DNA of 64,000 bases from Planctomycetota bacterium (GTDB lineage Bacteria > Planctomycetota > UBA1135 > UBA2386): the NCBI GenBank assembly GCA_046290465.1, contig JBKAGP010000001.1, positions 5,472,001 through 5,536,000 of the forward strand, given 5' to 3'. The position numbers and the translations under genes are program-made. The notes under the pieces are model-generated. The model ran no database searches and was not told the origin of the DNA. It saw only the letters and a program-made list of their open reading frames with translations. Of the stretch, positions 1 through 64,000 are shown piece by piece (position 1 is the stretch's first letter; each line of letters starts with the position of its first letter).

Positions 1-180
1 GCGTTCGTGCTGTGCGGTGCCGTGATCGGCATCCTGTCGCAGTGGCACAGCGCGCCGTCCGACGTCGAGATGCACTGCGACGAGACGCTGCTGGCGCAGC
101 AGCTGGTCGGGCGGTTCGCGACCGGCCCGGCGCGCGACGGTGAGCCGCTGGGCGAGGGCGAGTTCGACTTCGGGCGTTAG
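1..180 (+). CDS. 3' end of a gene truncated by the window edge (hypothetical, hydrophobic stretch)
   Basis: Frame 1 is open from base 1 (AFVLCGAVIGILSQW...EFDFGR) to TAG at 178-180, with GC3-rich codons. Confidence 0.55.
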   Translation, partial: AFVLCGAVIGILSQWHSAPSDVEMHCDETLLAQQLVGRFATGPARDGEPLGEGEFDFGR

Positions 181-282
181 CGGGCGAAGCCCCGTCACGC
201 GTACACGCGGCTTCCGCGATCACGGTCGGCAGCGCGTCCACTACATGGACGCGCTCCTGGAGGGCCGGCCGAGAAGGGGCCT

Positions 283-1029
283 CTAGAAGCGGAAGCCCGC
301 CGTCAGCAGCAGGCCTTCGTAGCCGGCGTCGAAGCCGTAGACGAACTGGCCGGACTCGATGTCGCTGCGGTCCATCGACTGGTAGCGACCGATGAACGCG
401 AGGCCGAACTCGGCCGGGCCGAACGCGACCCGGGTGCCGGCCTCGACGTTGAGGAAGCCCGAGTCGGACTCGTAGTCGCGGAAGTCGCCGTCGACGTCGA
501 TCGCGGTGCCGGCGACGCCGAACCCGAACTGGCCGTAGATCGTCCAGCGAACCGCGCCGGCGCGGACCAGCGTCAGCTCCGGTTCGACTTCGAAGAACGG
601 TCCGATCGACGCGTAGGTCGTCTCCGGGTTGACCGATCCCTGGTCGTCGAGCACCAGGCCGTTGAGCAGCACGCCGACGCGGACGGGCATCTCGAAGCGG
701 TGCTGCTGGATGCGGTAGGTGAAGTGGCCGAGGAACGTGCCGCTGGTCGCCTGCGTGCCGCGGTCGAACGGATTGCCGGGGTCGCGGAACAGGCTCTCGT
801 CGTCGTCGGTCGCGAACGCCTCGTAGCGGATGCCGCCGCCGAAGCCGCGGCGCGTGGTGACCTCGAACTCGGCCTGGAACAGGCCGGCGGTGGCGTCGTC
901 GTCGAAGCCCGCGAGGTCGGACTCGAAGGTGTAGGTGCCAAAGGAGATGCCGATGCCGCCGCGGAACAGCGGGCGTTGGGCGACCAGGGGCGTGGTGAGG
1001 AGCAGCAGGGGCAGGGCGAGCCAGCGCAT
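283..1029 (-). CDS. Outer-membrane beta-barrel protein
   Basis: Signal peptide (MRWLALPLLLLTTPLVA), alternating amphipathic strands, C-terminal ...LTAGFRF ending in Phe (BAM-type signal). Confidence 0.75.
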   Translation of the reverse strand: MRWLALPLLLLTTPLVAQRPLFRGGIGISFGTYTFESDLAGFDDDATAGLFQAEFEVTTRRGFGGGIRYEAFATDDDESLFRDPGNPFDRGTQATSGTFLGHFTYRIQQHRFEMPVRVGVLLNGLVLDDQGSVNPETTYASIGPFFEVEPELTLVRAGAVRWTIYGQFGFGVAGTAIDVDGDFRDYESDSGFLNVEAGTRVAFGPAEFGLAFIGRYQSMDRSDIESGQFVYGFDAGYEGLLLTAGFRF

Positions 1030-1050
1030 GGCGGAGATGGTAGCGGGTTG

Positions 1051-1079
1051 TGGGGGCTTGGGTCGAAACCCGGCCCCCA
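1051..1079 (-). terminator. GC-rich hairpin with UUCG loop downstream of the HEAT-repeat gene
   Basis: Minus strand reads TGGGGGC-CGGGT-TTCG-ACCC-AA-GCCCCCA; no U-tract. Confidence 0.45.
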
Positions 1080-1101
1080 GCGCAGCTCCGCCGCCGGCGT
1101 T

Positions 1102-3159
1102 CTACAGAAGGTCGAGCACGCCCGAGACCTGGTTGGTCAGCGTCTCCACCGCCGCGCGGTAGTTGATGTTGGTGCTGATCTTCGAGTGCCAAGGCAGCTT
1201 TGCACGGTCGGCGACGGCGCCGAGCGCGACCGCCGCGAACGCCCGCTGCAGGTCGCCGCGGCCTTCGTCGAACAGCGCCCGCTTGAGCGGCGCGACCGAC
1301 CGACGGTCGCCGATCTGGCCGAGCGCCTCGGCGATCGCGGCCAGCGTCGCGAGGTTGCTGTCCTCTTCGTCGAGCTTCTTGTGCAGCTCCTCGGCGGCCG
1401 ACTTGTCGCCGAGCAGGCCGAGCGCGATCGCCGCCTGCACGAACAGGTTGCTGCGGCGCTCCGACACCGACATTGCCTCCTGGATGTCCTCGACGCTGCC
1501 GTCGTCCCGCATCAGCGCGACGCCGAGGCACAGGTAGCCGGCCTGCACTTCCTTCTGCAGGTCACGCTTCATGATCCGCACCATCGCCGGCGCGGCGTCC
1601 CGGTGGCGGGTCAGGCCGAGCGCGACACCGAGCGCGCCGACGAACTCCGGCTGCTTGGCCTTCTCGAGCTCTTCGAGCAGCGCGTCGCCGACGGTCTCGT
1701 CGATGTCGGCGGCCAGCTGCTGCGCCTCGGCCGCGCGGTAGCGCTCGTGCGCCTGCACGCCGAGCGCGATCGCCGCCCACGGCTGCTCGAGGTTGTTGCC
1801 CTTGCGCAGCATCCGCAGCAGGAAGTCGCGGTTCTTGGTGCCGCCGATCTGGCCGAGCGCCAGCAGCGAGAAGTTGCGGGTCTGCGCGTCCTTGTGGTTC
1901 GCGAACGTCTTCTCGAGCAGTTCGCTGTAGCCGGCGTGGCGGCTGCGCTTGTCGTCACGCGGCTCGCACAGCTGGCCGAGCGCCAGCACGCACGAACGCG
2001 CCAGGTCGTGGCTGCGGCGCTTGCGGTTCTTGCCGTCGAGCTCCTCGGCGAAGCGCTGCCGGAACTCGTCGGCGCGCGCGCTGCCCGGATCGAGCAGCCG
2101 GGTGATCGCCGTCGGGCAGTGCGACTGGATCAGCTGCTGGCCGGCGCCGAGCGGCCGTTCGTAGTAGCGCAGCAGCGCGTCGAGCGCGTCGTCGAGCATT
2201 GCCGCCTGTTCGGTGTCGCGCGGGTCGAGCGCCAGCAGGCCGATGCCGGTGATCGCCGCGACCTTGAGGTTGCGGTCGCGCAGCCGGTCGTCCTCGAGCA
2301 CCTTGCGCAGCGTCGTCAGCGCCTGCTGCTTGACCTTGTCGTCGTTGTGTTCGCTGGCGTAGAGGCCGAGGCCGTAGAGCGCGAACGACCGGGTGCGCAC
2401 GCCGAGTTCGCCGCCGCGCAGCTTGCGGCCACGTTCGTTGTCGAGCGCCAGGTCGCTGAGCGTCTCGATCGCATCGCCCTGCTTGATCGCCGCGATGCCG
2501 TAGACCAGTGCCGCGGTCTCGCGGATCTCCTGGTTGTCGCGCGACAGCCGCGGTTGGAACACGTCGGCGAGCGCGAACTCGGGGTGGTTCTGGCCGATCT
2601 TGGCCATGCCGATCAGGCAGGACGACACGATGTCGCGCTGCTCGGTAGAGTCGATCGCCTTCTTCAGCGACGGCAGGATGTCGTTCTGGATCTGGTCGCG
2701 GGTCGGTTCGAGCAGGTTGCTGTTGCTGCTCATCGTGCCGCGGCCCTTCCAGAAGCCCTCGTAGCCGGTCGAGGTGTTGGAGCGGTGCACGGCATCGCGC
2801 AGGCCGATGAAGTCGTGCTTGTTGAACTCCCACCAGTAGCTCCAGCCGGTGAGGTCGGCGTCGAGCCGGATGCCGCCGCCGGTGCGACCGGCCGGGCTGC
2901 CGCCACGCGGGCCGCTGGGGCCGGTGCTGCCGCCGGTGCCGGGGCCGGACGGGATCGGCGCCGACGGGCCGCGCGGGCCGCCGGTTCGCGGCGCGCCGGT
3001 CGGGCCGCTCGGTCGGCCGGTCCGGCCGCCGCTGCCGCCGCCACCGGGCGGGACGACGTCCTCGGGGCCGCGGTACTGGCCGCCGTGGGCCTCGGCTTCG
3101 TTGCTCAACAGCGCGCAGACGACGACGCCGAGCGCGCACGAGAGGATGCGAGATTGCAT
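1102..3159 (-). CDS. Secreted HEAT/ARM-repeat protein with Gly/Pro-rich N-terminal region
   Basis: AGGAG SD before ATG 3159 (MQSRIL...), signal peptide ending AEA, many repeats of the type A-A-x-A-L-G-x-I-G (ALGQIG, ALGLLG). Confidence 0.8.
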   Translation of the reverse strand: MQSRILSCALGVVVCALLSNEAEAHGGQYRGPEDVVPPGGGGSGGRTGRPSGPTGAPRTGGPRGPSAPIPSGPGTGGSTGPSGPRGGSPAGRTGGGIRLDADLTGWSYWWEFNKHDFIGLRDAVHRSNTSTGYEGFWKGRGTMSSNSNLLEPTRDQIQNDILPSLKKAIDSTEQRDIVSSCLIGMAKIGQNHPEFALADVFQPRLSRDNQEIRETAALVYGIAAIKQGDAIETLSDLALDNERGRKLRGGELGVRTRSFALYGLGLYASEHNDDKVKQQALTTLRKVLEDDRLRDRNLKVAAITGIGLLALDPRDTEQAAMLDDALDALLRYYERPLGAGQQLIQSHCPTAITRLLDPGSARADEFRQRFAEELDGKNRKRRSHDLARSCVLALGQLCEPRDDKRSRHAGYSELLEKTFANHKDAQTRNFSLLALGQIGGTKNRDFLLRMLRKGNNLEQPWAAIALGVQAHERYRAAEAQQLAADIDETVGDALLEELEKAKQPEFVGALGVALGLTRHRDAAPAMVRIMKRDLQKEVQAGYLCLGVALMRDDGSVEDIQEAMSVSERRSNLFVQAAIALGLLGDKSAAEELHKKLDEEDSNLATLAAIAEALGQIGDRRSVAPLKRALFDEGRGDLQRAFAAVALGAVADRAKLPWHSKISTNINYRAAVETLTNQVSGVLDLL

Positions 3160-3211
3160 AGGGGTCTCCTTGGGTTCGCGCACGCGGCGACAGCGTGCAT
3201 GCACCCTCTTG

Positions 3212-3226
3212 GCAATGGCCGTGCCA
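3212..3226 (-). promoter_or_regulatory. Sigma54 (-24/-12) promoter upstream of the HEAT-repeat gene
   Basis: Minus strand TGGCAC-GGCCA-TTGC, an exact match to the TGGCAC-N5-TTGC consensus, 52 bp upstream of the ATG. Confidence 0.65.
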
Positions 3227-3248
3227 GCGGCGAAGGTGTGCGCGATCC

Positions 3249-4178
3249 GTGACGAAACCCGAGCGATCGCTACCCCGACGAAACGACAAGCGGCGCCGAC
3301 GGCTCCGCAGGTGGGGGATCGCCCTGGTCTCGTTGCTGATGGCCTGGTGGCTCGTCGGTGCCGCCGGCTACTTCGCGGCGACCAGGCCCAACCCGCGGCC
3401 GATCCAGCCGCTGCAGCAGCTCGCCGGCCATGCGGTCGCCGTCCATTCGGTGCAGGCCGTCGACGGTGTCACGAGCCGGGCCTGGTGGATCCCGGCTGGC
3501 GACGCGCGCCGCGCCGTGGTGCTCTGCGCCGGCATCCGCGGCGATCGCCAACGCATGCTCGGCCGCGCCCGGTTCTATCTCGAGCGCGGCTGGTCGACGC
3601 TGCTGGTCGACCTGCGCGGCACCGGCGAGAGCGAACGCGTGCGCATCTCGATGGGCTGGCACGAGGCGCTCGACCTGCTCGCGTGGCGGCAGTGGCTGCT
3701 GCAGCGGGGGGTCGAGCAGGTCGGCGTGCACGGCCAGAGCCTCGGCGCGGCGGCGGCGGCGTTCACGGCGTTGCGCGATCGCGACGCGGCGCGCTGGCAC
3801 TTCCTGGTGCTCGAGGCCTGCTACACCAACCTCGCCGAGGCGGCCGCTGCGCGCGCCCGCGGCGTGCCGCAGGCCTGCTACTGGCCGATGCTCTGGCTGG
3901 CGGAGTGGCTGCTCGACCTCGACGTCGAGGCGATGGACGCCGTGGCGGCCCTGCGGCAGCAGCCTGCGCCGACGCTGCTGCTCTGCGGCGATCGCGACCG
4001 CAAGGTCGGGCGCGATGGGCTGCGTCGCCTGTTCGAAGCGTCGGCGGCCGCCGACAAGGTCCGGTACGAGGTGCCGGGTATCGCGCACCGGGATCTGTGG
4101 CGCGGGGGTGGCGAGGCCGTCCGCGTCGTCGTCGACCGGTTCCTGGCTCGTCGCCGGGCGGCTATCGAACCTCGATGA
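3249..4178 (+). CDS. Alpha/beta hydrolase with N-terminal membrane anchor
   Basis: DLRGTGES motif, G-Q-S-L-G nucleophile elbow, GDRD and late His; GTG 3249 chosen as start (uncertain). Confidence 0.8.
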   Translation: MTKPERSLPRRNDKRRRRLRRWGIALVSLLMAWWLVGAAGYFAATRPNPRPIQPLQQLAGHAVAVHSVQAVDGVTSRAWWIPAGDARRAVVLCAGIRGDRQRMLGRARFYLERGWSTLLVDLRGTGESERVRISMGWHEALDLLAWRQWLLQRGVEQVGVHGQSLGAAAAAFTALRDRDAARWHFLVLEACYTNLAEAAAARARGVPQACYWPMLWLAEWLLDLDVEAMDAVAALRQQPAPTLLLCGDRDRKVGRDGLRRLFEASAAADKVRYEVPGIAHRDLWRGGGEAVRVVVDRFLARRRAAIEPR

Positions 4179-4413
4179 TCTCGATGATCACCGGCTTGCT
4201 CACCGACGCCTCCTTGCCGGGGCTCACGATGCCACTGATCGCCATCGCCGGTTCGTTCGCGCTCAGGGTGACGGACTCCGGCGATCCCTGTCCTTCGAAC
4301 TTCAGGGTGATCGAACCGCTCACGTCGTTGGGCCGCCGGACCAACACGGTCAGTCGAACGTCGTTGTTGGTCGCGTTGGTGTAGAAGTCGCCCCTGGTCA
4401 CCATCTTCGTCAT
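4162..4413 (-). CDS. Small hypothetical protein (83 aa, beta-rich)
   Basis: Protein-like composition and host-type codon use; 3' end overlaps the convergent hydrolase by 17 bp. Confidence 0.6.
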   Translation of the reverse strand: MTKMVTRGDFYTNATNNDVRLTVLVRRPNDVSGSITLKFEGQGSPESVTLSANEPAMAISGIVSPGKEASVSKPVIIEIIEVR

Positions 4414-4464
4414 GCAGCGGACGAGAGCGACTCGGCACCAGATGTGCCAGCCAATTTTCGTCGC

Positions 4465-5799
4465 CTAGGCCTGCACGTACTTGCCCGCGATCGGCAGCAC
4501 GTCCGCCATCGCGTTGCGCGAGTCGACCACCAGTCGCGCGTGCTGGCCGATCAACCGCCAGTCGACCGCCTTGTGGTTGGTCACGATCAGCACGCAGTCG
4601 GCGCGCTGCAGCGCCTCGGCGTCGAGCGGCGTCGAGTGCATGCGGTACTCCATGTACTTGCGCATCCCGGCGAACAGCGGCACGTGCGGATCGTGGTACG
4701 ACACGTCGGCACCGTGCTCGAACAGCAGCTTGATGATCTCCGCGGCCGGCGTCTCGCGCACGTCGTCGACGTCCGGCTTGTAGGCGAGGCCGACGACCAG
4801 CACCTTGCTGCCGCGCAGCGGCTTGCCGAGGTCGTTGAGGCCCTCCATCGTGCGGCGCACCACGTACATCGGCATCGAGTTGTTGACCTCGCCGGCCAGT
4901 TCGATGAACCGCGTGTGGTGGCCGAACTCCTTGGCCTTCCAGGTCAGGTAGAACGGGTCGATCGGGATGCAGTGGCCGCCGAGGCCCGGCCCGGGGTAGA
5001 AGGCCTGGAAGCCGAACGGCTTGGTCTTGGCGGCTTCGACGACCTTCCAGATGTCGATGCCCATGTCGGTCAGCACCGGCTTGAGCTCGTTGACCAGCGC
5101 GATGTTGACGCAGCGGTAGATGTTCTCGAGCAGCTTGGCCGCCTCGGCGACCTCGGCGGTCTCGACCGGCACGACCTGCGCGATCGCCGCGCTGTAGCAG
5201 AGCGTCGCCAGCTTGCCGCTGGTCTCGTCGATGCCGCCGACCAGCTTCGGGATCGTCTGGGTCGAGTGGTCCTGTCGGCCCGGGTCCTCACGCTCGGGGC
5301 TGTAGGCGAGGAAGAAGTCTTCGCCGGCCTTCAGCCCGGTCCGCTCCAGGATCGGCATCATGTCGCCGCGGGTCGTGCCGGGGTAGGTCGTCGACTCGAG
5401 CGTGACCAGCTGGCCCTTGCGCAGCACCTTGGCGACCATCTCGGACGACTGCACGATGTAGCTCATGTCCGGCTCGCCGTGGCCGCCGAGCGGCGTCGGC
5501 ACGCACAGGATGATCACGTCGGCGTTGCCGAGGTTTTGCGCGTCGGCCGTCGCGACGAACGTGTCCGAACGGGCGAGATCGGCGACGAAGTCCTCGCCGA
5601 GGTGCTTGAGGTACGACTCGCCCTTGTTGAGCAGGTCGATCTTCTGCTGGTCGACGTCGAAGCCGATCACCGGGAAACCGGCCCGGAAGAACGCGCGGAG
5701 GAGGGGGAGCCCGACGTAGCCCAGGCCGACGACACCGATGGTGGCGGTGCGGGACTGGAGCTTCTGTTCGAGCTGTGCAGCGGGTGAGGTCGCGGCCAT
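4465..5799 (-). CDS. Nucleotide-sugar dehydrogenase (UDP-GlcNAc/UDP-ManNAc dehydrogenase, WbpA/WecC type)
   Basis: GLGYVG Rossmann motif, ESTTYPGTT, SPER, KLLEN, GPGLGGHCIPIDP catalytic Cys, GLAYKPDVDDVRETP. Confidence 0.93.
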   Translation of the reverse strand: MAATSPAAQLEQKLQSRTATIGVVGLGYVGLPLLRAFFRAGFPVIGFDVDQQKIDLLNKGESYLKHLGEDFVADLARSDTFVATADAQNLGNADVIILCVPTPLGGHGEPDMSYIVQSSEMVAKVLRKGQLVTLESTTYPGTTRGDMMPILERTGLKAGEDFFLAYSPEREDPGRQDHSTQTIPKLVGGIDETSGKLATLCYSAAIAQVVPVETAEVAEAAKLLENIYRCVNIALVNELKPVLTDMGIDIWKVVEAAKTKPFGFQAFYPGPGLGGHCIPIDPFYLTWKAKEFGHHTRFIELAGEVNNSMPMYVVRRTMEGLNDLGKPLRGSKVLVVGLAYKPDVDDVRETPAAEIIKLLFEHGADVSYHDPHVPLFAGMRKYMEYRMHSTPLDAEALQRADCVLIVTNHKAVDWRLIGQHARLVVDSRNAMADVLPIAGKYVQA

Positions 5800-5941
5800 G
5801 GATTCGCGCATAGGAGTATCGCGTCATCGGCAATCGGGCCAGCGCGGCCTGACTCGGCGCACAGCTTTGACGGGGGGCTCACGGGCTGCGACGATGGTCG
5901 CCGTGGGCAACCGAGACGGCAGGCAGGCACGGCGCCTTGGC

Positions 5942-7039
5942 ATGGTGCGTCCCGCGCTGGCGATGCTGGCCTGCCTGGTCCTGTTGCCGTCGTGCGTCAC
6001 GACGATGCTCTGGCAGGATGACGGCGGGCCGGGACGTCGGCGGCAGCCGCGGACCTAGCCCGAGCTGCTCGGGGAGGACGCGCAGTCGGTTGCGGGCGAC
6101 CTCGCGTTCGGAGGGGACGGCCGCGCCGGTGAGGCCTGGATGTGCGACCAGCAGGGGCGCGCCAACTGGTCGGTGCTCGCGCCGCACGGCGGCGACGCCG
6201 CCGCGGTCGTGCTCGCGGGCCGCTGCGGTGCGGTCGAGCACGTCACGGTCCTCGGCAGTCGCAGCTTCGTCGACGCGGACCTGACCATGAGCACGGCCGA
6301 GGTGCGGGTCGAGACCCGCTTCGAACCCGAGCGCATCGGGCGCGCGGTCACGTGGCGCGAGGTCGGCGATGCTGCCGCCGACGTGTTGTCGGTCGAACGG
6401 CGCAACGCGTTCGCGTTCGCGGCCGATCCCTGGCTGCGCTTCCCGCGGGTCTATCGCGAGTGCGTGCAGCGGCTCGACACCGTCGACCTCGGTCGGCTGG
6501 TCGGCGGGTCGGGCGGCCAGAGCTGCGACGTGCTGGCGTTCGTGCTGGTCGACGACGAGGGGCTGCCGTGTTTCGAGCCGGGTTCGACGCGGCGCGCCGC
6601 GCCGCCGCTGGCCGACCGGCAGGTGACGTTCGACGAACGGCTCGAGCTGCTCGGTCAGGTGCAGCTGCTGGTGCGCGCGCGCATCGGCGGTGAAGAACGG
6701 CTGCTGCAGCTCGACCCCGAGCAGCTGTGGCTGTGGTCCAGCGCCGAGAGGTCCGGGCGTCGGCTGGTGCACACCGGGCGCTGGACGCTGTTCCCCGCGG
6801 ATCCCGACGAGCCGCCGGGCGACGGTTCGCGGCGGGTCGCCTACGTCGCCGACATCCGTACCCGGCGCTTCGAACTGGTCGAGACCGTGCCGCCGATCGA
6901 CGCCGGATCCGACTTCTGGAACAAGCTCGCGTGGACCCCGGTGACGCTCGCGATCGACATCCTGACGCTGCCGATCCAGGCGTTCGTCCTCGGCGGCGAC
7001 GACGAGGACGACCGGCCGGCGCGGCGACCCCGCCGCTGA
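5942..7039 (+). pseudogene. Putative lipoprotein gene interrupted by an in-frame TAG at 6056-6058
   Basis: ATG 5942 encodes a lipoprotein-type signal (..LVLLPS-C); the same frame continues past the TAG into the 6140..7039 ORF. Confidence 0.6.
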
Positions 7040-7045
7040 GGGACG

Positions 7046-7489
7046 ATGATGCTCGCCGACGACCAGGCCGCGACGTGGTGGGACCAGCTCTGGTCCTGGT
7101 GTGACGAGCACGCCGCGCTGATGACGTGGCTGTTCGTCGGTTCGCTCGCGTCGCTGGTGCTCGTGATCGCGCTGCTGCCGGTGGTCGTGGTGCGGCTGCC
7201 GGCCGATCATTTCGACCCGGCGCGTCCGTCGGCGCCGCCGCCGCGAACGCTGCTGGGCTGGATCGGCCGCGTGCTGCGCAACGTGCTCGGTTGGCTGTTC
7301 GTCGTGGTCGGCGCGATCCTGCTGCTGCTGCCCGGGCAGGGGCTGCTGACGATGCTGATCGGATTGATGATGGTGGACTTTCCCGGCAAGCGCGGCCTCG
7401 AGCGCCGCATCCTGACGCGGCCGACGATCCTGCGGGTCGTCAACCGCATGCGCGAGCGCCGCGGCCACCCGCCGCTGATCGTCGACTGA
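7046..7489 (+). CDS. PGPGW-like small transmembrane protein
   Basis: Hydrophobic helices and LLPGQGLLTMLIGL...DFPGKR motif. Confidence 0.75.
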   Translation: MMLADDQAATWWDQLWSWCDEHAALMTWLFVGSLASLVLVIALLPVVVVRLPADHFDPARPSAPPPRTLLGWIGRVLRNVLGWLFVVVGAILLLLPGQGLLTMLIGLMMVDFPGKRGLERRILTRPTILRVVNRMRERRGHPPLIVD

Positions 7490-7491
7490 CC

Positions 7492-8382
7492 GTGCACGTC
7501 TTCTACTCGGATCCGTTCACGTTCCCGCTGCCGCCGGAGCATCGCTTTCCGTCGCAGAAGTACCGGCTGCTGCGCGAACGGGTCGAGCGCTGGCCGGCAT
7601 CGACCGGGGTCGAACTGCGGCTCGCGCCGCGCGCGACCGACGACGAGCTGCGGCTGGTGCACACGGTCGACTACCTCGACGGCTTCGCTGCCGGCACGCT
7701 CGGTGACGAAGCGCAGAAGCGGATCGGCTTTCCGTGGAGTCCGGAGCTGGTCGAGCGTTCGCGGCGCAGCTGCGGCGGCACGGTCGCGGCGGCCCGGCGC
7801 GCGATCGTCGACGGACGCGCGGCCTACCTGGCCGGCGGCACGCACCACGCGCGCGCCGACCGCGGGGCCGGCTACTGCGTCTACAACGACTGTGCGGTGG
7901 CGGCGCGGGTGCTGCAGCGCGAGGCGGGCATCGCGCGCGTGCTGGTCGTCGACACGGACGTGCACCAGGGGGACGGCACCGCGGCGATCTTCGCGGGCGA
8001 CGAGCGGGTGTTCACGTTCTCGATGCACGGCGACCAGAACTTCCCCGCGCAGAAGGCGGTCAGCGATCTGGACATCGCGATGCCGACTGGCACCGGCGAC
8101 GAGGCGTTCCTGGCGCAGCTGCGCGACGGTCTGGCCGAGGCGCTGCGGCGGGCGCGGCCGCAGTTCGTGTTGTTCCTGAGCGGCGCGGATCCGTTCGTGG
8201 GGGATCGGCTGGGGCGGCTGGCGCTGAGCAAGGCGGGGCTGCGCGCCCGCGACGAACACGTGCTCGGCGAGCTCCGGCGGCGGTCGCTGCCGCACGTCAC
8301 GGTGATGGGCGGCGGCTACGGCAAGGACATCGCGGACACCGTCGACGTCTACGAGGCGACCGTGCGTGCGACGTTGGGTTGA
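7492..8382 (+). CDS. Histone deacetylase family (class IV-like) Zn-dependent deacetylase
   Basis: HRFP, GGTHHA, GYCVYND, DTDVHQGDGT, GAD..GDRLG and GGGY motifs; GTG start 2 nt after the upstream stop. Confidence 0.92.
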   Translation: MHVFYSDPFTFPLPPEHRFPSQKYRLLRERVERWPASTGVELRLAPRATDDELRLVHTVDYLDGFAAGTLGDEAQKRIGFPWSPELVERSRRSCGGTVAAARRAIVDGRAAYLAGGTHHARADRGAGYCVYNDCAVAARVLQREAGIARVLVVDTDVHQGDGTAAIFAGDERVFTFSMHGDQNFPAQKAVSDLDIAMPTGTGDEAFLAQLRDGLAEALRRARPQFVLFLSGADPFVGDRLGRLALSKAGLRARDEHVLGELRRRSLPHVTVMGGGYGKDIADTVDVYEATVRATLG

Positions 8383-8430
8383 GCTTCGCAACTGCTTGCC
8401 TCGGGGCCCGGCCGGCGGTGTGATTTCCAC

Positions 8431-9464
8431 GTGTTCGGCAACCTGCGATGGTCGCGGTGCGGCGCCGACGCCGAAGCGCGTCGGCTTTACAAGGCGCAGC
8501 TGTGCGCATCGTGCCACGCGATGCACGGCTTGAGTGGCCGGGCGTCGTCGCTGCTCGCCAACTACGACCAGTCGCTGCTGGTGCTGGTGCTGTCGGCGCT
8601 GGCCGGCGGCGAGCCCGAGCCGCGCCGCTGCACCGCGGTGCCGTGGCGGACCGTCGCCGTGCAGCAGCTGCCCGCGGCGCTGCAGACGTTCGTGGCTGCC
8701 GGCAACCTGGCGCTGATCGACGCCAAGCTGCGCGACGACGTCGACGACGGCGGCCGCTGGTATGCGCGGCCGCTGCGCTGGCTGCTCGGACGCAAGGTCC
8801 AGAAGGCGCTGCAGGCGCTGCGCGAACTCGGCTTCGACGTCGCGCGCGTGACCGGGCTGCCGGCGCGGCAGGCGCAGGCGGAGCGCGGCAACGGGCACGA
8901 CCTTGGGGGGTTCGCCGAGCCGTCGGCGGATCTGCTCGGCGAGATCTTCGCCCACGGGGCGCGGCTCGGCGGCGCTGCCGAACGCGAGCCCGACGTGCGT
9001 CGGTTCGGGGCCGCGGTCGCCCGCGCGGTCTACGGTCTCGACGCGCTCGAGGACCACGACGAGGATCGGCGCCGCGGTCGCTTCAACGCGATCGCCCGGA
9101 CCGCGGCCCGGCTCGGCCACGGGGCCGCCGTGCAGGCCGCTGCCGCCTCCGTGCAGGGAGCGGCGATCGAGGCACAGCAGCTCGCGACGCGGCTGTTGCC
9201 CGAGGACCGCCAGCGCATGGTCGGCGAGATCCTGCAGCAGCTGGTGCGCCGTTCGGACACCTGCCGCGATCGCCTGCTCGGCCGCCCCGAGGTCGCCGCC
9301 GCGCGCCCGTCGGAGGCCGGCGACTGCGACTGCGCCTGCGAGGGCTGCGGCGGCGGCGAAGGCTGCTGCGCCGGCGAGGGCTGCTGCTTCGCCTGCGAAT
9401 GCTGCGACGTCTGCTTCTGCTGGAGCGAAGAACGCCGCCAACGCCGCCGCGACCGCCGAAGTAG
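8431..9464 (+). CDS. DUF5685-like protein with Cys-rich C-terminal tail; 3' end uncertain (annotated frame runs on to 10065)
   Basis: MFG...YKAQLCASCH...NYD and DAKLRDDVDD, DALEDHDEDR motifs, then a 13-Cys tail; the nearest plausible TAG (9462-9464) is in another frame. Confidence 0.65.
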
Positions 9465-9543
9465 CCGTACGAGTCGCTGGCTCATCCTGCAGCTGCTGCG
9501 CGCTCGCGGAAGTTGGAGGATGAACCAGGTACCGTACGGCTAC
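9461..9543. repeat. REP/REPIN-like palindromic element, copy 1
   Basis: GTAGCCGTAC...GTACGGCTAC termini; reverse complement of 9515-9543 matches 40319-40347 at 28/29 nt; lies between convergent genes. Confidence 0.8.
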
Positions 9544-9891
9544 TCAGCGGTGGAGGGTGCCGGTGATGCGGACGGTCTTGAGGCGGACGAGGCCGAGGGA
9601 GAGGTGGGTGCCGAGCCAGTCCCAGAAGTTGGCGCCGGCGCGCACGCGGAAGTCCGAGATCGAGGTCGCACCGTCGCAGCGTTCGCGCAGCAGGTCGGCG
9701 ACCTTCGGCTGCTTCTCGCCGAGCAGGCCGTGCACGTACATCACGTACTTGCTGTCCAGGGAGAACGGCTCGCCGCCGGGGGCGCCGTGGGAGTCGGCGC
9801 GCACCGGGAAGGGCACGCCGTCGAGGTCGTAGCGCATCGAGCTGCACGCGGTCGCGAGCAGCAGAAGGAGCACGGTGGTCGCACGGAGCAT
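9544..9891 (-). CDS. Small lipoprotein (Bor-like)
   Basis: Lipobox LATA-C after a hydrophobic stretch; second Cys and C-terminal W-L...L-S-L-G-L pattern typical of Bor-like lipoproteins. Confidence 0.7.
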   Translation of the reverse strand: MLRATTVLLLLLATACSSMRYDLDGVPFPVRADSHGAPGGEPFSLDSKYVMYVHGLLGEKQPKVADLLRERCDGATSISDFRVRAGANFWDWLGTHLSLGLVRLKTVRITGTLHR

Positions 9892-10061
9892 CGCGCCATG
9901 TTCGCGGCTCGATGGCGGTGGCGCCAGCGCGACGCGCGCAGAGATACGCGCCGGAGTATCGAGGGCCCGGCGGCGGCGTCACCGCGTGGGGTAGAGTTGG
10001 ATTTCCTGCAGCGGCCGCGGCGTTCGGAAGAACGCTCCCGTCCCCCGAAGCCTGGCTGCCC

Positions 10062-12632
10062 ATGACCATCCCCGAGCAGAGCGTGGAGGAGGCCTTCCTG
10101 GCCTACCGCAAGGACCGCGACCCGGCGGCGCTGGCCGCGGTCTACGACGGCACGTCGTCGCGCATGCTCGCCGTCGCGCTGCACCTGGCCAGCAGCGCCA
10201 ACGCCGCCGAGGACGCGGTGCAGGACACGTTCCTGTTCGCGCTCGAACACCCAGAACGCTGGGACGAAACCCGGCCGCTGGTGCCGTGGCTGCTCGGCAT
10301 CCTGGTCAACCGCCTGCGCCAGTCGGCCTACCGCGCCAACCGCACGCCCGATCCCGGCCGCATCGCGCAGCCGGACGTTCCGGATCCCTCGTCGGAGCTG
10401 CAGGCGAGCGAGCTGCTGACCCGCATCGACGACGCGATCACGCACCTGCCGCAGCCGTATCGGACGGTCGTGCTGCTGCGACTCCGCAACGGCCTCGAAC
10501 CGGCCGACATCGCGGTCGCGCTCGATCGCAAGCCGAGCACCGTGCGCGCGCAGCTGACGCGCGGTGTCGAGATGCTGCGCAAGGTCCTGCCCGCCGGCGT
10601 CGCAGGCCTGATCCTCGGCACGCTGGCGCTGCCCCGGGGGCTGACCGCCGCGCGTGAGGTCGTGCTGAAGCGGGCCGCCGAAGTGCAGCGCGCGCTCGAG
10701 ATGCAGGCGCCGCTGGCCACACTCAAGCTCTGGTTGTTCGGCACCGGCGGCGTGCTGGCGATCGCGGCGCTGATCTGGGCGCTGGTGCTCGCGCGATCCG
10801 ATCCCGAGCTGCCGGAGCCGATCGACGAGCTGTTCGGGGTGGTCACCGAGACCCAGTCCGAGGTGCGCGAACTGCCCCTGCCGACGCCGTCCGCGCCGCC
10901 GTCGAGCGCGCGCGTCGAAGCGGCCGGCTCGACGGTGGTGCGGGTGTTGCGCCGCGATCGGGGCATGCCGTTCGCCGCGGTCGAGATCGAACCGCTCGGC
11001 GACCCACCGCAGGCGTTCGTGCACGCGACGTCGACTACGCGCGGCAGCTGGCGCGACGTCGTGCCGGCGCTGCCCAATCCGCCCGCGCTGGTCCGCCGCG
11101 CGACCACCGGCAACGACGGTGCCTGCGTGTTCAACCGGCTGCCGCCGGGGATCTGGGTCGGTCGCGCGCTCGGTGTCTGCACCGTGTTCGAGGTGCGTGC
11201 CGGCAGCGCCGGCGAGGTGCGCCTGACGGTCGAGCCGGGCAGCCGTCTGGTGCGCGGCATCGCGCTCGACGGCGATGGCTTGCCTCTGGTCGGAGCCCGC
11301 GTCTGGACGTGCCAGGAACACCGCAGCCGGGTGCGGCGGTTCGTCACCGCGTGCGACGAGGCCGGTCGCTTCCAGCTCGCGGTCGCGCCTTCGACCACCG
11401 TCGGCGTGGTCGCCGCCGGACTGGCACCGGTGGCCGTCGCCGTCGGCCGGCTCGCCGACATGCCGCCGCTCGACGTGCGCATGGTGCTCGAGCAGCCCGG
11501 CGCCAGCATCCGCGGTCGCGTCGTCGACGCCGCGGGGCGGCCGGTGGCCGGCGCGGTCGTGCAGGTCGGCCACTCGCGCGACGCGAAGGTCCGTTCGTGG
11601 CCGCAACAGCCCCAGGTTGTCGCGCGCGCGACGCGCATCGTGACCGACGACGACGGCCGCTTCACCTGTGTCGGGCTGGTGCCTGGCGCGGTTCGTCTGC
11701 GCGCGTTCACTCCCGACGCCGGCGTGTGCAGCGAGGTCGTGCAGCTGGCGGCCGGCGGCGAGGCCACCCCGGAGCTGCGGCTGCGCGGCACCGGTTCGGT
11801 GCAGGGCGTCGTCACCGGTGCCGACGGTCGGCCGCTGGCGGGGGCGATGGTGCGGGTCGGACGTCGCGGCGCCGTCGACCACCGCTCGTGCGTCAGTGGG
11901 GCGGACGGTTCGTTCCGGCTCTCGGGCGTGCCGGTCGGAGACGTGCGGATCGAGGCGTGCGACTACCGCGACGGCTTCGCGAGCACCGTGCTGGAGGTCG
12001 TCGCCGGGCAGGCCGCGCCGTGGTCGCCGACGTTCACCGCCGAGGATCTGGTCCTGCGCGGCCGGCTGCAGACGCCAGGCGGTCAGCCGTTCGCGGCGTG
12101 GATCGTGCACCGCGGGCGCATCGGCACGCGCGTGCTGCGAACGGATGGCGACGGCCGCTTCGCGGTGCCGGTCTCGGAGCGCGAGGCCGCGCTCGAGCAG
12201 TCGGTGTTCGTCTACCTCGAGGATCCGCGCAACGCGCGCGGCCACGTGCAGGGCACGCCGCACACCGGGGCTCGCGATTTGCGCGTCGGCAGCGAGGCGG
12301 TGCTGACGGTGCCGCCGCGCGCCGACTACCGCGGGCCGCGGCTGCGCAAGCTGGTCGGCGGCGAGCACCCGGTGCACATGGCGATCGTCTGGCCCGATGG
12401 CGCGGCCGGCGACGAGAGCGTCGACCTCGAGGTCTTCGACGCCGACGGGGCGCTGCTGCACCGTTCGATCTACCGCGGCGGCCGCTTCAACCAGGAAGGG
12501 CCCTACGTACTGCTGCCGTTCGGGACGTTCCGCATCGAGGCGCGCACCGCGTCGGGCCTGGCGGCGACCGTGGTCACCGGGTTCGGCCCGCAGGCGCCGC
12601 AGTTGCGCGCGGTGCTGCTGCCGCTGCGCTGA
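10062..12632 (+). CDS. ECF sigma factor fused to a TM helix and extracytoplasmic carboxypeptidase-regulatory-like repeats
   Basis: Sigma2 (AEDAVQDTF..., PWLLGI), sigma4 (LPQPYRTVVLLR...IAVALDRKPSTVRAQLTRG), TM LWLFGTGGVLAIAALIWALVLA, repeated G-x-V-x-D-x-x-G-x-P-x-x-G-A-x-V motifs. Confidence 0.85.
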   Translation: MTIPEQSVEEAFLAYRKDRDPAALAAVYDGTSSRMLAVALHLASSANAAEDAVQDTFLFALEHPERWDETRPLVPWLLGILVNRLRQSAYRANRTPDPGRIAQPDVPDPSSELQASELLTRIDDAITHLPQPYRTVVLLRLRNGLEPADIAVALDRKPSTVRAQLTRGVEMLRKVLPAGVAGLILGTLALPRGLTAAREVVLKRAAEVQRALEMQAPLATLKLWLFGTGGVLAIAALIWALVLARSDPELPEPIDELFGVVTETQSEVRELPLPTPSAPPSSARVEAAGSTVVRVLRRDRGMPFAAVEIEPLGDPPQAFVHATSTTRGSWRDVVPALPNPPALVRRATTGNDGACVFNRLPPGIWVGRALGVCTVFEVRAGSAGEVRLTVEPGSRLVRGIALDGDGLPLVGARVWTCQEHRSRVRRFVTACDEAGRFQLAVAPSTTVGVVAAGLAPVAVAVGRLADMPPLDVRMVLEQPGASIRGRVVDAAGRPVAGAVVQVGHSRDAKVRSWPQQPQVVARATRIVTDDDGRFTCVGLVPGAVRLRAFTPDAGVCSEVVQLAAGGEATPELRLRGTGSVQGVVTGADGRPLAGAMVRVGRRGAVDHRSCVSGADGSFRLSGVPVGDVRIEACDYRDGFASTVLEVVAGQAAPWSPTFTAEDLVLRGRLQTPGGQPFAAWIVHRGRIGTRVLRTDGDGRFAVPVSEREAALEQSVFVYLEDPRNARGHVQGTPHTGARDLRVGSEAVLTVPPRADYRGPRLRKLVGGEHPVHMAIVWPDGAAGDESVDLEVFDADGALLHRSIYRGGRFNQEGPYVLLPFGTFRIEARTASGLAATVVTGFGPQAPQLRAVLLPLR

Positions 12633-12664
12633 GCGCGCTCCCCGCAGGATGCGCGGTTCCTGCC

Positions 12665-13834
12665 TTACGGCAGGAACTTCTTCGGCTCCGCGAGCTTGCG
12701 CGGCAGGTACTCCTCGATCACGAAGTTGAGGCCCCACTTGGCCAGCGCCTGCTGCTCGGCGCGAACGCCCATCTTCAGCATCATCTTGATCGCCTTCTGC
12801 CACTCCTTGTGCGCCTGGAAGAACGGGTCGTTCTTGAGTGCGTCCTTGGCGCGCTTGACGTCGACGTCCTTGAGCGGGTGGGTCGCGTCCTGCAGCTCGA
12901 AGTCGAGGATGTCCTGCGGCGTCACGCCGAGGTAGCGCGCCTGCGGCACGCAGAAGAACTTGTTGAGGTGCACCGCGTTGCCGGAGCCGACCTTGAGCGT
13001 GCGGTAGATGTTGGAGATCCCGTACGGATCGCAGTCGTTGAAGCAGTAGACGGGCAGCTTGTTGTCGTCGGACAGCTTGCGGATGAAGCGCCGCGTCGAG
13101 CGCGTCGGCACGCCGGACGTGCCGATGATGATGCAGTTGACGTCGCGCCACCACTTGTGTTCGTGCAGCCGCGCGAACATGCCGCCGGTCTCGATGACCA
13201 GGATGAACTCGGCCTTGGTCTCGAACTTGAAGTGTTCGACGGAGCTCGGAATCGTGTAGCTGCCGCTGCCGAAGCGCGTGCAGTCGATGCGCTCCTCGGC
13301 GCCGGTCTCGCGGTCGCGGTCGATCACCACCAGCGAACCCGCGACGTTGCCGCCGTGATCCTCCGGACGGAACCGCAGCTGCTCGCGCGCGACGCCCTCG
13401 AGGCTGAACAGCGCCTCGATGTCGTCCATCACCGTGTCCGACTCGGGCTGCGACGTGAACTTCGCCTCGCCCCAGTTCTTGGACACGTAGTAGGCCTCTC
13501 GCTTGGTCGCGAAGTCGTCCTCCTGGACCATGTCCTTGCTGAGCGCCATCAGCTTGAGCGTCTGCGCGAACGTCTTGACGGTGTTGACCGTCAGCGTGCG
13601 TTCGATGCGGCCGCGGCCCATCTGGAAGCCGCCCTTCTTGTCGTAGCGCGCATTCTTCAGCGATCGCTCGGGGAACTTCAGCTCGGGCTTGTCGAGCTTC
13701 TGGATGCGGCCGTAGACGTGCTCGGCGCAGCGGTTGATCTCCCCGACCGTCACCTGGTCCAGCTTCGACATCGGCTTGCGCTGCTTGGGCTTCGCCGGCT
13801 TCTTGGTGATCTTCTTGGTCTTCTTGGCTGCCAT
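12665..13834 (-). CDS. top6A: DNA topoisomerase VI subunit A (Spo11 homolog)
   Basis: TKREAYY catalytic Tyr, Q-x-ESD, TOPRIM VIETGGMF and DCDPYG, AEQQAL. Confidence 0.95.
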   Translation of the reverse strand: MAAKKTKKITKKPAKPKQRKPMSKLDQVTVGEINRCAEHVYGRIQKLDKPELKFPERSLKNARYDKKGGFQMGRGRIERTLTVNTVKTFAQTLKLMALSKDMVQEDDFATKREAYYVSKNWGEAKFTSQPESDTVMDDIEALFSLEGVAREQLRFRPEDHGGNVAGSLVVIDRDRETGAEERIDCTRFGSGSYTIPSSVEHFKFETKAEFILVIETGGMFARLHEHKWWRDVNCIIIGTSGVPTRSTRRFIRKLSDDNKLPVYCFNDCDPYGISNIYRTLKVGSGNAVHLNKFFCVPQARYLGVTPQDILDFELQDATHPLKDVDVKRAKDALKNDPFFQAHKEWQKAIKMMLKMGVRAEQQALAKWGLNFVIEEYLPRKLAEPKKFLP

Positions 13835-13844
13835 GGATTCTCAT

Positions 13845-13878
13845 CGGGCTCTGACCAGCCCGCTTCGACCGGATCGTA
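13845..13878 (-). promoter_or_regulatory. top6A promoter: -10-like TACGAT plus 18-bp hairpin motif
   Basis: Minus strand TACGAT-N10-CGGGCTGGTCAGAGCCCG; the same motif and spacing occur upstream of top6B. Confidence 0.7.
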
Positions 13879-13908
13879 GCGAAGCGCGTCGACAGTTCGC
13901 AGGCAGAA

Positions 13909-15405
13909 ATGAACGGCTCCCCAGCGCCACAAGAGCCTCCTCGTGGAGTGTTGCCAACGTTGCGGCGGCTCGGACCCGGGCTGATCATCGCCGGCTCGAT
14001 CGTCGGCTCGGGCGAGCTGATCGCGACCACCAAGGTCGGCGCCGAAGCGGGCTTCACGCTGCTGTGGCTGATCGTCGTCGGTTGCGTCGTCAAGGTGTTC
14101 ACGCAGGTCGAGTTCGGCCGCGGTGCGATCGGGCGCGGGCGCACCGCGCTGCAGCTGCTCGACGACCTGCCGGGGCCGCGCTGGCGCGCCGGCTGGGCGG
14201 TGTGGCTGTGGGTCGCGATGACGCTGCTGACGCTGGCGCAGCAGGGCGGCATCGTCGGCGGGGTCGGCCAGGCGCTGACGATGGCGGTGCCGCTGACCGA
14301 ACGCGGCGCCGAGCTGCAGCAGCTGCAGGGCGAACTGGTCGCGCTGCAGGTGCAGATGGCGATGCAGCCGGACGTGCTCGATCTCGGCGCGATGCAGGTG
14401 CAGGCGGCCCTGCTGCAGGGACGCATCGAGGCGCTCGGCGGCTCGTCCGACGCGGTGCTGTGGGCGGCGATCCTGACCGCGCCGACCGCCGTCGTGCTGG
14501 TCGTCGGCCGCTTCACGCTGATCCAGCTGTTCGCGACCGGCATGGTGGTCGCCTTCACGATCGTCACCGTGCTGACCGTCGCGATGCTGCAGGCGCAGCC
14601 GGACTGGGCGATCCGTTCGGCGGAGCTGCTGCACGGGATGTCGTTCTCGCTGCCCGAGGCGGGCGGCGGTGCGGCGTCGTCGATGGGGACCGCGCTGGCG
14701 GCGTTCGGGATCATCGGGGTCGGCGCGGCCGAACTGGTGATGTATCCGTACTGGTGCCTCGAGAAGGGCTACGCGCGCTGGACCGGCGAGGCCGACGGCA
14801 GCGCCGACTGGCGCGGCCGCGCGCGCGGCTGGCTGCGGGTGATGCGTTGGGACGCGTGGCTGTCGGCGATCGTCTACACGTTCGCGACGGTGGCGTTCTA
14901 CCTTCTCGGCGCCGCGGTGCTCGGCCGCGTCGGACTCAACCCCGAGAAGGGCGCCATGGTGCGCACGCTGGCGCAGATGTACGTGCCGGTGTTCGGCGAG
15001 TGGGCGCGACCGATGTTCCTGGTCGGCGCGTTCTGCGTGCTCTACTCGACCTTCTTCGTGGCCAGCGCCGGCCTCGCGCGGATCGCGGCCGACTGCGTCA
15101 TGGTGCTCGGCCTCACACCGCGAACGGATGGTGCGCGGCGCCGCTGGACCCGCGTCTTCTGCGGCCTGTTGCCGGTGATCAGCTTCGCGGTGTTCGCGTG
15201 GGTCGAAGCGCCAGCCCAACTCGTGCTCGCCGGCGGCGTCGCGCAGGCGCTGATGCTGCCGGTGCTCGGCTTCGCGGCGCTGTGGGCCCGCTATCGCTGG
15301 ACCGACGTCGGGCTGCGACCGGGCCGCGCGTGGGACGTCGCGCTGTGGCTGTCGTGCGCCGCGTTCGTCGTGGTCGGTGCGTGGTCGCTGCTCTCCCGAT
15401 GGTAG
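13909..15405 (+). CDS. NRAMP-family (MntH-like) transporter
   Basis: LGPGLIIAGSIVGSGELI...GAEAGFTLLW, YPYWCLEKG, about 11 TM helices. Confidence 0.85.
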   Translation: MNGSPAPQEPPRGVLPTLRRLGPGLIIAGSIVGSGELIATTKVGAEAGFTLLWLIVVGCVVKVFTQVEFGRGAIGRGRTALQLLDDLPGPRWRAGWAVWLWVAMTLLTLAQQGGIVGGVGQALTMAVPLTERGAELQQLQGELVALQVQMAMQPDVLDLGAMQVQAALLQGRIEALGGSSDAVLWAAILTAPTAVVLVVGRFTLIQLFATGMVVAFTIVTVLTVAMLQAQPDWAIRSAELLHGMSFSLPEAGGGAASSMGTALAAFGIIGVGAAELVMYPYWCLEKGYARWTGEADGSADWRGRARGWLRVMRWDAWLSAIVYTFATVAFYLLGAAVLGRVGLNPEKGAMVRTLAQMYVPVFGEWARPMFLVGAFCVLYSTFFVASAGLARIAADCVMVLGLTPRTDGARRRWTRVFCGLLPVISFAVFAWVEAPAQLVLAGGVAQALMLPVLGFAALWARYRWTDVGLRPGRAWDVALWLSCAAFVVVGAWSLLSRW

Positions 15406-15539
15406 CGGCGGCGGCGTCGGCCATGGCGGCAACCGCTTAGGGGATGGTCCCACTGCGGGCATCCATCGCATGGGCGCTCGTGCTGGCAAACGCTTGAGGG
15501 CTACGCCATCGACTCCCGATAGACCGGGCCGGAGGGGGT

Positions 15540-16421
15540 ATGAGCAAGCACACGATCGTCGCGTTGTTCCTGACCGGCGCCGCCGCTGTCGCGCAGCAGG
15601 CGCCGAAGCTCGAATGGGTCGGCTGCGGCATCGCCAAGAAGGCGTTCATGACGTCGCTCGCGGAGGGCTACGAGAAGCACTGTGGAGTGCGGATCTCGCT
15701 CGCCGGCGGCGGCGCGACGCGCGGCATCCGCGACGTCGCCGCTGGCAAGGCGGACCTCGGCGGCACCTGCCGCCACAAGCTCGACCGACCGGACGAGGCC
15801 GACGCGGTGCTGCACCCGGTCGGTTGGGACGCGATCGTCGTCGTCGTGCATCCGGACAACCCGATCCAGAGCATCTCCTTCGGGGACCTGAAGAAGGTGC
15901 TGACCGGCGCCGTCACCAACTGGCAGCAGCTCGGTGGTGAGGACCACGCGATCGACGTGTTCGCTCGCAAGAGCAAGACGTCGGGGGTCGGCCTGATGGC
16001 GCGCGAACTGATCTTCTGGAACCCCGACTTCGAGTTCGCCGGGGCCACCAGGACGTTCCGCTCGAGCGGCCCGCTCGAACTGGCGCTCGAGAAGTCGCCG
16101 CACGCACTCGGCCTGACCGGCGTCAGCAGCGCGCACAAGCGCAAGCTGAAGATGCTGCAGGTCAACGGCAAGGCTCCGGACGCGAAGAACATCATGACCG
16201 GCGCCTACCCGGTCGTTCGCCCGCTCTACCTCGTGAGCAACAAGAAGGCCTCGGCCGCAGTGAAGCAGTTCGTCGCCTGGACCCTGAAGGACGGCCAGAA
16301 GCTGATCCAGAAGGAGGGCACGGTGACGGCCGCCGAAGGCCGCAAGCTGTGGGTCAAGTACAACAAGCTGATGAAGGGCATCCGGACGCGCCAGCGCGCC
16401 GCCGCGAAGCCCGGCAAGTAA
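15540..16421 (+). CDS. Periplasmic substrate-binding protein (PstS-like, PBP2 fold)
   Basis: GGAGG SD, signal peptide, [28 protein letters not shown]. Confidence 0.85.
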
Positions 16422-16440
16422 CGCCAACCGGACCAACCCC

Positions 16441-18243
16441 GTGCGCCTCAGAACCGCGATCCTGGTCGGCCTTGCGCCGGCGCTCCTGCCGCTCGTCGGC
16501 TCGACGCTTTGGACCTACTCGAGCACGTCCGAGAGCATGCTGTGCGATCGCGAACGGATCGTGCAGCTGGTCGCCGACAACGCCGCGATGCGGGTCGAGG
16601 CCCGCGTCGAGCGTGCTGCGCAGACGGTCGCGTCGTGGCAGCGCAACGCCGCGGACTCGCTCGGCCTCGGCCTCGAGTTCGAGAACGGCGACGAGGTGCG
16701 CTCGGTGCTGCAGGGCATGTTGTCTACAGCCGATGGCTTCGAACTGCTGCTGCTCGTCGATGCCGACGGCAAGCTGGTGCAGGCCGCGGATGGCGATGGG
16801 CGGGCCGGGCTGCTGGCGAGGTTGCGGGAGGCCGAGGTGCCGCTGCTGCTGGACCGCGTGCCGGCCGACGGCCGCTTCGCGCTGATGCGCCATCCCGCGC
16901 TCGACGCGATCGGGAGCGCGCAGCCCCGCACGCTGGTGGCGTCGTTCGCGACCAGCTCGAGCGTCGGCGAGGCGAACGGCAGCGTGCTGGCGTTCTTGCG
17001 CTGGAGTGAGGTCGCCGGCATCGTCGGAATGCCGGTGGCACAGCTGCATGAGACCGGCATGCCGGGCGGTGCCTGTCGCCTGTCGCGCGCCGGCGGCGAC
17101 GTGCTCAGCGGCGTCGGCGGCGAGCAGGTGTTCGACGATGCGGTGGCGGCCACCCGGCCGATCGAGGCGGGCCGGATCGACGCCAGGCTCGAGCTGCGGG
17201 TCGGCGCGCCGGCTGCCGTCGCGCTGGCGCCCGTGCGCACGCTGGCGGCCGTGAACTTCTCGCTCGGCCTGGCCGCCATCGGCCTGCTGGTCGGGCTCGG
17301 TGCGCTGGTCGCCGCGCGGCTGACCCGCAGCCTGTCGTCGGTGGGCACGCGGCTGGCGGCGATCGCCAGCGGCGGCAGCGACCTGCGCGCCCGCGTGCCC
17401 GAGGTCGGGGTGCACGAGGTGCGCGCGCTGGCCGGATCGTTCAACACGTTCGTCGGCGGGCTGCACGACCTGATCTGCGACGTGCAGGCACAGGCGATGA
17501 CGATCGAACGGGGCACCACCACGCTGGACTGCGAGATCCAGGAGATCGTCGAGCGAGCGTCGTCCCAGGCTGCGTCGACGCAGGCCATGCGCGGCACGCT
17601 GCACGAGATCGCCGACGGCACCGCCGCGTTTGCCGAGGCGGCGAAGCGGGTCGAGGTGTCGTCACAGAAGACCAGTGACGGTGTTGCGACCGGTCGCGCC
17701 AACATGCAGGACGCGACCGTCAAGATGCAGGCGATCACCGAGTCGGCGCACGAGATCGGCAAGGTCATCGACGTGGTGCAGAACATCGCGTTCCAGACCA
17801 ACCTGCTGGCGCTCAACGCCGCGGTCGAGGCCGCGCGTGCCGGCGAGGCCGGCAAGGGCTTCGCCGTCGTCGCCGAGGAGGTGCGCACGCTGGCGGCTCG
17901 CGCCGGTGCTGCGGCGCAGCAGACCGAAGGGCTTGTGCATGCGTCGATCGAGAACGTCGAGCAGGGCACCGAGTGCATGCAGGCGGCGACGGCGTCGTTC
18001 GAGGTCATCCTCGACCAGTCGAAGGCGCTCGGCGAAGAGATCGCCAGGACCGTGGACCAGGCCGAATCGCAGAACCGGTCGGTGTCGGTGCTGCAGGACG
18101 CGATCGTGCAGGTCGACGGCGACGCCAACCGGACCGCGGCCGGCACCCAGCAGCTGGCCGCGGGGGTCGCCGAGAACGCCGCCGCCGCCGCGATGCTGAA
18201 CGCGCTGACGTCGCAGTTCGTGGTCGAGCAGCCGGCGTCGTAG
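16441..18243 (+). CDS. Methyl-accepting chemotaxis protein
   Basis: Two TM segments, [38 protein letters not shown] signalling hairpin. Confidence 0.95.
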
Positions 18244-18296
18244 CCCCGTCCGCCGGCGCGGTAACGCCGCCGGCCGGACGTCGACCCGACCGTTCG

Positions 18297-20015
18297 TCAG
18301 TCGGCTCGGCGGCACGCGGCGCGCTCGTGCAGCCGCGACCAGTGCGACGGGGTGATCGGCATCGCCTCGCCGAACGCGGCCGCCGCGAGCAGCTCGCCGG
18401 CCCACGGTCCGGTGACCGCACCACGCGAGCCGTGGGCCAGCGTGACCGCGCGGTCGGGCGACGGCATGCCGATGCGCGCTAGCCGCTGCGCGGTGGTGGC
18501 GCGCACGCCGACGAAGCGGCGCACGGTCGGCAGGTCGCGCAGCGCTGCGGCGACCGCCGGCAAGGCGTCGAACTTCTGCAGCACGCGCGCGTCGTCGTCG
18601 GGCCGCTCGTCGCCCGCGTCGTCGCGGCGGTCGTAGGTCGAGCCGAGCCAGAGGCGTCCGTCCCGGTCGGGCGGGCACAGGTAGCCGGTCGTGCAGAGCA
18701 CCGCGCGCGGCGCGGCCGCGGGTGCCGGGATCGCGATCGCCTGGCCGCGCACCAGCTCGCCGTCGGCGATGCGCGCGGTCGCGTCGACCTCGAGGTCGAC
18801 GGCGGTCGTCGGCGGTTCGGCGACGACCTCGATCGCCTGGTGGGCGAGCAGTTCGTGCACGGCGCCGCTGAGGTCGACGACGCCGCCGGTCGGGATCCAG
18901 GCGGCGCCGAACGGCAGCGCGATGCCGGCCTGCTCACTGGCGCGTTCGCGCGGGCACCAGTGGGCGAGGTCGGCGGTGCGCGGGTTCTCGGCGCGGGCGC
19001 GCACGCGGGCTTCGTCGTCGGCGTCGACCGCGCAGAGCAGCACGCCGCAGCCGCGGAACGAAGCCGGCGCGTTCTGCGGCAGCCATCGCGAAGTCCAGCG
19101 GAAGGCCTCGGCGACGATCTCGGCGTCGGGCACCGAATGGCGGCTCGGCCGCCACAGCCGCGGCCGCACGGCGGCGGCGGGGATGCCGGAGGCACCGTCG
19201 GCGATGCCGTCGGGCCCGTGCACGGTGACCCGGCAGCCGCGCGCGGCGAACGCGCGCGCCGCCGACGCACCCGCGATGCCGGCGCCGCGGACCAGCACGT
19301 GCTGCGGTGCGCGCGTGCGAGCGACGGCGGCGTCCTCGCCGAGCCAGCGGGCGTGCAGCATTTCGCGCTTGTCGCCGAAGCCGCGTCGGCGCTCGAGCTC
19401 GAAGCCGGCCGCGAGCAGCGCACGCCGGACGTCGCCGGCGACGGTGTAGGTGGCGGCGGTCGCGCCCGGTCGGCAGCGGTCGGCGACGGCGCGGAGCAGT
19501 TCGGGCGTCCACAGCTCCGGGTTGACGCGTGGTGCGAAACCGTCGAGGTACCAGGCATCCGCCGCGAACGTGTGGCCGTGCAGCACCGTGCGGGCATCGC
19601 CGAGCAGCAGGTTGAGCGTGACCCGTCCGTCTGCGAACACGGCGCGGGTGTCGCCGCCCTGCAGGGTCTGCCGCACCCGCTGCGCTGCGTCGTGCCATGC
19701 CTCTGGCAGCCGCGCGTGCACGGGGCCGAGCACGTCCGCGCCGAGCGGTGTGCGTTCGCAGCTGATGTAGACGAGTCGCGCGTCGGGGTGGGCGTGCTCG
19801 GCGAACGCGCGCAGCGTCACCAGGAAGTTCATGCCGGTGCCGAAGCCCAGTTCGGCGACGACGAACGTGCCGCGCGCCGCCGCGAACCGTTCGCGCAGGT
19901 CGTTGCCGTCGACGAACACGTGCGCCGCCTGCTGCACGCCGTCGCCGCTGAAGTAGACGTCGCCGAACTGCGTCGAGCGCAGCCGGCCGTCGGCATCGAA
20001 ATGCGCGGGCGTCAC
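18297..20015 (-). CDS. mnmC: Bifunctional tRNA mnm5s2U34 biosynthesis protein MnmC (methyltransferase plus FAD oxidoreductase)
   Basis: FGDVYFS, ELGFGTGMNF, WYLDGFAP..NPELW, GFGDKREML; second domain GAGIAG and HGSRG. Confidence 0.88.
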   Translation of the reverse strand: MTPAHFDADGRLRSTQFGDVYFSGDGVQQAAHVFVDGNDLRERFAAARGTFVVAELGFGTGMNFLVTLRAFAEHAHPDARLVYISCERTPLGADVLGPVHARLPEAWHDAAQRVRQTLQGGDTRAVFADGRVTLNLLLGDARTVLHGHTFAADAWYLDGFAPRVNPELWTPELLRAVADRCRPGATAATYTVAGDVRRALLAAGFELERRRGFGDKREMLHARWLGEDAAVARTRAPQHVLVRGAGIAGASAARAFAARGCRVTVHGPDGIADGASGIPAAAVRPRLWRPSRHSVPDAEIVAEAFRWTSRWLPQNAPASFRGCGVLLCAVDADDEARVRARAENPRTADLAHWCPRERASEQAGIALPFGAAWIPTGGVVDLSGAVHELLAHQAIEVVAEPPTTAVDLEVDATARIADGELVRGQAIAIPAPAAAPRAVLCTTGYLCPPDRDGRLWLGSTYDRRDDAGDERPDDDARVLQKFDALPAVAAALRDLPTVRRFVGVRATTAQRLARIGMPSPDRAVTLAHGSRGAVTGPWAGELLAAAAFGEAMPITPSHWSRLHERAACRRAD

Positions 20016-20018
20016 CGC

Positions 20019-20378
20019 TCAGGTCGAGGCCGACGTGTTCGACGTGTTCTGGCTCTCCTCGTGCTGGGCCAGCATCGAGGTCGCCATCGAGCTGCTGCGG
20101 AACGACGTCAGGCACGGGATGCCGATGCCGAAGCCCTTCATGTCGTTCTGCCACAGCTGGCGGCCGGTGGCGGCGTCGATGCAGTAGGTGTAACCCTGCA
20201 CCGAGGCGATCACGCGGTCGCCGTCGAGCATCAGCGCGACCGGGCCGTAACCGCGCGGGGAGCGCCACTTCCAGACCAGCTCGCCGGTCTCCCGGTCGAG
20301 CGCTGCGGCGCGGGAGTTGAAGGCGACGAAGACGAGGTCCGCGATGGCCGGCGAACCGGACGGGGTGGACGTGCTCAT
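20019..20378 (-). CDS. Small PQQ-like beta-propeller repeat protein
   Basis: ALDRETGELVW and CIDAATGRQLW repeats. Confidence 0.8.
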   Translation of the reverse strand: MSTSTPSGSPAIADLVFVAFNSRAAALDRETGELVWKWRSPRGYGPVALMLDGDRVIASVQGYTYCIDAATGRQLWQNDMKGFGIGIPCLTSFRSSSMATSMLAQHEESQNTSNTSAST

Positions 20379-20466
20379 GCCGCCACGTTGGGCTGCCCGC
20401 GCCCGTTTGGCAAGCGGGCTCCGCCGCGTGCGCGGTCGGTCGGTCCGGTCGCTCGTCGGATCGCCG

Positions 20467-22206
20467 CTACATCTTGCGGCTGCGCTCGAGCACGTCGGTC
20501 AGGTTGCCGGTCGCCGCCTCGACGTCCTTGTCGTCGAGTTCGAGGATGTCCTTCAGCGCGTCGACCACGTGCGGGATGTACATCGTGATGTAGTTGCGCT
20601 TCTTGAACTCGTTGGCGAGCTTCTTGCCCTTGCGCACGTGCGTGCCGAGCTTGCGGCCGCACTCCATCAGCGCGCGCTTCAGCTCCTCCATGATCTCGTC
20701 GTAGCCGGCGATGGCCTCCTTCGACTCGCTCGTGAACGGCACCCACACCGACGCGATGTGCACGAAGATCACCATCGGGCCGATCGGCAGCGCGCCGCGC
20801 GGCTGCTGCAGGCCGTAGTTCTTCCAGTTGGTGCCGACCACCGCCTTGGTGATCGCACAGGCCGACTGCTGGAACACCAGCGGCACGCGGTTGGCGAAGC
20901 GGATCAGCCGCACCGGGTCGTCCGCGTTGCCCATCAGCAGCTCTTCGTTCTTCTTGACCGACTTCTCGACGATCTTGCCGGTCTCGGTCATCTCGAGCGT
21001 GTCGCCGGGACGGCCGTAGGCGATGCCGACCTCGACCGCGAACGGGCGGCCGCGGTAGACGACCGGCTTGCGCGACGCGGCCTGGTAGAAGTCGGCTTCG
21101 ACCTCCTTCTTGAGGCCGGCGATGATCAGGTCCTCGCCGATCGGCGCGATGCAGGTCAGCGGCGGCGACTTGATCTTGGTCGCCTCGATCGCGTCCTTCA
21201 GCTTCTGCACGGTCTTGGTGTCGAGGCGCCGCGGGTTGCTGCCCGGGTTGACGCCGGCCTTCTCGCAGATCTCCTTGGCGACCGTCGGTCCGACTCGCGA
21301 GAAGTCCTGCTGCAAGAACGCGCTGACCGTGCGGTTCTCGCTCTCCTGGATCATCTTCAGCAGGATGCCGAGCTCGACGCCGTGCGGGTGCGGCTTGATC
21401 TCCTCGACCTCCTTTGGGAGCTCGTTGGTGTTGCGCACGTACTCGGTGACGGTGCCGTCCGGCTCGGTGAACGTCAGGTTCACGTGCGGGTTGGACACCG
21501 CCATCAGCTTGAGGAACTCCTGGATGCTGCGCTGGCCGCGGCGGTACTCGCCCTCCATCGGGATCGACACCTCGGTGCCGTGCTTCTTGTCCCACTCGAT
21601 CGGCTCGTCCTTGGCCTCCGGGCGGTTCTTGGCGGTGTCGATGCGGATCGTGTACTGCATCGGCACCGCGCGGCGGCCGGCCTTGCTGCGCACCTTGACC
21701 GGCTGGCCGGTGGTCAGCTGGCCATACATGCCCGCTGCCGAGATGCCGATGCCCTGCTGGCCGCGGCTCTGCCGCAGGCGGTGGAACTTCGAACCGTAGA
21801 GCAGCCGGCCGAACACGTGCGGCACCTGCGCCTTGACGATGCCGGGACCGTTGTCCTCGACGACCATCGTGAACTGCTTCTCGTTGTCGCCGATGCGTTC
21901 GATCGTGACCTTGATGTCCGGCAGGATGCGGGCTTCCTCGCAGGCGTCCAGGCTGTTGTCGACCGCTTCCTTGACCGCGGTCAGCAGCGCCTTGCGCGGA
22001 CTGTCGAAGCCGAGCAGGTGGCGGTTCTTGGTGAAGAACTCGCTGACCGAGATCTCGCGCTGGCGCTTGGCCATCGTCTCGGCGTTGATGGTCTTGCTCT
22101 TGCTGGCCTTCTTCGCCGCCGTCGGCGCCTTGTTCTTGCTGGCTGCCATCGTGTCGTCGTCGGTCGCGCCGGCGAACAGGTCTTGCTGCCCGGACGTGTT
22201 GCTCAT
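20467..22206 (-). CDS. top6B: DNA topoisomerase VI subunit B
   Basis: GHKL motifs EAVDNSLDA, VEDNGPGI, LLYGSKFH, RGQQGIGIS; PHPHG; RFANRVPL; VPFTSESKEAI; start 22206 or 22149. Confidence 0.95.
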   Translation of the reverse strand: MSNTSGQQDLFAGATDDDTMAASKNKAPTAAKKASKSKTINAETMAKRQREISVSEFFTKNRHLLGFDSPRKALLTAVKEAVDNSLDACEEARILPDIKVTIERIGDNEKQFTMVVEDNGPGIVKAQVPHVFGRLLYGSKFHRLRQSRGQQGIGISAAGMYGQLTTGQPVKVRSKAGRRAVPMQYTIRIDTAKNRPEAKDEPIEWDKKHGTEVSIPMEGEYRRGQRSIQEFLKLMAVSNPHVNLTFTEPDGTVTEYVRNTNELPKEVEEIKPHPHGVELGILLKMIQESENRTVSAFLQQDFSRVGPTVAKEICEKAGVNPGSNPRRLDTKTVQKLKDAIEATKIKSPPLTCIAPIGEDLIIAGLKKEVEADFYQAASRKPVVYRGRPFAVEVGIAYGRPGDTLEMTETGKIVEKSVKKNEELLMGNADDPVRLIRFANRVPLVFQQSACAITKAVVGTNWKNYGLQQPRGALPIGPMVIFVHIASVWVPFTSESKEAIAGYDEIMEELKRALMECGRKLGTHVRKGKKLANEFKKRNYITMYIPHVVDALKDILELDDKDVEAATGNLTDVLERSRKM

Positions 22207-22283
22207 GGGGGTGGTGGTCTCGGTTGCGTGGCTCCACCGTGTCGTGCTCCTGCGGAACCGCCGCTTGCGTGCGCACGTGCACG

Positions 22284-22321
22284 GGTCCGGGCTCTGACCA
22301 GCCCGGACCGGGCCGATCCTA
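22284..22321 (-). promoter_or_regulatory. top6B promoter: -10-like TAGGAT plus 18-bp hairpin motif
   Basis: Minus strand TAGGAT-N10-CGGGCTGGTCAGAGCCCG; here the stem extends to 10 bp (22284-22293 with 22300-22309). Confidence 0.7.
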
Positions 22322-22435
22322 GCGACGCGCCCGCGCTCGGGAAATGCGTTTTGCGGCGGTCGGGTGTCAGGGTTGCCGACGGGCCGCCGCGTCACCGGAA
22401 GCAAGGGCGCTGTCCACGGGCTTTCCAGCTCCGGT

Positions 22436-23380
22436 CTACGAGGCCGGCGGCCGCGTCGCGCGGCAGTAGAACAACTCGGTGTTGACGACGGCGTTCGGCG
22501 AGTGGTCGTAGAAGGCGTAATCGACATCGAAGCCAAGCGAACGCAGCGAGTCGTCGAGTTCCCTGCCGTAGACGCGGTACGACAGCGCCGCGTTCTCCGG
22601 ATCGTTGGCGTCACCGTGGTACTCGCGCTCCATGACGTAGTCGTCCTGCTCCGGGTCGTCGGGATCGCGAACCACGACGCGATGCATCGTCTCGTGGGCC
22701 TCGCGGGTGTGCGGCACGTTGAAGACGTATGCGCCGCCGTCGCCCAGCACCCGTCGGATCTCACGGTGTGCGAGGTCGTCGAGCCGAACGTGCTCCATCA
22801 CGTCGCTGGTGAGGATCAGGTCGAAGTGCCCGTCCGGGAACGTGAGGCGCTCGAGGTTCTGGTTGGTGACGTTCTGCTTGCCGTCGATTGGCGAGCCGAG
22901 TGGGTCGTCGCAGCGAAAGCGCGAGAGCTGCACGTCGACGCCGTCGATCGCGGCCAGCTCCAGAGGGATCGGATAGGCGCAGGTCAGGTAGGCAAACGGC
23001 AGCTGGGTGTCGTAGATGCGGATGGGCCGAGGTAGGCGGTGGTTGCGCAGTTCGCGCAGCGAGGAGGCCTCGACTCCGAGTTCTTCCGCGAAGAACCGCA
23101 GGACACCGCGCGCGACCGAGCGGTAGCGGCTGGTCGTGAGGCATCCGGCGCACAAGTAGGACTCGCGCGCCAGGGGCGTCTCCTTGCAGTAGAAGGCGGT
23201 CGTCTCGCCGCACACGTTGCAGGTCGCGAGCAGGCAGGGGGCGTTGCCGAAGCGCGCCGAGTGCTCCTGCAGGCGTCTGACACACTGCAGCCAGTCGCCT
23301 GCCTCGATGCCGCGCCCAGCCGCAGCCGGCGGTTTGGAGGGCAGCAGGAACTGCTTCATCTGGCTGAGGAGGCCTTTCAT
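22436..23380 (-). CDS. SAM-dependent methyltransferase-like protein with N-terminal Zn-ribbon
   Basis: CNVCG...CAGC, then QNLERLTFPDGHFDLILTSDVMEHV...EIRRVL. Confidence 0.8.
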   Translation of the reverse strand: MKGLLSQMKQFLLPSKPPAAAGRGIEAGDWLQCVRRLQEHSARFGNAPCLLATCNVCGETTAFYCKETPLARESYLCAGCLTTSRYRSVARGVLRFFAEELGVEASSLRELRNHRLPRPIRIYDTQLPFAYLTCAYPIPLELAAIDGVDVQLSRFRCDDPLGSPIDGKQNVTNQNLERLTFPDGHFDLILTSDVMEHVRLDDLAHREIRRVLGDGGAYVFNVPHTREAHETMHRVVVRDPDDPEQDDYVMEREYHGDANDPENAALSYRVYGRELDDSLRSLGFDVDYAFYDHSPNAVVNTELFYCRATRPPAS

Positions 23381-23487
23381 GACGTCTGCATTGCACGATC
23401 CTGGGCTCGGTGCGCCGGGTCAATCGCTTTCCGGGCGACGTGCCTGGCAGCCGACGCGAGCACGCGAGATCGGCTACGATCCGCGGC

Positions 23488-24648
23488 ATGGTGTGGAGAA
23501 CGTCTCGGGCGGCCGTGGCCGCCCTGTCCTGTTGCCTCGCGGCGGTGCCCGCCCAGGGCGGAGAGGGGCAACCGGAGAAGGGGTACCAGGGCCACGATTC
23601 GCAGGGCCAGAATCCGCAGGGCCAGGATCCGCAGGGCCAGGATCCGCAGGACGAAGATCTGCCCGCGGCCGTGCGCGCCGAGCGCTGCTACCAGCTGCTG
23701 CTGGCCGAGGCGTCGCGCCCCGAGGCGATGCACGTGCTGTGGCAGCTGCAGCGGGACGCCTTGCCGGTGTTGTCCCGTGCCGTCCGCAGCAAGGATCTGG
23801 CGGTGGTCCAGGCGGCATGTGCAGTGCTGCACGAGATCGGCGGGGTCGCGGCGCCGGTGCGCGAGATCCTGATCCGCGAGCGGCGTGGGTCGAAGGGGGA
23901 CCGGCGGCTCGCCTACGAGTGGGCGCTGCACGCGATCGAGGCCCGCGGCTTCACGTTCGCGACCTGGAACGGCGAACTGCTGTTCGTCGACGACGACGGC
24001 GAGATCGCGCGCACGCTCGAAGGCTTCGCCAGCGCGTGGGACGTGCAGACCCTGCCGGGCGCGCGCATGCTGCTGACGCAGGTGTCCAAGCAGGGCGCGC
24101 GCGAACTCGACGGCGAGGGCAAGGAGCGGCGTGCATTCGGCGGGGATGCCAACACGCCGCTGCGTGGCCGACGGCTGTGGAACGGCAACACGCTGATCAG
24201 CGACAGCCAGAAGGGGCTGACCGAGTTCGACCCGACCGGCAAGGTCGTGTGGCGCCACGAGACCGGCGCTAACTGCATGCAGCGCCTGTTCAACGGCCAC
24301 ACGCTGTTCGCGACCGGCGGCGGCAAGCTGGTCGAGATCGACCGCGACGGCAAGACCGTGCGTTCGGTCGACGTGCCGGATCAGATCTACGGCATGCGCC
24401 GCCTGCCCGACGGCAACACGCTGCTGGCGACGCGCGCGGGCGACGGGGTCGTGCTGGTCGGCCCCGAGGGCAAGGTGATCAAGCAGTGGCAGAAGCTCGA
24501 GAACCCGAGCGACGCGATGCTGCTCGAGGACGGTTCGATCCTGATCTGCGGCAGCGCCAAGGCGGCGCTGTTCGATCCCGACGGCAAGGAGCGCTGGAGC
24601 TTCGAACGCCAGTGGGTCGCCGGCGTCTGCCGCGGCGGCGTCTACTGA
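23488..24648 (+). CDS. Secreted beta-propeller (PQQ-like/arylsulfotransferase-like) repeat protein
   Basis: Signal peptide and repeated RL-x-NGNTL / E-x-D-x-x-GKVVW motifs. Confidence 0.75.
   Translation: MVWRTSRAAVAALSCCLAAVPAQGGEGQPEKGYQGHDSQGQNPQGQDPQGQDPQDEDLPAAVRAERCYQLLLAEASRPEAMHVLWQLQRDALPVLSRAVRSKDLAVVQAACAVLHEIGGVAAPVREILIRERRGSKGDRRLAYEWALHAIEARGFTFATWNGELLFVDDDGEIARTLEGFASAWDVQTLPGARMLLTQVSKQGARELDGEGKERRAFGGDANTPLRGRRLWNGNTLISDSQKGLTEFDPTGKVVWRHETGANCMQRLFNGHTLFATGGGKLVEIDRDGKTVRSVDVPDQIYGMRRLPDGNTLLATRAGDGVVLVGPEGKVIKQWQKLENPSDAMLLEDGSILICGSAKAALFDPDGKERWSFERQWVAGVCRGGVY
23587..23649 (+). repeat. 15-bp coding tandem repeat (QGQDP x about 4)
   Basis: CAGGGCCACGATTCG CAGGGCCAGAATCCG CAGGGCCAGGATCCG CAGGGCCAGGATCCG CAG. 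Confidence 0.85.
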
Positions 24649-24691
24649 CCGAACCGATCGCGGAGCGCATCCCCAACCGCATCCCGAAGCG

Positions 24692-24720
24692 CGCATACCG
24701 AACCGGGTTCATCCTGCGCC
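24692..24720. repeat. Single-arm copy of the 37474 palindrome
   Basis: CGCATACCGAACCGGGTTCATCCTGCGCC is identical to 37483-37511; preceded by degenerate CGCATCCC.AA units. Confidence 0.85.
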
Positions 24721-25023
24721 GGCGCTCCGTCCGACGGGCCAGCAGGGAGCCGCTGCAGGCCAGGCGGTGGGCCAGGCGCGGCGCGGCGCGGCGGGCCGGC
24801 CCCGTCGCCGCGGTGCCATGGTCGGCCGGCGCGCGCTGCTAGGCCCGCGCTCCATGGCCGTTGCTGGCCGAGGTTTGCGGCGTACCGGGAACCGGGCGGC
24901 GGCGGCGGCGTCCGCGCCGAGCCGCAGGGGTGATGCCGACGTGGCGATCGCCCGCTACCATCTCTGGTTGAGTCGCCGACCCCTCTCGACGGCCGATTGC
25001 CACTGGCCTGCCCCGGTCCCGCC

Positions 25024-28000
25024 ATGATCATTACCTCATCAAGGACGTATCTCCTCGCCCTCTCCCTCGGTTCGACCCTGCTGGCGCAGGCCGGGCCGCA
25101 ACCGGCCGACGCGTCGCGCATCGACATCCGCTATGCGTCGTTCGATCCCTTGCAGTCGGTTCCGACCGTCCCGGAATTGCTGCGGGCCACCAATGAAGGA
25201 GGTCTCTGGATCGTGCAGTTCGACGCGACGCCGACGCAGGCCGACCGCGACGCGATCGAGGCGGTCGGCGGCCAGCGCATCGGCTACCTGCCCGACAACG
25301 CCTACATCGTGCGCATGAACGGCGCCGCGGCCGACACGGCGCGCGCGCTCCCGTCGGTCCGCTGGATCGGCAGCTACGAGACGGCCTACCGGATCGACCC
25401 GGCGCTGCTGCAGCGGCGCGCGCACCTCGGCGCGGGCAACGCCCGCTACAACATCGTGGTCGCGGACAAGCACAGCGACAAGCCGGCCCTGGTTGCGAAG
25501 ATCGCCGGCGTCGGCGGCAAGGTCGAGGACCTGCACGTCGGCAGCGTGCTGATCGATGCGACGCTGAACGGCGCGCAGCTGGCGCAGGTCGCCGGCTTCG
25601 ACGAAGTGCTGTGGATCGACCTGTGGTCGCAGCCCGAGGTCGACATGGACAACGCCCGGGTCCAGGGCGGTGGCGACTACATCGAGGGCCAGGCCGGCTA
25701 CACCGGCACGGGCGTCAACGTGCATATCTACGAAGGCATCCAGGCCAACCACCCGGACTTCACCGGCGGGGCGACCAACGTGCAGAGCGGCGGCACGGCC
25801 GAGGACCACGGCCACGCGACCGGCGGCATCGTGTTCGGCAACGGCAACTCCAACCCCGCCGTGCGCGGCATGGCGCCGGACGCCGGCAAGTTCTACACCA
25901 ACTACAACACCGTCACGGCGTCGCGCTGGCAGGTCTTCGACGACCTCGTCAACATCCACGACGTCAGCCTGTCGACGGCCTCGTGGGGTGACCAGCGCAC
26001 CACCGTCTACACGTCGATCTCGATGGAGTCGGACGACATCGTGTTCGACCACGACCTCACCTGGACGCAGAGCCAGTCGAACGCCGGCAACCGCGATTCG
26101 CGCCCGCAGGCATGGGCCAAGAACGTGTTCTCGGTCGGCGGCGTGCAGCACTTCGACGACGCCAACCCGAACAACGATTCGTGGAACGCGGGCAACGCGA
26201 GCATCGGCCCGGCCAACGACGGTCGCATCAAGCCGACGATGTGCTCCTACTACGACAACATCGGCACGTCCGACATCGTCGGCGCAGCTGGCTACACCAA
26301 CAACAGCTGGAACCCGGGCTTCGGCGGCACGTCGGGCGCGACGCCGATCGTCGCCGGCCACTGCGTGCTGGCGATCGAGATGTTCACCGACGAGACCGGC
26401 AACCCCGGCTTCGGCAAGTTCGGCAACCCGCTGCGCACGCCCGGCGGCTCGTCGTTCGAGAACAAGCCGCATGCCGCCACGCTCAAGGCGCTGATGGTCG
26501 CGACCGGCTCGCAGTACACGTTCAACGCCAGCAGCGCCGACAACATCCGCGTGCACCAGGGCTGGGGTCACCCGGACCTGCGCGAGCTGTGGGATCGCCG
26601 CGACGAGACGTTCATCGTCGACGAGGAGAGCGTGCTGACGCAGGGCGAGTCGGACGTCTGGCAGATCACCGTGCAGCCGGGCGAGCCGTCGCTCAAGATC
26701 GTGCTCAACTGGAGCGAGCCGGGCGCCAACCCGTCGGCCAACCGGCACGCGATCAACGACCTGTCGCTGCGCGTCGCCGCGCCGGACGGCACCATCTACG
26801 TCGGCAACGCCGGCCTCACGGACGGCATGTGGTCGGTCACCGGCGGCAACCTCGACACGATCAACACGATCGAGAACGTGTTCGTGCAGAACCCGCAGGC
26901 AGGGGACTGGTACGTGCAGGTGCAGGCAACCGCCGTCGTCGAGGACAACCACGTCGAAACCGCGGCGGTCGACTCGGACTACGCGCTCGTGGTCATCGGG
27001 GGCGACGGCCAGGCGGGTCCTTCCGGCGCGTTCGCGAACCTCGAGAAGATCGGCATCGGCTGTGACGGCTCGGTCTGCGTCGACGCGGTCTACGAGTTCC
27101 CGACCTTCAGCATGGCCAACAACGGCCTGACGTTCGACTACGAGAACGGCGACTACACGCTGATGCAGGGCCAGGGCACCTGGATCCCGCCGGCGGGCAG
27201 CAACCTCGGCCTCGGCGACAACAGCGAGGTGATCCGCAACGTCGGCTTCACGCTGCCCTACCCCGGTGGTTCGACCGGCACGATCCGCATCTGCAGCAAC
27301 GGCTGGATCACGGTCGGTCAGTTCACCGGCGCATCGAACATCCTGCCGGTGCCGAACGACTTCCTGAACCACATCATGTGGGCGCCGCTCTGGCGTGACC
27401 TCAACCCGGCGGCCGGCGGTTCGGTCTGGTTCGACGTGACGGCGCAGCGCTGCGTGGTCACCTGGGCCTCGGTGCCGAACTTCTTCAACAGCGGCTCGTC
27501 GACGTTCCAGGTGCAGTTCTGGGCCAACGGCGACGTGCACTACGTCTACCAGAACATCAACGTGCAGGGCGACTACCTCGCCGGCTTCTCGATGGGCCTC
27601 GGCGCCGATCCGGGCAGCATCGTGCTCGCCAACAACCTCAACGGAGGGGTCGGGGTCTGCGGCACCAACCAGCCGGAGATGGACCTCGACGGCTCGGCGC
27701 GGCCGATCCTCGGCACGACCTTCGACCTGGTGACGACGAACATTCCGCAGTCGGCGCTGTTCGGCACGATGATCCTGTCGACGACCCCGCTGAACCCGTC
27801 GTTCGACCTGACCGCGCTCGGCATGCCGGGCTGCCAGCTCCACCAGAACCTCGACATCGCGGTCCTCTGGGCCGGTGCGGGCACGTCGTACGTGCCGTGG
27901 CCGCTGCCGGCCAACCCGGCGCTGGCCGGTTTCGAGGCCTGGTGCCAGTCGGCGGCATTGGCGCCGGGGATCAACGCGTTCGGCTTCGCGATCTCCAACG

Positions 28001-28029
28001 GCCTCAAGGTCACCGCCGGACTCAACTAG
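25024..28029 (+). CDS. Secreted S8 subtilase, paralog 1, with C-terminal accessory domains
   Basis: Signal peptide, prodomain, HGHATGG, SNAGN, GGTSGATP, QGWG; Glu at the Asp position (HIYEG). Confidence 0.9.
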   Translation: MIITSSRTYLLALSLGSTLLAQAGPQPADASRIDIRYASFDPLQSVPTVPELLRATNEGGLWIVQFDATPTQADRDAIEAVGGQRIGYLPDNAYIVRMNGAAADTARALPSVRWIGSYETAYRIDPALLQRRAHLGAGNARYNIVVADKHSDKPALVAKIAGVGGKVEDLHVGSVLIDATLNGAQLAQVAGFDEVLWIDLWSQPEVDMDNARVQGGGDYIEGQAGYTGTGVNVHIYEGIQANHPDFTGGATNVQSGGTAEDHGHATGGIVFGNGNSNPAVRGMAPDAGKFYTNYNTVTASRWQVFDDLVNIHDVSLSTASWGDQRTTVYTSISMESDDIVFDHDLTWTQSQSNAGNRDSRPQAWAKNVFSVGGVQHFDDANPNNDSWNAGNASIGPANDGRIKPTMCSYYDNIGTSDIVGAAGYTNNSWNPGFGGTSGATPIVAGHCVLAIEMFTDETGNPGFGKFGNPLRTPGGSSFENKPHAATLKALMVATGSQYTFNASSADNIRVHQGWGHPDLRELWDRRDETFIVDEESVLTQGESDVWQITVQPGEPSLKIVLNWSEPGANPSANRHAINDLSLRVAAPDGTIYVGNAGLTDGMWSVTGGNLDTINTIENVFVQNPQAGDWYVQVQATAVVEDNHVETAAVDSDYALVVIGGDGQAGPSGAFANLEKIGIGCDGSVCVDAVYEFPTFSMANNGLTFDYENGDYTLMQGQGTWIPPAGSNLGLGDNSEVIRNVGFTLPYPGGSTGTIRICSNGWITVGQFTGASNILPVPNDFLNHIMWAPLWRDLNPAAGGSVWFDVTAQRCVVTWASVPNFFNSGSSTFQVQFWANGDVHYVYQNINVQGDYLAGFSMGLGADPGSIVLANNLNGGVGVCGTNQPEMDLDGSARPILGTTFDLVTTNIPQSALFGTMILSTTPLNPSFDLTALGMPGCQLHQNLDIAVLWAGAGTSYVPWPLPANPALAGFEAWCQSAALAPGINAFGFAISNGLKVTAGLN

Positions 28030-28076
28030 AGCTGATCGCTCGGGTGTTGGTGCGCCAACACCCAGTCGATCAGCTC
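28029..28076. terminator. Long hairpin between convergent genes (probable bidirectional terminator)
   Basis: GAGCTGATCG-ctc-GGGTGTTGG-tgcg-CCAACACCC-agt-CGATCAGCTC. Confidence 0.65.
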
Positions 28077-30466
28077 CCCGTGATGGCGAGCGGCGTGATC
28101 TTGCCGAGGACCTTGCGGGTCTTGGCGTCCAGAGCGATGACCCGGCCCTGCCAGTCCGCGGTGAACACGCGCTTGCCGTCGTTGCTCGCGGCGACTCCGT
28201 AGACCCAGTCGGCGATGCGCGGCAGTTCGGGATCACGGCTGCCGTTGGTCTTCCAGGTGATCACCCGGCCGTCTGCGCCGCTGCTGACGATGCGCGTCGC
28301 GGTGCGCCAGGTGAGGCACAGGGCCTGGTCGCTGTGGGTGGTGTTGCGGAACAGGCGGCGGCCGTCGCGCATGCGCCAGAGGCTGACGGAGCGGTCGGCG
28401 CCGGCGGCGGCGAGGGTCGCCGAGTCGGGGGCGAAGGCGAGGCTGCTGAGCAGGCCGTCGGCGGCCTTGAAGTCGTGCACCTCGCGGCCGTTGGCTGCCT
28501 CGTGAACGGCGACCATGCCCTGGCGGTCGGCGCTGGCGAGCAGCTTGCCGTCGGGAGAGAAGGTCAGCGCCGTGACCCAGTCGTCGTGGGCGCTGCGCCA
28601 CAGCACCTTGCCGTCCGCGACGCGGAAGACCTGCGCGCGGCGGCGGGTGCCGCCGACCGCGACCAGGTCGCCGCGCGGCGACAGCGAGGCGGTCAGGGCG
28701 GCGTCGCGGCGCGCGCCGAAGCGACCGCGTTCGGCCCCGGTGCGCAAGTCGTAGACGACGGCGCCGCCTTCCTTGCCCGGGGTGCCACCGGCCGCCACCA
28801 GGGTAGTCGCGTCGGCGGAGAACGACAGGCTCTCGACCTGGCCGAACGGGAACTCGAGCACGCCCAGTTCGCGGAGGTTGTCCTGGTGCAGCAGCAGGAT
28901 CTGGCCGAAGCCCGGTGCGGCCAGCAGCGGCGCGCCGGGGCTCGCCGCGATGCAGCGCATCGCGCCAGGGCGCTGAGGGTAGCGCTTCTTGATGCGCGGC
29001 AGTTCTTCCGGCATCACGGCCTGCACGACGACCTTGGCGAGCTCGCGCTGCTTGGCTTCGGCCGCCGCCTTGGCGCGGGCCTTGGCGCGCTGCTCGGCGA
29101 GCTTCTGCGCCTGCGCTTCGTCCTTCGGTGCGCCCTGCGCGATCCACGTGCGGATCGTGTCGATCAGGGCACTGTCGATGCGCGGCTCCTTCGGCGGCAT
29201 CGTCGGCTTCTCCTTGTGCGACACCAGCAGGTAGAGGCGGCTGTCGTCCGGACTGCCGGGCCGCAGCGTTTTGCCCGAGCTGCCGCCCTGCAGGGTCGAT
29301 GCGTGTGAGCTGAGGTCCAGGCCGCCCGACTCGTCGCCCTGGTCGTGGCAGGCGATGCAGTGCTCGTCGAAGATCGGGTAGACGTGCTGTTCGTAGGTGA
29401 CGAGCTTGTCGTTGCCGTTCGCACCGGAGGAAGCCTGTTGCGACGGCATCGCGGCGGCCGGCGCGGCGGCAGCCGGTGGCTCGGCAGTGGGCTTTGGCTT
29501 GGCAGTGGGCTTCGGCTTGGGGGTGGGCTTCGGCTTGGCCTTCTTCGCGGCAGCCTTCTTGGCTGCCGTCCCCTTGGCGGCGGCTTCCTTGGCAGCAGCT
29601 TCCTTCGCAGCGGCAGCCTTCATCGCGGCTGCCTTCATCGCGGCGGCCTTGCTCGCCTCGGGTTGCTTCGCCATCGCCTCCTTCGAGGCCGGCTTGGCGT
29701 CGCTCGCCTTCTTCGTCGTCGCCTTGCTCGATGCAGGCTGCTTCGCCGCCGGCTTCTCGGCTGCGGCCATGTCTTTGCTCGCGGCTTCTGCCTTGGCGAC
29801 GGTGGGCTTGGTGGCGGGCTGCCTGGCCGGGGCGGTGCTGGCGAGCACCTTCATCTCGATCGACGCGACCAGCTTCTGCAGTTGCTGCAGCTTCTGCTGT
29901 TCGGTGTCCAGCGAACTGGCCTGCGCGTCCTTGCCGGCGGCGTCGGCGAGCAGTTGCTTGCTCTGCGCGCGGAGGTCGGCGGCGCGCTTGTCGTGCGACG
30001 CGGACCTGGCGCGCATCGCGCCGCCGCGCGCGTCCCAGGCGGCTTTCGGCAGCTTGCGCAGCCCGGCGAGGGCCAGTTCGAGCTGGCCCTGGGCGCTGGC
30101 CTTGGCCTCGCCGCTGCCGGCGGGATCGACGAAGCCGAGCGTTGTGAGCGCGGCGCGGACCTGCTCCAGCTTCTCGATCTCGGCGAGCAACTGCTTCGAA
30201 GCCGCGACCTCGGCCGCGGCCTGTTGGTCGCGTTCGCCGGCCTGCTTGCGCAGCGCGGCGGCCTCGTCGCGCGCCTTCTTGGCGGCGGCCGTCATCGCGG
30301 CGCTGCGCGCCTGCCAGGTCTTGCCGTCGGCTCCCTTGAGCTGTGCGAGCAGGGCGTCGAGGTCGCCGGGTTCCGGCTGTTGCGCCCGCAGCACGGGCGC
30401 GAACAGCAGGGCGGGGGCGAGCGCCGCGCTGGCGACGCGGAGCTTCCATCCGTGGTTGCGGGTCAT
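28070..30466 (-). CDS. Planctomycete cytochrome c plus WD40 repeat protein with long Ala/Lys-rich N-terminal region
   Basis: Signal peptide, coiled-coil and AAK linker, CIACH heme motif with GGLDL...MPP...WIAQGA, WD40 repeats (HDDWVTALTFSPDG). Confidence 0.88.
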   Translation of the reverse strand: MTRNHGWKLRVASAALAPALLFAPVLRAQQPEPGDLDALLAQLKGADGKTWQARSAAMTAAAKKARDEAAALRKQAGERDQQAAAEVAASKQLLAEIEKLEQVRAALTTLGFVDPAGSGEAKASAQGQLELALAGLRKLPKAAWDARGGAMRARSASHDKRAADLRAQSKQLLADAAGKDAQASSLDTEQQKLQQLQKLVASIEMKVLASTAPARQPATKPTVAKAEAASKDMAAAEKPAAKQPASSKATTKKASDAKPASKEAMAKQPEASKAAAMKAAAMKAAAAKEAAAKEAAAKGTAAKKAAAKKAKPKPTPKPKPTAKPKPTAEPPAAAAPAAAMPSQQASSGANGNDKLVTYEQHVYPIFDEHCIACHDQGDESGGLDLSSHASTLQGGSSGKTLRPGSPDDSRLYLLVSHKEKPTMPPKEPRIDSALIDTIRTWIAQGAPKDEAQAQKLAEQRAKARAKAAAEAKQRELAKVVVQAVMPEELPRIKKRYPQRPGAMRCIAASPGAPLLAAPGFGQILLLHQDNLRELGVLEFPFGQVESLSFSADATTLVAAGGTPGKEGGAVVYDLRTGAERGRFGARRDAALTASLSPRGDLVAVGGTRRRAQVFRVADGKVLWRSAHDDWVTALTFSPDGKLLASADRQGMVAVHEAANGREVHDFKAADGLLSSLAFAPDSATLAAAGADRSVSLWRMRDGRRLFRNTTHSDQALCLTWRTATRIVSSGADGRVITWKTNGSRDPELPRIADWVYGVAASNDGKRVFTADWQGRVIALDAKTRKVLGKITPLAITGS

Positions 30467-30470
30467 GGCT

Positions 30471-32894
30471 CTAGTGTTGGAAGAGGAATTCCTTGCTGTT
30501 GAACATCGCCCAGAGGACATCCTCCCAGGCGCCGCGGGCGTCGTCGCCGGCGGCCTGGATCGCGCCGAGCACGCGGTCGCGTTCGTCGGCGCGCGGTCGG
30601 CGCGCGTAGGTGGCCAGGAACAGCTCCTCGAGGATCTGTTCGGGCTCGGTCTCGTCCGACAGCAGGCGCACGAGGCGACCGTCGGCGCTGCGCACCTTCT
30701 GTTCGATCGTCGTGCCGTTGATCAGGTGCAGCACTTGGTTGAGCGTCGGCTCCTCGCGGCGTTCGCAGGTGCAGACCGAGTCGCGGTCCGGCCGGCCGAA
30801 CAGGTCGAGGAAGCGGTTGCCGCTGTCCGGGGAGACGACCTGGACGGCGCTCGCGCCGAGCGGCACGCCGCGGAACTTGGTCGGCACCTCGGTCACCTGG
30901 CCGATCGCGTCGAGCATCTGCTCGGCCGACAGGCGGCGCGGCGTCATGCCGGCGAACGTCGCGGCCGGCGCGGCGTCGGGGTGCTGCGCCGACTGGTAGG
31001 TCGCCGACGCGCAGATCTCGCGGATCAGTTCGCGCACGTCGAAGCCGGATGCGGCCAGCTTCTCGCCGAGGCGGCGGTGCAGGTCCGGGTGCGAAGGCGG
31101 GTTGCTGACGCGCACGTCGTCGACCGGGTGCACCAGGCCGCGGCCGAAGAACCGTGCCCAGACGCGGTTGGCGAGGTTCTTCGCGAACCACGGGTTCTTG
31201 CGCGAGGTCAGCCACTCGGCGAGCACCTTGCGGCGGTCGACGTCGCCCGGGATCTCCGGTGCGTCGCCGCCGAGGAACCGCGGCTTCGCCCTCTGCAGGG
31301 TGCGCGCGTTGCGGATGTCGCCGCTGGAGCGGTCGTAGATGATCTGCTCGCGCGGCGTGTCGCCGTTCTTGCGGCCGAGCTGCGCGAAGAACGCGGCAAA
31401 GCCGTAGTAGTCGTCCATCCGCCAGCGCTCGAACGGATGGTTGTGGCACTGCGCGCACTGCAGGCGGATGCCGAGGAACGTCTGCGCCGCATTCTCGGCG
31501 AGCACCTTCGGGTCGCGCGCGGTCGCCCAGTAGTTGGCCTCGGGCACCCGGAACGCGCTGCCCGACGCGGTCAACATGCGGGTCACGACCTGGTCCATCG
31601 GGGTGCCGTCGCGCAGCGCCTCGCGCAGCCACCGCGTGAAGATGTGCACGCCCTTCTGCTCGAGGTTCTGCGGCTCGATGCGCAGCACCTCGGCCCACGT
31701 CATCGCCCAGACGTCGGGGAACTCCGGCCGCTGCAGCAGTTCGTCGACGATGCGGGCGCGCTTGTCGTCGCTCTCGTCGGCGAGGAACGCGCGCACGTCG
31801 GCGGCCGTCGGCAGCTGGCCGATGATGTCGAGGTAGACGCGCCGGAGGTAGGTCGCGTCGTCGCAGCCCGGCGCCGGCGCCAGCTGCAGCTTGACCAGCT
31901 TCTGCTGCACCAGCGCGTCGATCTCGTTGCGCTGGTCCATCGTCGGCGGCGTCCACGGCTCGGCGTTCGGCAGCACGATGACCTGCGCGACCTCGGTCAG
32001 GTAGCCGAACCGCGCCATCACGAACGCTTCGCCGCGGGCCGCCGAGGTCACCGCGCCGTCGCTGACCTTGGCCGACGTCGGGTTGCTCGACGACATCAGC
32101 GACAGCTCGGTGACGTCGCGCAGCGAGCCGTCCGAGTAGGTCGCGGTCACGACCAGCTGGTTGCTGCGTTCGGGGCCGGCGAGCACCAGTTCGTTCGGTT
32201 CGACGCGCAGCGACACCAGCGACGGCACCGCGTCGCCGTCGTCGGCCGCGCCGTCGGCGATCCACGCCCGCAGCGTGTGCCACATCTCGCCGTCACGCTC
32301 GAAGCGCTTGCCGCCCTTGTGCTTCACCTCGCCGGTCGGCTTGGTCAGCATCAGGCTCTCCTCGGGCGCGGCGCAGTCCATGCGCCGACCGCGGTAGTCG
32401 CGGCTCAGAGCGCGCAGGTCGCGCGCGGGGTCGTAGCCGAACAGCGTCAGGCCGAAGCCGTTCTTGCCCGCGGCCGCGCCGTGGCAGGCGCCGCCGTTAC
32501 AGCCGGCGCGCGTCAACACCGGGATCACGTCGTTGCGGTAGCTGACCGGCGGCTCGACCTCGGCGTCGCGCACGGTGACCGCGACGGTGGTGGTGTGGCC
32601 CCCGTGCCGGACGTTGGCGACCGTCTCGCCGTCGCCGACCGGCAGCAGCTCGCCGTCACGCCACTCGGCGATGCCGGCCTTCGAGAAGGTCACCTCGGCC
32701 GCAGCCGTGACGTCGACGGTCATGCCCTGCGCGTCGCTGCTGACCACGACCAGCCGGTGCGCGTCGAGGCCGCTGTCGAGCGTGACCTTGGCGGGGTAGG
32801 CGGTCAGGCCGCCCTGGGCGCACGCGAGGCCGGTGGCGAGGGCCACCGCCAAGCCGGACCGCAGCGCGAGCCCGCAGCAGTTGGAGACGTTCAT
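30471..32894 (-). CDS. DUF1549/DUF1553 (PSD1) domain protein with Ig-like domains
   Basis: GCNGGACHG, LRRVYLDIIG, FLGIRLQCAQCHNHPFE, NRVWARFFGRG, NPPSHP, FGRPDR..CTCER, NSKEFLFQH. Confidence 0.92.
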   Translation of the reverse strand: MNVSNCCGLALRSGLAVALATGLACAQGGLTAYPAKVTLDSGLDAHRLVVVSSDAQGMTVDVTAAAEVTFSKAGIAEWRDGELLPVGDGETVANVRHGGHTTTVAVTVRDAEVEPPVSYRNDVIPVLTRAGCNGGACHGAAAGKNGFGLTLFGYDPARDLRALSRDYRGRRMDCAAPEESLMLTKPTGEVKHKGGKRFERDGEMWHTLRAWIADGAADDGDAVPSLVSLRVEPNELVLAGPERSNQLVVTATYSDGSLRDVTELSLMSSSNPTSAKVSDGAVTSAARGEAFVMARFGYLTEVAQVIVLPNAEPWTPPTMDQRNEIDALVQQKLVKLQLAPAPGCDDATYLRRVYLDIIGQLPTAADVRAFLADESDDKRARIVDELLQRPEFPDVWAMTWAEVLRIEPQNLEQKGVHIFTRWLREALRDGTPMDQVVTRMLTASGSAFRVPEANYWATARDPKVLAENAAQTFLGIRLQCAQCHNHPFERWRMDDYYGFAAFFAQLGRKNGDTPREQIIYDRSSGDIRNARTLQRAKPRFLGGDAPEIPGDVDRRKVLAEWLTSRKNPWFAKNLANRVWARFFGRGLVHPVDDVRVSNPPSHPDLHRRLGEKLAASGFDVRELIREICASATYQSAQHPDAAPAATFAGMTPRRLSAEQMLDAIGQVTEVPTKFRGVPLGASAVQVVSPDSGNRFLDLFGRPDRDSVCTCERREEPTLNQVLHLINGTTIEQKVRSADGRLVRLLSDETEPEQILEELFLATYARRPRADERDRVLGAIQAAGDDARGAWEDVLWAMFNSKEFLFQH

Positions 32895-35179
32895 CGGGGT
32901 TCCTTGTTGGCGGTTCCGCCGCGCAGCTCCGGCGGCAGGGGGCGGTCGACGCGCAGTTCGCCGCCACCGACCGTGTGGCTGACCACGCCGTCGGGCGTGG
33001 TGACGTGCAGCAGCAGGTAGATCGAACGGTGCCGACCCGGTGCGGCGTCGGCGGCGGCGGTCAGCGCGATCGGCAGGTCCGTCGTCGCCTTCGCGATCGA
33101 CGGCACCTCGTAGGCCACGCCCTTGGGCAGTCGGCCGATCTCGACGGAGACCTCACCGTCGAACTCGCGCTTGCGTTCGAGTTCGACCGCGAACGTGGCC
33201 TGCTGGCCCTGCTCCATCTTGGCGCGCGGCAGCTTGGCGGTGATCCACGGTTCCTGCACGTCGAGCTGCAGCACGTCGCTGCTGACGGCGCGGCGCACGC
33301 TGCCCGACGCGTAGCTGGCGGACAGCACGATCGGCACGCTGCCGAGGCTCGCGCGCGAGTTGGCGTTGAGCGTCAGCGTGCCCTCGCTCTTGCCCTTGCG
33401 CAGCGTCAGCGTCGTGGCCGAGACGCCGGCCGGCAACCACATCGCGCGCACCGTCACCGTGCTGGCGAACTTGTCGGCGCGTTCGATCCGCACCTTCAGG
33501 GTCAGCCGACCGCTGCGCACGATCGGGACCTTCGGGGAGGTCGCGACGACCGCGAACGGCACCGGCGAGGTCACCGCGACCGGCAGCGCGCGCAGCGTGC
33601 GGTTCTCGTAGGAGACGTTGTTGCGCACGCGCAGCGTCGGGTAGCGATGCAGGTGCTGGACCTCACGTTGGTGCGGTTCCTGGTCGGCCTGCATGCGCGG
33701 CATCGCCAGCGAGTTGCCGAGTTCTGCGTCGGGCGCGGCGCTCAGCACGACCGGCACGAAGCCGGCCGTCGGCACGCGCACCGGGCGCACCGTGACGCCG
33801 GGCGGCAGCGCGGCCCAGTCGAGCGTGATGCCGGCGCGCAGGTCGACGCCCGCGGTCTGCACGACGGTCGCGTTGCGGCCGCCCTGCGGCACGCTGACCC
33901 CGAAGTACTCCGAGCGGCGACCGGGCACGGCTTCCGAGGTGCCGGCGGTGCCGGCCAGGGCGCCGATCTCGAGGCGGTAGAACATGTCGGCGCCGCCGCG
34001 CCACAGGTGGTCGCGCACGGTGACGAAGTAGGTGCCGTCGGCAGGCGCCGTGAAGCGCACGCGGCCGTCGAGGCCGATGCCGTCGTCGTTGGAGGTCAGC
34101 GCCTTGTCCTTGGCGTCGCGGACGACCAGCACCGGGTCGACCGGCGACAGCAGGCCGCGGGCCAGGGCGCGGATCTCGAGGCGTTGGCCCTTGTTGGCGC
34201 GGAACAGGTGGTAGTCGGCTTCGCGTGGCTCGGCGAGCACGCCGTGGAACGCGCAAGGAGCGGTCGGCGCCTCCTTCGGCTTTATGGCCTCGACGAAGTT
34301 CGGGCGGTCGTCGACGATCATCCGGATCGGCGACGGGGTGACCTTGCCGTCGACGATCGGGAACACCTCGTGCATGCCGACGCGTTGCGGCAGCGTCACC
34401 TCGGCCTTGGCGGCGACGAGGTCGCCGATCAGGTCGACCTCGACCGTCTCGCCCGGGCGGCCGCCGGCCGGCAGCGCGCCGATCGGCCGCGGGAACGTGC
34501 CGATGTGCAGGCGGTAGGCGCCATACGACGAACCGCGGTAGGCGACGTCGCGCAGCGCCACGTGGTAGGTGCCGTCCTGTTCGGCGCGGAACGCCGCCCA
34601 GGGATCGGCGCGCCCGATCGAACTCTCGTCGGCGCGCAGCACCATCTCGCCGTCGGGGCCGAACACCTCGAACTGCAGGTCGAGGTCGTAGAGGCCGAGG
34701 CGCACGCCCTCCGCCTCGATGCGGATCGGCTGGCCCTTGCTGGCGTCGAACGCATACCAGTCGACGTCCTCGGCGAGGATGCGGCCGTCGACGGTGGTCT
34801 CGAGCGCGACCTTCTGTGCGGTCTCCCGGCTGTCGTGGTCCTTCGCCTCGGCGACCGACGGCAGCGCGCCGACGCGCAGGAACTTGGCGCGGGTGATGCC
34901 GCGCCGGGTCTGCAGAGCGAACGGATAGACGCCGAGCTCGGCATCCTCGGGCACGTGCACCTTCAGGTAGACGCGGTCGCGCTTGTGGCCGCTCAGCTCG
35001 ATCAGCTCGAGCCCTTCGCGCAGCCAGATGACCGAGATCGTGTCGTCGAGGTCGCGGCCGTAGCAGCGGAACGTCGCGGTGTCGCCGCGGGTCGCGCCGG
35101 CCGGCAGCACCAGCCGCAGGTCCTGCGCCGTCGCGGCAACCGCCAGCGCCAGCGCGGCCGCGATGCCCGGGACGTTCAC
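32891..35179 (-). CDS. PPC-domain (pre-peptidase C-terminal-like) secreted protein of the DUF1501 operon
   Basis: GTG start overlapping the upstream TGA (GTGA); EDVDWYAF, DPVL...NDD, YRL-x-IG repeats; stop overlaps the next ATG. Confidence 0.85.
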   Translation of the reverse strand: MNVPGIAAALALAVAATAQDLRLVLPAGATRGDTATFRCYGRDLDDTISVIWLREGLELIELSGHKRDRVYLKVHVPEDAELGVYPFALQTRRGITRAKFLRVGALPSVAEAKDHDSRETAQKVALETTVDGRILAEDVDWYAFDASKGQPIRIEAEGVRLGLYDLDLQFEVFGPDGEMVLRADESSIGRADPWAAFRAEQDGTYHVALRDVAYRGSSYGAYRLHIGTFPRPIGALPAGGRPGETVEVDLIGDLVAAKAEVTLPQRVGMHEVFPIVDGKVTPSPIRMIVDDRPNFVEAIKPKEAPTAPCAFHGVLAEPREADYHLFRANKGQRLEIRALARGLLSPVDPVLVVRDAKDKALTSNDDGIGLDGRVRFTAPADGTYFVTVRDHLWRGGADMFYRLEIGALAGTAGTSEAVPGRRSEYFGVSVPQGGRNATVVQTAGVDLRAGITLDWAALPPGVTVRPVRVPTAGFVPVVLSAAPDAELGNSLAMPRMQADQEPHQREVQHLHRYPTLRVRNNVSYENRTLRALPVAVTSPVPFAVVATSPKVPIVRSGRLTLKVRIERADKFASTVTVRAMWLPAGVSATTLTLRKGKSEGTLTLNANSRASLGSVPIVLSASYASGSVRRAVSSDVLQLDVQEPWITAKLPRAKMEQGQQATFAVELERKREFDGEVSVEIGRLPKGVAYEVPSIAKATTDLPIALTAAADAAPGRHRSIYLLLHVTTPDGVVSHTVGGGELRVDRPLPPELRGGTANKEPR

Positions 35180-36489
35180 GCCAACAGCTCCCGGACGACG
35201 CTGCCGCCGCGCACGATGTCGATCGGGCGATCGCCGGGGCTCATCAGGCGCTTGTGCGGGTCGATGCCGAGCTGCGTGAACATGGTGGCGGCGAAGTCCG
35301 CCGGGGACGTCGGGCGTTCGCTCGGCTCGCCGCCGCTCGGATCGGAGGCGCCGTGCACGTAGCCGCGCTTGAGGCCGCCGCCGGCCGCGACCAGCGAGAA
35401 CACCCGCGGCCAGTGGTCGCGTCCCTGGGTCCGGTTGACGCGCGGCGTGCGGCCGAACTCGGTCGACAGCACGACCATCGTCTTGTCGAGCATGCCGCGC
35501 TCGTCGAGGTCGGAGATCAGCGCGGCCAGCGCCTGGTCGACCGGTGGCAGCTGGCGGCGCATCGCGTCGCTGATGCGTTCGTGGTGGTCCCAGCCGCCCG
35601 ACGGGATCGCGACGAAGCGCACGCCGGCGGCGACCAGGCGGCGCGCCAACAGCAGGCGCTGGCCGATCGTCGTGCGCCCGTAGCGGTCGCGCGTCTTGCC
35701 GTCCTCCTGCTCGATCTTGAACGCCTCCTGCGCCTTCGGCGAGTCGATCAGGTTCCAGGCCTGACGGTAGAACTCGTGCGTCGCCGAGATGCCGTCGGCG
35801 GCGCCGTCGAAGCCCGAGTCCAGTTCGGCCAGCATGCGGCGGCGACGTTCCTTGCGCGCGTCGTCGAGCTTGCTCGACGGGCCGAGGTCCTTGACCTGGA
35901 AGCCGCTGCTGGACGGTTCGCCGCCGACGCTGAACGGTCCGTACGCCGAGCTCAGGTAGCCGGTGCCGAGGTCCGGTTCGCGGGCGCCCGGCACGCAGAC
36001 GTACGGCGGCAGGTCGTTGCGCACCCCCAGCTCGTGGCTGACCACCGCGCCGAAGCTCGGGTAGACGATCGCCGGGCTCGGGCGGTAGCCGGTCAGCATG
36101 TTGTGCCGGCCGCGCTCGTGGGCCGCCTCGGTGTGCGTCATCGAACGCACCACGGTCAGCTTGTCGGCGACCTTGGCGAGGTTGCGGCACAGCTCCGAGA
36201 AGCGCACGTCGTCGAGCTTCGTCGGGACCGAGCGGAACGGGCCGCGCGTGTCGACCGGTGCGTCCGGCTTCGGATCGAACGAGTCGATGTGGCTCATGCC
36301 GCCGCCCAGGTAGATCTGGATCACGGCTTCGGCGCGCGGCTCGAGCAACGAGCCCGGGGCCGGCTCGGCCAGCGCTGGGGCGCGCCATTGCGCCGGCATC
36401 GCCGCGGCGAGGCCGAGGCTCGCCGAGCCTGCCAGGAAGGACCGGCGATCGAGGTGGGCGGACGAACGGGGGGCTGCGTCGTGGCTCAT
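35176..36489 (-). CDS. DUF1501 family protein (Tat substrate)
   Basis: RRSFL Tat motif, GGMSHIDSFDPKP, LLARRLVAAGVRFV, GWDHH, EFGRTP, GRDHW. Confidence 0.93.
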   Translation of the reverse strand: MSHDAAPRSSAHLDRRSFLAGSASLGLAAAMPAQWRAPALAEPAPGSLLEPRAEAVIQIYLGGGMSHIDSFDPKPDAPVDTRGPFRSVPTKLDDVRFSELCRNLAKVADKLTVVRSMTHTEAAHERGRHNMLTGYRPSPAIVYPSFGAVVSHELGVRNDLPPYVCVPGAREPDLGTGYLSSAYGPFSVGGEPSSSGFQVKDLGPSSKLDDARKERRRRMLAELDSGFDGAADGISATHEFYRQAWNLIDSPKAQEAFKIEQEDGKTRDRYGRTTIGQRLLLARRLVAAGVRFVAIPSGGWDHHERISDAMRRQLPPVDQALAALISDLDERGMLDKTMVVLSTEFGRTPRVNRTQGRDHWPRVFSLVAAGGGLKRGYVHGASDPSGGEPSERPTSPADFAATMFTQLGIDPHKRLMSPGDRPIDIVRGGSVVRELLA

Positions 36490-36741
36490 GGGCGTGGCTC
36501 GTCGAGGCGGTCGGATCGGGCGCGATCGGACGATCGAAATGCTACCGTAGACGGCTCGCAGCGGGCGTTTTGGGCTGGTGCACTTCCCTTACAGCGAGCC
36601 TGTCGCGGCCCGGCGGCTGGCGCAGCAGGGGCCGGGTGGGGGCGCGCGATGTTCCCGACCTGGCCGATCGGCGCTGACGTCGGCTGCCGGTGCGGGTCCA
36701 ATGCCGAACGTCCCCGGATCCCGCACCCACACGAGGCCCGC

Positions 36742-37473
36742 ATGCGCATCGTCGCCCTGTTGATTACGTCGTGGTTCGTAGCCGTCCATGCCATCGGCCA
36801 GGACGACGTGCTCGCCGTCGAACGCAAGTCGGATCTGGCGGGCCACGCGCGGCTGGTGCAGGCCCTGCACCGCAACCGCGTCAGCGTCACCGCGACGGAG
36901 CTGGGCGCGCGCGAGCTGTGCCGGTTCCTGAGCGCCTCGCTGGCGGACGCGACGACGTTCCACTGCCGTGCCTCGCACGCGGACGATGCGCCGAAACTCG
37001 ACCTCGAACTGCGCGGCACGTCGCTGTGGTCGCTGATGTCGATCGCGCAGATGGAGACGGGCCTGCGGTTCGTCTACCGATTCGGCGTCGTGTTCCTGGT
37101 GCCCGAGGACGACGTCCGGCCGTGGACCCACCTCGAGGTCTACGACCTGCGCGGGATGGTCGCGACGCTGCGGCAGTTCCCCGGCCCGGAGCTCGGTCTG
37201 GGCATCGATCGCGGCGAACGGCCGCTGTTCCCGGAGCCGATCGAGACCGAGCAGACCATCAGCGGCTTCACCGCCGACGGCATCGAGGAGCTGCTGCGAA
37301 CCAGCGTGCGGCCGGACACGTGGGAGCGCGACGGCGTCAAGCTGATCAACCAGAACGGCCTGTTCCTGATCCGCCAGTCGCCCCAGGTCCACGACGAGAT
37401 CGAGCTGCTGTTGTTCCGCGTCGGCCTCAAGTCCCCGAGCCGCCGCCTGCTCCACCGTCGCGGCCTGCGCTGA
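36742..37473 (+). CDS. Secreted hypothetical protein with secretin N-domain-like segment
   Basis: Signal peptide; VYDLRGMV...ELLRTSVRPDTW...LIRQSPQVHDEIELLL pattern resembles planctomycete secretin N-type repeats. Confidence 0.6.
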   Translation: MRIVALLITSWFVAVHAIGQDDVLAVERKSDLAGHARLVQALHRNRVSVTATELGARELCRFLSASLADATTFHCRASHADDAPKLDLELRGTSLWSLMSIAQMETGLRFVYRFGVVFLVPEDDVRPWTHLEVYDLRGMVATLRQFPGPELGLGIDRGERPLFPEPIETEQTISGFTADGIEELLRTSVRPDTWERDGVKLINQNGLFLIRQSPQVHDEIELLLFRVGLKSPSRRLLHRRGLR

Positions 37474-37577
37474 CCCAGACACCGCATACCGAACCGGGTT
37501 CATCCTGCGCCACTTGTCGCGTGCATGCGCGCGACAAGTGGCGCAGGATGAACCCGGTTCGGTATGCGGTGTCTGGG
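37474..37577. repeat. 104-bp near-perfect palindrome (REP-like family)
   Basis: 37474-37521 is the exact reverse complement of 37530-37577; the centre is also symmetric except for one T/G pair. Confidence 0.95.
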
Positions 37578-37674
37578 CGGTCTTCGTCTGGGGCCTGCTA
37601 CGTCGAAAGTACCGCCGGTCCGGGGCATTGTTCTGGCGGTCGAGGGACCGTGCGTTCGTCGGCCGGGGAGACCC

Positions 37675-38079
37675 ATGATCGAGACCTTCGTGTTCGCCGC
37701 CGGCGCGACCCAGCTGGGCATCGCGCTCGCGAGCCTGGCATTGCCGCGCATCCTCGGCTGGCGTGAGCAGACGGCGCGGCTCGAGCCGCTGACGCGCCAC
37801 GTGTTCTGGACCTACGCGGTCTACATCTTCTGCACCAACATGTTCTTCGCCGGGGTTTCGATGCTGCGGCCGGAGCTGTTGACGGACGGCACGCCGCTGG
37901 CGCGCACGTTCTGTGGCTTCGTCACCGCGTATTGGGGCGGGCGCGTCGCGATCCAGCTGTTCGCCTACCGACAGGCGAGGCCGAAGGGGTGGTTCTTCGC
38001 GCTTGCGGACATCGGCTTCCTGCTCGCGTTCGTGTTCCTGACCGCGGTCTACGCGACCGCGATGCTGGTCGAGCTCTGA
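37675..38079 (+). CDS. Small 4-TM membrane protein
   Basis: GGAG SD, four hydrophobic helices, YWGGR motif; adjacent to the MBOAT gene. Confidence 0.75.
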   Translation: MIETFVFAAGATQLGIALASLALPRILGWREQTARLEPLTRHVFWTYAVYIFCTNMFFAGVSMLRPELLTDGTPLARTFCGFVTAYWGGRVAIQLFAYRQARPKGWFFALADIGFLLAFVFLTAVYATAMLVEL

Positions 38080-38080
38080 C

Positions 38081-39055
38081 GTGCCGGGTTACGTGCCGAC
38101 GACCGCCGCGGTGCTGTGGGCCGTGCTCGGCGGCCTGGCGCTGCTCGGCACCTACGGGTTCGTGCTGCAGCGGTCGGCGCGGCGGTGGGGGCGACCGCTC
38201 GCGTGGCTGGTGGCGGTGGCGGTGGTCTGGTTCGCGCACCGGCAGCTCGACGGCGAAGGTGCCGGCTTCCGCATGCTGGCGCTGGTTGCGCTGCTGGCCG
38301 CCGCGATGAAGGCCGTCGTGGCGGTCGAGGCGCGCCTCGGCGGTCGGCCGGCGCTGGCGCCGCTCGGCTGGACCGCGTTCGTCGCGGGCTGGCTCGGCAT
38401 GCAGCCGCGGTGGTTCGAACGGCGCCGCCTCGGGGCGCGCGCCAAGTCGGTGCTCGCGCTGCTGCTGCGCAGCGTCGGCTGGATGGTGGCCGGCGTGCTG
38501 ACGTGGTGGCTGCTGCGCGCGCTCTACCGTGAACTCGGCGAACCCGCCTGGCGTTGGCTTTCGACCTTCGCGGTGGTCGCGTTCAGCATGACGATGCACT
38601 TCGGCGTCATGGGTGCACACGCGGCACTGCTGCGCGCCTGCGGCTTCCAGGTCGATCCGCAGTTCAAGGCGCCGTGGCTGGCGCAGAACCTGCGCGAGTT
38701 CTGGGCGCTGCGCTGGAACCTCGCATTCTCGACGCTGACGCAGCTGGCGGTGCACCGGCCGCTGTCGCGCGTGGCCGGCGACGGCGGCGCGACGGCGGCG
38801 GGCTTCCTGTTCAGCGGACTGCTGCACGAGGTCGCCTGCAGCGTGCCGGTGATGGCCGGCTTCGGCTGGCCGACGGCTTACTTCGCGCTGCACGCGGTCG
38901 CGGTCGCCGCCGAGGACCTGCTGGCCCGACGCGGCGTGCGAATCGGTGGCGCGTGGGGGCGTGCCTGGACGTTCGCGTGGCTGCTCGCGCCGCTGCCGCT
39001 GCTGTTCCACGAACCGTTCGCGCGCGGGGTGCTGTTGCCGCTGCTGCAGGCTTGA
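38081..39055 (+). CDS. Membrane-bound O-acyltransferase (MBOAT_2/wax synthase-like)
   Basis: PWLAQNLREFWALRWN and FLFSGLLHE catalytic His motif, multiple TM helices. Confidence 0.85.
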   Translation: MPGYVPTTAAVLWAVLGGLALLGTYGFVLQRSARRWGRPLAWLVAVAVVWFAHRQLDGEGAGFRMLALVALLAAAMKAVVAVEARLGGRPALAPLGWTAFVAGWLGMQPRWFERRRLGARAKSVLALLLRSVGWMVAGVLTWWLLRALYRELGEPAWRWLSTFAVVAFSMTMHFGVMGAHAALLRACGFQVDPQFKAPWLAQNLREFWALRWNLAFSTLTQLAVHRPLSRVAGDGGATAAGFLFSGLLHEVACSVPVMAGFGWPTAYFALHAVAVAAEDLLARRGVRIGGAWGRAWTFAWLLAPLPLLFHEPFARGVLLPLLQA

Positions 39056-39110
39056 CGCCGACGCGTGAGGTGCGATCGTGGCGCCGCGCCGCCCCGCGCG
39101 CCACGACCCC

Positions 39111-40322
39111 ATGTCCCGACTCCGCTTCGCCTCGCTCTCCTGCGGCCTGCTCGCCGCGCTCCCGATGTCGCTGTCCGCGCAGGACGGCGGCTGGACCTCG
39201 CTGTTCGACGGCAAGTCGCTCGACGGCTGGACCCAGCGCAACGGCACCGCCAGCTACGAGGTGAAGGACGGTGCGATCGTCGGCACGACGGTCAAGGGCA
39301 GCCCGAACTCGTTCTTGTGCAGCGATCGGTTCTACGGCGACTTCGAACTCGAGTTCGAGGTCAAGCTGTTCGACGACCGGCTCAACTCGGGTGTGCAGAT
39401 CCGCAGCCACTCGTTTGCGAGCCACAAGAAGGGTCGCGTGCACGGCTACCAGGTCGAGGTCTCGACCAACGGACACGCCGGCTTCGTCTACGACGAGGCG
39501 CGCCGGGGCTGGCTCAGCAACGACCGCGACGACCCGCTGCGCCGCGCGGCGTTCAAGAACGGCGAGTGGAACCGCTACCGCGTGATCTGTCTCGGCCCGA
39601 CGATCCGCACCTGGGTCAACGACGTGCAGATCGCCAACATCGTCGACGACGTGTCGCCGAGCGGCTTCCTCGGCCTGCAGGTACACTCGGTCGGCGGCGA
39701 TCCGAAGTGGCAGGTCGCGTGGCGCAACCTGCGCATCCGCGAGCTCGGCGACGGCGGCGGCTTTGCGCCGTTGTTCAACGGCAAGGACCTCACCGGCTGG
39801 AAGGTCAACGAGAACCCGGACTCGGTGCGCGTCGAGGACGGCGCGATCGTCGTGCGCGGCGAGCGCGCCCACGTCTTCTACGACGGCCCGGTCTACCACC
39901 ACGACTTCAAGAACTTCGAGCTGCGCGCGCTGGTGATGACGAAGAAGAACGCCAACTCCGGCGTCTACTTCCACACGCAGTTCCAGCAGAACGGATGGCC
40001 GGCCAAGGGCTACGAGGTGCAGGTCAACAACTCGCAGTCGGACTGGCGGCGGACCGGCGGGCTCTACGCGATCCAGGACGTCAAGGAGGCGCCCGCGCAG
40101 GACGACAAGTGGTTCCTGCTCGAGGTGCGCGTCGTCGGCAAGCACGTCACGATCAAGGTCGACGGCAAGACCACCGCCGACTACGTCGAGCCCGACGACG
40201 TCAAGCGGCAGCGCGGCTTCGAAGGCCGCCTGATCGGCCGCGGCACGTTCGCGCTGCAGTGCCACGATCCGGGCTCCGAGGTCCGCTTCAAGGACCTCGC
40301 CGTCCGCCCCCTGCCCGAGTAG
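39111..40322 (+). CDS. Tandem DUF1080 (3-keto-disaccharide hydrolase-like) secreted protein
   Basis: Two repeats of LFDGKSLDGW/LFNGKDLTGW, NSGV, GY(Q/E)V, and LQVH/LQCH. Confidence 0.9.
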   Translation: MSRLRFASLSCGLLAALPMSLSAQDGGWTSLFDGKSLDGWTQRNGTASYEVKDGAIVGTTVKGSPNSFLCSDRFYGDFELEFEVKLFDDRLNSGVQIRSHSFASHKKGRVHGYQVEVSTNGHAGFVYDEARRGWLSNDRDDPLRRAAFKNGEWNRYRVICLGPTIRTWVNDVQIANIVDDVSPSGFLGLQVHSVGGDPKWQVAWRNLRIRELGDGGGFAPLFNGKDLTGWKVNENPDSVRVEDGAIVVRGERAHVFYDGPVYHHDFKNFELRALVMTKKNANSGVYFHTQFQQNGWPAKGYEVQVNNSQSDWRRTGGLYAIQDVKEAPAQDDKWFLLEVRVVGKHVTIKVDGKTTADYVEPDDVKRQRGFEGRLIGRGTFALQCHDPGSEVRFKDLAVRPLPE

Positions 40323-40389
40323 CGGTACGGTACCTGGTTCATCCTCCGACTTGCCGCTGCGCGCTCGCGGAAGTCGGAGGATGAACCAG
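40319..40389. repeat. REP/REPIN-like palindromic element, copy 2
   Basis: Starts GTAG (its TAG is the DUF1080 stop); perfect 19-bp IR CTGGTTCATCCTCCGACTT / AAGTCGGAGGATGAACCAG; between convergent genes. Confidence 0.85.
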
Positions 40390-40404
40390 TCGCAGTCGAC
40401 GCGC

Positions 40405-41454
<1,050 letters not shown>

Positions 41455-41646
41455 ATGCCGACTGCTAGAGCAGGTCGGCCGCGCCAGGTCCGCCTTTCGG
41501 TTCTCCGTTCGGCCGCCGTGGGCAATGCGAGCGGGGAGGCGTTCCGCCCAGGCATCCAGGTCCCAACCTGGGACGAACTCCTCGGCCGTAATCCGGATAG
41601 ACTCCTACGTCCTGCCTCCCCCGATTTCGATCGGTCGTCTCCGCCA

Positions 41647-44496
41647 ATGATCTCCACCTTCTCCCGCGCCGCGATCCTCGCGTGTGCCGTGGCCGTCTCG
41701 GTGTCTGCGCAGGATCCTGCCAGGCATGCCAGCGGCAGTCTCCTGCTCCGATTCGCCTCGTTCGACCCGACCGTCAGCGCCCCCGAGCTGCCGGCCGGCC
41801 TCGCCAGCACCGCATCCCAGCGTCTGCAGATCGTGCAGTTCGCCGGGATCCCGACCCAGAACGGGCGCGATGCCATCGCCGCCGCCGGCGGCCAGATCGT
41901 CAGCTACCTGCCGGAGAACGCCTACGTGGTGCGCATCGATCCGGCCAGCGTCGCGGCCCTGCGCGCCGTCGACACCGTGCGCTGGGTCGGCTCCTACGAG
42001 CCGGCCTACCGCGTCGACCCGGCGCTGATCGTCGCCAACGCGTTCGCCGATGCGACGCCGGTCCGCTACGACATCGTGGTCGCCGACAAGCACGCCGACA
42101 AGCCGTCGCTGCGCCGCGCCATCGTGGCGATCGGTGGCGTCGTCGACGACCTGCACCACGGCGGCCTGCTGATGACCGCGACGCTGACCGGGCCGCAGCT
42201 GCTGCAGACGCTGTCGTTCGACCAGGTGCTGTGGATCAACGCCTGGTCCGCGCCGCAGGAGGACATGGACAACGCCCGCATCCAGGGCGGCGGCAACTAC
42301 GTCGAGAACCAGACCGGCTACACCGGTGTCGGCGTCAACGCCCACATCTACGAGGGCATCGAGGCCACGCACCCGGACTTCACCGGTGGCGCGACCAACG
42401 TGCGCAGCAGCGGCAACGCGCAGACGCACGGCCACTGCACCGGCGGCATCGTGTTCGGCAACGGCACGTCCAACCCGGCGGTGCGCGGCATGGCGCCGGA
42501 CGCGGGCAAGTTCTACACCAACTACGGTTCGGTGCAGGGCTCGCGCTGGCAGGTCGTGTCGGACCTGGTCAACATCCACGACGTCAGCCACACGACGGCG
42601 TCGTGGGGCGGCAGCCGCACGTTCTTCTACAACGCGACGTCGGCCGATTCGGACGACCTCGTGTTCGACCACGACATCGCCTGGACCCAGAGCCAGTCGA
42701 ACGCCGGCAACCAGGATTCGCGTCCCGAAGCCTGGGCCAAGAACATCTTCTCGATCGGCGGCGTCAACCACAACAACGACAGCAACCCCAACAACGACTC
42801 GTGGCAGGGCGGCGGCGCGTCGATCGGCCCGGCGTCCGACGGCCGCATCAAGCCGACGCTGTGCGCCTACTACGAGAACATCGGCACGTCGGACCGCAGC
42901 GGCAGCTCGGGCTACTCGAACCAGAACTGGTACTCGAACTTCGGCGGCACGTCGGGCGCGACGCCGATCGTCGCCGGCCACAACGTGATCGCGATCGAGA
43001 TGTTCACGGACGAGGTCGTGCCCGGCTTCGGTCCGTTCGGCAACCAGCTGCGGGTGCCCGGCGGCTCGTCGCACGAGAACCGTCCGCACTTCCCGACGCT
43101 CAAGGCGCTGCAGGTCGTCAGCGCGGCCCAGTACGCGTTTACCGGGGCGAGCAGCGACAACCGTCGCGAGCACCAGGGCTGGGGCTTCCCGGACCTGCGC
43201 AAGATGTGGGACCTGCGCGGCAAGACCTACATCATCGACGAGACCGACGTGCTGACGCAGGGCTCGGCGCGCTCGCACCCAATCACCGTCGCCGCCGGCG
43301 AACCGGCGCTGAAGGTCTGCCTCAACTGGAACGAGCCGGGCGCCAACCCGGCGTCGGCGCAGCACCTGATCAACAACCTGTCGCTCAAGGTCACGGCGCC
43401 GAACGGCACGATCTACTGGGGCAACCACAACCTCGAGAACGGCGTCTGGTCGGTTCCCGGGGGCAGTGAGGACACGGTCAACTCGCTCGAGTGCGTGTTC
43501 GTGCAGAACCCGCAGGCCGGCACCTGGAACGTCGAGGTCCTGGCGACCGCGATCGTGCAGGACAACCACGTCGAGACGCCGGCGGTCGACGCCGACTACG
43601 GCCTGGTGGTCACCGGCGGCACCGGGTCGAACATCATCTTTGCCAACTTCGCGACGTTCGGCACCGGCTGCAACGGCTCGGTGCCGGTGCCGGCTCCGCC
43701 GTGCAACGAGTGGAACCCGGGCGGCGGCGTGCTGACCAGCAGCACGACGACCGACGAGGTCATCTACCGCATCGGCATCAGCGGCACCGAGCAGATCCAG
43801 AGCTTCGAACTGCTGACGGCTTCGGTCGGTGGTGGGGTCGTGACGGTGCCGGCGCGCCTCTACATCGGCGGCACGCCCGGCCCGACGCCGGTCGCGACGA
43901 CGACGATGACGGTCGGCGGCACGCCCGGCTTCTACACCGCGACGTTCAACACGCCGGTGACGGTGTCGAACGCGTGCTACATCGGCATCGATACGTCGGC
44001 GCTCGACGTCTACCTGTCGGAGATCCAGTTCGGTTCGTTCAACGTCGCCTACTCGCGGCCGAACGCGGCTTCGCCGTGGACGCTGCAGGTGATCCGGCCG
44101 GCCTACGTCGTCAACTGCGTGCCGGACTACCAGGTCCCGTCGCTCGGCAACACCGGTCGTCCGGTGGTGGGCACGACCTTCGACGTCGACCTGTCCGACG
44201 CGCTGCCGTCGACGTTTGCGGTGCTGGTGCAGGGCCTGTCCGACCAGACGTTCCCCGGCGGCACGCTGCCGGCCACGCTGCCCGGCACCCAGGGCTGCGA
44301 CATCCTGGTCTCGCCCGAGGTGACCGACGCGATCGTGACCGACGCACAGGGTGCCGGCAGCCAGACGATCTCGGTGCCCAACTCGAGCGCTCTGGAAGGG
44401 CTCGACGTGTTCTACCAGTGGGTGGTGCTCGACGCGCAGGCGAACGGCATCGGCCTGGTGACGTCGAACGGAGGCAAGGCGTTGCTGGGGCAGTAA
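41647..44496 (+). CDS. Secreted S8 subtilase, paralog 2
   Basis: HGHCTGG, SNAGN, GGTSGATP; catalytic region closely matches paralog 1; HIYEG. Confidence 0.9.
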   Translation: MISTFSRAAILACAVAVSVSAQDPARHASGSLLLRFASFDPTVSAPELPAGLASTASQRLQIVQFAGIPTQNGRDAIAAAGGQIVSYLPENAYVVRIDPASVAALRAVDTVRWVGSYEPAYRVDPALIVANAFADATPVRYDIVVADKHADKPSLRRAIVAIGGVVDDLHHGGLLMTATLTGPQLLQTLSFDQVLWINAWSAPQEDMDNARIQGGGNYVENQTGYTGVGVNAHIYEGIEATHPDFTGGATNVRSSGNAQTHGHCTGGIVFGNGTSNPAVRGMAPDAGKFYTNYGSVQGSRWQVVSDLVNIHDVSHTTASWGGSRTFFYNATSADSDDLVFDHDIAWTQSQSNAGNQDSRPEAWAKNIFSIGGVNHNNDSNPNNDSWQGGGASIGPASDGRIKPTLCAYYENIGTSDRSGSSGYSNQNWYSNFGGTSGATPIVAGHNVIAIEMFTDEVVPGFGPFGNQLRVPGGSSHENRPHFPTLKALQVVSAAQYAFTGASSDNRREHQGWGFPDLRKMWDLRGKTYIIDETDVLTQGSARSHPITVAAGEPALKVCLNWNEPGANPASAQHLINNLSLKVTAPNGTIYWGNHNLENGVWSVPGGSEDTVNSLECVFVQNPQAGTWNVEVLATAIVQDNHVETPAVDADYGLVVTGGTGSNIIFANFATFGTGCNGSVPVPAPPCNEWNPGGGVLTSSTTTDEVIYRIGISGTEQIQSFELLTASVGGGVVTVPARLYIGGTPGPTPVATTTMTVGGTPGFYTATFNTPVTVSNACYIGIDTSALDVYLSEIQFGSFNVAYSRPNAASPWTLQVIRPAYVVNCVPDYQVPSLGNTGRPVVGTTFDVDLSDALPSTFAVLVQGLSDQTFPGGTLPATLPGTQGCDILVSPEVTDAIVTDAQGAGSQTISVPNSSALEGLDVFYQWVVLDAQANGIGLVTSNGGKALLGQ

Positions 44497-44611
44497 CCGC
44501 GCGCGCGAAGCGCGCGCGGAGCGCGAAAGCGCGCGCAAAGCGCGCGCGTCAGCGCTGGCCTCACCTCCCCAACCGCGCACCCAAAGCGCGCGCAAGCGCG
44601 CGCGTCAGCGC
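44497..44611. repeat. Alternating-CG tandem repeat region between convergent genes
   Basis: AAAGCGCGCGCAA(A)GCGCGCGCGTCAGCGC occurs twice (about 44526-44555 and 44583-44611), plus further GCGCGC units. Confidence 0.7.
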
Positions 44612-44650
44612 CACCCCCACACCCCACACCCCACACCTCCCACACACTCC

Positions 44651-45631
44651 CTACCCCTTCCCAACCCGCCCCACCAACTCCCGCACCTCCCGCGCCGGAA
44701 TCGCCAACGTCTCGATCCGCCCCGCACGCGCGACGTTCACCCCGACACACCGACCATCCAGCCCGATCACCGGGCCGCCGCAGTCCTCCGGCTTCAGCAC
44801 CGTGTCGTGCTGCAACACCCGCTGAAAGCCGCTGCGCACCTCGCTCAGCTCGCCCCAGACGCTCTCCTGGTTGCTTCGCATCGGGCTCGAGTTGGTGCCG
44901 AGTTCGACCTGGAACGTGACGCGCTCGGCGTCGCGCAGCACGACGACCTCGATCTTGTCACCGGGCTTCTGCCGGCGGATCGCAGCGCGCAGCGCGTCGG
45001 TGTCGTCGATCTCCTCGCCGTCGAACGCGACCACGACGTCACCGCCGCGGATGCCGGCCGCCTTCGCGGCGCCGTGGGCGACGGCCTCGTCGATCTTGGC
45101 GATGCCACCGTTGGGGTTGGCGAAGCGGATGCCCAGGAACGCCCGCGGCCGCGTGTGCACGTACGGTGCCGCAGCCAGGATGCCGACGCCGAACGGCTTG
45201 TCGCTGCCGTCGACGCTGGCCAGGAATGCGCCGGGCTTCGGCTCCTGCTCGGCCCACTGCACCGGCACCAGCTTCGCGCCTTCGACGCGCAGCAGCGCCA
45301 GGTCCGACGGTCGGTCGAAGGCGACCTGCACGCACGGCCACGACGCGTCGCCCTGGTCGATTGACAGTTCGACCGGTTGGCCGGCCTTGGCGGTGCGCGA
45401 CGTCAGTTCGCTGAGCTTGGTGACCACCAGGTCCTTGCCGACGACGGTGCCGAGCACCATCGCGCGCTCGTCGACGCAGACCTCGACGACGCTGCGGTTG
45501 GCGGTCGCGACGACCGGCTTCCACAGCTTGCGCACGGCATCGCCCTGGCTGAGGCTGCGCATGCTCTGCGCGGGCAGCGCGAGCGGGAGCGCCGCGACCA
45601 GCGCGGCGGCGGAGAGGGCGCGGGGGTTCAT
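44651..45631 (-). CDS. PDZ-containing trypsin-like protein, probably catalytically altered
   Basis: DLALLRV, PDZ inserted (FLGI...GDVV), DCGGP in place of GDSGGP, VTKLSE in place of the His motif. Confidence 0.75.
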   Translation of the reverse strand: MNPRALSAAALVAALPLALPAQSMRSLSQGDAVRKLWKPVVATANRSVVEVCVDERAMVLGTVVGKDLVVTKLSELTSRTAKAGQPVELSIDQGDASWPCVQVAFDRPSDLALLRVEGAKLVPVQWAEQEPKPGAFLASVDGSDKPFGVGILAAAPYVHTRPRAFLGIRFANPNGGIAKIDEAVAHGAAKAAGIRGGDVVVAFDGEEIDDTDALRAAIRRQKPGDKIEVVVLRDAERVTFQVELGTNSSPMRSNQESVWGELSEVRSGFQRVLQHDTVLKPEDCGGPVIGLDGRCVGVNVARAGRIETLAIPAREVRELVGRVGKG

Positions 45632-46656
45632 CGGCGGGCTCCTTGCACGATCGGCAGTTCCAGTTCGACGCCCTTGCCGTCGCGTTCGACGACGACCTGC
45701 ACGCGGTCGCCGATGCGGAAGTCGCGCAGGATGCGCAGCACGTCGCGACGCGACTCGATCTCGGTGCCGTCGATCTCGAACAGGCGGTCGCCCTGCTGCA
45801 GGCCCGCCTTGGCGGCGTCCCCGTCCTCGGGCACCTCACCGAACACCGGGCAGCCGTCGCCGTAGGTCAACGGCACGCCGAAGTCGGGTCGGCTGCGGCC
45901 GCGGCGGCGGCGCGCCTCGGTGACCTTGCCCTCCTGCAGTTGCTGCCACTCGGCGACCAGCGCGTCGACCGGGGCGTGCATGTTCATCGCGAGGTTGCCG
46001 TTGATGCGGCTGTTGATGCCGACGACCCGACCCTGCATGTCGAACAGCGGTCCACCCGAGTCGCCGCCCTGCATCGTGCAGTCGGTGACCAGGTAGCCGT
46101 TCTCGGGCACGCGCAGCACGCGGCCGAGGCGCGCGGGGGCGGTGCGGCCCGGCTTGCGGCCGCTCGGGTGGCCGAGCATCAGCACCCACTGGCCGCGCTT
46201 CAGCTCCGACGACCTGCCGATCTCGGCTGCGGCGTGCTGGCCCTCGGTGTCGATGCGCACGAGGCTGACGTCGCTCTGGTGGTTGGCGCCGAGCGACGTG
46301 CCCTTCAGGCGCTTGCCATCGGTCAGCCGGATGTCGACCTCCTTGTCGGCGGTCAGCGTCACGTGCGCCGCGCACAGCAAGAACGGCTTGCCGTCGCGTT
46401 GCACCAGCACGCCGCTGGCGCCGGGCAGCGCGACCGTTGCGGGCAGCACACGCTGGATCAGCTTCTGCACGTGGTCCTGCATCGCCCGCAGCTCGGCCAG
46501 GCTGGCCGGGTCGTCACCGGCGAAGATCTCGGCGAGGCGCTCGGCGGAGACCGTGGTCTCGGCCGGGCCGGTCGATACGGGCGGGGGAGTCTGGCGCTGC
46601 GCGGCGAGCGCGGTCGCCATGGCCATTGCGGCGGCGACGAAAACGGTTCGGCTCAT
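45628..46656 (-). CDS. S1C (HtrA-like) serine protease with PDZ domain
   Basis: CAAHV, DVSLV, GGDSGGPL, C-terminal PDZ; ATGA coupling to the next gene. Confidence 0.88.
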   Translation of the reverse strand: MSRTVFVAAAMAMATALAAQRQTPPPVSTGPAETTVSAERLAEIFAGDDPASLAELRAMQDHVQKLIQRVLPATVALPGASGVLVQRDGKPFLLCAAHVTLTADKEVDIRLTDGKRLKGTSLGANHQSDVSLVRIDTEGQHAAAEIGRSSELKRGQWVLMLGHPSGRKPGRTAPARLGRVLRVPENGYLVTDCTMQGGDSGGPLFDMQGRVVGINSRINGNLAMNMHAPVDALVAEWQQLQEGKVTEARRRRGRSRPDFGVPLTYGDGCPVFGEVPEDGDAAKAGLQQGDRLFEIDGTEIESRRDVLRILRDFRIGDRVQVVVERDGKGVELELPIVQGARR

Positions 46657-46848
46657 TGCAGATCTGAGGCTAGCGGAACGGGGCGGTCGGAAACGGGCCG
46701 TGGGACGGCAGATACACAAGCGCAACGAAAACGGGGTGACGGCCGGGGGCGTTTTCCGCCTCTGGGGGTGTCGCCGGACTGCCGGCGGCAGGCGCGCCCG
46801 GTCGGGCCGCGCCCTTCGTGTAACCCCGCAGCGAATCCCCAGATACCC

Positions 46849-48678
46849 ATGCTTCGTACCCTGCCCCTGTTCGGCGCGGCCTGCCTGTTGGCCGCCCACG
46901 CGAGCGCCCAGTGCTTCTCGGCCTCCGGCACGTCGATCGCCGGCCAGATGACGGCGACCACCATCTACACGGTCGATGACGAGGGCATCAGCCCCGACCT
47001 CGCGTTCGGCTTCCCGTTCCCGCTCGACGGCACCAACTGGACGCACTTCGTGGTCTCGTCCAACGGCGAGATCTACCTGACCGACGGCACCGGCGCGGTC
47101 GGCTCCGTGCTCTACGGCGTCACCAACGTCAACGCCCTGCGCGGCGTCGCCGGCGACTCCCCGCGCATCTGCGGGTTTGCCGGGGACCTGACCGCGGTGC
47201 CGAACCTCGCCAGCTGGGACGTGCTGGTCGACTCGAGCGTCGCCGGCGAGGTCAAGGTGACCTGGGTCGGGGTGCGCCACTACCTCGGCGGCGAGGACTG
47301 GAACATGAGCGTCAAGATGAACGCCGCCGGCATCGTCGAGTTCGACTACGAAGGCAACTTCGGCACGCCGGGCATCTTCGACATCACCGGCATCTCGGCC
47401 GGCGACGGCGTCGGTGCCGCGACGACCCCGTCGAGCGACCTCGACCAGGGCGCCGACTCCGGCACGCTGGCGCTGCTCTACGAAACCGGCTGGGCCAACG
47501 GCTTCGACCTCAACGGCAAGGGGCTGACGATCATCCCCAACGGCCAGGGCGGCTTCACCAGCCTGCTGACCTGCGGCAGTGCCCGGCACGACAGCGTCGG
47601 CGCCGGTTGCTACGACGTCGGCCGGGCTTCGTTCTACCAGTGGTTCACCGACGCGGGCGTCGCCTCGGCGACCCTGACCGGCAACGCGATCAACCTGGCG
47701 CCGACCGGCGACGGCTACCTCGCCAGCTGGCTGCCCGGCATCGCGCAGGCGCTCTACGTGCCGCCGAGCGCGAACGCGACCAACCTGCCGGTGCTCAACG
47801 ACGACGAAGTGACGTTCACGCCGGCGACCGGCTTCCCGATCCCGGGCGGCACCGTCAACGAGCTGACCGTGCAGGGCAACGGCATCGTCGCGTTCGGCGC
47901 CGGTCCGACCGAGCCGACCGTCGACAACTGGATCCCGTCGCCGGAGCGCATGCTCGACGCCTACCACGGCGGCGTCTACTTCTGGCACGCCTACAACGAG
48001 GAGGAGAACGGGGACGTCTGGGCCGAGGAGCTCAACGGCACGATCTACATCACCTTCCAGGACGTCGAGAACTTCCCGCTGGGCGTGGCCAACCCGAGCA
48101 CCTGGCAGCTGCAGATCAACCAGGCGACGGGCGACATGTTCCTGCTGTTCGTCAGCATCGACTCGGACAACAACCCGATCTTCGGCATCTACCCGCAGGA
48201 CCACCTGATCGGCTTCACGCCCCCGGGCGCGTCGGTCGATCCGGGCCCCGTGGACCTCGCGACCGGCCTGCCGGTGGTGACGTCGCCCGACGTGTTCGCG
48301 CTGGCGATGAGCGCCTCGCCGGCCCCGATCAGCACCACGTCGACCGGCTCGACGGTCGACTACACGGTCGCCAACTCGCAGGAGATCACGCCCAGCGGTG
48401 GCATCGCCGCCGGCATCGTCGCCCTGAGCCTGACCTCGGGCAACCTCGACCTGACCGGGGTCGGCGCGCCGGGTTGCTTCGCCTACGTCGGCGGCCTCGA
48501 CCTGACGCTGCCGTTCGTCGGTCCGGTTGGCCAGCCGCACACGGCGTCGCTGCAGCTGCCGCCGGGCCTGCCGCAAGGCCTGATGATCTACGCCCAGGCC
48601 GCGTGCCTGTCGGATGGCGTCAACGCGTTCGGGATCCTGACCTCGAACGGCATCGAGAGCCGCGTCGGCCCGAACTGA
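46849..48678 (+). CDS. Secreted protein with two nidogen-like beta domains and the shared C-terminal domain
   Basis: Signal peptide ending ASA-Q, two repeats DDE...FP(F/I)P...V-x-x-NG, C-terminal GAPGC...Q...NAFG..TSNG. Confidence 0.75.
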   Translation: MLRTLPLFGAACLLAAHASAQCFSASGTSIAGQMTATTIYTVDDEGISPDLAFGFPFPLDGTNWTHFVVSSNGEIYLTDGTGAVGSVLYGVTNVNALRGVAGDSPRICGFAGDLTAVPNLASWDVLVDSSVAGEVKVTWVGVRHYLGGEDWNMSVKMNAAGIVEFDYEGNFGTPGIFDITGISAGDGVGAATTPSSDLDQGADSGTLALLYETGWANGFDLNGKGLTIIPNGQGGFTSLLTCGSARHDSVGAGCYDVGRASFYQWFTDAGVASATLTGNAINLAPTGDGYLASWLPGIAQALYVPPSANATNLPVLNDDEVTFTPATGFPIPGGTVNELTVQGNGIVAFGAGPTEPTVDNWIPSPERMLDAYHGGVYFWHAYNEEENGDVWAEELNGTIYITFQDVENFPLGVANPSTWQLQINQATGDMFLLFVSIDSDNNPIFGIYPQDHLIGFTPPGASVDPGPVDLATGLPVVTSPDVFALAMSASPAPISTTSTGSTVDYTVANSQEITPSGGIAAGIVALSLTSGNLDLTGVGAPGCFAYVGGLDLTLPFVGPVGQPHTASLQLPPGLPQGLMIYAQAACLSDGVNAFGILTSNGIESRVGPN

Positions 48679-48751
48679 TCGGCTGACCAAGGGCGATGCG
48701 ATCGGGGCGCGCAGCCCCGCTCGCGTTGCGCTGGCCCGCCCGCGTTGCGCG

Positions 48752-50488
48752 CTACTGCACGACGTTGAAGGCCTGGTGCGTCGACAGGCGCGCCACGCCG
48801 AGCGAGGCGCTCGAGCCGACCGCCTGCACGAACAGGCGCACGCCGACGAACGGCAGGATGTTCGGCAGCGAGTAGGGCAGCTGCGCGTCACCGTTGGCAT
48901 CGAGCGTGCTCATGCCGAGGTAGACCATGTTGCTCTGGTCGATGCGCAGGTCGCCGTGCGGCGGCATCGGGCTCGGCACCACCAGTTCGGTCGGCGACGC
49001 GAACACGCACAGCGTCTCGTTGGGCTGCCACTGGAAGTCGAGTTCGCCGCTGCTGCCGATGCGGAACTCCTGCTCGTCGTCCGAGATCATCGCGACCGGC
49101 ACGGCCAGCGTCGGCTCCTTGTCGCTCGCGTCCGGGATGCCGTCGCCGTCGTAGTCGCCGGTGTAGGAGATCACCGTCATCATGCCGCGCATCATGTGGT
49201 GCATCTCGTGGCAGTGGTACAGCCACGTGCCCGGGTTGTCGGCGTGCCACTGGCACGACCAGGTATCGCCCGGTTGGCCCGCCGGCATGATCAGGATCGT
49301 GTCCATGATCGGCGGGTGGGTGGTGCCGCCGGCCGTGCCCATCAGCTGGACGAAGTGGCCGTGCATGTGCATCGGGTGCACGTGCGTGGGCGACGGCGTC
49401 GTGGTGGTCAGATCGAACTGGATGATCTCGTCGAAGGCGACGCTGGTCGGAGTGACGTTGGGCCACGCCTCGTTGTTGATCGTCCAGGTGCCGCCGCCGG
49501 GGCCCGGCTGCACGGCGAGCGCCATCGGGTAGGTGCGATCCGGCGTGGCGGTGATCGGGTGCGTCGCCGGCCAGAAGCTCGCCAGCTGCGCGTAGCTGAG
49601 CAGGGCACCGCTCGACAGGTTGGTGGGCACGAACGACGGCGACGGGTCGGCGCCGGTCTGGCCCTGGTAGCGAACGACGCCCCGCACCACCGTGGCGCTG
49701 CGGTTCTGCAGCGCGGCGACGGCCAGGCTCCAGACGCCGGGGTTGTTGCAGTCGACGAGCACGTCGTAGCGTTCGCCGATGCCGACCGGGATCGCGTCGG
49801 TCACGACCGGCTGCACGCGGTTGCCGTCCTTGTGGGTGACGGTCATCGGGTGGCCGTCGAGCGCGACGACGTAGTTGGTGCGCGCCGCCATGTTGGAGAA
49901 CCGCAGCCGCAGCTGGTTGCCCTGTGCGACCGTGATCGCCGACTGGCCGTCACTGGTCTTGCCGTTGAGCAGGTGGCCGAAGAACGTGCCGCCGGTCACC
50001 TGCGCGTTCCAGTCGTCGAGCGCGATCACCTGGTCGATGTCGGACGCCGGGTCGTTGGCCGGATTGGCGGGGTCGACGATCAGCACGCCGTACATGCCGG
50101 CGTCGAGCTGGTGGTGGTTGTCGCTGTGCGGGTGGAACCAGTAGGTGCCGGGCGCGAGGTTGTCGAGTTCGTAGGTGAACTCCTGGCCGGGCGGCGTCTC
50201 CGGACGCGAGATGCGCTGGGTGCCGTCCATGCCGAGTCGCATCGGCTGGCCGTGCACGTGCAGGATGGTCGTCTCGTCGAGTCGGTTGACCAGCCGGATG
50301 CGCAGGGTGTCGCCTTCGGTGGCCCGGACGACCGGACCGGGCAGGATGCCGTTGTAGAGCATCGCCGGCTCGCTGGTGTAGCCGGGGCCGAGGTCGACCG
50401 TGCCTTCGTCGGCGACGATCGTGGTGTCGATGATGTTCTGAGCGGGCAGCGCGGCGGCGAGCAGCGCGAGCAGGGGGGTGCGGTACAT
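48752..50488 (-). CDS. Multicopper oxidase with C-terminal extension
   Basis: HVHG, WFHPH, HPMHMHGH, YHCHEMHHMMRGMM; DYDGDGIPDASD Ca-binding repeat. Confidence 0.92.
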   Translation of the reverse strand: MYRTPLLALLAAALPAQNIIDTTIVADEGTVDLGPGYTSEPAMLYNGILPGPVVRATEGDTLRIRLVNRLDETTILHVHGQPMRLGMDGTQRISRPETPPGQEFTYELDNLAPGTYWFHPHSDNHHQLDAGMYGVLIVDPANPANDPASDIDQVIALDDWNAQVTGGTFFGHLLNGKTSDGQSAITVAQGNQLRLRFSNMAARTNYVVALDGHPMTVTHKDGNRVQPVVTDAIPVGIGERYDVLVDCNNPGVWSLAVAALQNRSATVVRGVVRYQGQTGADPSPSFVPTNLSSGALLSYAQLASFWPATHPITATPDRTYPMALAVQPGPGGGTWTINNEAWPNVTPTSVAFDEIIQFDLTTTTPSPTHVHPMHMHGHFVQLMGTAGGTTHPPIMDTILIMPAGQPGDTWSCQWHADNPGTWLYHCHEMHHMMRGMMTVISYTGDYDGDGIPDASDKEPTLAVPVAMISDDEQEFRIGSSGELDFQWQPNETLCVFASPTELVVPSPMPPHGDLRIDQSNMVYLGMSTLDANGDAQLPYSLPNILPFVGVRLFVQAVGSSASLGVARLSTHQAFNVVQ

Positions 50489-50636
50489 GAAGGGTCGTGC
50501 GTTGGATGCAGGGAGCGCCGAGCAGGATAACCCACGAACGGTCCGCATCGTTTCGTTCGACCTCACGCGAACGTCACCCCACTGCCATCGGCGTCATCGC
50601 GCCGGCCCGATGGTGCGCGAGGGGGTGACCGGCCAC

Positions 50637-50882
50637 CTACGCGGGGTCCACGAACACGTCGTCGATGGTTGCGGCATCGAGCAGCCGTTCGCCGATGCAG
50701 TCGAGCGCGTCCAGGTCCGCGGCGAGCACGCGACGTTCGGTCTCGGTCGTGACCGCATCGCCGAAGCGCTTGCGGAGCTGGCGGAGCAGCAGTGCGACCC
50801 GGCCTGCGGCGTAGCCTTCTGCCTTGCCCTCTGCCTTACCCTGGCGGATCCCCTTCTGGAACGTGCGTTCGAGCGTGCTCAT
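50637..50882 (-). CDS. Stand-alone DUF4351 / Rpn C-terminal-like small protein (or remnant of an Rpn gene)
   Basis: MSTLERTFQKGIRQGKAEGKAEG...LLLRQLRKRFG...L..IGERLLDAATIDDVF, the typical Rpn/DUF4351 tail. Confidence 0.75.
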   Translation of the reverse strand: MSTLERTFQKGIRQGKAEGKAEGYAAGRVALLLRQLRKRFGDAVTTETERRVLAADLDALDCIGERLLDAATIDDVFVDPA

Positions 50883-51023
50883 GATCGTGGCGTCGTTGCG
50901 TTGCAGGATGCGGCAGAAGGTCTCGCTCAGGGCCAGGCTGTCGACGTCGGTGACCGCGAGAGCATACCAGCCGACCGCGTAGGCGCCGTCGCCATCGCCC
51001 GCGGCTCGCCGTAGTCTGCACGC

Positions 51024-51995
51024 GTGGCAAACCAGCACTTCTATCCCGTGATCGAGCCGTTCGAGCGCGGGGAGCTCGACGTTGGCGGCCCGCACACGCT
51101 CTACTGGGAACAGTGCGGCAACCCCGACGGCGAGCCGATCCTGTTCGTGCACGGCGGTCCGGGGGCCGGCTGTGGCGAGACCGATCGCCGCTTCTTCGAT
51201 CCGGCCCACTTCCGCATCGTGCTGCTCGACCAGCGCGGTTGCGGCCGTTCGCGGCCGGTCGGGGAGCTGCGCGACAACACCACCGACCACCTGATCGGCG
51301 ACTACGAACGGCTGCGCGAGCAGCTCGGCATCGACAGCTGGCACGTGTTCGGCGGGTCGTGGGGGAGCACGCTGTCGCTCGCCTACGCGCAGGCGCACCC
51401 CGATCGCTGCCGCACGCTGACCCTGCGCGGCATCTGGCTGCTGCTACAGGAGGAGCTCGACTGGTGGCTGTACGGGATGCGCCACATCCAGCCCGAGCGA
51501 TGGGACGAGTTCGCGGGCCACGTGCCGGAAGCCGAGCGCGGCGACCTGCTCGAGGCCTACTGGCGGCGCCTCAACGACGATGACCGCGAGGTCGCGCTGG
51601 CCGCGGCGATGCGCTGGTCGATCTACGAAGGCGCCAGCTGCACGCTGCGCGACAACCCGGAGTTCCTGTCGCACTTCGAGGATCCCGACGTCGCCTGGGC
51701 GGTCGCGCGGCTCGAGGCGCACTACTTCCGCAACGTGCGGTTCGAGCCGGACGACCGGCTGCTGCGCGGTGTCGACCGGATTCGGTCGATCCCCGGCTTC
51801 GTCGTGCACGGCCGCTACGACATCATCTGCCCGATCAAGTCAGCGATCGACCTGCACCGCGCCTGGCCCGAGGCGTCGCTGGTGGTCGTGCCCGATGCCG
51901 GCCACAGCTCGCACGAACCGGGCATCACCGAGCAGCTGGTCGCGGCGACCGATCGCATCCGCGACACCGGCAGCCCGGTGCTCGCGGCTGGCTGA
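51024..51995 (+). CDS. pip: Proline iminopeptidase
   Basis: GNPDG, HGGPG, DQRGCGRS, GGSWG, GRYD, AGHS. Confidence 0.93.
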   Translation: MANQHFYPVIEPFERGELDVGGPHTLYWEQCGNPDGEPILFVHGGPGAGCGETDRRFFDPAHFRIVLLDQRGCGRSRPVGELRDNTTDHLIGDYERLREQLGIDSWHVFGGSWGSTLSLAYAQAHPDRCRTLTLRGIWLLLQEELDWWLYGMRHIQPERWDEFAGHVPEAERGDLLEAYWRRLNDDDREVALAAAMRWSIYEGASCTLRDNPEFLSHFEDPDVAWAVARLEAHYFRNVRFEPDDRLLRGVDRIRSIPGFVVHGRYDIICPIKSAIDLHRAWPEASLVVVPDAGHSSHEPGITEQLVAATDRIRDTGSPVLAAG

Positions 51996-52002
51996 CGCCG
52001 CG

Positions 52003-54321
52003 TTACAGGCCGACCGCGCCTTCGCCGGTGTTGGAGGTGATGAAGCCGCGCGGGTTGGCGGCGACGTCGAAGCCGACCGCCTGGTGCCAGACCGATTGGC
52101 CGAGCCACAGCGGATCGTTGGGGATCGGCAGCGCCCATTGGCCGCTGCCGGCGGTCTGCGGCACGACCTCGAGCACGATCATGTCGAGGCCGAGTTCGCA
52201 GCCGGGCATGCCGACCGGGCCGAGATCGACCTTCGGGTCGAACGGCGTCACGCCCGCGATCATCACGAACGCCGGCACCGCGGTCGGCGCATTGGCGACG
52301 TCGACCAGCATCGTCGAGCCGAGCACCGGGCGTGCGCTCGCAACGCCCGCGACCTGCATGGCCAGGCCGCTGGAGCCGGCACAGCCGCTGCCGCTGGTCC
52401 GGTAGCCGGCGATCGGCGCCGCCGCGCCGGCCCAGATCTGCTCGGCGCGGTCGTAGGCGTCGGTGCCGATCTCCTGGCCCATCAGGCGCCCCGGGATGTC
52501 GTCGCACGGCGGGTGGATGCCGCCCCAGATGCGCGACAGCGAGCACTGGTCGGAGGCGTCGTAGTAGCTGGCCCACTGCAGCGTGACGGTCACGCTCGGC
52601 CCCTCCTCGAACACCAGGAACTGGTTCTGCGGACAGACGAACTCGCCGAGGCCGCCGGGGAAGTACGGCGAGCCGGTGAACCGGTCCATGACCACCGCCG
52701 CGGCGCGGCTGTAGGTGCTGTGGCCGGAGACGTAGCCGGCGAACGGCGGCGTCACGAACGTCGGCCGCTGGTACGGCCACCAGTTCTCGAGCAGGATCCA
52801 GCCGACGCCGGCCAGGTCGGTCGCCGGGTTGCTGATGTAGTCCGGTCCGCGCCAGGCGTAGACGGCGACCTTGCCCTCCTCACCGGCGAGGTGTTCGTGA
52901 CGCTGGCCGGGCGCGGTGCTCGCCAGCGTGACCTCCTCGATGAAGCCCGGCCGGATCGTCACCGCCTCGGGGTCGGCCGGGTTGGCGAAGTAGCGATCGC
53001 CCAGGTAGCGCAGCGCGCTGATCGGGCGCAGGTAGTCGTACCAGCCCTTGACGCCCCACGCCGAGATCGCCGCGTCGTGCATCGCGCCACCGAGCGCCAG
53101 GTAGCCCTTCACGTCCCACTCGAGGTCGCTGACGACCGGGCCGGTGCCGCCGATCTGCTTGGCGGTCTGCGGGTGGTCGGTGACGTAGTTGAAGATCGTG
53201 AACCAGTGGCCCGGCGGCGTCTCCGAGTCGGGGCCGTCGGCCCAGAACTCGGCGAGCACGCGCGCGTAGTCGGCGCGCGGGACCATCTGCGGCGCGTACG
53301 GCTGGCCGGTCACCGGGTTGGTCGCGTAACCGGTGCCGAGGTCGCCGCCGTTGGCGAAGTCGTAGAACGCCGGGTAGCTGGCGGTGCTGGTCGGCAGCTG
53401 GTTGAGCTGGATGTTGCCGATCGACGCCGGCGATGCGTCGATCATCACGCCGTCGGCCGGGTCGAGGTGCGACGACCACGCCGAGACCATCTCGAAGCCC
53501 CACTTGTAGTCGTTCGCCGACGGCGTGTTGAGCAGCGGCGGCGCGCCCGGGTCGTGGTAGACCCACCATTCGGAGCCGAACCGTTCGTGCACCGTCAGGT
53601 CGTTCTGCGACAGCGCGAACTGCTTGACCCGGCCCCACTCGGGGCTGAGGAAGTCCGGGTAGCCGGTCGGGATCGGGATGCCCGACTGGCCGATGAAGAA
53701 CTGCAGCGCCAGCGGTTGCCAGCGGTCCGGGTTCCACATGTTCGGGTTGCCGGGGAAATCGGGCAGCAGCGGCGCGTTGACCGGGAAGTAGATCGTGTTG
53801 GCGTAGCCGTTGGCTTCGTTCGAGCGGTCGTCGAGGCCGTAGGCGAGCACGGTCGCGGCGATGCGGTTGCCGATCGCGGCCGGGGTGTTGCCGGTCGTCG
53901 TCGTGTTCGACGCGACGTAGCCGAGCTGCGTCATCATGCCGTCGTAGAGCGGCAGCATCGTCGGGCCGCCCGGCGACGCCTGGAAGCGCGCGGTCAGGAT
54001 CCGGTAGGCGGCGAAGCTGAGCGCCTCGCTGCGCCACGCGTCGATGTTCGGGTCGGTGGTCGGGTGCTCCTCGTCGAACAGCACGCAATCGGCCGTCGGG
54101 CTGTAGGTCGCCCACGCGTCCCACATCGCCACCGAGACGTGGTAGAGGTTGCGCGCGTGCACCGTCGGCCGGGCGAAGTCGCTGCGGATCGACTCGAGCA
54201 GCAGCTCGTTCCACTCGCGGGCTTCGGAGTGCTGGGCGCGGGCTTCGGCAGCTGCCGAGCCGAGGATGGCGAGCGCGAGCGAGAAGCGCAGCGCACGCCG
54301 GCAGGAAGCGAGGTCGGTCAT
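52003..54321 (-). CDS. Secreted vanadium-dependent haloperoxidase-like (PAP2 superfamily) protein with the shared C-terminal domain
   Basis: ARPTVHARNL, KGWYDYLRP, PPFAGYVSGHS, SRIWGGIH active-site motifs; signal peptide. Confidence 0.85.
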   Translation of the reverse strand: MTDLASCRRALRFSLALAILGSAAAEARAQHSEAREWNELLLESIRSDFARPTVHARNLYHVSVAMWDAWATYSPTADCVLFDEEHPTTDPNIDAWRSEALSFAAYRILTARFQASPGGPTMLPLYDGMMTQLGYVASNTTTTGNTPAAIGNRIAATVLAYGLDDRSNEANGYANTIYFPVNAPLLPDFPGNPNMWNPDRWQPLALQFFIGQSGIPIPTGYPDFLSPEWGRVKQFALSQNDLTVHERFGSEWWVYHDPGAPPLLNTPSANDYKWGFEMVSAWSSHLDPADGVMIDASPASIGNIQLNQLPTSTASYPAFYDFANGGDLGTGYATNPVTGQPYAPQMVPRADYARVLAEFWADGPDSETPPGHWFTIFNYVTDHPQTAKQIGGTGPVVSDLEWDVKGYLALGGAMHDAAISAWGVKGWYDYLRPISALRYLGDRYFANPADPEAVTIRPGFIEEVTLASTAPGQRHEHLAGEEGKVAVYAWRGPDYISNPATDLAGVGWILLENWWPYQRPTFVTPPFAGYVSGHSTYSRAAAVVMDRFTGSPYFPGGLGEFVCPQNQFLVFEEGPSVTVTLQWASYYDASDQCSLSRIWGGIHPPCDDIPGRLMGQEIGTDAYDRAEQIWAGAAAPIAGYRTSGSGCAGSSGLAMQVAGVASARPVLGSTMLVDVANAPTAVPAFVMIAGVTPFDPKVDLGPVGMPGCELGLDMIVLEVVPQTAGSGQWALPIPNDPLWLGQSVWHQAVGFDVAANPRGFITSNTGEGAVGL

Positions 54322-54508
54322 CGAGGTGTGGTCGCCGCGGAAGGCGGTTGCAGGCGCTGGCAGGATAGCCCGTCGGCGTGCCCGATTGGGGGCCGCCGCG
54401 GTTGGCAGCCGCGCGCGGCGCGTTCGGCGCGATGCGCGGCCTTGCGGGCCCGCGAAAACGGCCTTGGCTCCGGCGGGCCGGCCCGCCATCCGGCAGGCCG
54501 CTCGGGTC

Positions 54509-55009
54509 TCACTTCGGGGCTTTGCGCGCCGGCGCCGGGGCGACGGGGGCCTGGCCGATGTGCGCGACCCGGGTCAGGGCGGCGAGGCGGCCGAGGTCGC
54601 TGCGCATCACCATCTCGGTGGTGCTGTACGAACCGTTGGCGTGCCGGTACCAGTCGACCCCGGCGTCGTTGCGTTCGACGGCGACGATCGGGCTCCACTC
54701 GCGCGGGCCCCAGTACTCGTGCAGCGGGGCCGCGTCGGTCGCGCCGTTGAGCGTCGGCACGTAGGTGCCGTCGGGCAGCAGCAGTTCGCGACGGTGGTCG
54801 GCGGCGGGGGCAGCGGTCGGTGGCGCCGTGGCGAGTCGGCCCCGGGCCGGGGCGGCCGGCGGCGGCGTCGCCGCGTCGACGCCCGTCCTGCTGGTCGTGC
54901 CCAGAGCCGGCTCGCCGTCCCGGCCGCCGGCGGCGAACGCCGCGCCGGCCCCGACTGCGAGCAACAGGACCGCGAGCAGCAGGGCCGCGACCGTGCCCGT
55001 GCGGATCAC
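54509..55009 (-). CDS. Small exported hypothetical protein
   Basis: GTG overlapping the upstream TGA, hydrophobic N-terminus, LPDGTYVPTLNG...WYRHANGSYSTT. Confidence 0.65.
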   Translation of the reverse strand: MIRTGTVAALLLAVLLLAVGAGAAFAAGGRDGEPALGTTSRTGVDAATPPPAAPARGRLATAPPTAAPAADHRRELLLPDGTYVPTLNGATDAAPLHEYWGPREWSPIVAVERNDAGVDWYRHANGSYSTTEMVMRSDLGRLAALTRVAHIGQAPVAPAPARKAPK

Positions 55010-56121
55010 AGGTGCACCGCCTGCGCGTTGGTCCACTGCGCGAGGTTGATGCCGGTGTCCCAGACGATCGCCTGCAGGATGATGTCGGAGCCCATCATGG
55101 TCGGCGGGATGCTCGCCGGCGGCGCCAGCGGCAGGTCGACCTCGCCGTTGCTCAGCGACGTGATGCCGAGCGGGATCGCCTGCGAGGTGTCGCCGATGTG
55201 GCTGTGCGCGATCAGCGTGCCGATCAGCGGCCAGACGAACAGCGGCGGCTCGAACTGGTAGTTCGCGCCGAGCATCACGACGCCGTTCGGCGCCAGCGAG
55301 TCGGTGATGCGGACCATCAGGCCGTCGCATCGCGGCGTGCCGCTGACGTCGGGCCACAGGCCGTTCATGCTCAGGTTGGCGCCGGGGGCGCCGAGGCGCG
55401 TGCTGTTCGGGTCGAGGCCACCGACGTGCAGGTTGGGTGACGTGACCAGCGGGCCGAGGATGTAGGTCCACGGGGTCGTGTAGGGCACGCCGTTGAGGCT
55501 GCCTCCCCAGGTCGGGTCGGGGGCGCCGAGGCGTTCGTTCTCGCCGACGGTCGCGGCGGTGCCGGCGCTCAGCAGGTCGGCGCGGAACAGCGCGTGGCCG
55601 TCGGTCGCGGGCCAGTTGGGGTTGGCGGGCAGATCGATGCCGACGTAGTAGCGGCCCTCCGACGGCGCGAACGTCGGCAGCAGCGCCAGCGGCGCTTGCG
55701 AGCCGAAGCCGTCGTTGACGATCCAGGTGCCGCGTGCGGTCGACGTCGACGGCGGCGACGTCAGGCCCGAGATCCGCAGCGCCTCGCCGGCCGGCGACAT
55801 GTCGGGGCCGGGGCCGTTCGGGTCCTGGTTGCGGATCACCACGTCGTAGGTCTCCGACGTCGACAGGTTCTCGTCGGCGAGCCAGTGGTAGACGCCGAAC
55901 AGGTAGATCGGGCCGTTGGCGTCGCCGACGCTGCGGAAGTGGTCGGTCGTCACCTCCATCATCGCCTCGGCCTGGTTGGCCATGTCCGGCCGGCCGACGT
56001 ACGACGTGCAGGTAATGGTCTGCCGCTCCGGGTCCTGCGGATAGAAGACGAACGGGTTGGTCTGGGCGAGGGTGGCTCCGGCCAGCAGGGCGACGGCGCC
56101 GAGGGTGCGCGTGTGGGTCAT
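55006..56121 (-). CDS. Secreted hypothetical protein with a variant of the shared C-terminal domain
   Basis: GGAG SD, signal peptide ending TLA-Q, C-terminal G..IILQAIVWD...WTNA. Confidence 0.75.
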   Translation of the reverse strand: MTHTRTLGAVALLAGATLAQTNPFVFYPQDPERQTITCTSYVGRPDMANQAEAMMEVTTDHFRSVGDANGPIYLFGVYHWLADENLSTSETYDVVIRNQDPNGPGPDMSPAGEALRISGLTSPPSTSTARGTWIVNDGFGSQAPLALLPTFAPSEGRYYVGIDLPANPNWPATDGHALFRADLLSAGTAATVGENERLGAPDPTWGGSLNGVPYTTPWTYILGPLVTSPNLHVGGLDPNSTRLGAPGANLSMNGLWPDVSGTPRCDGLMVRITDSLAPNGVVMLGANYQFEPPLFVWPLIGTLIAHSHIGDTSQAIPLGITSLSNGEVDLPLAPPASIPPTMMGSDIILQAIVWDTGINLAQWTNAQAVHL

Positions 56122-56225
56122 GCAGACTCCGTGGTTCGACGGAGTGCGTGAGAGAGATTGGCGCGGCCAGTACCCGCGCCGTCGCCGCCGGTAACGCCGA
56201 AACGTGCGATTCTGCACTGCCGGGC

Positions 56226-57011
56226 TCAGCCCTTCGGTCGGGGTTGTTGCATCGCCAGCAACTTCTTCTGGTAGCGACCCTGCACGATGTCGACGACCAC
56301 CAGCACGGCGATCACGAAGTAGAACGTCGACTTGGCCATCGGTTCGATGTGGTAGCCGAAGAACGCCAGGTCGGCCAGGTGGCCGCCTTCGCTGAGCAGC
56401 ATCACGCCGACCAGCAGCAGCACGAACAGGCCGAGCACCTCGTACATGCGGTTCTTCTGCAAGAACTGCGAGACCCGGTCGGCGAGCCAGATCATCAGCA
56501 GGCCCGAGATCACCACCGCCACCGCCATCGTCGCGAAGTTGTCGGTCAGCGCGATCGCGCCGAGGATCGAGTCGAACGAGAACACCAGGTTCATCAGCAC
56601 GATCATCGTCACCGCCTTGGCGACGCTGACCTGCGCCGGGCCGTCGGCGTGGCGGGTGATGTCCGGCGGCGCGAGCATGTGGAAGATCTCCTTCACGGCG
56701 GTCCACAGGATGAAGCCGCCGCCGAGCAGCACGATCAGCGCGTGGCCGCTCATCGCCATGTGCACCGGGCTGGTCTCGACGTGCAGGAACGGGTCCTCGA
56801 AGAACTTGATCGCCTGCGTCAGGATGAACAGCAGCGCGATGCGCAGCACGATCGCGATCGAGATGCCCGTGCGGCGCACCCGCTGGCGGTCCTGCTCCGC
56901 GACGCGTTTGCTCTCCATCGAGATGTAGAGCAGGTTGTCGAAGCCGAGCACCGCCTGCAGCAGCGTCAGCATCAGCAGGGTGAGGAGGTTGTCGATCGAG
57001 AAGAAGTCCAT
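56226..57011 (-). CDS. TerC family membrane protein
   Basis: LQAVLGFDNLLYI, NLVFSFDSIL, YEVLGLFVLLLVG. Confidence 0.9.
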   Translation of the reverse strand: MDFFSIDNLLTLLMLTLLQAVLGFDNLLYISMESKRVAEQDRQRVRRTGISIAIVLRIALLFILTQAIKFFEDPFLHVETSPVHMAMSGHALIVLLGGGFILWTAVKEIFHMLAPPDITRHADGPAQVSVAKAVTMIVLMNLVFSFDSILGAIALTDNFATMAVAVVISGLLMIWLADRVSQFLQKNRMYEVLGLFVLLLVGVMLLSEGGHLADLAFFGYHIEPMAKSTFYFVIAVLVVVDIVQGRYQKKLLAMQQPRPKG

Positions 57012-57247
57012 CGCCGCTGCGGAGTCTAGTGTAGAGCGTCCGACATGCGTCGCATTCTGCGCGGCCGTCGCCGACCGTCGCCGGCGTAGCTGCTCGCCGA
57101 CAGGATGTCCGGAACCTGCCTTCGTCGCAGCGCATGGCGACGAACGACGCCGACTCGCGGATCATGCCCCGTCTGCCAGGCGCCCTGCCCTGGTGCCGCG
57201 CGGCACCAGTGCGACGAGAAGTCGCAATCAGCAGCCCCGGGGCCGGC

Positions 57248-58075
57248 TCAGCCGATCAGCTGCAGGGCCAGCTGCGGCTGCGAGTTGGCCTGGGCCAGGA
57301 TCGCGACCGCCGCCTGCTGCAGGATCTGGTTGCGCGCCAGATCGGCGGTCTCGCGCGCGATGTCGACGTCGCGGATGCGCGACTCGGCCGCGGCCAGGTT
57401 CTCGGCCTGCACGGTCAGGTTGTTGATCGTGAACTGCAGCCGGTTCTGCATCGCGCCGAAGCGGCCGCGGGTGCGCGCGACGCTGTCGATCGCGGTGTCG
57501 ATCGCGTCCATCGCGGTGGTCGCCGCGCCGACGTTGCTGAGGCCGAGCACGTCGAGGCCGAGGCCGGTCGCCAGCACCGGGGACAGGCCGGCGCTCAGGG
57601 TGTTGACGGTCTGGTCGGTACCCGCGCCGACCTGGAACGTCACCGTCGACGACGATCCGTCCAGCAGGTTGATGCCGTTGAACGCCGTCGAACGGCCGAT
57701 GCGGTCGATCTCGTCGACCAGCACCTGGAACTCCTCGTCCAGCGTCTGGCGGTCGGCCGACGAGATCGTGCCGTTGGCCGACTGCACCGCGAGTTCGCGC
57801 AGACGCAGCAGGATGTTGCCGACCTCGTCGAGCGCGCCCTCGCCGGTCTGCACCAGGGAGATGCCGTCCTGCGCGTTGCGCCGGGCCTGGTCGAGCGAGC
57901 GGACCTGGGCGCGCAGCCGTTCGGAGATCGCCAGGCCCGCGGCGTCGTCGGCCGCCGTGTTGATGCGCAGGCCGGTCGCGAGCCTGCGGAAGTTGCCGGC
58001 CAGGCGCTCGTTGATCGAGGCCAGCGCCCGCTGCGCGGTTCGCGACGCGATGTTGGTGTTGATGCGCAGGGCCAT
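57248..58075 (-). CDS. fliC: Flagellin (275 aa, minimal type)
   Basis: MALRINTNIAS, TGLRINTAADDAAGLAISE, LQFTINNL...AESRIRDVD, LAQANSQPQLALQLI. Confidence 0.93.
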   Translation of the reverse strand: MALRINTNIASRTAQRALASINERLAGNFRRLATGLRINTAADDAAGLAISERLRAQVRSLDQARRNAQDGISLVQTGEGALDEVGNILLRLRELAVQSANGTISSADRQTLDEEFQVLVDEIDRIGRSTAFNGINLLDGSSSTVTFQVGAGTDQTVNTLSAGLSPVLATGLGLDVLGLSNVGAATTAMDAIDTAIDSVARTRGRFGAMQNRLQFTINNLTVQAENLAAAESRIRDVDIARETADLARNQILQQAAVAILAQANSQPQLALQLIG

Positions 58076-58232
58076 GGCTCCGGCAGGCATCGGCCGTCCT
58101 CGCGGCCGGGCCACAACGCGCGGCGCACCGCGCGGTGGTGCCGACGCTTCGATGCCATGGCGAACGGGCCGGCCGAGGTTCTGGCGGTCCGCAGGGACCG
58201 CCGGGCGGCCGTTCGCGTAGCATCCGGGCCGC

Positions 58233-58784
58233 ATGAGTCGCCGCACCAAGATCGCCCTGATCGTCCTGTTGCTGTTGCTGCCGGCCGCCTGGTTCGGCGG
58301 CATGGCCTACATCCGCTCGCACGTCACCGACCTGATCCAGCACGCCGTCGACAAGCCGCTGCCCGACTTCACGCTGGTCGACCGCGACGGCAAGACGTGG
58401 TCCAAGCAGGACCTGCTCGGCAAGCGCGCGGTGCTGCACTTCTTCCGCTCGTACTGCCACTCGTGCGACGTCGAGGCGCCGGCGATCCGCGCGCTCGAGC
58501 AGGCCAGGCCGGACGACACCATCTGGCTGCACGTGATGACCGACGTCGTGCTCGACGTCGACGAGGCGACCACCGAGGCGACCATCGCCCGCAAGGAGTT
58601 CACGGCGCCGATCCTGATGGCGGACGAGGCGTTCATGGAGCTGTTCCACAAGGCCAGGTGGTCGCAGGTGACGCCGATCACCTACGTGGTCGACAAGCAG
58701 GGCATGGTGCGATTCGGCCTGCGCGGGCTGCAGACCGAGCAGACGATCTCGGCGGCGGTGTCGGCCGTTGGCAAGGGCGGGTAG
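58233..58784 (+). CDS. Membrane-anchored TlpA/peroxiredoxin-like thioredoxin
   Basis: N-terminal TM, PDFTL, YCHSC (CxxC), TP..YVVDKQG. Confidence 0.85.
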   Translation: MSRRTKIALIVLLLLLPAAWFGGMAYIRSHVTDLIQHAVDKPLPDFTLVDRDGKTWSKQDLLGKRAVLHFFRSYCHSCDVEAPAIRALEQARPDDTIWLHVMTDVVLDVDEATTEATIARKEFTAPILMADEAFMELFHKARWSQVTPITYVVDKQGMVRFGLRGLQTEQTISAAVSAVGKGG

Positions 58785-58867
58785 CATCCGCGGCAGGCTC
58801 GCGGCGGCGCATGCCGCGGCGCTGCCCCGGAACCCGATCGCGGCCACCGCGTTGGCCGCCCGCTGCC

Positions 58868-59725
58868 ATGAACCCGACCCCGACCGCGTTCGTCCTGAGC
58901 CTCGCCGTCGCCGCAGCGCTGTCCGCGCAGGACCGCCCCAAGGACCCGCTGGCAGCCGCCTGGTGGGATGCCTTGGCCGCGGCGAAGCAGCACAAGGCAC
59001 CGATCCTGGCGTTCGTGTTGCCACCGAAGGGGCAGCTTGCCGTCGGCGATCGTGCCGCGCGGACCCGCAAGGCCGAGGTCGCGGCCGGCATCCTGCGGGT
59101 CGGTCGCGCGCCGGCGATGCGCACGGCCAGGGACGTGATGCTGCGCCAGGTGCAGCTGCTGCGGCGCTACGACGGAACCCTGATGGAGCAGCCCAGGCCG
59201 ACCGATGCGCAGATGGTGTTCGCGCTGTCCGTGCCGGTGTTCGCCAGCGCCGCGGCCTGCGGCGCGAAGGAGCGCGAGAACGTCGTGCTGCTCGACGCGC
59301 GCGGCCAGCGGCTGCGCGGCTTCGGTCTCGATCTGCTCAACCGCGACGCATTCGTGAAGGCGCTCGGCGCGCCGTTGTTCGACCGGCAGGCGATCCTGGC
59401 GCGGCAGGCGACCGTGACCCCGGCCGGTCGGCAGGCGCTGGCGTCGCTGCAGCGGGAGCTGCGCGAGAACGAGGGCCGGGTGTCCGCCTACGCCGCCGAG
59501 CAGAAGCTCGCGACGCTGGCGCCGCGGCTGCACGACCTGGGCCCGGCCCTGGTCGAGGAACGTGAGGGCAAGCTCGCGCCGGTGCGGGAGTTGTGGGGCA
59601 TCGAGGGCGCGCGTGCGCCGCTCGGGACCAAGGCCGAGCAGCAGCTCGGCGACCCGTGCCCGGGGTGCGGCATGGGCTACACGCCACCCGCCCTGCAAAC
59701 GATCCTGAAGCTGGTCGGGCCGTAA
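58868..59725 (+). CDS. Secreted hypothetical protein with C-terminal CPGCGMG motif
   Basis: Signal peptide ending LSA-Q; ends GDPCPGCGMGYTPPALQTILKLVGP. Confidence 0.75.
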   Translation: MNPTPTAFVLSLAVAAALSAQDRPKDPLAAAWWDALAAAKQHKAPILAFVLPPKGQLAVGDRAARTRKAEVAAGILRVGRAPAMRTARDVMLRQVQLLRRYDGTLMEQPRPTDAQMVFALSVPVFASAAACGAKERENVVLLDARGQRLRGFGLDLLNRDAFVKALGAPLFDRQAILARQATVTPAGRQALASLQRELRENEGRVSAYAAEQKLATLAPRLHDLGPALVEEREGKLAPVRELWGIEGARAPLGTKAEQQLGDPCPGCGMGYTPPALQTILKLVGP

Positions 59726-59895
59726 CTTCGTCGTCGCCGATGCCTAGGAGGAGCTGAGTCGGTCCGCCGGCTCTGGCGCTGCTGCACGCTGCCACGTGCA
59801 TCCTGTCTTCTCTCCAAGGGTCCCATCGCAACGACTCCTCCCCGGGGCGGCGAAGCAGCAGCGCCTTCCATCCGCCGGCCGTTAGGATCGCGGCC

Positions 59896-60957
59896 ATGCC
59901 ACGTCTCTCCTCCGTCGTCGCGGCCGTGCTGGCCGCGATCGCGTTCGTCGCCGCGAGCCCGTGCCAGAACGGCAGCAAGCGGGCGGTCCAGGTCTTCGTG
60001 CTGGCCGGCCAGTCCAACATGGAGGGCAAGTCCCAGAACAAGCTCTGGGAGCACCAGTGCGTCGCCGACGCGACCCGCGCGTTCTTCGCGCCGTTCCGCG
60101 ATGCCGCGAACGAAAGCTGGGTCGTGCGCGACGACGTCTGGATCAAGTTCTTCGGCAGGAAGGGGCCGTTGACGCTCGGCTTCGGCAGCAACGGGCGCAC
60201 CGGCCTCGAGTATGCGTTCGGTCTGCGCGTCGGCGATCACTTCGAGGAGCCGGTGCTGCTGATCAAGACCGCGTGGGGCGGCCGTTCGATCCGCAGGGAC
60301 TTCCGGCCGCCGTCGGCGGGGCTGCCGGGCGACGCGGTGCTCGACAAGGAGCTCGCCGACGCCGTCAAGCGCACCAGGAACAACAACGAGAAGCGCAAGC
60401 GCAACGACCCGCTGCCGACGCGCGAGCAGATCGTGGCCGGCTACGGTCGCGACTACCGCCTGATGATCGAGGAGGTGCAGCAGACCGTCGCGGCGGCCGG
60501 CTCGCTGTTCCCGCAGCTGCAGGGTCGCGAAGCGCAGCTGGCGGGCTTCGTCTGGTTCCAGGGTTGGAACGACCAGTACGGCGGCGCCGAGCTCGAGTAC
60601 GAGCAGAACCTGCGCCACCTGATCGCCGACGTGCGCAAGGACCTCGGCGTCGACGACCTGCCCGTGGTCATCGGCGTGATGGGCCAGAACGGCGCCGAGC
60701 CGGCCAAGGGCGCGATGCTGGCGATCCAGCGGGCGCAGACCAAGGTCGCCGATCTCGACGGGGTGGTCGCGGTGACGACCGCCGACCTGCAGGATGCGGC
60801 GGCCGCCAAGCTCTACCCGGAGTGGAAGAAGCGCTTCGAGGAGTGGGAGCGCACCGGCTCGGACCACCCGTACCATTACCTCGGCAGCGCGATCTGGTAC
60901 TCGCGCATCGGCTTCGCGCTGGCCGACGCCGTGATCGAACTGCAGGGCGGGCGATGA
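59896..60957 (+). CDS. SASA-family (sialate O-acetylesterase-like) SGNH hydrolase
   Basis: LAGQSNMEG, IKTAWGG, WFQGWND, YHY. Confidence 0.88.
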   Translation: MPRLSSVVAAVLAAIAFVAASPCQNGSKRAVQVFVLAGQSNMEGKSQNKLWEHQCVADATRAFFAPFRDAANESWVVRDDVWIKFFGRKGPLTLGFGSNGRTGLEYAFGLRVGDHFEEPVLLIKTAWGGRSIRRDFRPPSAGLPGDAVLDKELADAVKRTRNNNEKRKRNDPLPTREQIVAGYGRDYRLMIEEVQQTVAAAGSLFPQLQGREAQLAGFVWFQGWNDQYGGAELEYEQNLRHLIADVRKDLGVDDLPVVIGVMGQNGAEPAKGAMLAIQRAQTKVADLDGVVAVTTADLQDAAAAKLYPEWKKRFEEWERTGSDHPYHYLGSAIWYSRIGFALADAVIELQGGR

Positions 60958-60973
60958 GACTCTGTGACGAGCG

Positions 60974-61846
60974 ATGAGCGACGCTCCGCTGGTCGGCATC
61001 GCGCTGCAGCCCGAGCCGGTGTTCTTCGAGCACAACCGGCGGCTGCTCGAGGAGCGCGCGCAGCTGTTCGAGGTGACTCCCGAGACGCTGTGGACGAACG
61101 GCTGCGAGCCGGGCCCGGGGCACCAACGGCTGCTGCGGTTCACGGCCGCGGCGGGCCGGCCGGTCGTCGGCCACGGCGTGCTGTGCTCGATCGGCGCCGC
61201 CGCGCCGCCGGCGCGCCGCGCGCGGTGGCTGCAGGCGCTGCGTCGCGACGCGCAGGCGTTCGGGTTCGGCTGGCTCAGCGAGCACCTCGGCTTCGCCGAC
61301 GTCGACGGCCTGCACGTCGCCTGGCCGCTGCCGCTGCCGTGCACCGACGAGGCCGCCGACGTCGTCGCCGCTTCGCTGCGCGAGCTGCGCGGTGCCTGCG
61401 GTGAGGTGCTGTTCGAGAACAACGCCGACCTGTTCTGCCTCGGCGATCCGCTCGACCAGGCCGAGCTGTTCGCGCGCATCTGCGAACGTGCCGACGCCGG
61501 CCTGCTGCTCGACCTGCACAACGCGTTCGCGTTCTGTCGCAACGTCGGCGTCGATCTGCACGCGTTTCTCGAACGGCTGCCGTGGCCGCGCGTGCGCGAA
61601 CTGCACCTGAGCGGCGGCAGCGACAGCGACCCGGAGCTGCTGCCGTCGCGGCGGTCGCTGCGGCTGGATTCGCACGACGGCGCCGTGCCCGACGAGGTCT
61701 GGCGCGCGCTGCAGTTCGCGCTGCCGCGCGCAAGCGGGCTCCGGGCGGTCGTCTGCGAGTGGTTTCCGGACGCGATGGACGCGGCGGCCGGCGCGCAGTT
61801 CGCCGCCGACTTCGAGCGCGCGCGCGCGATGGTGGAGGCCAACTGA
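60974..61846 (+). CDS. DUF692 family multinuclear non-heme iron oxidative enzyme (MNIO)
   Basis: GHGV..SIG, SEHLGF, FENN, LLDLHN, ELHLSGG, DSHD, CEW metal-ligand pattern. Confidence 0.88.
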   Translation: MSDAPLVGIALQPEPVFFEHNRRLLEERAQLFEVTPETLWTNGCEPGPGHQRLLRFTAAAGRPVVGHGVLCSIGAAAPPARRARWLQALRRDAQAFGFGWLSEHLGFADVDGLHVAWPLPLPCTDEAADVVAASLRELRGACGEVLFENNADLFCLGDPLDQAELFARICERADAGLLLDLHNAFAFCRNVGVDLHAFLERLPWPRVRELHLSGGSDSDPELLPSRRSLRLDSHDGAVPDEVWRALQFALPRASGLRAVVCEWFPDAMDAAAGAQFAADFERARAMVEAN

Positions 61847-62175
61847 TGCTGCTCGACCTGCAGCGGCTGCTGGTGGCGGCGTTGCGCACGCCCGATCCCG
61901 CCGGGTTCCTGCGCGAACGGGCCGAGCGCGAGCCCGGCCTGCGGGCGGACGAGCGACGCGCGCTGCTGGCCGCGGGTGAGGACGGCGTGCGCATGTCGCG
62001 GGTGATGATCCGCAAGCTGCGCCTGCAGCGCATTCTGCGCGGCGACCCGGACGCGGCCGCGGCGATGGCCCGCGACCCGGAGGCGTTCGCCGCGAGGTTC
62101 GCGGCCTACGATCGCGACGTCGCGCCGACCGCCGTGACGCCGCCGGACGAGGCGGCGCAGTTCCGCGCCTACTGA
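61846..62175 (+). CDS. MNIO partner protein (DUF2063-like)
   Basis: TGATG coupling to DUF692; LQRLLVAAL...F...F..Y...P...EAAQF pattern typical of MNIO partners. Confidence 0.7.
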   Translation: MLLDLQRLLVAALRTPDPAGFLRERAEREPGLRADERRALLAAGEDGVRMSRVMIRKLRLQRILRGDPDAAAAMARDPEAFAARFAAYDRDVAPTAVTPPDEAAQFRAY

Positions 62176-63449
62176 GCGCGCGGCGGCCAGCCCGGCAGCG
62201 TCGCGCGCAGGTGGGCGTCGAGCGTGCTGCGCTCGTCGCGGGTCAGGCGCACGTCGCCCGGCGGCACGCCGCGCACGATCGCCACCTGCAGCCGCTGCAG
62301 GACCCGTCGACGCAGTTCGTCCGGCATCCGGCCGAACGCCGGCGCGTGCACCATGGGCGACAGCGGCAGCGTGAACGTGCGCCTGTGCAGGTCCAGGGTG
62401 CCGAGCCCGATGTCGTCGCCGGAGCGCGGCCACCGCGCGGCGAACGCGCGCGCGAACCCGGGCTCCGGGGCGCAGGCGTGCGGCGACAGGTCGGCCTCGC
62501 CGTCGAGCAGCAGCGCGGCCGCCAGCTGCCGGGCGAGGTCGTCGACGATGCGGCGGGTCTGCGCGCGCATGCCCTGCTCGTCGAGGATCTCGTTGACGAC
62601 GCGGTCCTTGTCGAGCAGGTAGCGCGTCTGCAGCGACGCACGCACCATCAGGTTGTGGATCGCCGCCTGTTGCTCGAGCGCGAGCAGCGCGCCGATGTCG
62701 CTGGTCGCGACCGGGTAGGTGTCGGCGGCGAAGCCGAACGCGTCGGCGAGTGCGGTCAGGTCCGCCGCGGGCTTCGACGCGACCAGGTAGCCGCCGCGGC
62801 CGTCGTCCTCGGCGATGCCGTTGCCGCGGTGCGTGCCGACGAACGTGCCGGTCACCAGCCAGCCGCCCCAGCGGTCGGCGATCGGCTGCCGGAAGTCCAT
62901 GTCGGCTTCGCCGGCGTCGACGATCGGGTCGCCGACCTCGTCCGGGAACACCGAGCGCAGCAGCAGGCCCGGCTCGTCGTGCGTGCGGGTGCTGGCGTGG
63001 CAGCGCAGGCAGGTGTCGTCGCGCACCAGCCGCGGTCGCTGCGCCGGGTCCTGCGTCAGCGTGTAGAACGCGACGCCGAGGCGGTCGTCGCCGACGGCGA
63101 CCTCGAGCGACGCGGCGCCCGGGATCCAGCCGACGTAGGCGTCGCTGTTGAAGTAGAGCGCGCGCGGGTTGGCCGGCGAGATCCGGTGGCGCTGCAGGCT
63201 GGTCTTGCTGAACACCAGCGTCTGGCTCTCGACGGGGATCTCGAGCGCGCGCAGCAGCGCCAGCAGGCGGCCGCGCCGGCCTTGGCTCGGCAGCTCGACG
63301 CTGCCGTCGGCGAGGCGCGCGTCGAGGCGCGTCGCCGCGTTGTCGTCCTCGGTGCGGCGGTAGGTGTTCGGCGACCGCTTGTGGAACGCCTGCCCCGCAA
63401 GCGGTGCGGCGCACAGGCCGGCGAGCAGCAGCGCGAGGACGGGACGCAT
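62169..63449 (-). CDS. Secreted protein with a single heme c motif
   Basis: Signal peptide, SQTLVFSKTSLQ..ISP.NPRALYFN, CLRCH, RWGGW.VTG, SDIGALL. Confidence 0.75.
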   Translation of the reverse strand: MRPVLALLLAGLCAAPLAGQAFHKRSPNTYRRTEDDNAATRLDARLADGSVELPSQGRRGRLLALLRALEIPVESQTLVFSKTSLQRHRISPANPRALYFNSDAYVGWIPGAASLEVAVGDDRLGVAFYTLTQDPAQRPRLVRDDTCLRCHASTRTHDEPGLLLRSVFPDEVGDPIVDAGEADMDFRQPIADRWGGWLVTGTFVGTHRGNGIAEDDGRGGYLVASKPAADLTALADAFGFAADTYPVATSDIGALLALEQQAAIHNLMVRASLQTRYLLDKDRVVNEILDEQGMRAQTRRIVDDLARQLAAALLLDGEADLSPHACAPEPGFARAFAARWPRSGDDIGLGTLDLHRRTFTLPLSPMVHAPAFGRMPDELRRRVLQRLQVAIVRGVPPGDVRLTRDERSTLDAHLRATLPGWPPRAQ

Positions 63450-63453
63450 GCGG

Positions 63454-64000
63454 CTACTTGCGGCGCAGCAGCCAGACGAAGCCCGTGATCTCTTCCTTGA
63501 CGAGCTTCGCCTTCTCCTTCTGCATCGCCTCGTACTTCGTGCCGAAGTCGTCGCCGCCGTTGTTCGACTCGAACAGCTTCTGCAGCTTCTTGTTCCAGGC
63601 GTCGAGCTTCTGGGTCGCTTGCTTCTGGTCGACGCCTTCGTTGAGGTGCGTCAGCGTCAGCTGGTCCCCGACCAGCAGGTCGAGCTTGCCGTCGCCGTCG
63701 ACGTCGCTGGCCCAGACGCGCGTGCCGCTCTGCGGGCCGGTGACGTGCTCGTCACCGAAGCGTGGCGCGCCGTCCATCCGCATGCCGTGGCCGGTCGGCT
63801 CGAGCAGCGTCTGGCGCGCGCCGAACTTCGGCGCGGTCTTGCTGCCCTCGTTGACGAACAGGAACGCGCCGCCCTCGGCCGAGCCGCTGAGCAGGTCGAG
63901 GTCGCCGTCCCGGTCCCAGTCGACCAGGAACGGGTCGCTGTGCATGCCGACCTTCAGCGGCTCGCCGCCGCGCTCGAGCCAGCTCGCCTTCGGCGCGAAG
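63454..64000 (-). CDS. FG-GAP/VCBS repeat protein, 5' part outside the window
   Basis: DWDRDGDLDLL and DVDGDGKLDLLVG Ca-binding repeats. Confidence 0.8.
   Translation of the reverse strand, partial: FAPKASWLERGGEPLKVGMHSDPFLVDWDRDGDLDLLSGSAEGGAFLFVNEGSKTAPKFGARQTLLEPTGHGMRMDGAPRFGDEHVTGPQSGTRVWASDVDGDGKLDLLVGDQLTLTHLNEGVDQKQATQKLDAWNKKLQKLFESNNGGDDFGTKYEAMQKEKAKLVKEEITGFVWLLRRK

Follow-up and report, generated by a model that had tools for sequence, protein, structure and literature searches.

A short hairpin with an invariant GGUCAG loop, located in 5' leaders, marks a small regulon whose membership is shown by sequence conservation: top6B, top6A, tex, nrdR-smc, pilD and an OmpA-domain operon. 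The element is very probably an RNA structure whose stem only serves to display the single-stranded loop, and its reader is probably a common regulator, for which a small RNA (sRNA) with matching loops is the most likely candidate. The reading as a whole, a GGUCAG leader regulon that would be read by a kissing-loop candidate sRNA, is tentative and falls a little short of an even chance.

In the window (the whole stretch of 64,000 nucleotides that was analysed), a sequence search finds CGGGCTCTGACCAGCCCG at 13845-13862 and 22288-22305, ahead of the genes for the two subunits of DNA topoisomerase VI (Topo VI). The features of this region are the following:

12665..13834, minus strand: top6A, DNA topoisomerase VI subunit A (389 aa; PF21180, PF20768 and PF04406 over cut-off)
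13845..13862, minus strand: top6A leader hairpin, with a 6-bp stem and the GGUCAG loop at 13851-13856 (about +4 to +21 of the inferred transcript)
13873..13878, minus strand: -10-like box TACGAT of the putative top6A promoter, 16 nt ahead of the loop (start site inferred from sequence)
20467..22206, minus strand: top6B, DNA topoisomerase VI subunit B (579 aa; TIGR01052 at 504 bits, cut-off 381)
22284..22309, minus strand: top6B leader hairpin, with a 10-bp stem and the GGUCAG loop at 22294-22299 (includes the 18-mer at 22288-22305)
22316..22321, minus strand: -10-like box TAGGAT of the putative top6B promoter, 16 nt ahead of the loop

The proteins contain the domains of the Topo VI class, WHD and Toprim in Top6A and GHKL and transducer in Top6B, and the start of top6B (MSNTSGQQ) is kept among relatives. 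On the coding (minus) strand both copies read TCGC-TA(C/G)GAT-N10-CGGGCT-GGTCAG-AGCCCG, the layout given in the original prediction, and the 18-mer starts 10 nt 3' of a TANNNT box ahead of each gene. No third match exists in the window at up to three mismatches (shuffle mean at that tolerance, 0.31). The whole genome (6,594,045 nt) contains exactly two perfect copies, the ones before top6A and top6B, while one mismatch adds none and two mismatches add one. Both elements are spanned by independent DNA contigs, which concern DNA only and have no bearing on expression. A consensus promoter scan found nothing, because the -35 boxes are weak here; T-A-x-x-x-T is present in 57/57 top6-linked elements, partly as a product of how these were selected.

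The original prediction took the identity of the two 18-nt copies as the signal. Judged by comparison among genomes, that identity is incidental, and what is conserved is a hairpin with an invariant loop: the top6A and top6B copies are identical in only 2 of the 15 genomes that have both, and the 10-bp stem of the top6B copy exceeds the length first described. The 40-nt 5' segment of the top6B leader has a fold z of -4.15.

Covariation of the stem extends to all core pairs, with a score of 0.574 for top6 alone and 0.871 when tex is included, against at most 0.205 and 0.251, respectively, in slid controls. On a 39-taxon Top6B tree (one of two, both quick trees and not careful searches), the six loop positions show one change in total and each stem position 4-10, with at least 20 joint two-sided stem changes. 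The inner five pairs of the 57 top6 elements comprise 244 Watson-Crick, 34 G·U, 2 A·C and 5 other combinations; this sense-strand wobble bias (34 G·U against 2 A·C among 285 cells at top6, 8 against 2 among 222 cells at tex) comes from kin sequences that are not independent, and it cannot distinguish RNA from the non-template DNA strand. The loop is GGUCAG in 56/57 top6-linked elements, an invariance partly produced by the selection rule, which required GGTCA. In a blind test, a pattern devoid of the right arm gave 30 metagenome matches; 8 of them precede top6, seven with 6/6 pairs and one with 5/6, and 6/6 pairs occur in none of the remaining 22. The loop context resembles that of tRNA D-arms and SRP RNA, a likeness that was dropped: the right arm covaries with the left.

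A stem that covaries, G·U pairs tolerated on the sense strand and a fixed loop together point to an RNA leader element and not to a DNA operator. Both had been proposed originally, and the covariation analysis suggested for separating them favours the 5'-UTR hairpin. A palindromic operator in double-stranded DNA, bound by a dimeric transcription factor, would suit this genome, where the two copies form perfect inverted repeats, identical to each other, that overlap the start region; in a 50-sequence alignment the arms have no invariant position and change freely, with compensation, around a spacer that does not vary, the opposite of an operator pattern, and this explanation is largely refuted, with a negligible probability left to it. 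The distance from element to start codon ranges from 22 to over 300 nt, and the position is fixed relative to the promoter instead. Such a position is also what would be expected of a hairpin in the non-template DNA strand, or of an ops- or pause-like signal for the transcription machinery, possibly sensitive to supercoiling. A sense-strand DNA hairpin accounts equally well for the excess of G·T over A·C, and pairing beyond the core shows no sharp drop at the inferred start (130/188 with the 5' partner at or after it, 121/268 before). Nevertheless, this alternative is improbable: stems of 6-14 bp with a 6-nt loop are larger than the transcription bubble and, for cruciform extrusion, rather short and rich in GC, the spacing is as long as 28-33 nt at nrdR and pilD, and no dedicated NusG paralog of the ops/JUMPstart type was found in a genome with one PF02357 match.

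The RNA hairpin has followed the top6 genes through at least three operon splits. It precedes every separately transcribed top6A of the element-bearing clade, and in 15/16 split genomes of that clade it is found on both separated subunit genes, which bears out the idea that the parted subunits of an A2B2 enzyme share it. Of the 49 clade members, 7 lack it at the head of the top6B unit, 1 has a weak form there, and in 2 it cannot be seen. Among 54 genomes outside the training set, 20 of 21 model matches at E<1e-3 head a top6 unit. The cis-element first proposed at a fixed promoter position is real, selected and promoter-proximal. The promoters of top6A and top6B are, by their sequence, duplicates, because both leaders retain the start of mqnA in six genomes. 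Where promoter copies are left with intact mqnA only, the element has decayed in 14/14 cases, and mqnA was rejected as its true owner; one genome (G013) has a single intact element ahead of a bare mqnA remnant.

Given this duplication, the element could be a passive relic of it, or a plain 5'-terminal stabilising stem-loop with no specific reader, of the kind known to stabilise mRNA (PMC7509114). This is distinctly improbable in view of the 14 decayed copies, of a loop that stays fixed while stems and spacers turn over, and of its recurrence at four non-homologous leaders with unrelated stems.

These other leaders also contradict the notion of an element dedicated to Topo VI. The six sites in this genome are top6B, top6A, tex, nrdR-smc, pilD and the OmpA-domain operon, which continues to a primase-like gene. 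The element precedes 18/26 tex genes, and 19/20 new matches of a second covariance model precede tex. It is found before nrdR-smc in 4/4 relatives with a match and before pilD in 5/5; at the OmpA-domain gene it is intact in 3/5, and in G004 as well, and degenerate or absent in 2/5. A top6-only element, as given by exact or near-exact search and by the first covariance model, is wrong, these having missed the tex, nrdR, pilD and OmpA-domain sites. The first model, which is insensitive, found no element outside the family in a phylum sample of 150 genomes, and its 6 inspected matches outside the order are promoter-box or chance matches. Two more relaxed-rule sites in this genome were rejected as antisense within coding regions, as was a site ahead of an actin-like gene, located inside that gene's reading frame. 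Two weak hairpins lie ahead of polysaccharide-export operons. pilD and the OmpA-domain gene have no obvious fit to a chromosome theme.

Upstream of gyrB and of both type IA topoisomerase genes of this genome no element was found, nor upstream of gyrA here or in 5 relatives. This answers the proposed check of the gyrA/B and topA context, removes the basis for the suggestion of autoregulation or supercoiling sensing, and also speaks against a supercoiling-sensitive DNA signal. Autoregulation by Topo VI, in which the enzyme or a free subunit would bind the hairpin and balance A and B, draws on the presence of the element on both subunit genes after independent splits and on the H2TH fold that Top6B has in common with ribosomal protein S13, as described in PMC5922973. 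It is very improbable because the element heads four other transcription units (tex, nrdR-smc, pilD and the OmpA-domain operon); furthermore, tex has it in lineages whose top6 genes are without it (G006, G017, G021 and G028) and also in G004, a genome in which no top6 was found.

A regulator common to all these units would be best represented by an RNA displaying the complementary loop, and one candidate in this genome is predicted to do so:

G000:C1:1646511-1646769, minus strand: candidate sRNA of about 260 nt, intergenic, predicted from sequence

The candidate, identified from this one genome, has the complementary CUGACC in three hairpin loops, that of the terminator among them; GGDEF-like and response-regulator genes are its neighbours. 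A TANNNT box lies 243 nt ahead of the intrinsic terminator, which is the only one in the genome with the loop CTGACC (0 for 40 permuted loops). In the predicted fold (z -3.2), 3/4 CUGACC are unpaired with a probability of 0.97-1.0; 120 hexamers of the same composition give 7 three-loop clusters, of which only that of the candidate ends in a T-tract. Its C-rich loop pairs well with 1/6 ribosome-binding regions only. In a check that covered tmRNA, RNase P RNA and SRP RNA, tmRNA (by aragorn) and the RNase P and SRP motifs map away from this locus. A viral match to the terminator is due to chance and lies in a primase-like gene.

According to the proposed mechanism, the top6A and top6B copies would derive from the duplicated promoter of an ancestral mqnA-top6B-top6A operon, a duplication seen in six genomes, and both would have been kept by selection because both Topo VI subunits must remain in the regulon. 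The candidate sRNA would act in trans, docking on nascent leaders by 6-bp loop-loop (kissing) pairing, and docking may alter decay, elongation or translation of all targets together. That a multi-loop sRNA coordinates in this way a planctomycete chromosome-segregation module (Topo VI, SMC, NrdR and Tex) is a more speculative and rather unlikely extension.

A loop-binding protein is a close rival to the sRNA, possible though doubtful. The reader would then be a sequence-specific RNA-binding protein (Tex, a divergent Tex paralog or another), and the 260-nt locus would be irrelevant or, if transcribed from its other strand, would act as a GGUCAG-displaying protein sponge. A constant loop carried by a stem that is free to vary is what protein sites usually look like, and the pilD and OmpA-domain leaders have extra unpaired GGTCA copies. 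Moreover, the product of tex is an RNA-binding protein of the S1/HhH/YqgF type, and among the owners of the element tex is the most widely retained, as autoregulation predicts. On the other hand, an element-bearing tex was not found in the related genomes G003, G005, G007, G008 and G012 (74-92% complete), where the elements are intact, and 4 of these 5 have a divergent tex paralog without it; E. coli YhgF, as described in PMC10201417, binds broadly along transcripts and not at sharp sites. The folds of the two strands of the locus are nearly equal (-107.6 vs -107.1 kcal/mol), and the only features in favour of the minus strand are its terminator, its box and the G·U pairs that close the loops; in the sequence inspected, a plus-strand sponge would have neither TANNNT box nor terminator.

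No published description of a GGUCAG leader element was found. Rfam 15 gives no match at gathering score in window positions 12000-24000 (two chance miRNA matches lie far below threshold) and 0 matches at 14 loci other than that of the candidate sRNA. Staphylococcus aureus RNAIII acts on rot and coa by loop-loop pairing, and RNAI/RNAII is a kissing-loop antisense system. Like them, the candidate is predicted to be a multi-hairpin RNA with repeated identical loops complementary to target-leader loops, and it also has a C-rich loop. Unlike in those systems, the leaders display one invariant hexamer, close to the 5' end and in many cases distant from the ribosome site, and the genes targeted serve chromosome maintenance; a relationship in sequence is not proposed. 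CsrA/RsmA sites and CsrB-type sponges also form a regulon through a short motif in 5'-leader hairpin loops, sometimes in tandem; here, by contrast, the loop has no GGA (GGUCAG in 56/57), is found 22 to more than 300 nt from the start codon and is tied to the promoter instead of the ribosome site, and the candidate repeated-loop RNA appears to have the complement and not the motif. The gyr 5' hairpin of Mycobacterium smegmatis is reportedly a stabiliser, going by the title of Unniraman et al. 2002, whereas the loop described here is under strict selection and common to several operons. The gyrA RNA motif (RF01740) and the Lacto-rpoB motif (RF01709), as presented by Weinberg et al. 2010 (PMC2864571), are likewise small hairpins, candidates for cis-regulation, ahead of a gene for a topoisomerase or an RNA polymerase, the latter a single hairpin with a conserved loop; they differ in taxa, in loop sequences and in having a single main target, and the element has no Rfam match.

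What Topo VI does in bacteria is regarded as an open question (PMC11302465), and Tex/YhgF is described as a protein of unknown molecular function (PMC10201417); through a common selected tag on top6A, top6B, smc and tex, both acquire a physiological context that can be tested. The tag also provides a concrete candidate regulator in a phylum with few described RNA regulators, and shows how coordination can survive repeated splits of the operon of an A2B2 enzyme. If the sRNA-coordinated segregation module were true, bacterial Topo VI would have its first described mode of regulation, and the module would suggest a bacterial counterpart of the human mitotic link between Tex/SRBD1, condensin and type II topoisomerase. 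Human SRBD1 is described as functionally tied to topoisomerase II alpha and condensin II (PMC11830093), a Tex-like protein linked with a type II decatenase and condensin, as tex, top6A/B and smc are here through the leader element; unlike in the human case, the link would be one of co-regulation, inferred from sequence, in bacteria and with a type IIB enzyme. The tex, top6A/B and smc leader element occurs in genomes in which a single GyrA/ParC-family gene was found.

An 18-mer, CGGGCT-GGTCAG-AGCCCG on the coding strand, had been proposed as an element dedicated to the co-regulation of the two genes of DNA topoisomerase VI (Topo VI). The feature proves genuine, extends further than was first thought and is listed in none of the catalogues checked. 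Both copies are present (window 13845-13862 and 22288-22305), each 10 nt past a -10-like box as claimed; two public runs supply independent DNA contigs that cover both sites, and a search of the 6.59-Mb genome, exact or at one mismatch, returned just these two:

window 12665-13834, minus strand: top6A, preceded by the 18-mer, 10 nt past a TACGAT box
window 20467-22206, minus strand: top6B, preceded by the 18-mer, 10 nt past a TAGGAT box

The 18-nt identity of the A and B copies, noted in the original prediction, holds in just 2 of the 15 genomes having both. The element as compared here is a hairpin with a GGUCAG loop (GGTCAG in DNA) after a TANNNT box, and no Rfam family matches it. A GTDB-wide pattern scan gave 17 matches, with the hairpin formed in 15 (10 of these in records titled as Planctomycetota MAGs), in records that overlap the set of relatives and are not independent of it.

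The element had been read as either an operator or a 5'-UTR hairpin. Of the 57 copies linked to top6, 56 have the loop GGTCAG and one has GGTCAC, 12-17 nt past the box (15-16 nt in 47). Since GGTCA was required in selecting copies, this invariance is partly circular; a tree and a pattern with a free right arm serve as checks on it. Among the cells of the inner five stem pairs, 244 are Watson-Crick, 34 G·U, 2 A·C and 5 of other kinds. Mapped on a Top6B tree of 39 taxa, the loop changes once in total over its six positions and each stem position 4-10 times, with at least 20 joint two-sided stem changes. The covariation score is 0.574 for the 33 training rows, well above slid controls, and 0.871 for 50 rows with tex added, the slid controls being far lower. 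Searching metagenomes with box, left arm and loop specified and the right arm left free gave 30 matches: the eight preceding top6A or top6B form 6/6 pairs in seven cases and 5/6 in one, and of the other 22 none forms 6/6 and one forms 5/6. A DNA operator is rejected, since the stem changes with compensation while the loop stays fixed; judged by this substitution pattern, the element is a hairpin with a covarying stem and a selected loop.

Its supposed dedication to Topo VI does not hold. A relaxed genome scan (GGTCAG loop, paired stem, TANNNT 11-35 nt upstream) found 8 sites; 60 permuted loops gave 1.0 on average and at most 6. Two of the 8 lie within genes on the antisense strand; the six intergenic sites are all conserved with covarying stems, and comprise those of top6A and top6B and four more on contig C1 of the source genome:

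C1:2280990, plus strand: element of tex (Tex domains found)
C1:1256118, minus strand: element of nrdR-smc (SMC N-terminus recognised)
C1:1991759, minus strand: element of pilD (A24 peptidase)
C1:567686, plus strand: element of a coiled-coil/OmpA-domain gene

Of 26 tex genes, 18 have the element in front; a second model gave 20 matches not assigned before, 19 of them ahead of tex. The nrdR-smc copy is kept in all four relatives with an nrdR match (five searched), the pilD copy in 5/5 and also in G005 and G006 (in G008 as a GGTCCG variant), and the OmpA-domain copy is intact in three of five, degenerate in one and absent in one, and occurs also in G004. The OmpA-domain operon continues to genes that we take, from N-terminal motifs, to be rsmA, dnaG and rpoD. 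As for other topoisomerase genes, no element was found before gyrA in this genome and five relatives, nor, in this genome, before gyrB and two type IA genes. A regulon is well supported: by comparison, six transcription units share a promoter-tied hairpin, predicted on the sense strand, whose loop is under selection, and the regulon is likely one of RNA leaders. Weak GGTCAG hairpins also lie 5' of two polysaccharide-export operons (C1:413650 and C1:4732282, both plus strand), as possible members or by chance, and one model match with loop and near-complete stem (L443, G086:C96) lies ahead of a gene other than tex or top6. In 6/6 genomes the gyrA leaders (L062, L344-L348) have in common a stretch like TACAGGA-x-CGGCAGCAATGTTGAAGCG, some 60-110 nt ahead of the gene, probably the divergent-promoter region.

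In the family, the order mqnA-top6B-top6A is the most frequent, with the element at the operon head or directly 5' of top6B; none was seen between adjacent top6B and top6A. In a quick Top6B tree all intact cases fall within one 49-row clade (SH-aLRT 100), where the element heads the top6B unit in 39 rows (G070 inferred across contigs), seven rows are without it, one is weak and two are cut by contig ends or have no leader. Outside the clade it occurs in 0/21 rows under the strict rule. GGTCAG stands in imperfect or closer settings in G017, G026, G032, G062, G091 and at G022 top6A. Within the clade, at least three lineages have split the operon (13 home-genus genomes; G073/G075; G085), and the split genomes carry the element before top6A in 16/16 and before both genes in 15; the mqnA-top6B unit of G073 has none. 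In six home-genus genomes the leaders of both genes keep the first mqnA codons, and the promoters are therefore duplicates. All 14 examined copies left with an intact mqnA have decayed. Among 54 genomes outside training, 20 of the 21 matches with E<1e-3 stand at the head of a top6 unit, the other being a decayed mqnA copy; nine weaker matches comprise one true element, one top6B promoter without the loop and seven unrelated. Since G006, G017, G021 and G028 have the element at tex but not at their top6 units, top6 was probably recruited into an already older regulon.

Several leaders depart from this pattern. G013 (L066, G013:C47) keeps an intact promoter and element before a bare mqnA-start remnant with no gene downstream. 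The clade of G076-G080, G061 and G093, without the GGTCAG element, has another hairpin past the -10 box of its top6B leaders (L214, L216, L218, L220, L222, L224, L226), CCGC-(G/A)GGCG-GCGG with covarying stem ends, and its top6A leaders have C(A)GGGAGG in common, 60-90 nt upstream of the start. Element-less top6 units of G006, G088, G089, G090 and G108 (L037, L232-L235, L248) share another promoter type (CTGGAC, about 18 nt, TA-x-x-x-A/G), present before both genes in split G088. A record titled Luminiphilus sp. (L169, L170) has planctomycete-type top6 genes with both elements, and its label looks wrong.

A reader of the loop is hypothesised. The complement of the loop, CTGACC, was sought in loops of the source genome:

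C1:1646511-1646769, minus strand: candidate small RNA, outside the window, intergenic, with CTGACC loops

An intrinsic terminator with CTGACC as its loop follows a TAGCCT box by 243 nt, and past this terminator the next gene has separate TANNNT boxes. The predicted fold (z-score -3.2) has a 26-nt C-rich loop, and three of four CUGACC lie in loops with unpaired probability 0.97-1.0. This is the only CTGACC-loop terminator in the genome, with 0 for 40 permuted hexamers; 120 same-composition hexamers gave 7 three-loop clusters, a T-tract end occurring just in the candidate. The locus is not a tmRNA, and motifs of RNase P and SRP RNA are not in it. The candidate was seen in one genome and both strands fold equally well; that it reads the loop is a tentative proposal, given slightly less than even chances. 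The hairpin would form at the RNA 5' end, and the CUGACC loops would dock on it through 6-bp kissing pairs, much as RNAIII acts on rot by kissing pairs. As the tag often lies at a distance from the start codon, the affected step may as plausibly be decay or early elongation as translation.

Reading of the loop by a protein is a less likely but close rival. Tex is the obvious candidate; however, in five related genomes with intact elements no element-bearing tex was found (four of them still have a divergent Tex paralog that lacks the element), and binding of E. coli YhgF to RNAs is broad along them in the portion available of PMC10201417. Pseudomonas Tex is reported to bind promoter DNA (PMC13340108, in part), so that a DNA-level role is also in print. 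The genome has one NusG-family gene, and its second, divergent Tex paralog (G000:C1:60858-63494, minus strand; L338, L343, L447-L450) has an altered YqgF motif and is kept in the family without the element.

The literature searched, with most subscription papers outside its reach, holds no description of the element or of bacterial Topo VI regulation; the nearest described motifs are the gyrA and Lacto-rpoB motifs (PMC2864571, in part). Localisation of topoisomerase II alpha is reported to depend on the human Tex-like protein SRBD1, which also shows a genetic interaction with condensin II (PMC11830093, in part); the tag common to tex, smc and top6 echoes this link without proving it. Topo VI in place of Topo IV has been proposed for such bacteria (PMC11302465, in part), and the single GyrB/ParE-family and single GyrA/ParC-family genes of this genome are consistent with it. 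The H2TH domain is covered in the part available of PMC5922973. Lysine-rich extensions open both Topo VI subunits, ahead of the matched family models, and an ECF-type sigma factor with fused carboxypeptidase-regulatory-like repeats (window 9912-12632, plus strand) runs convergent with top6A.
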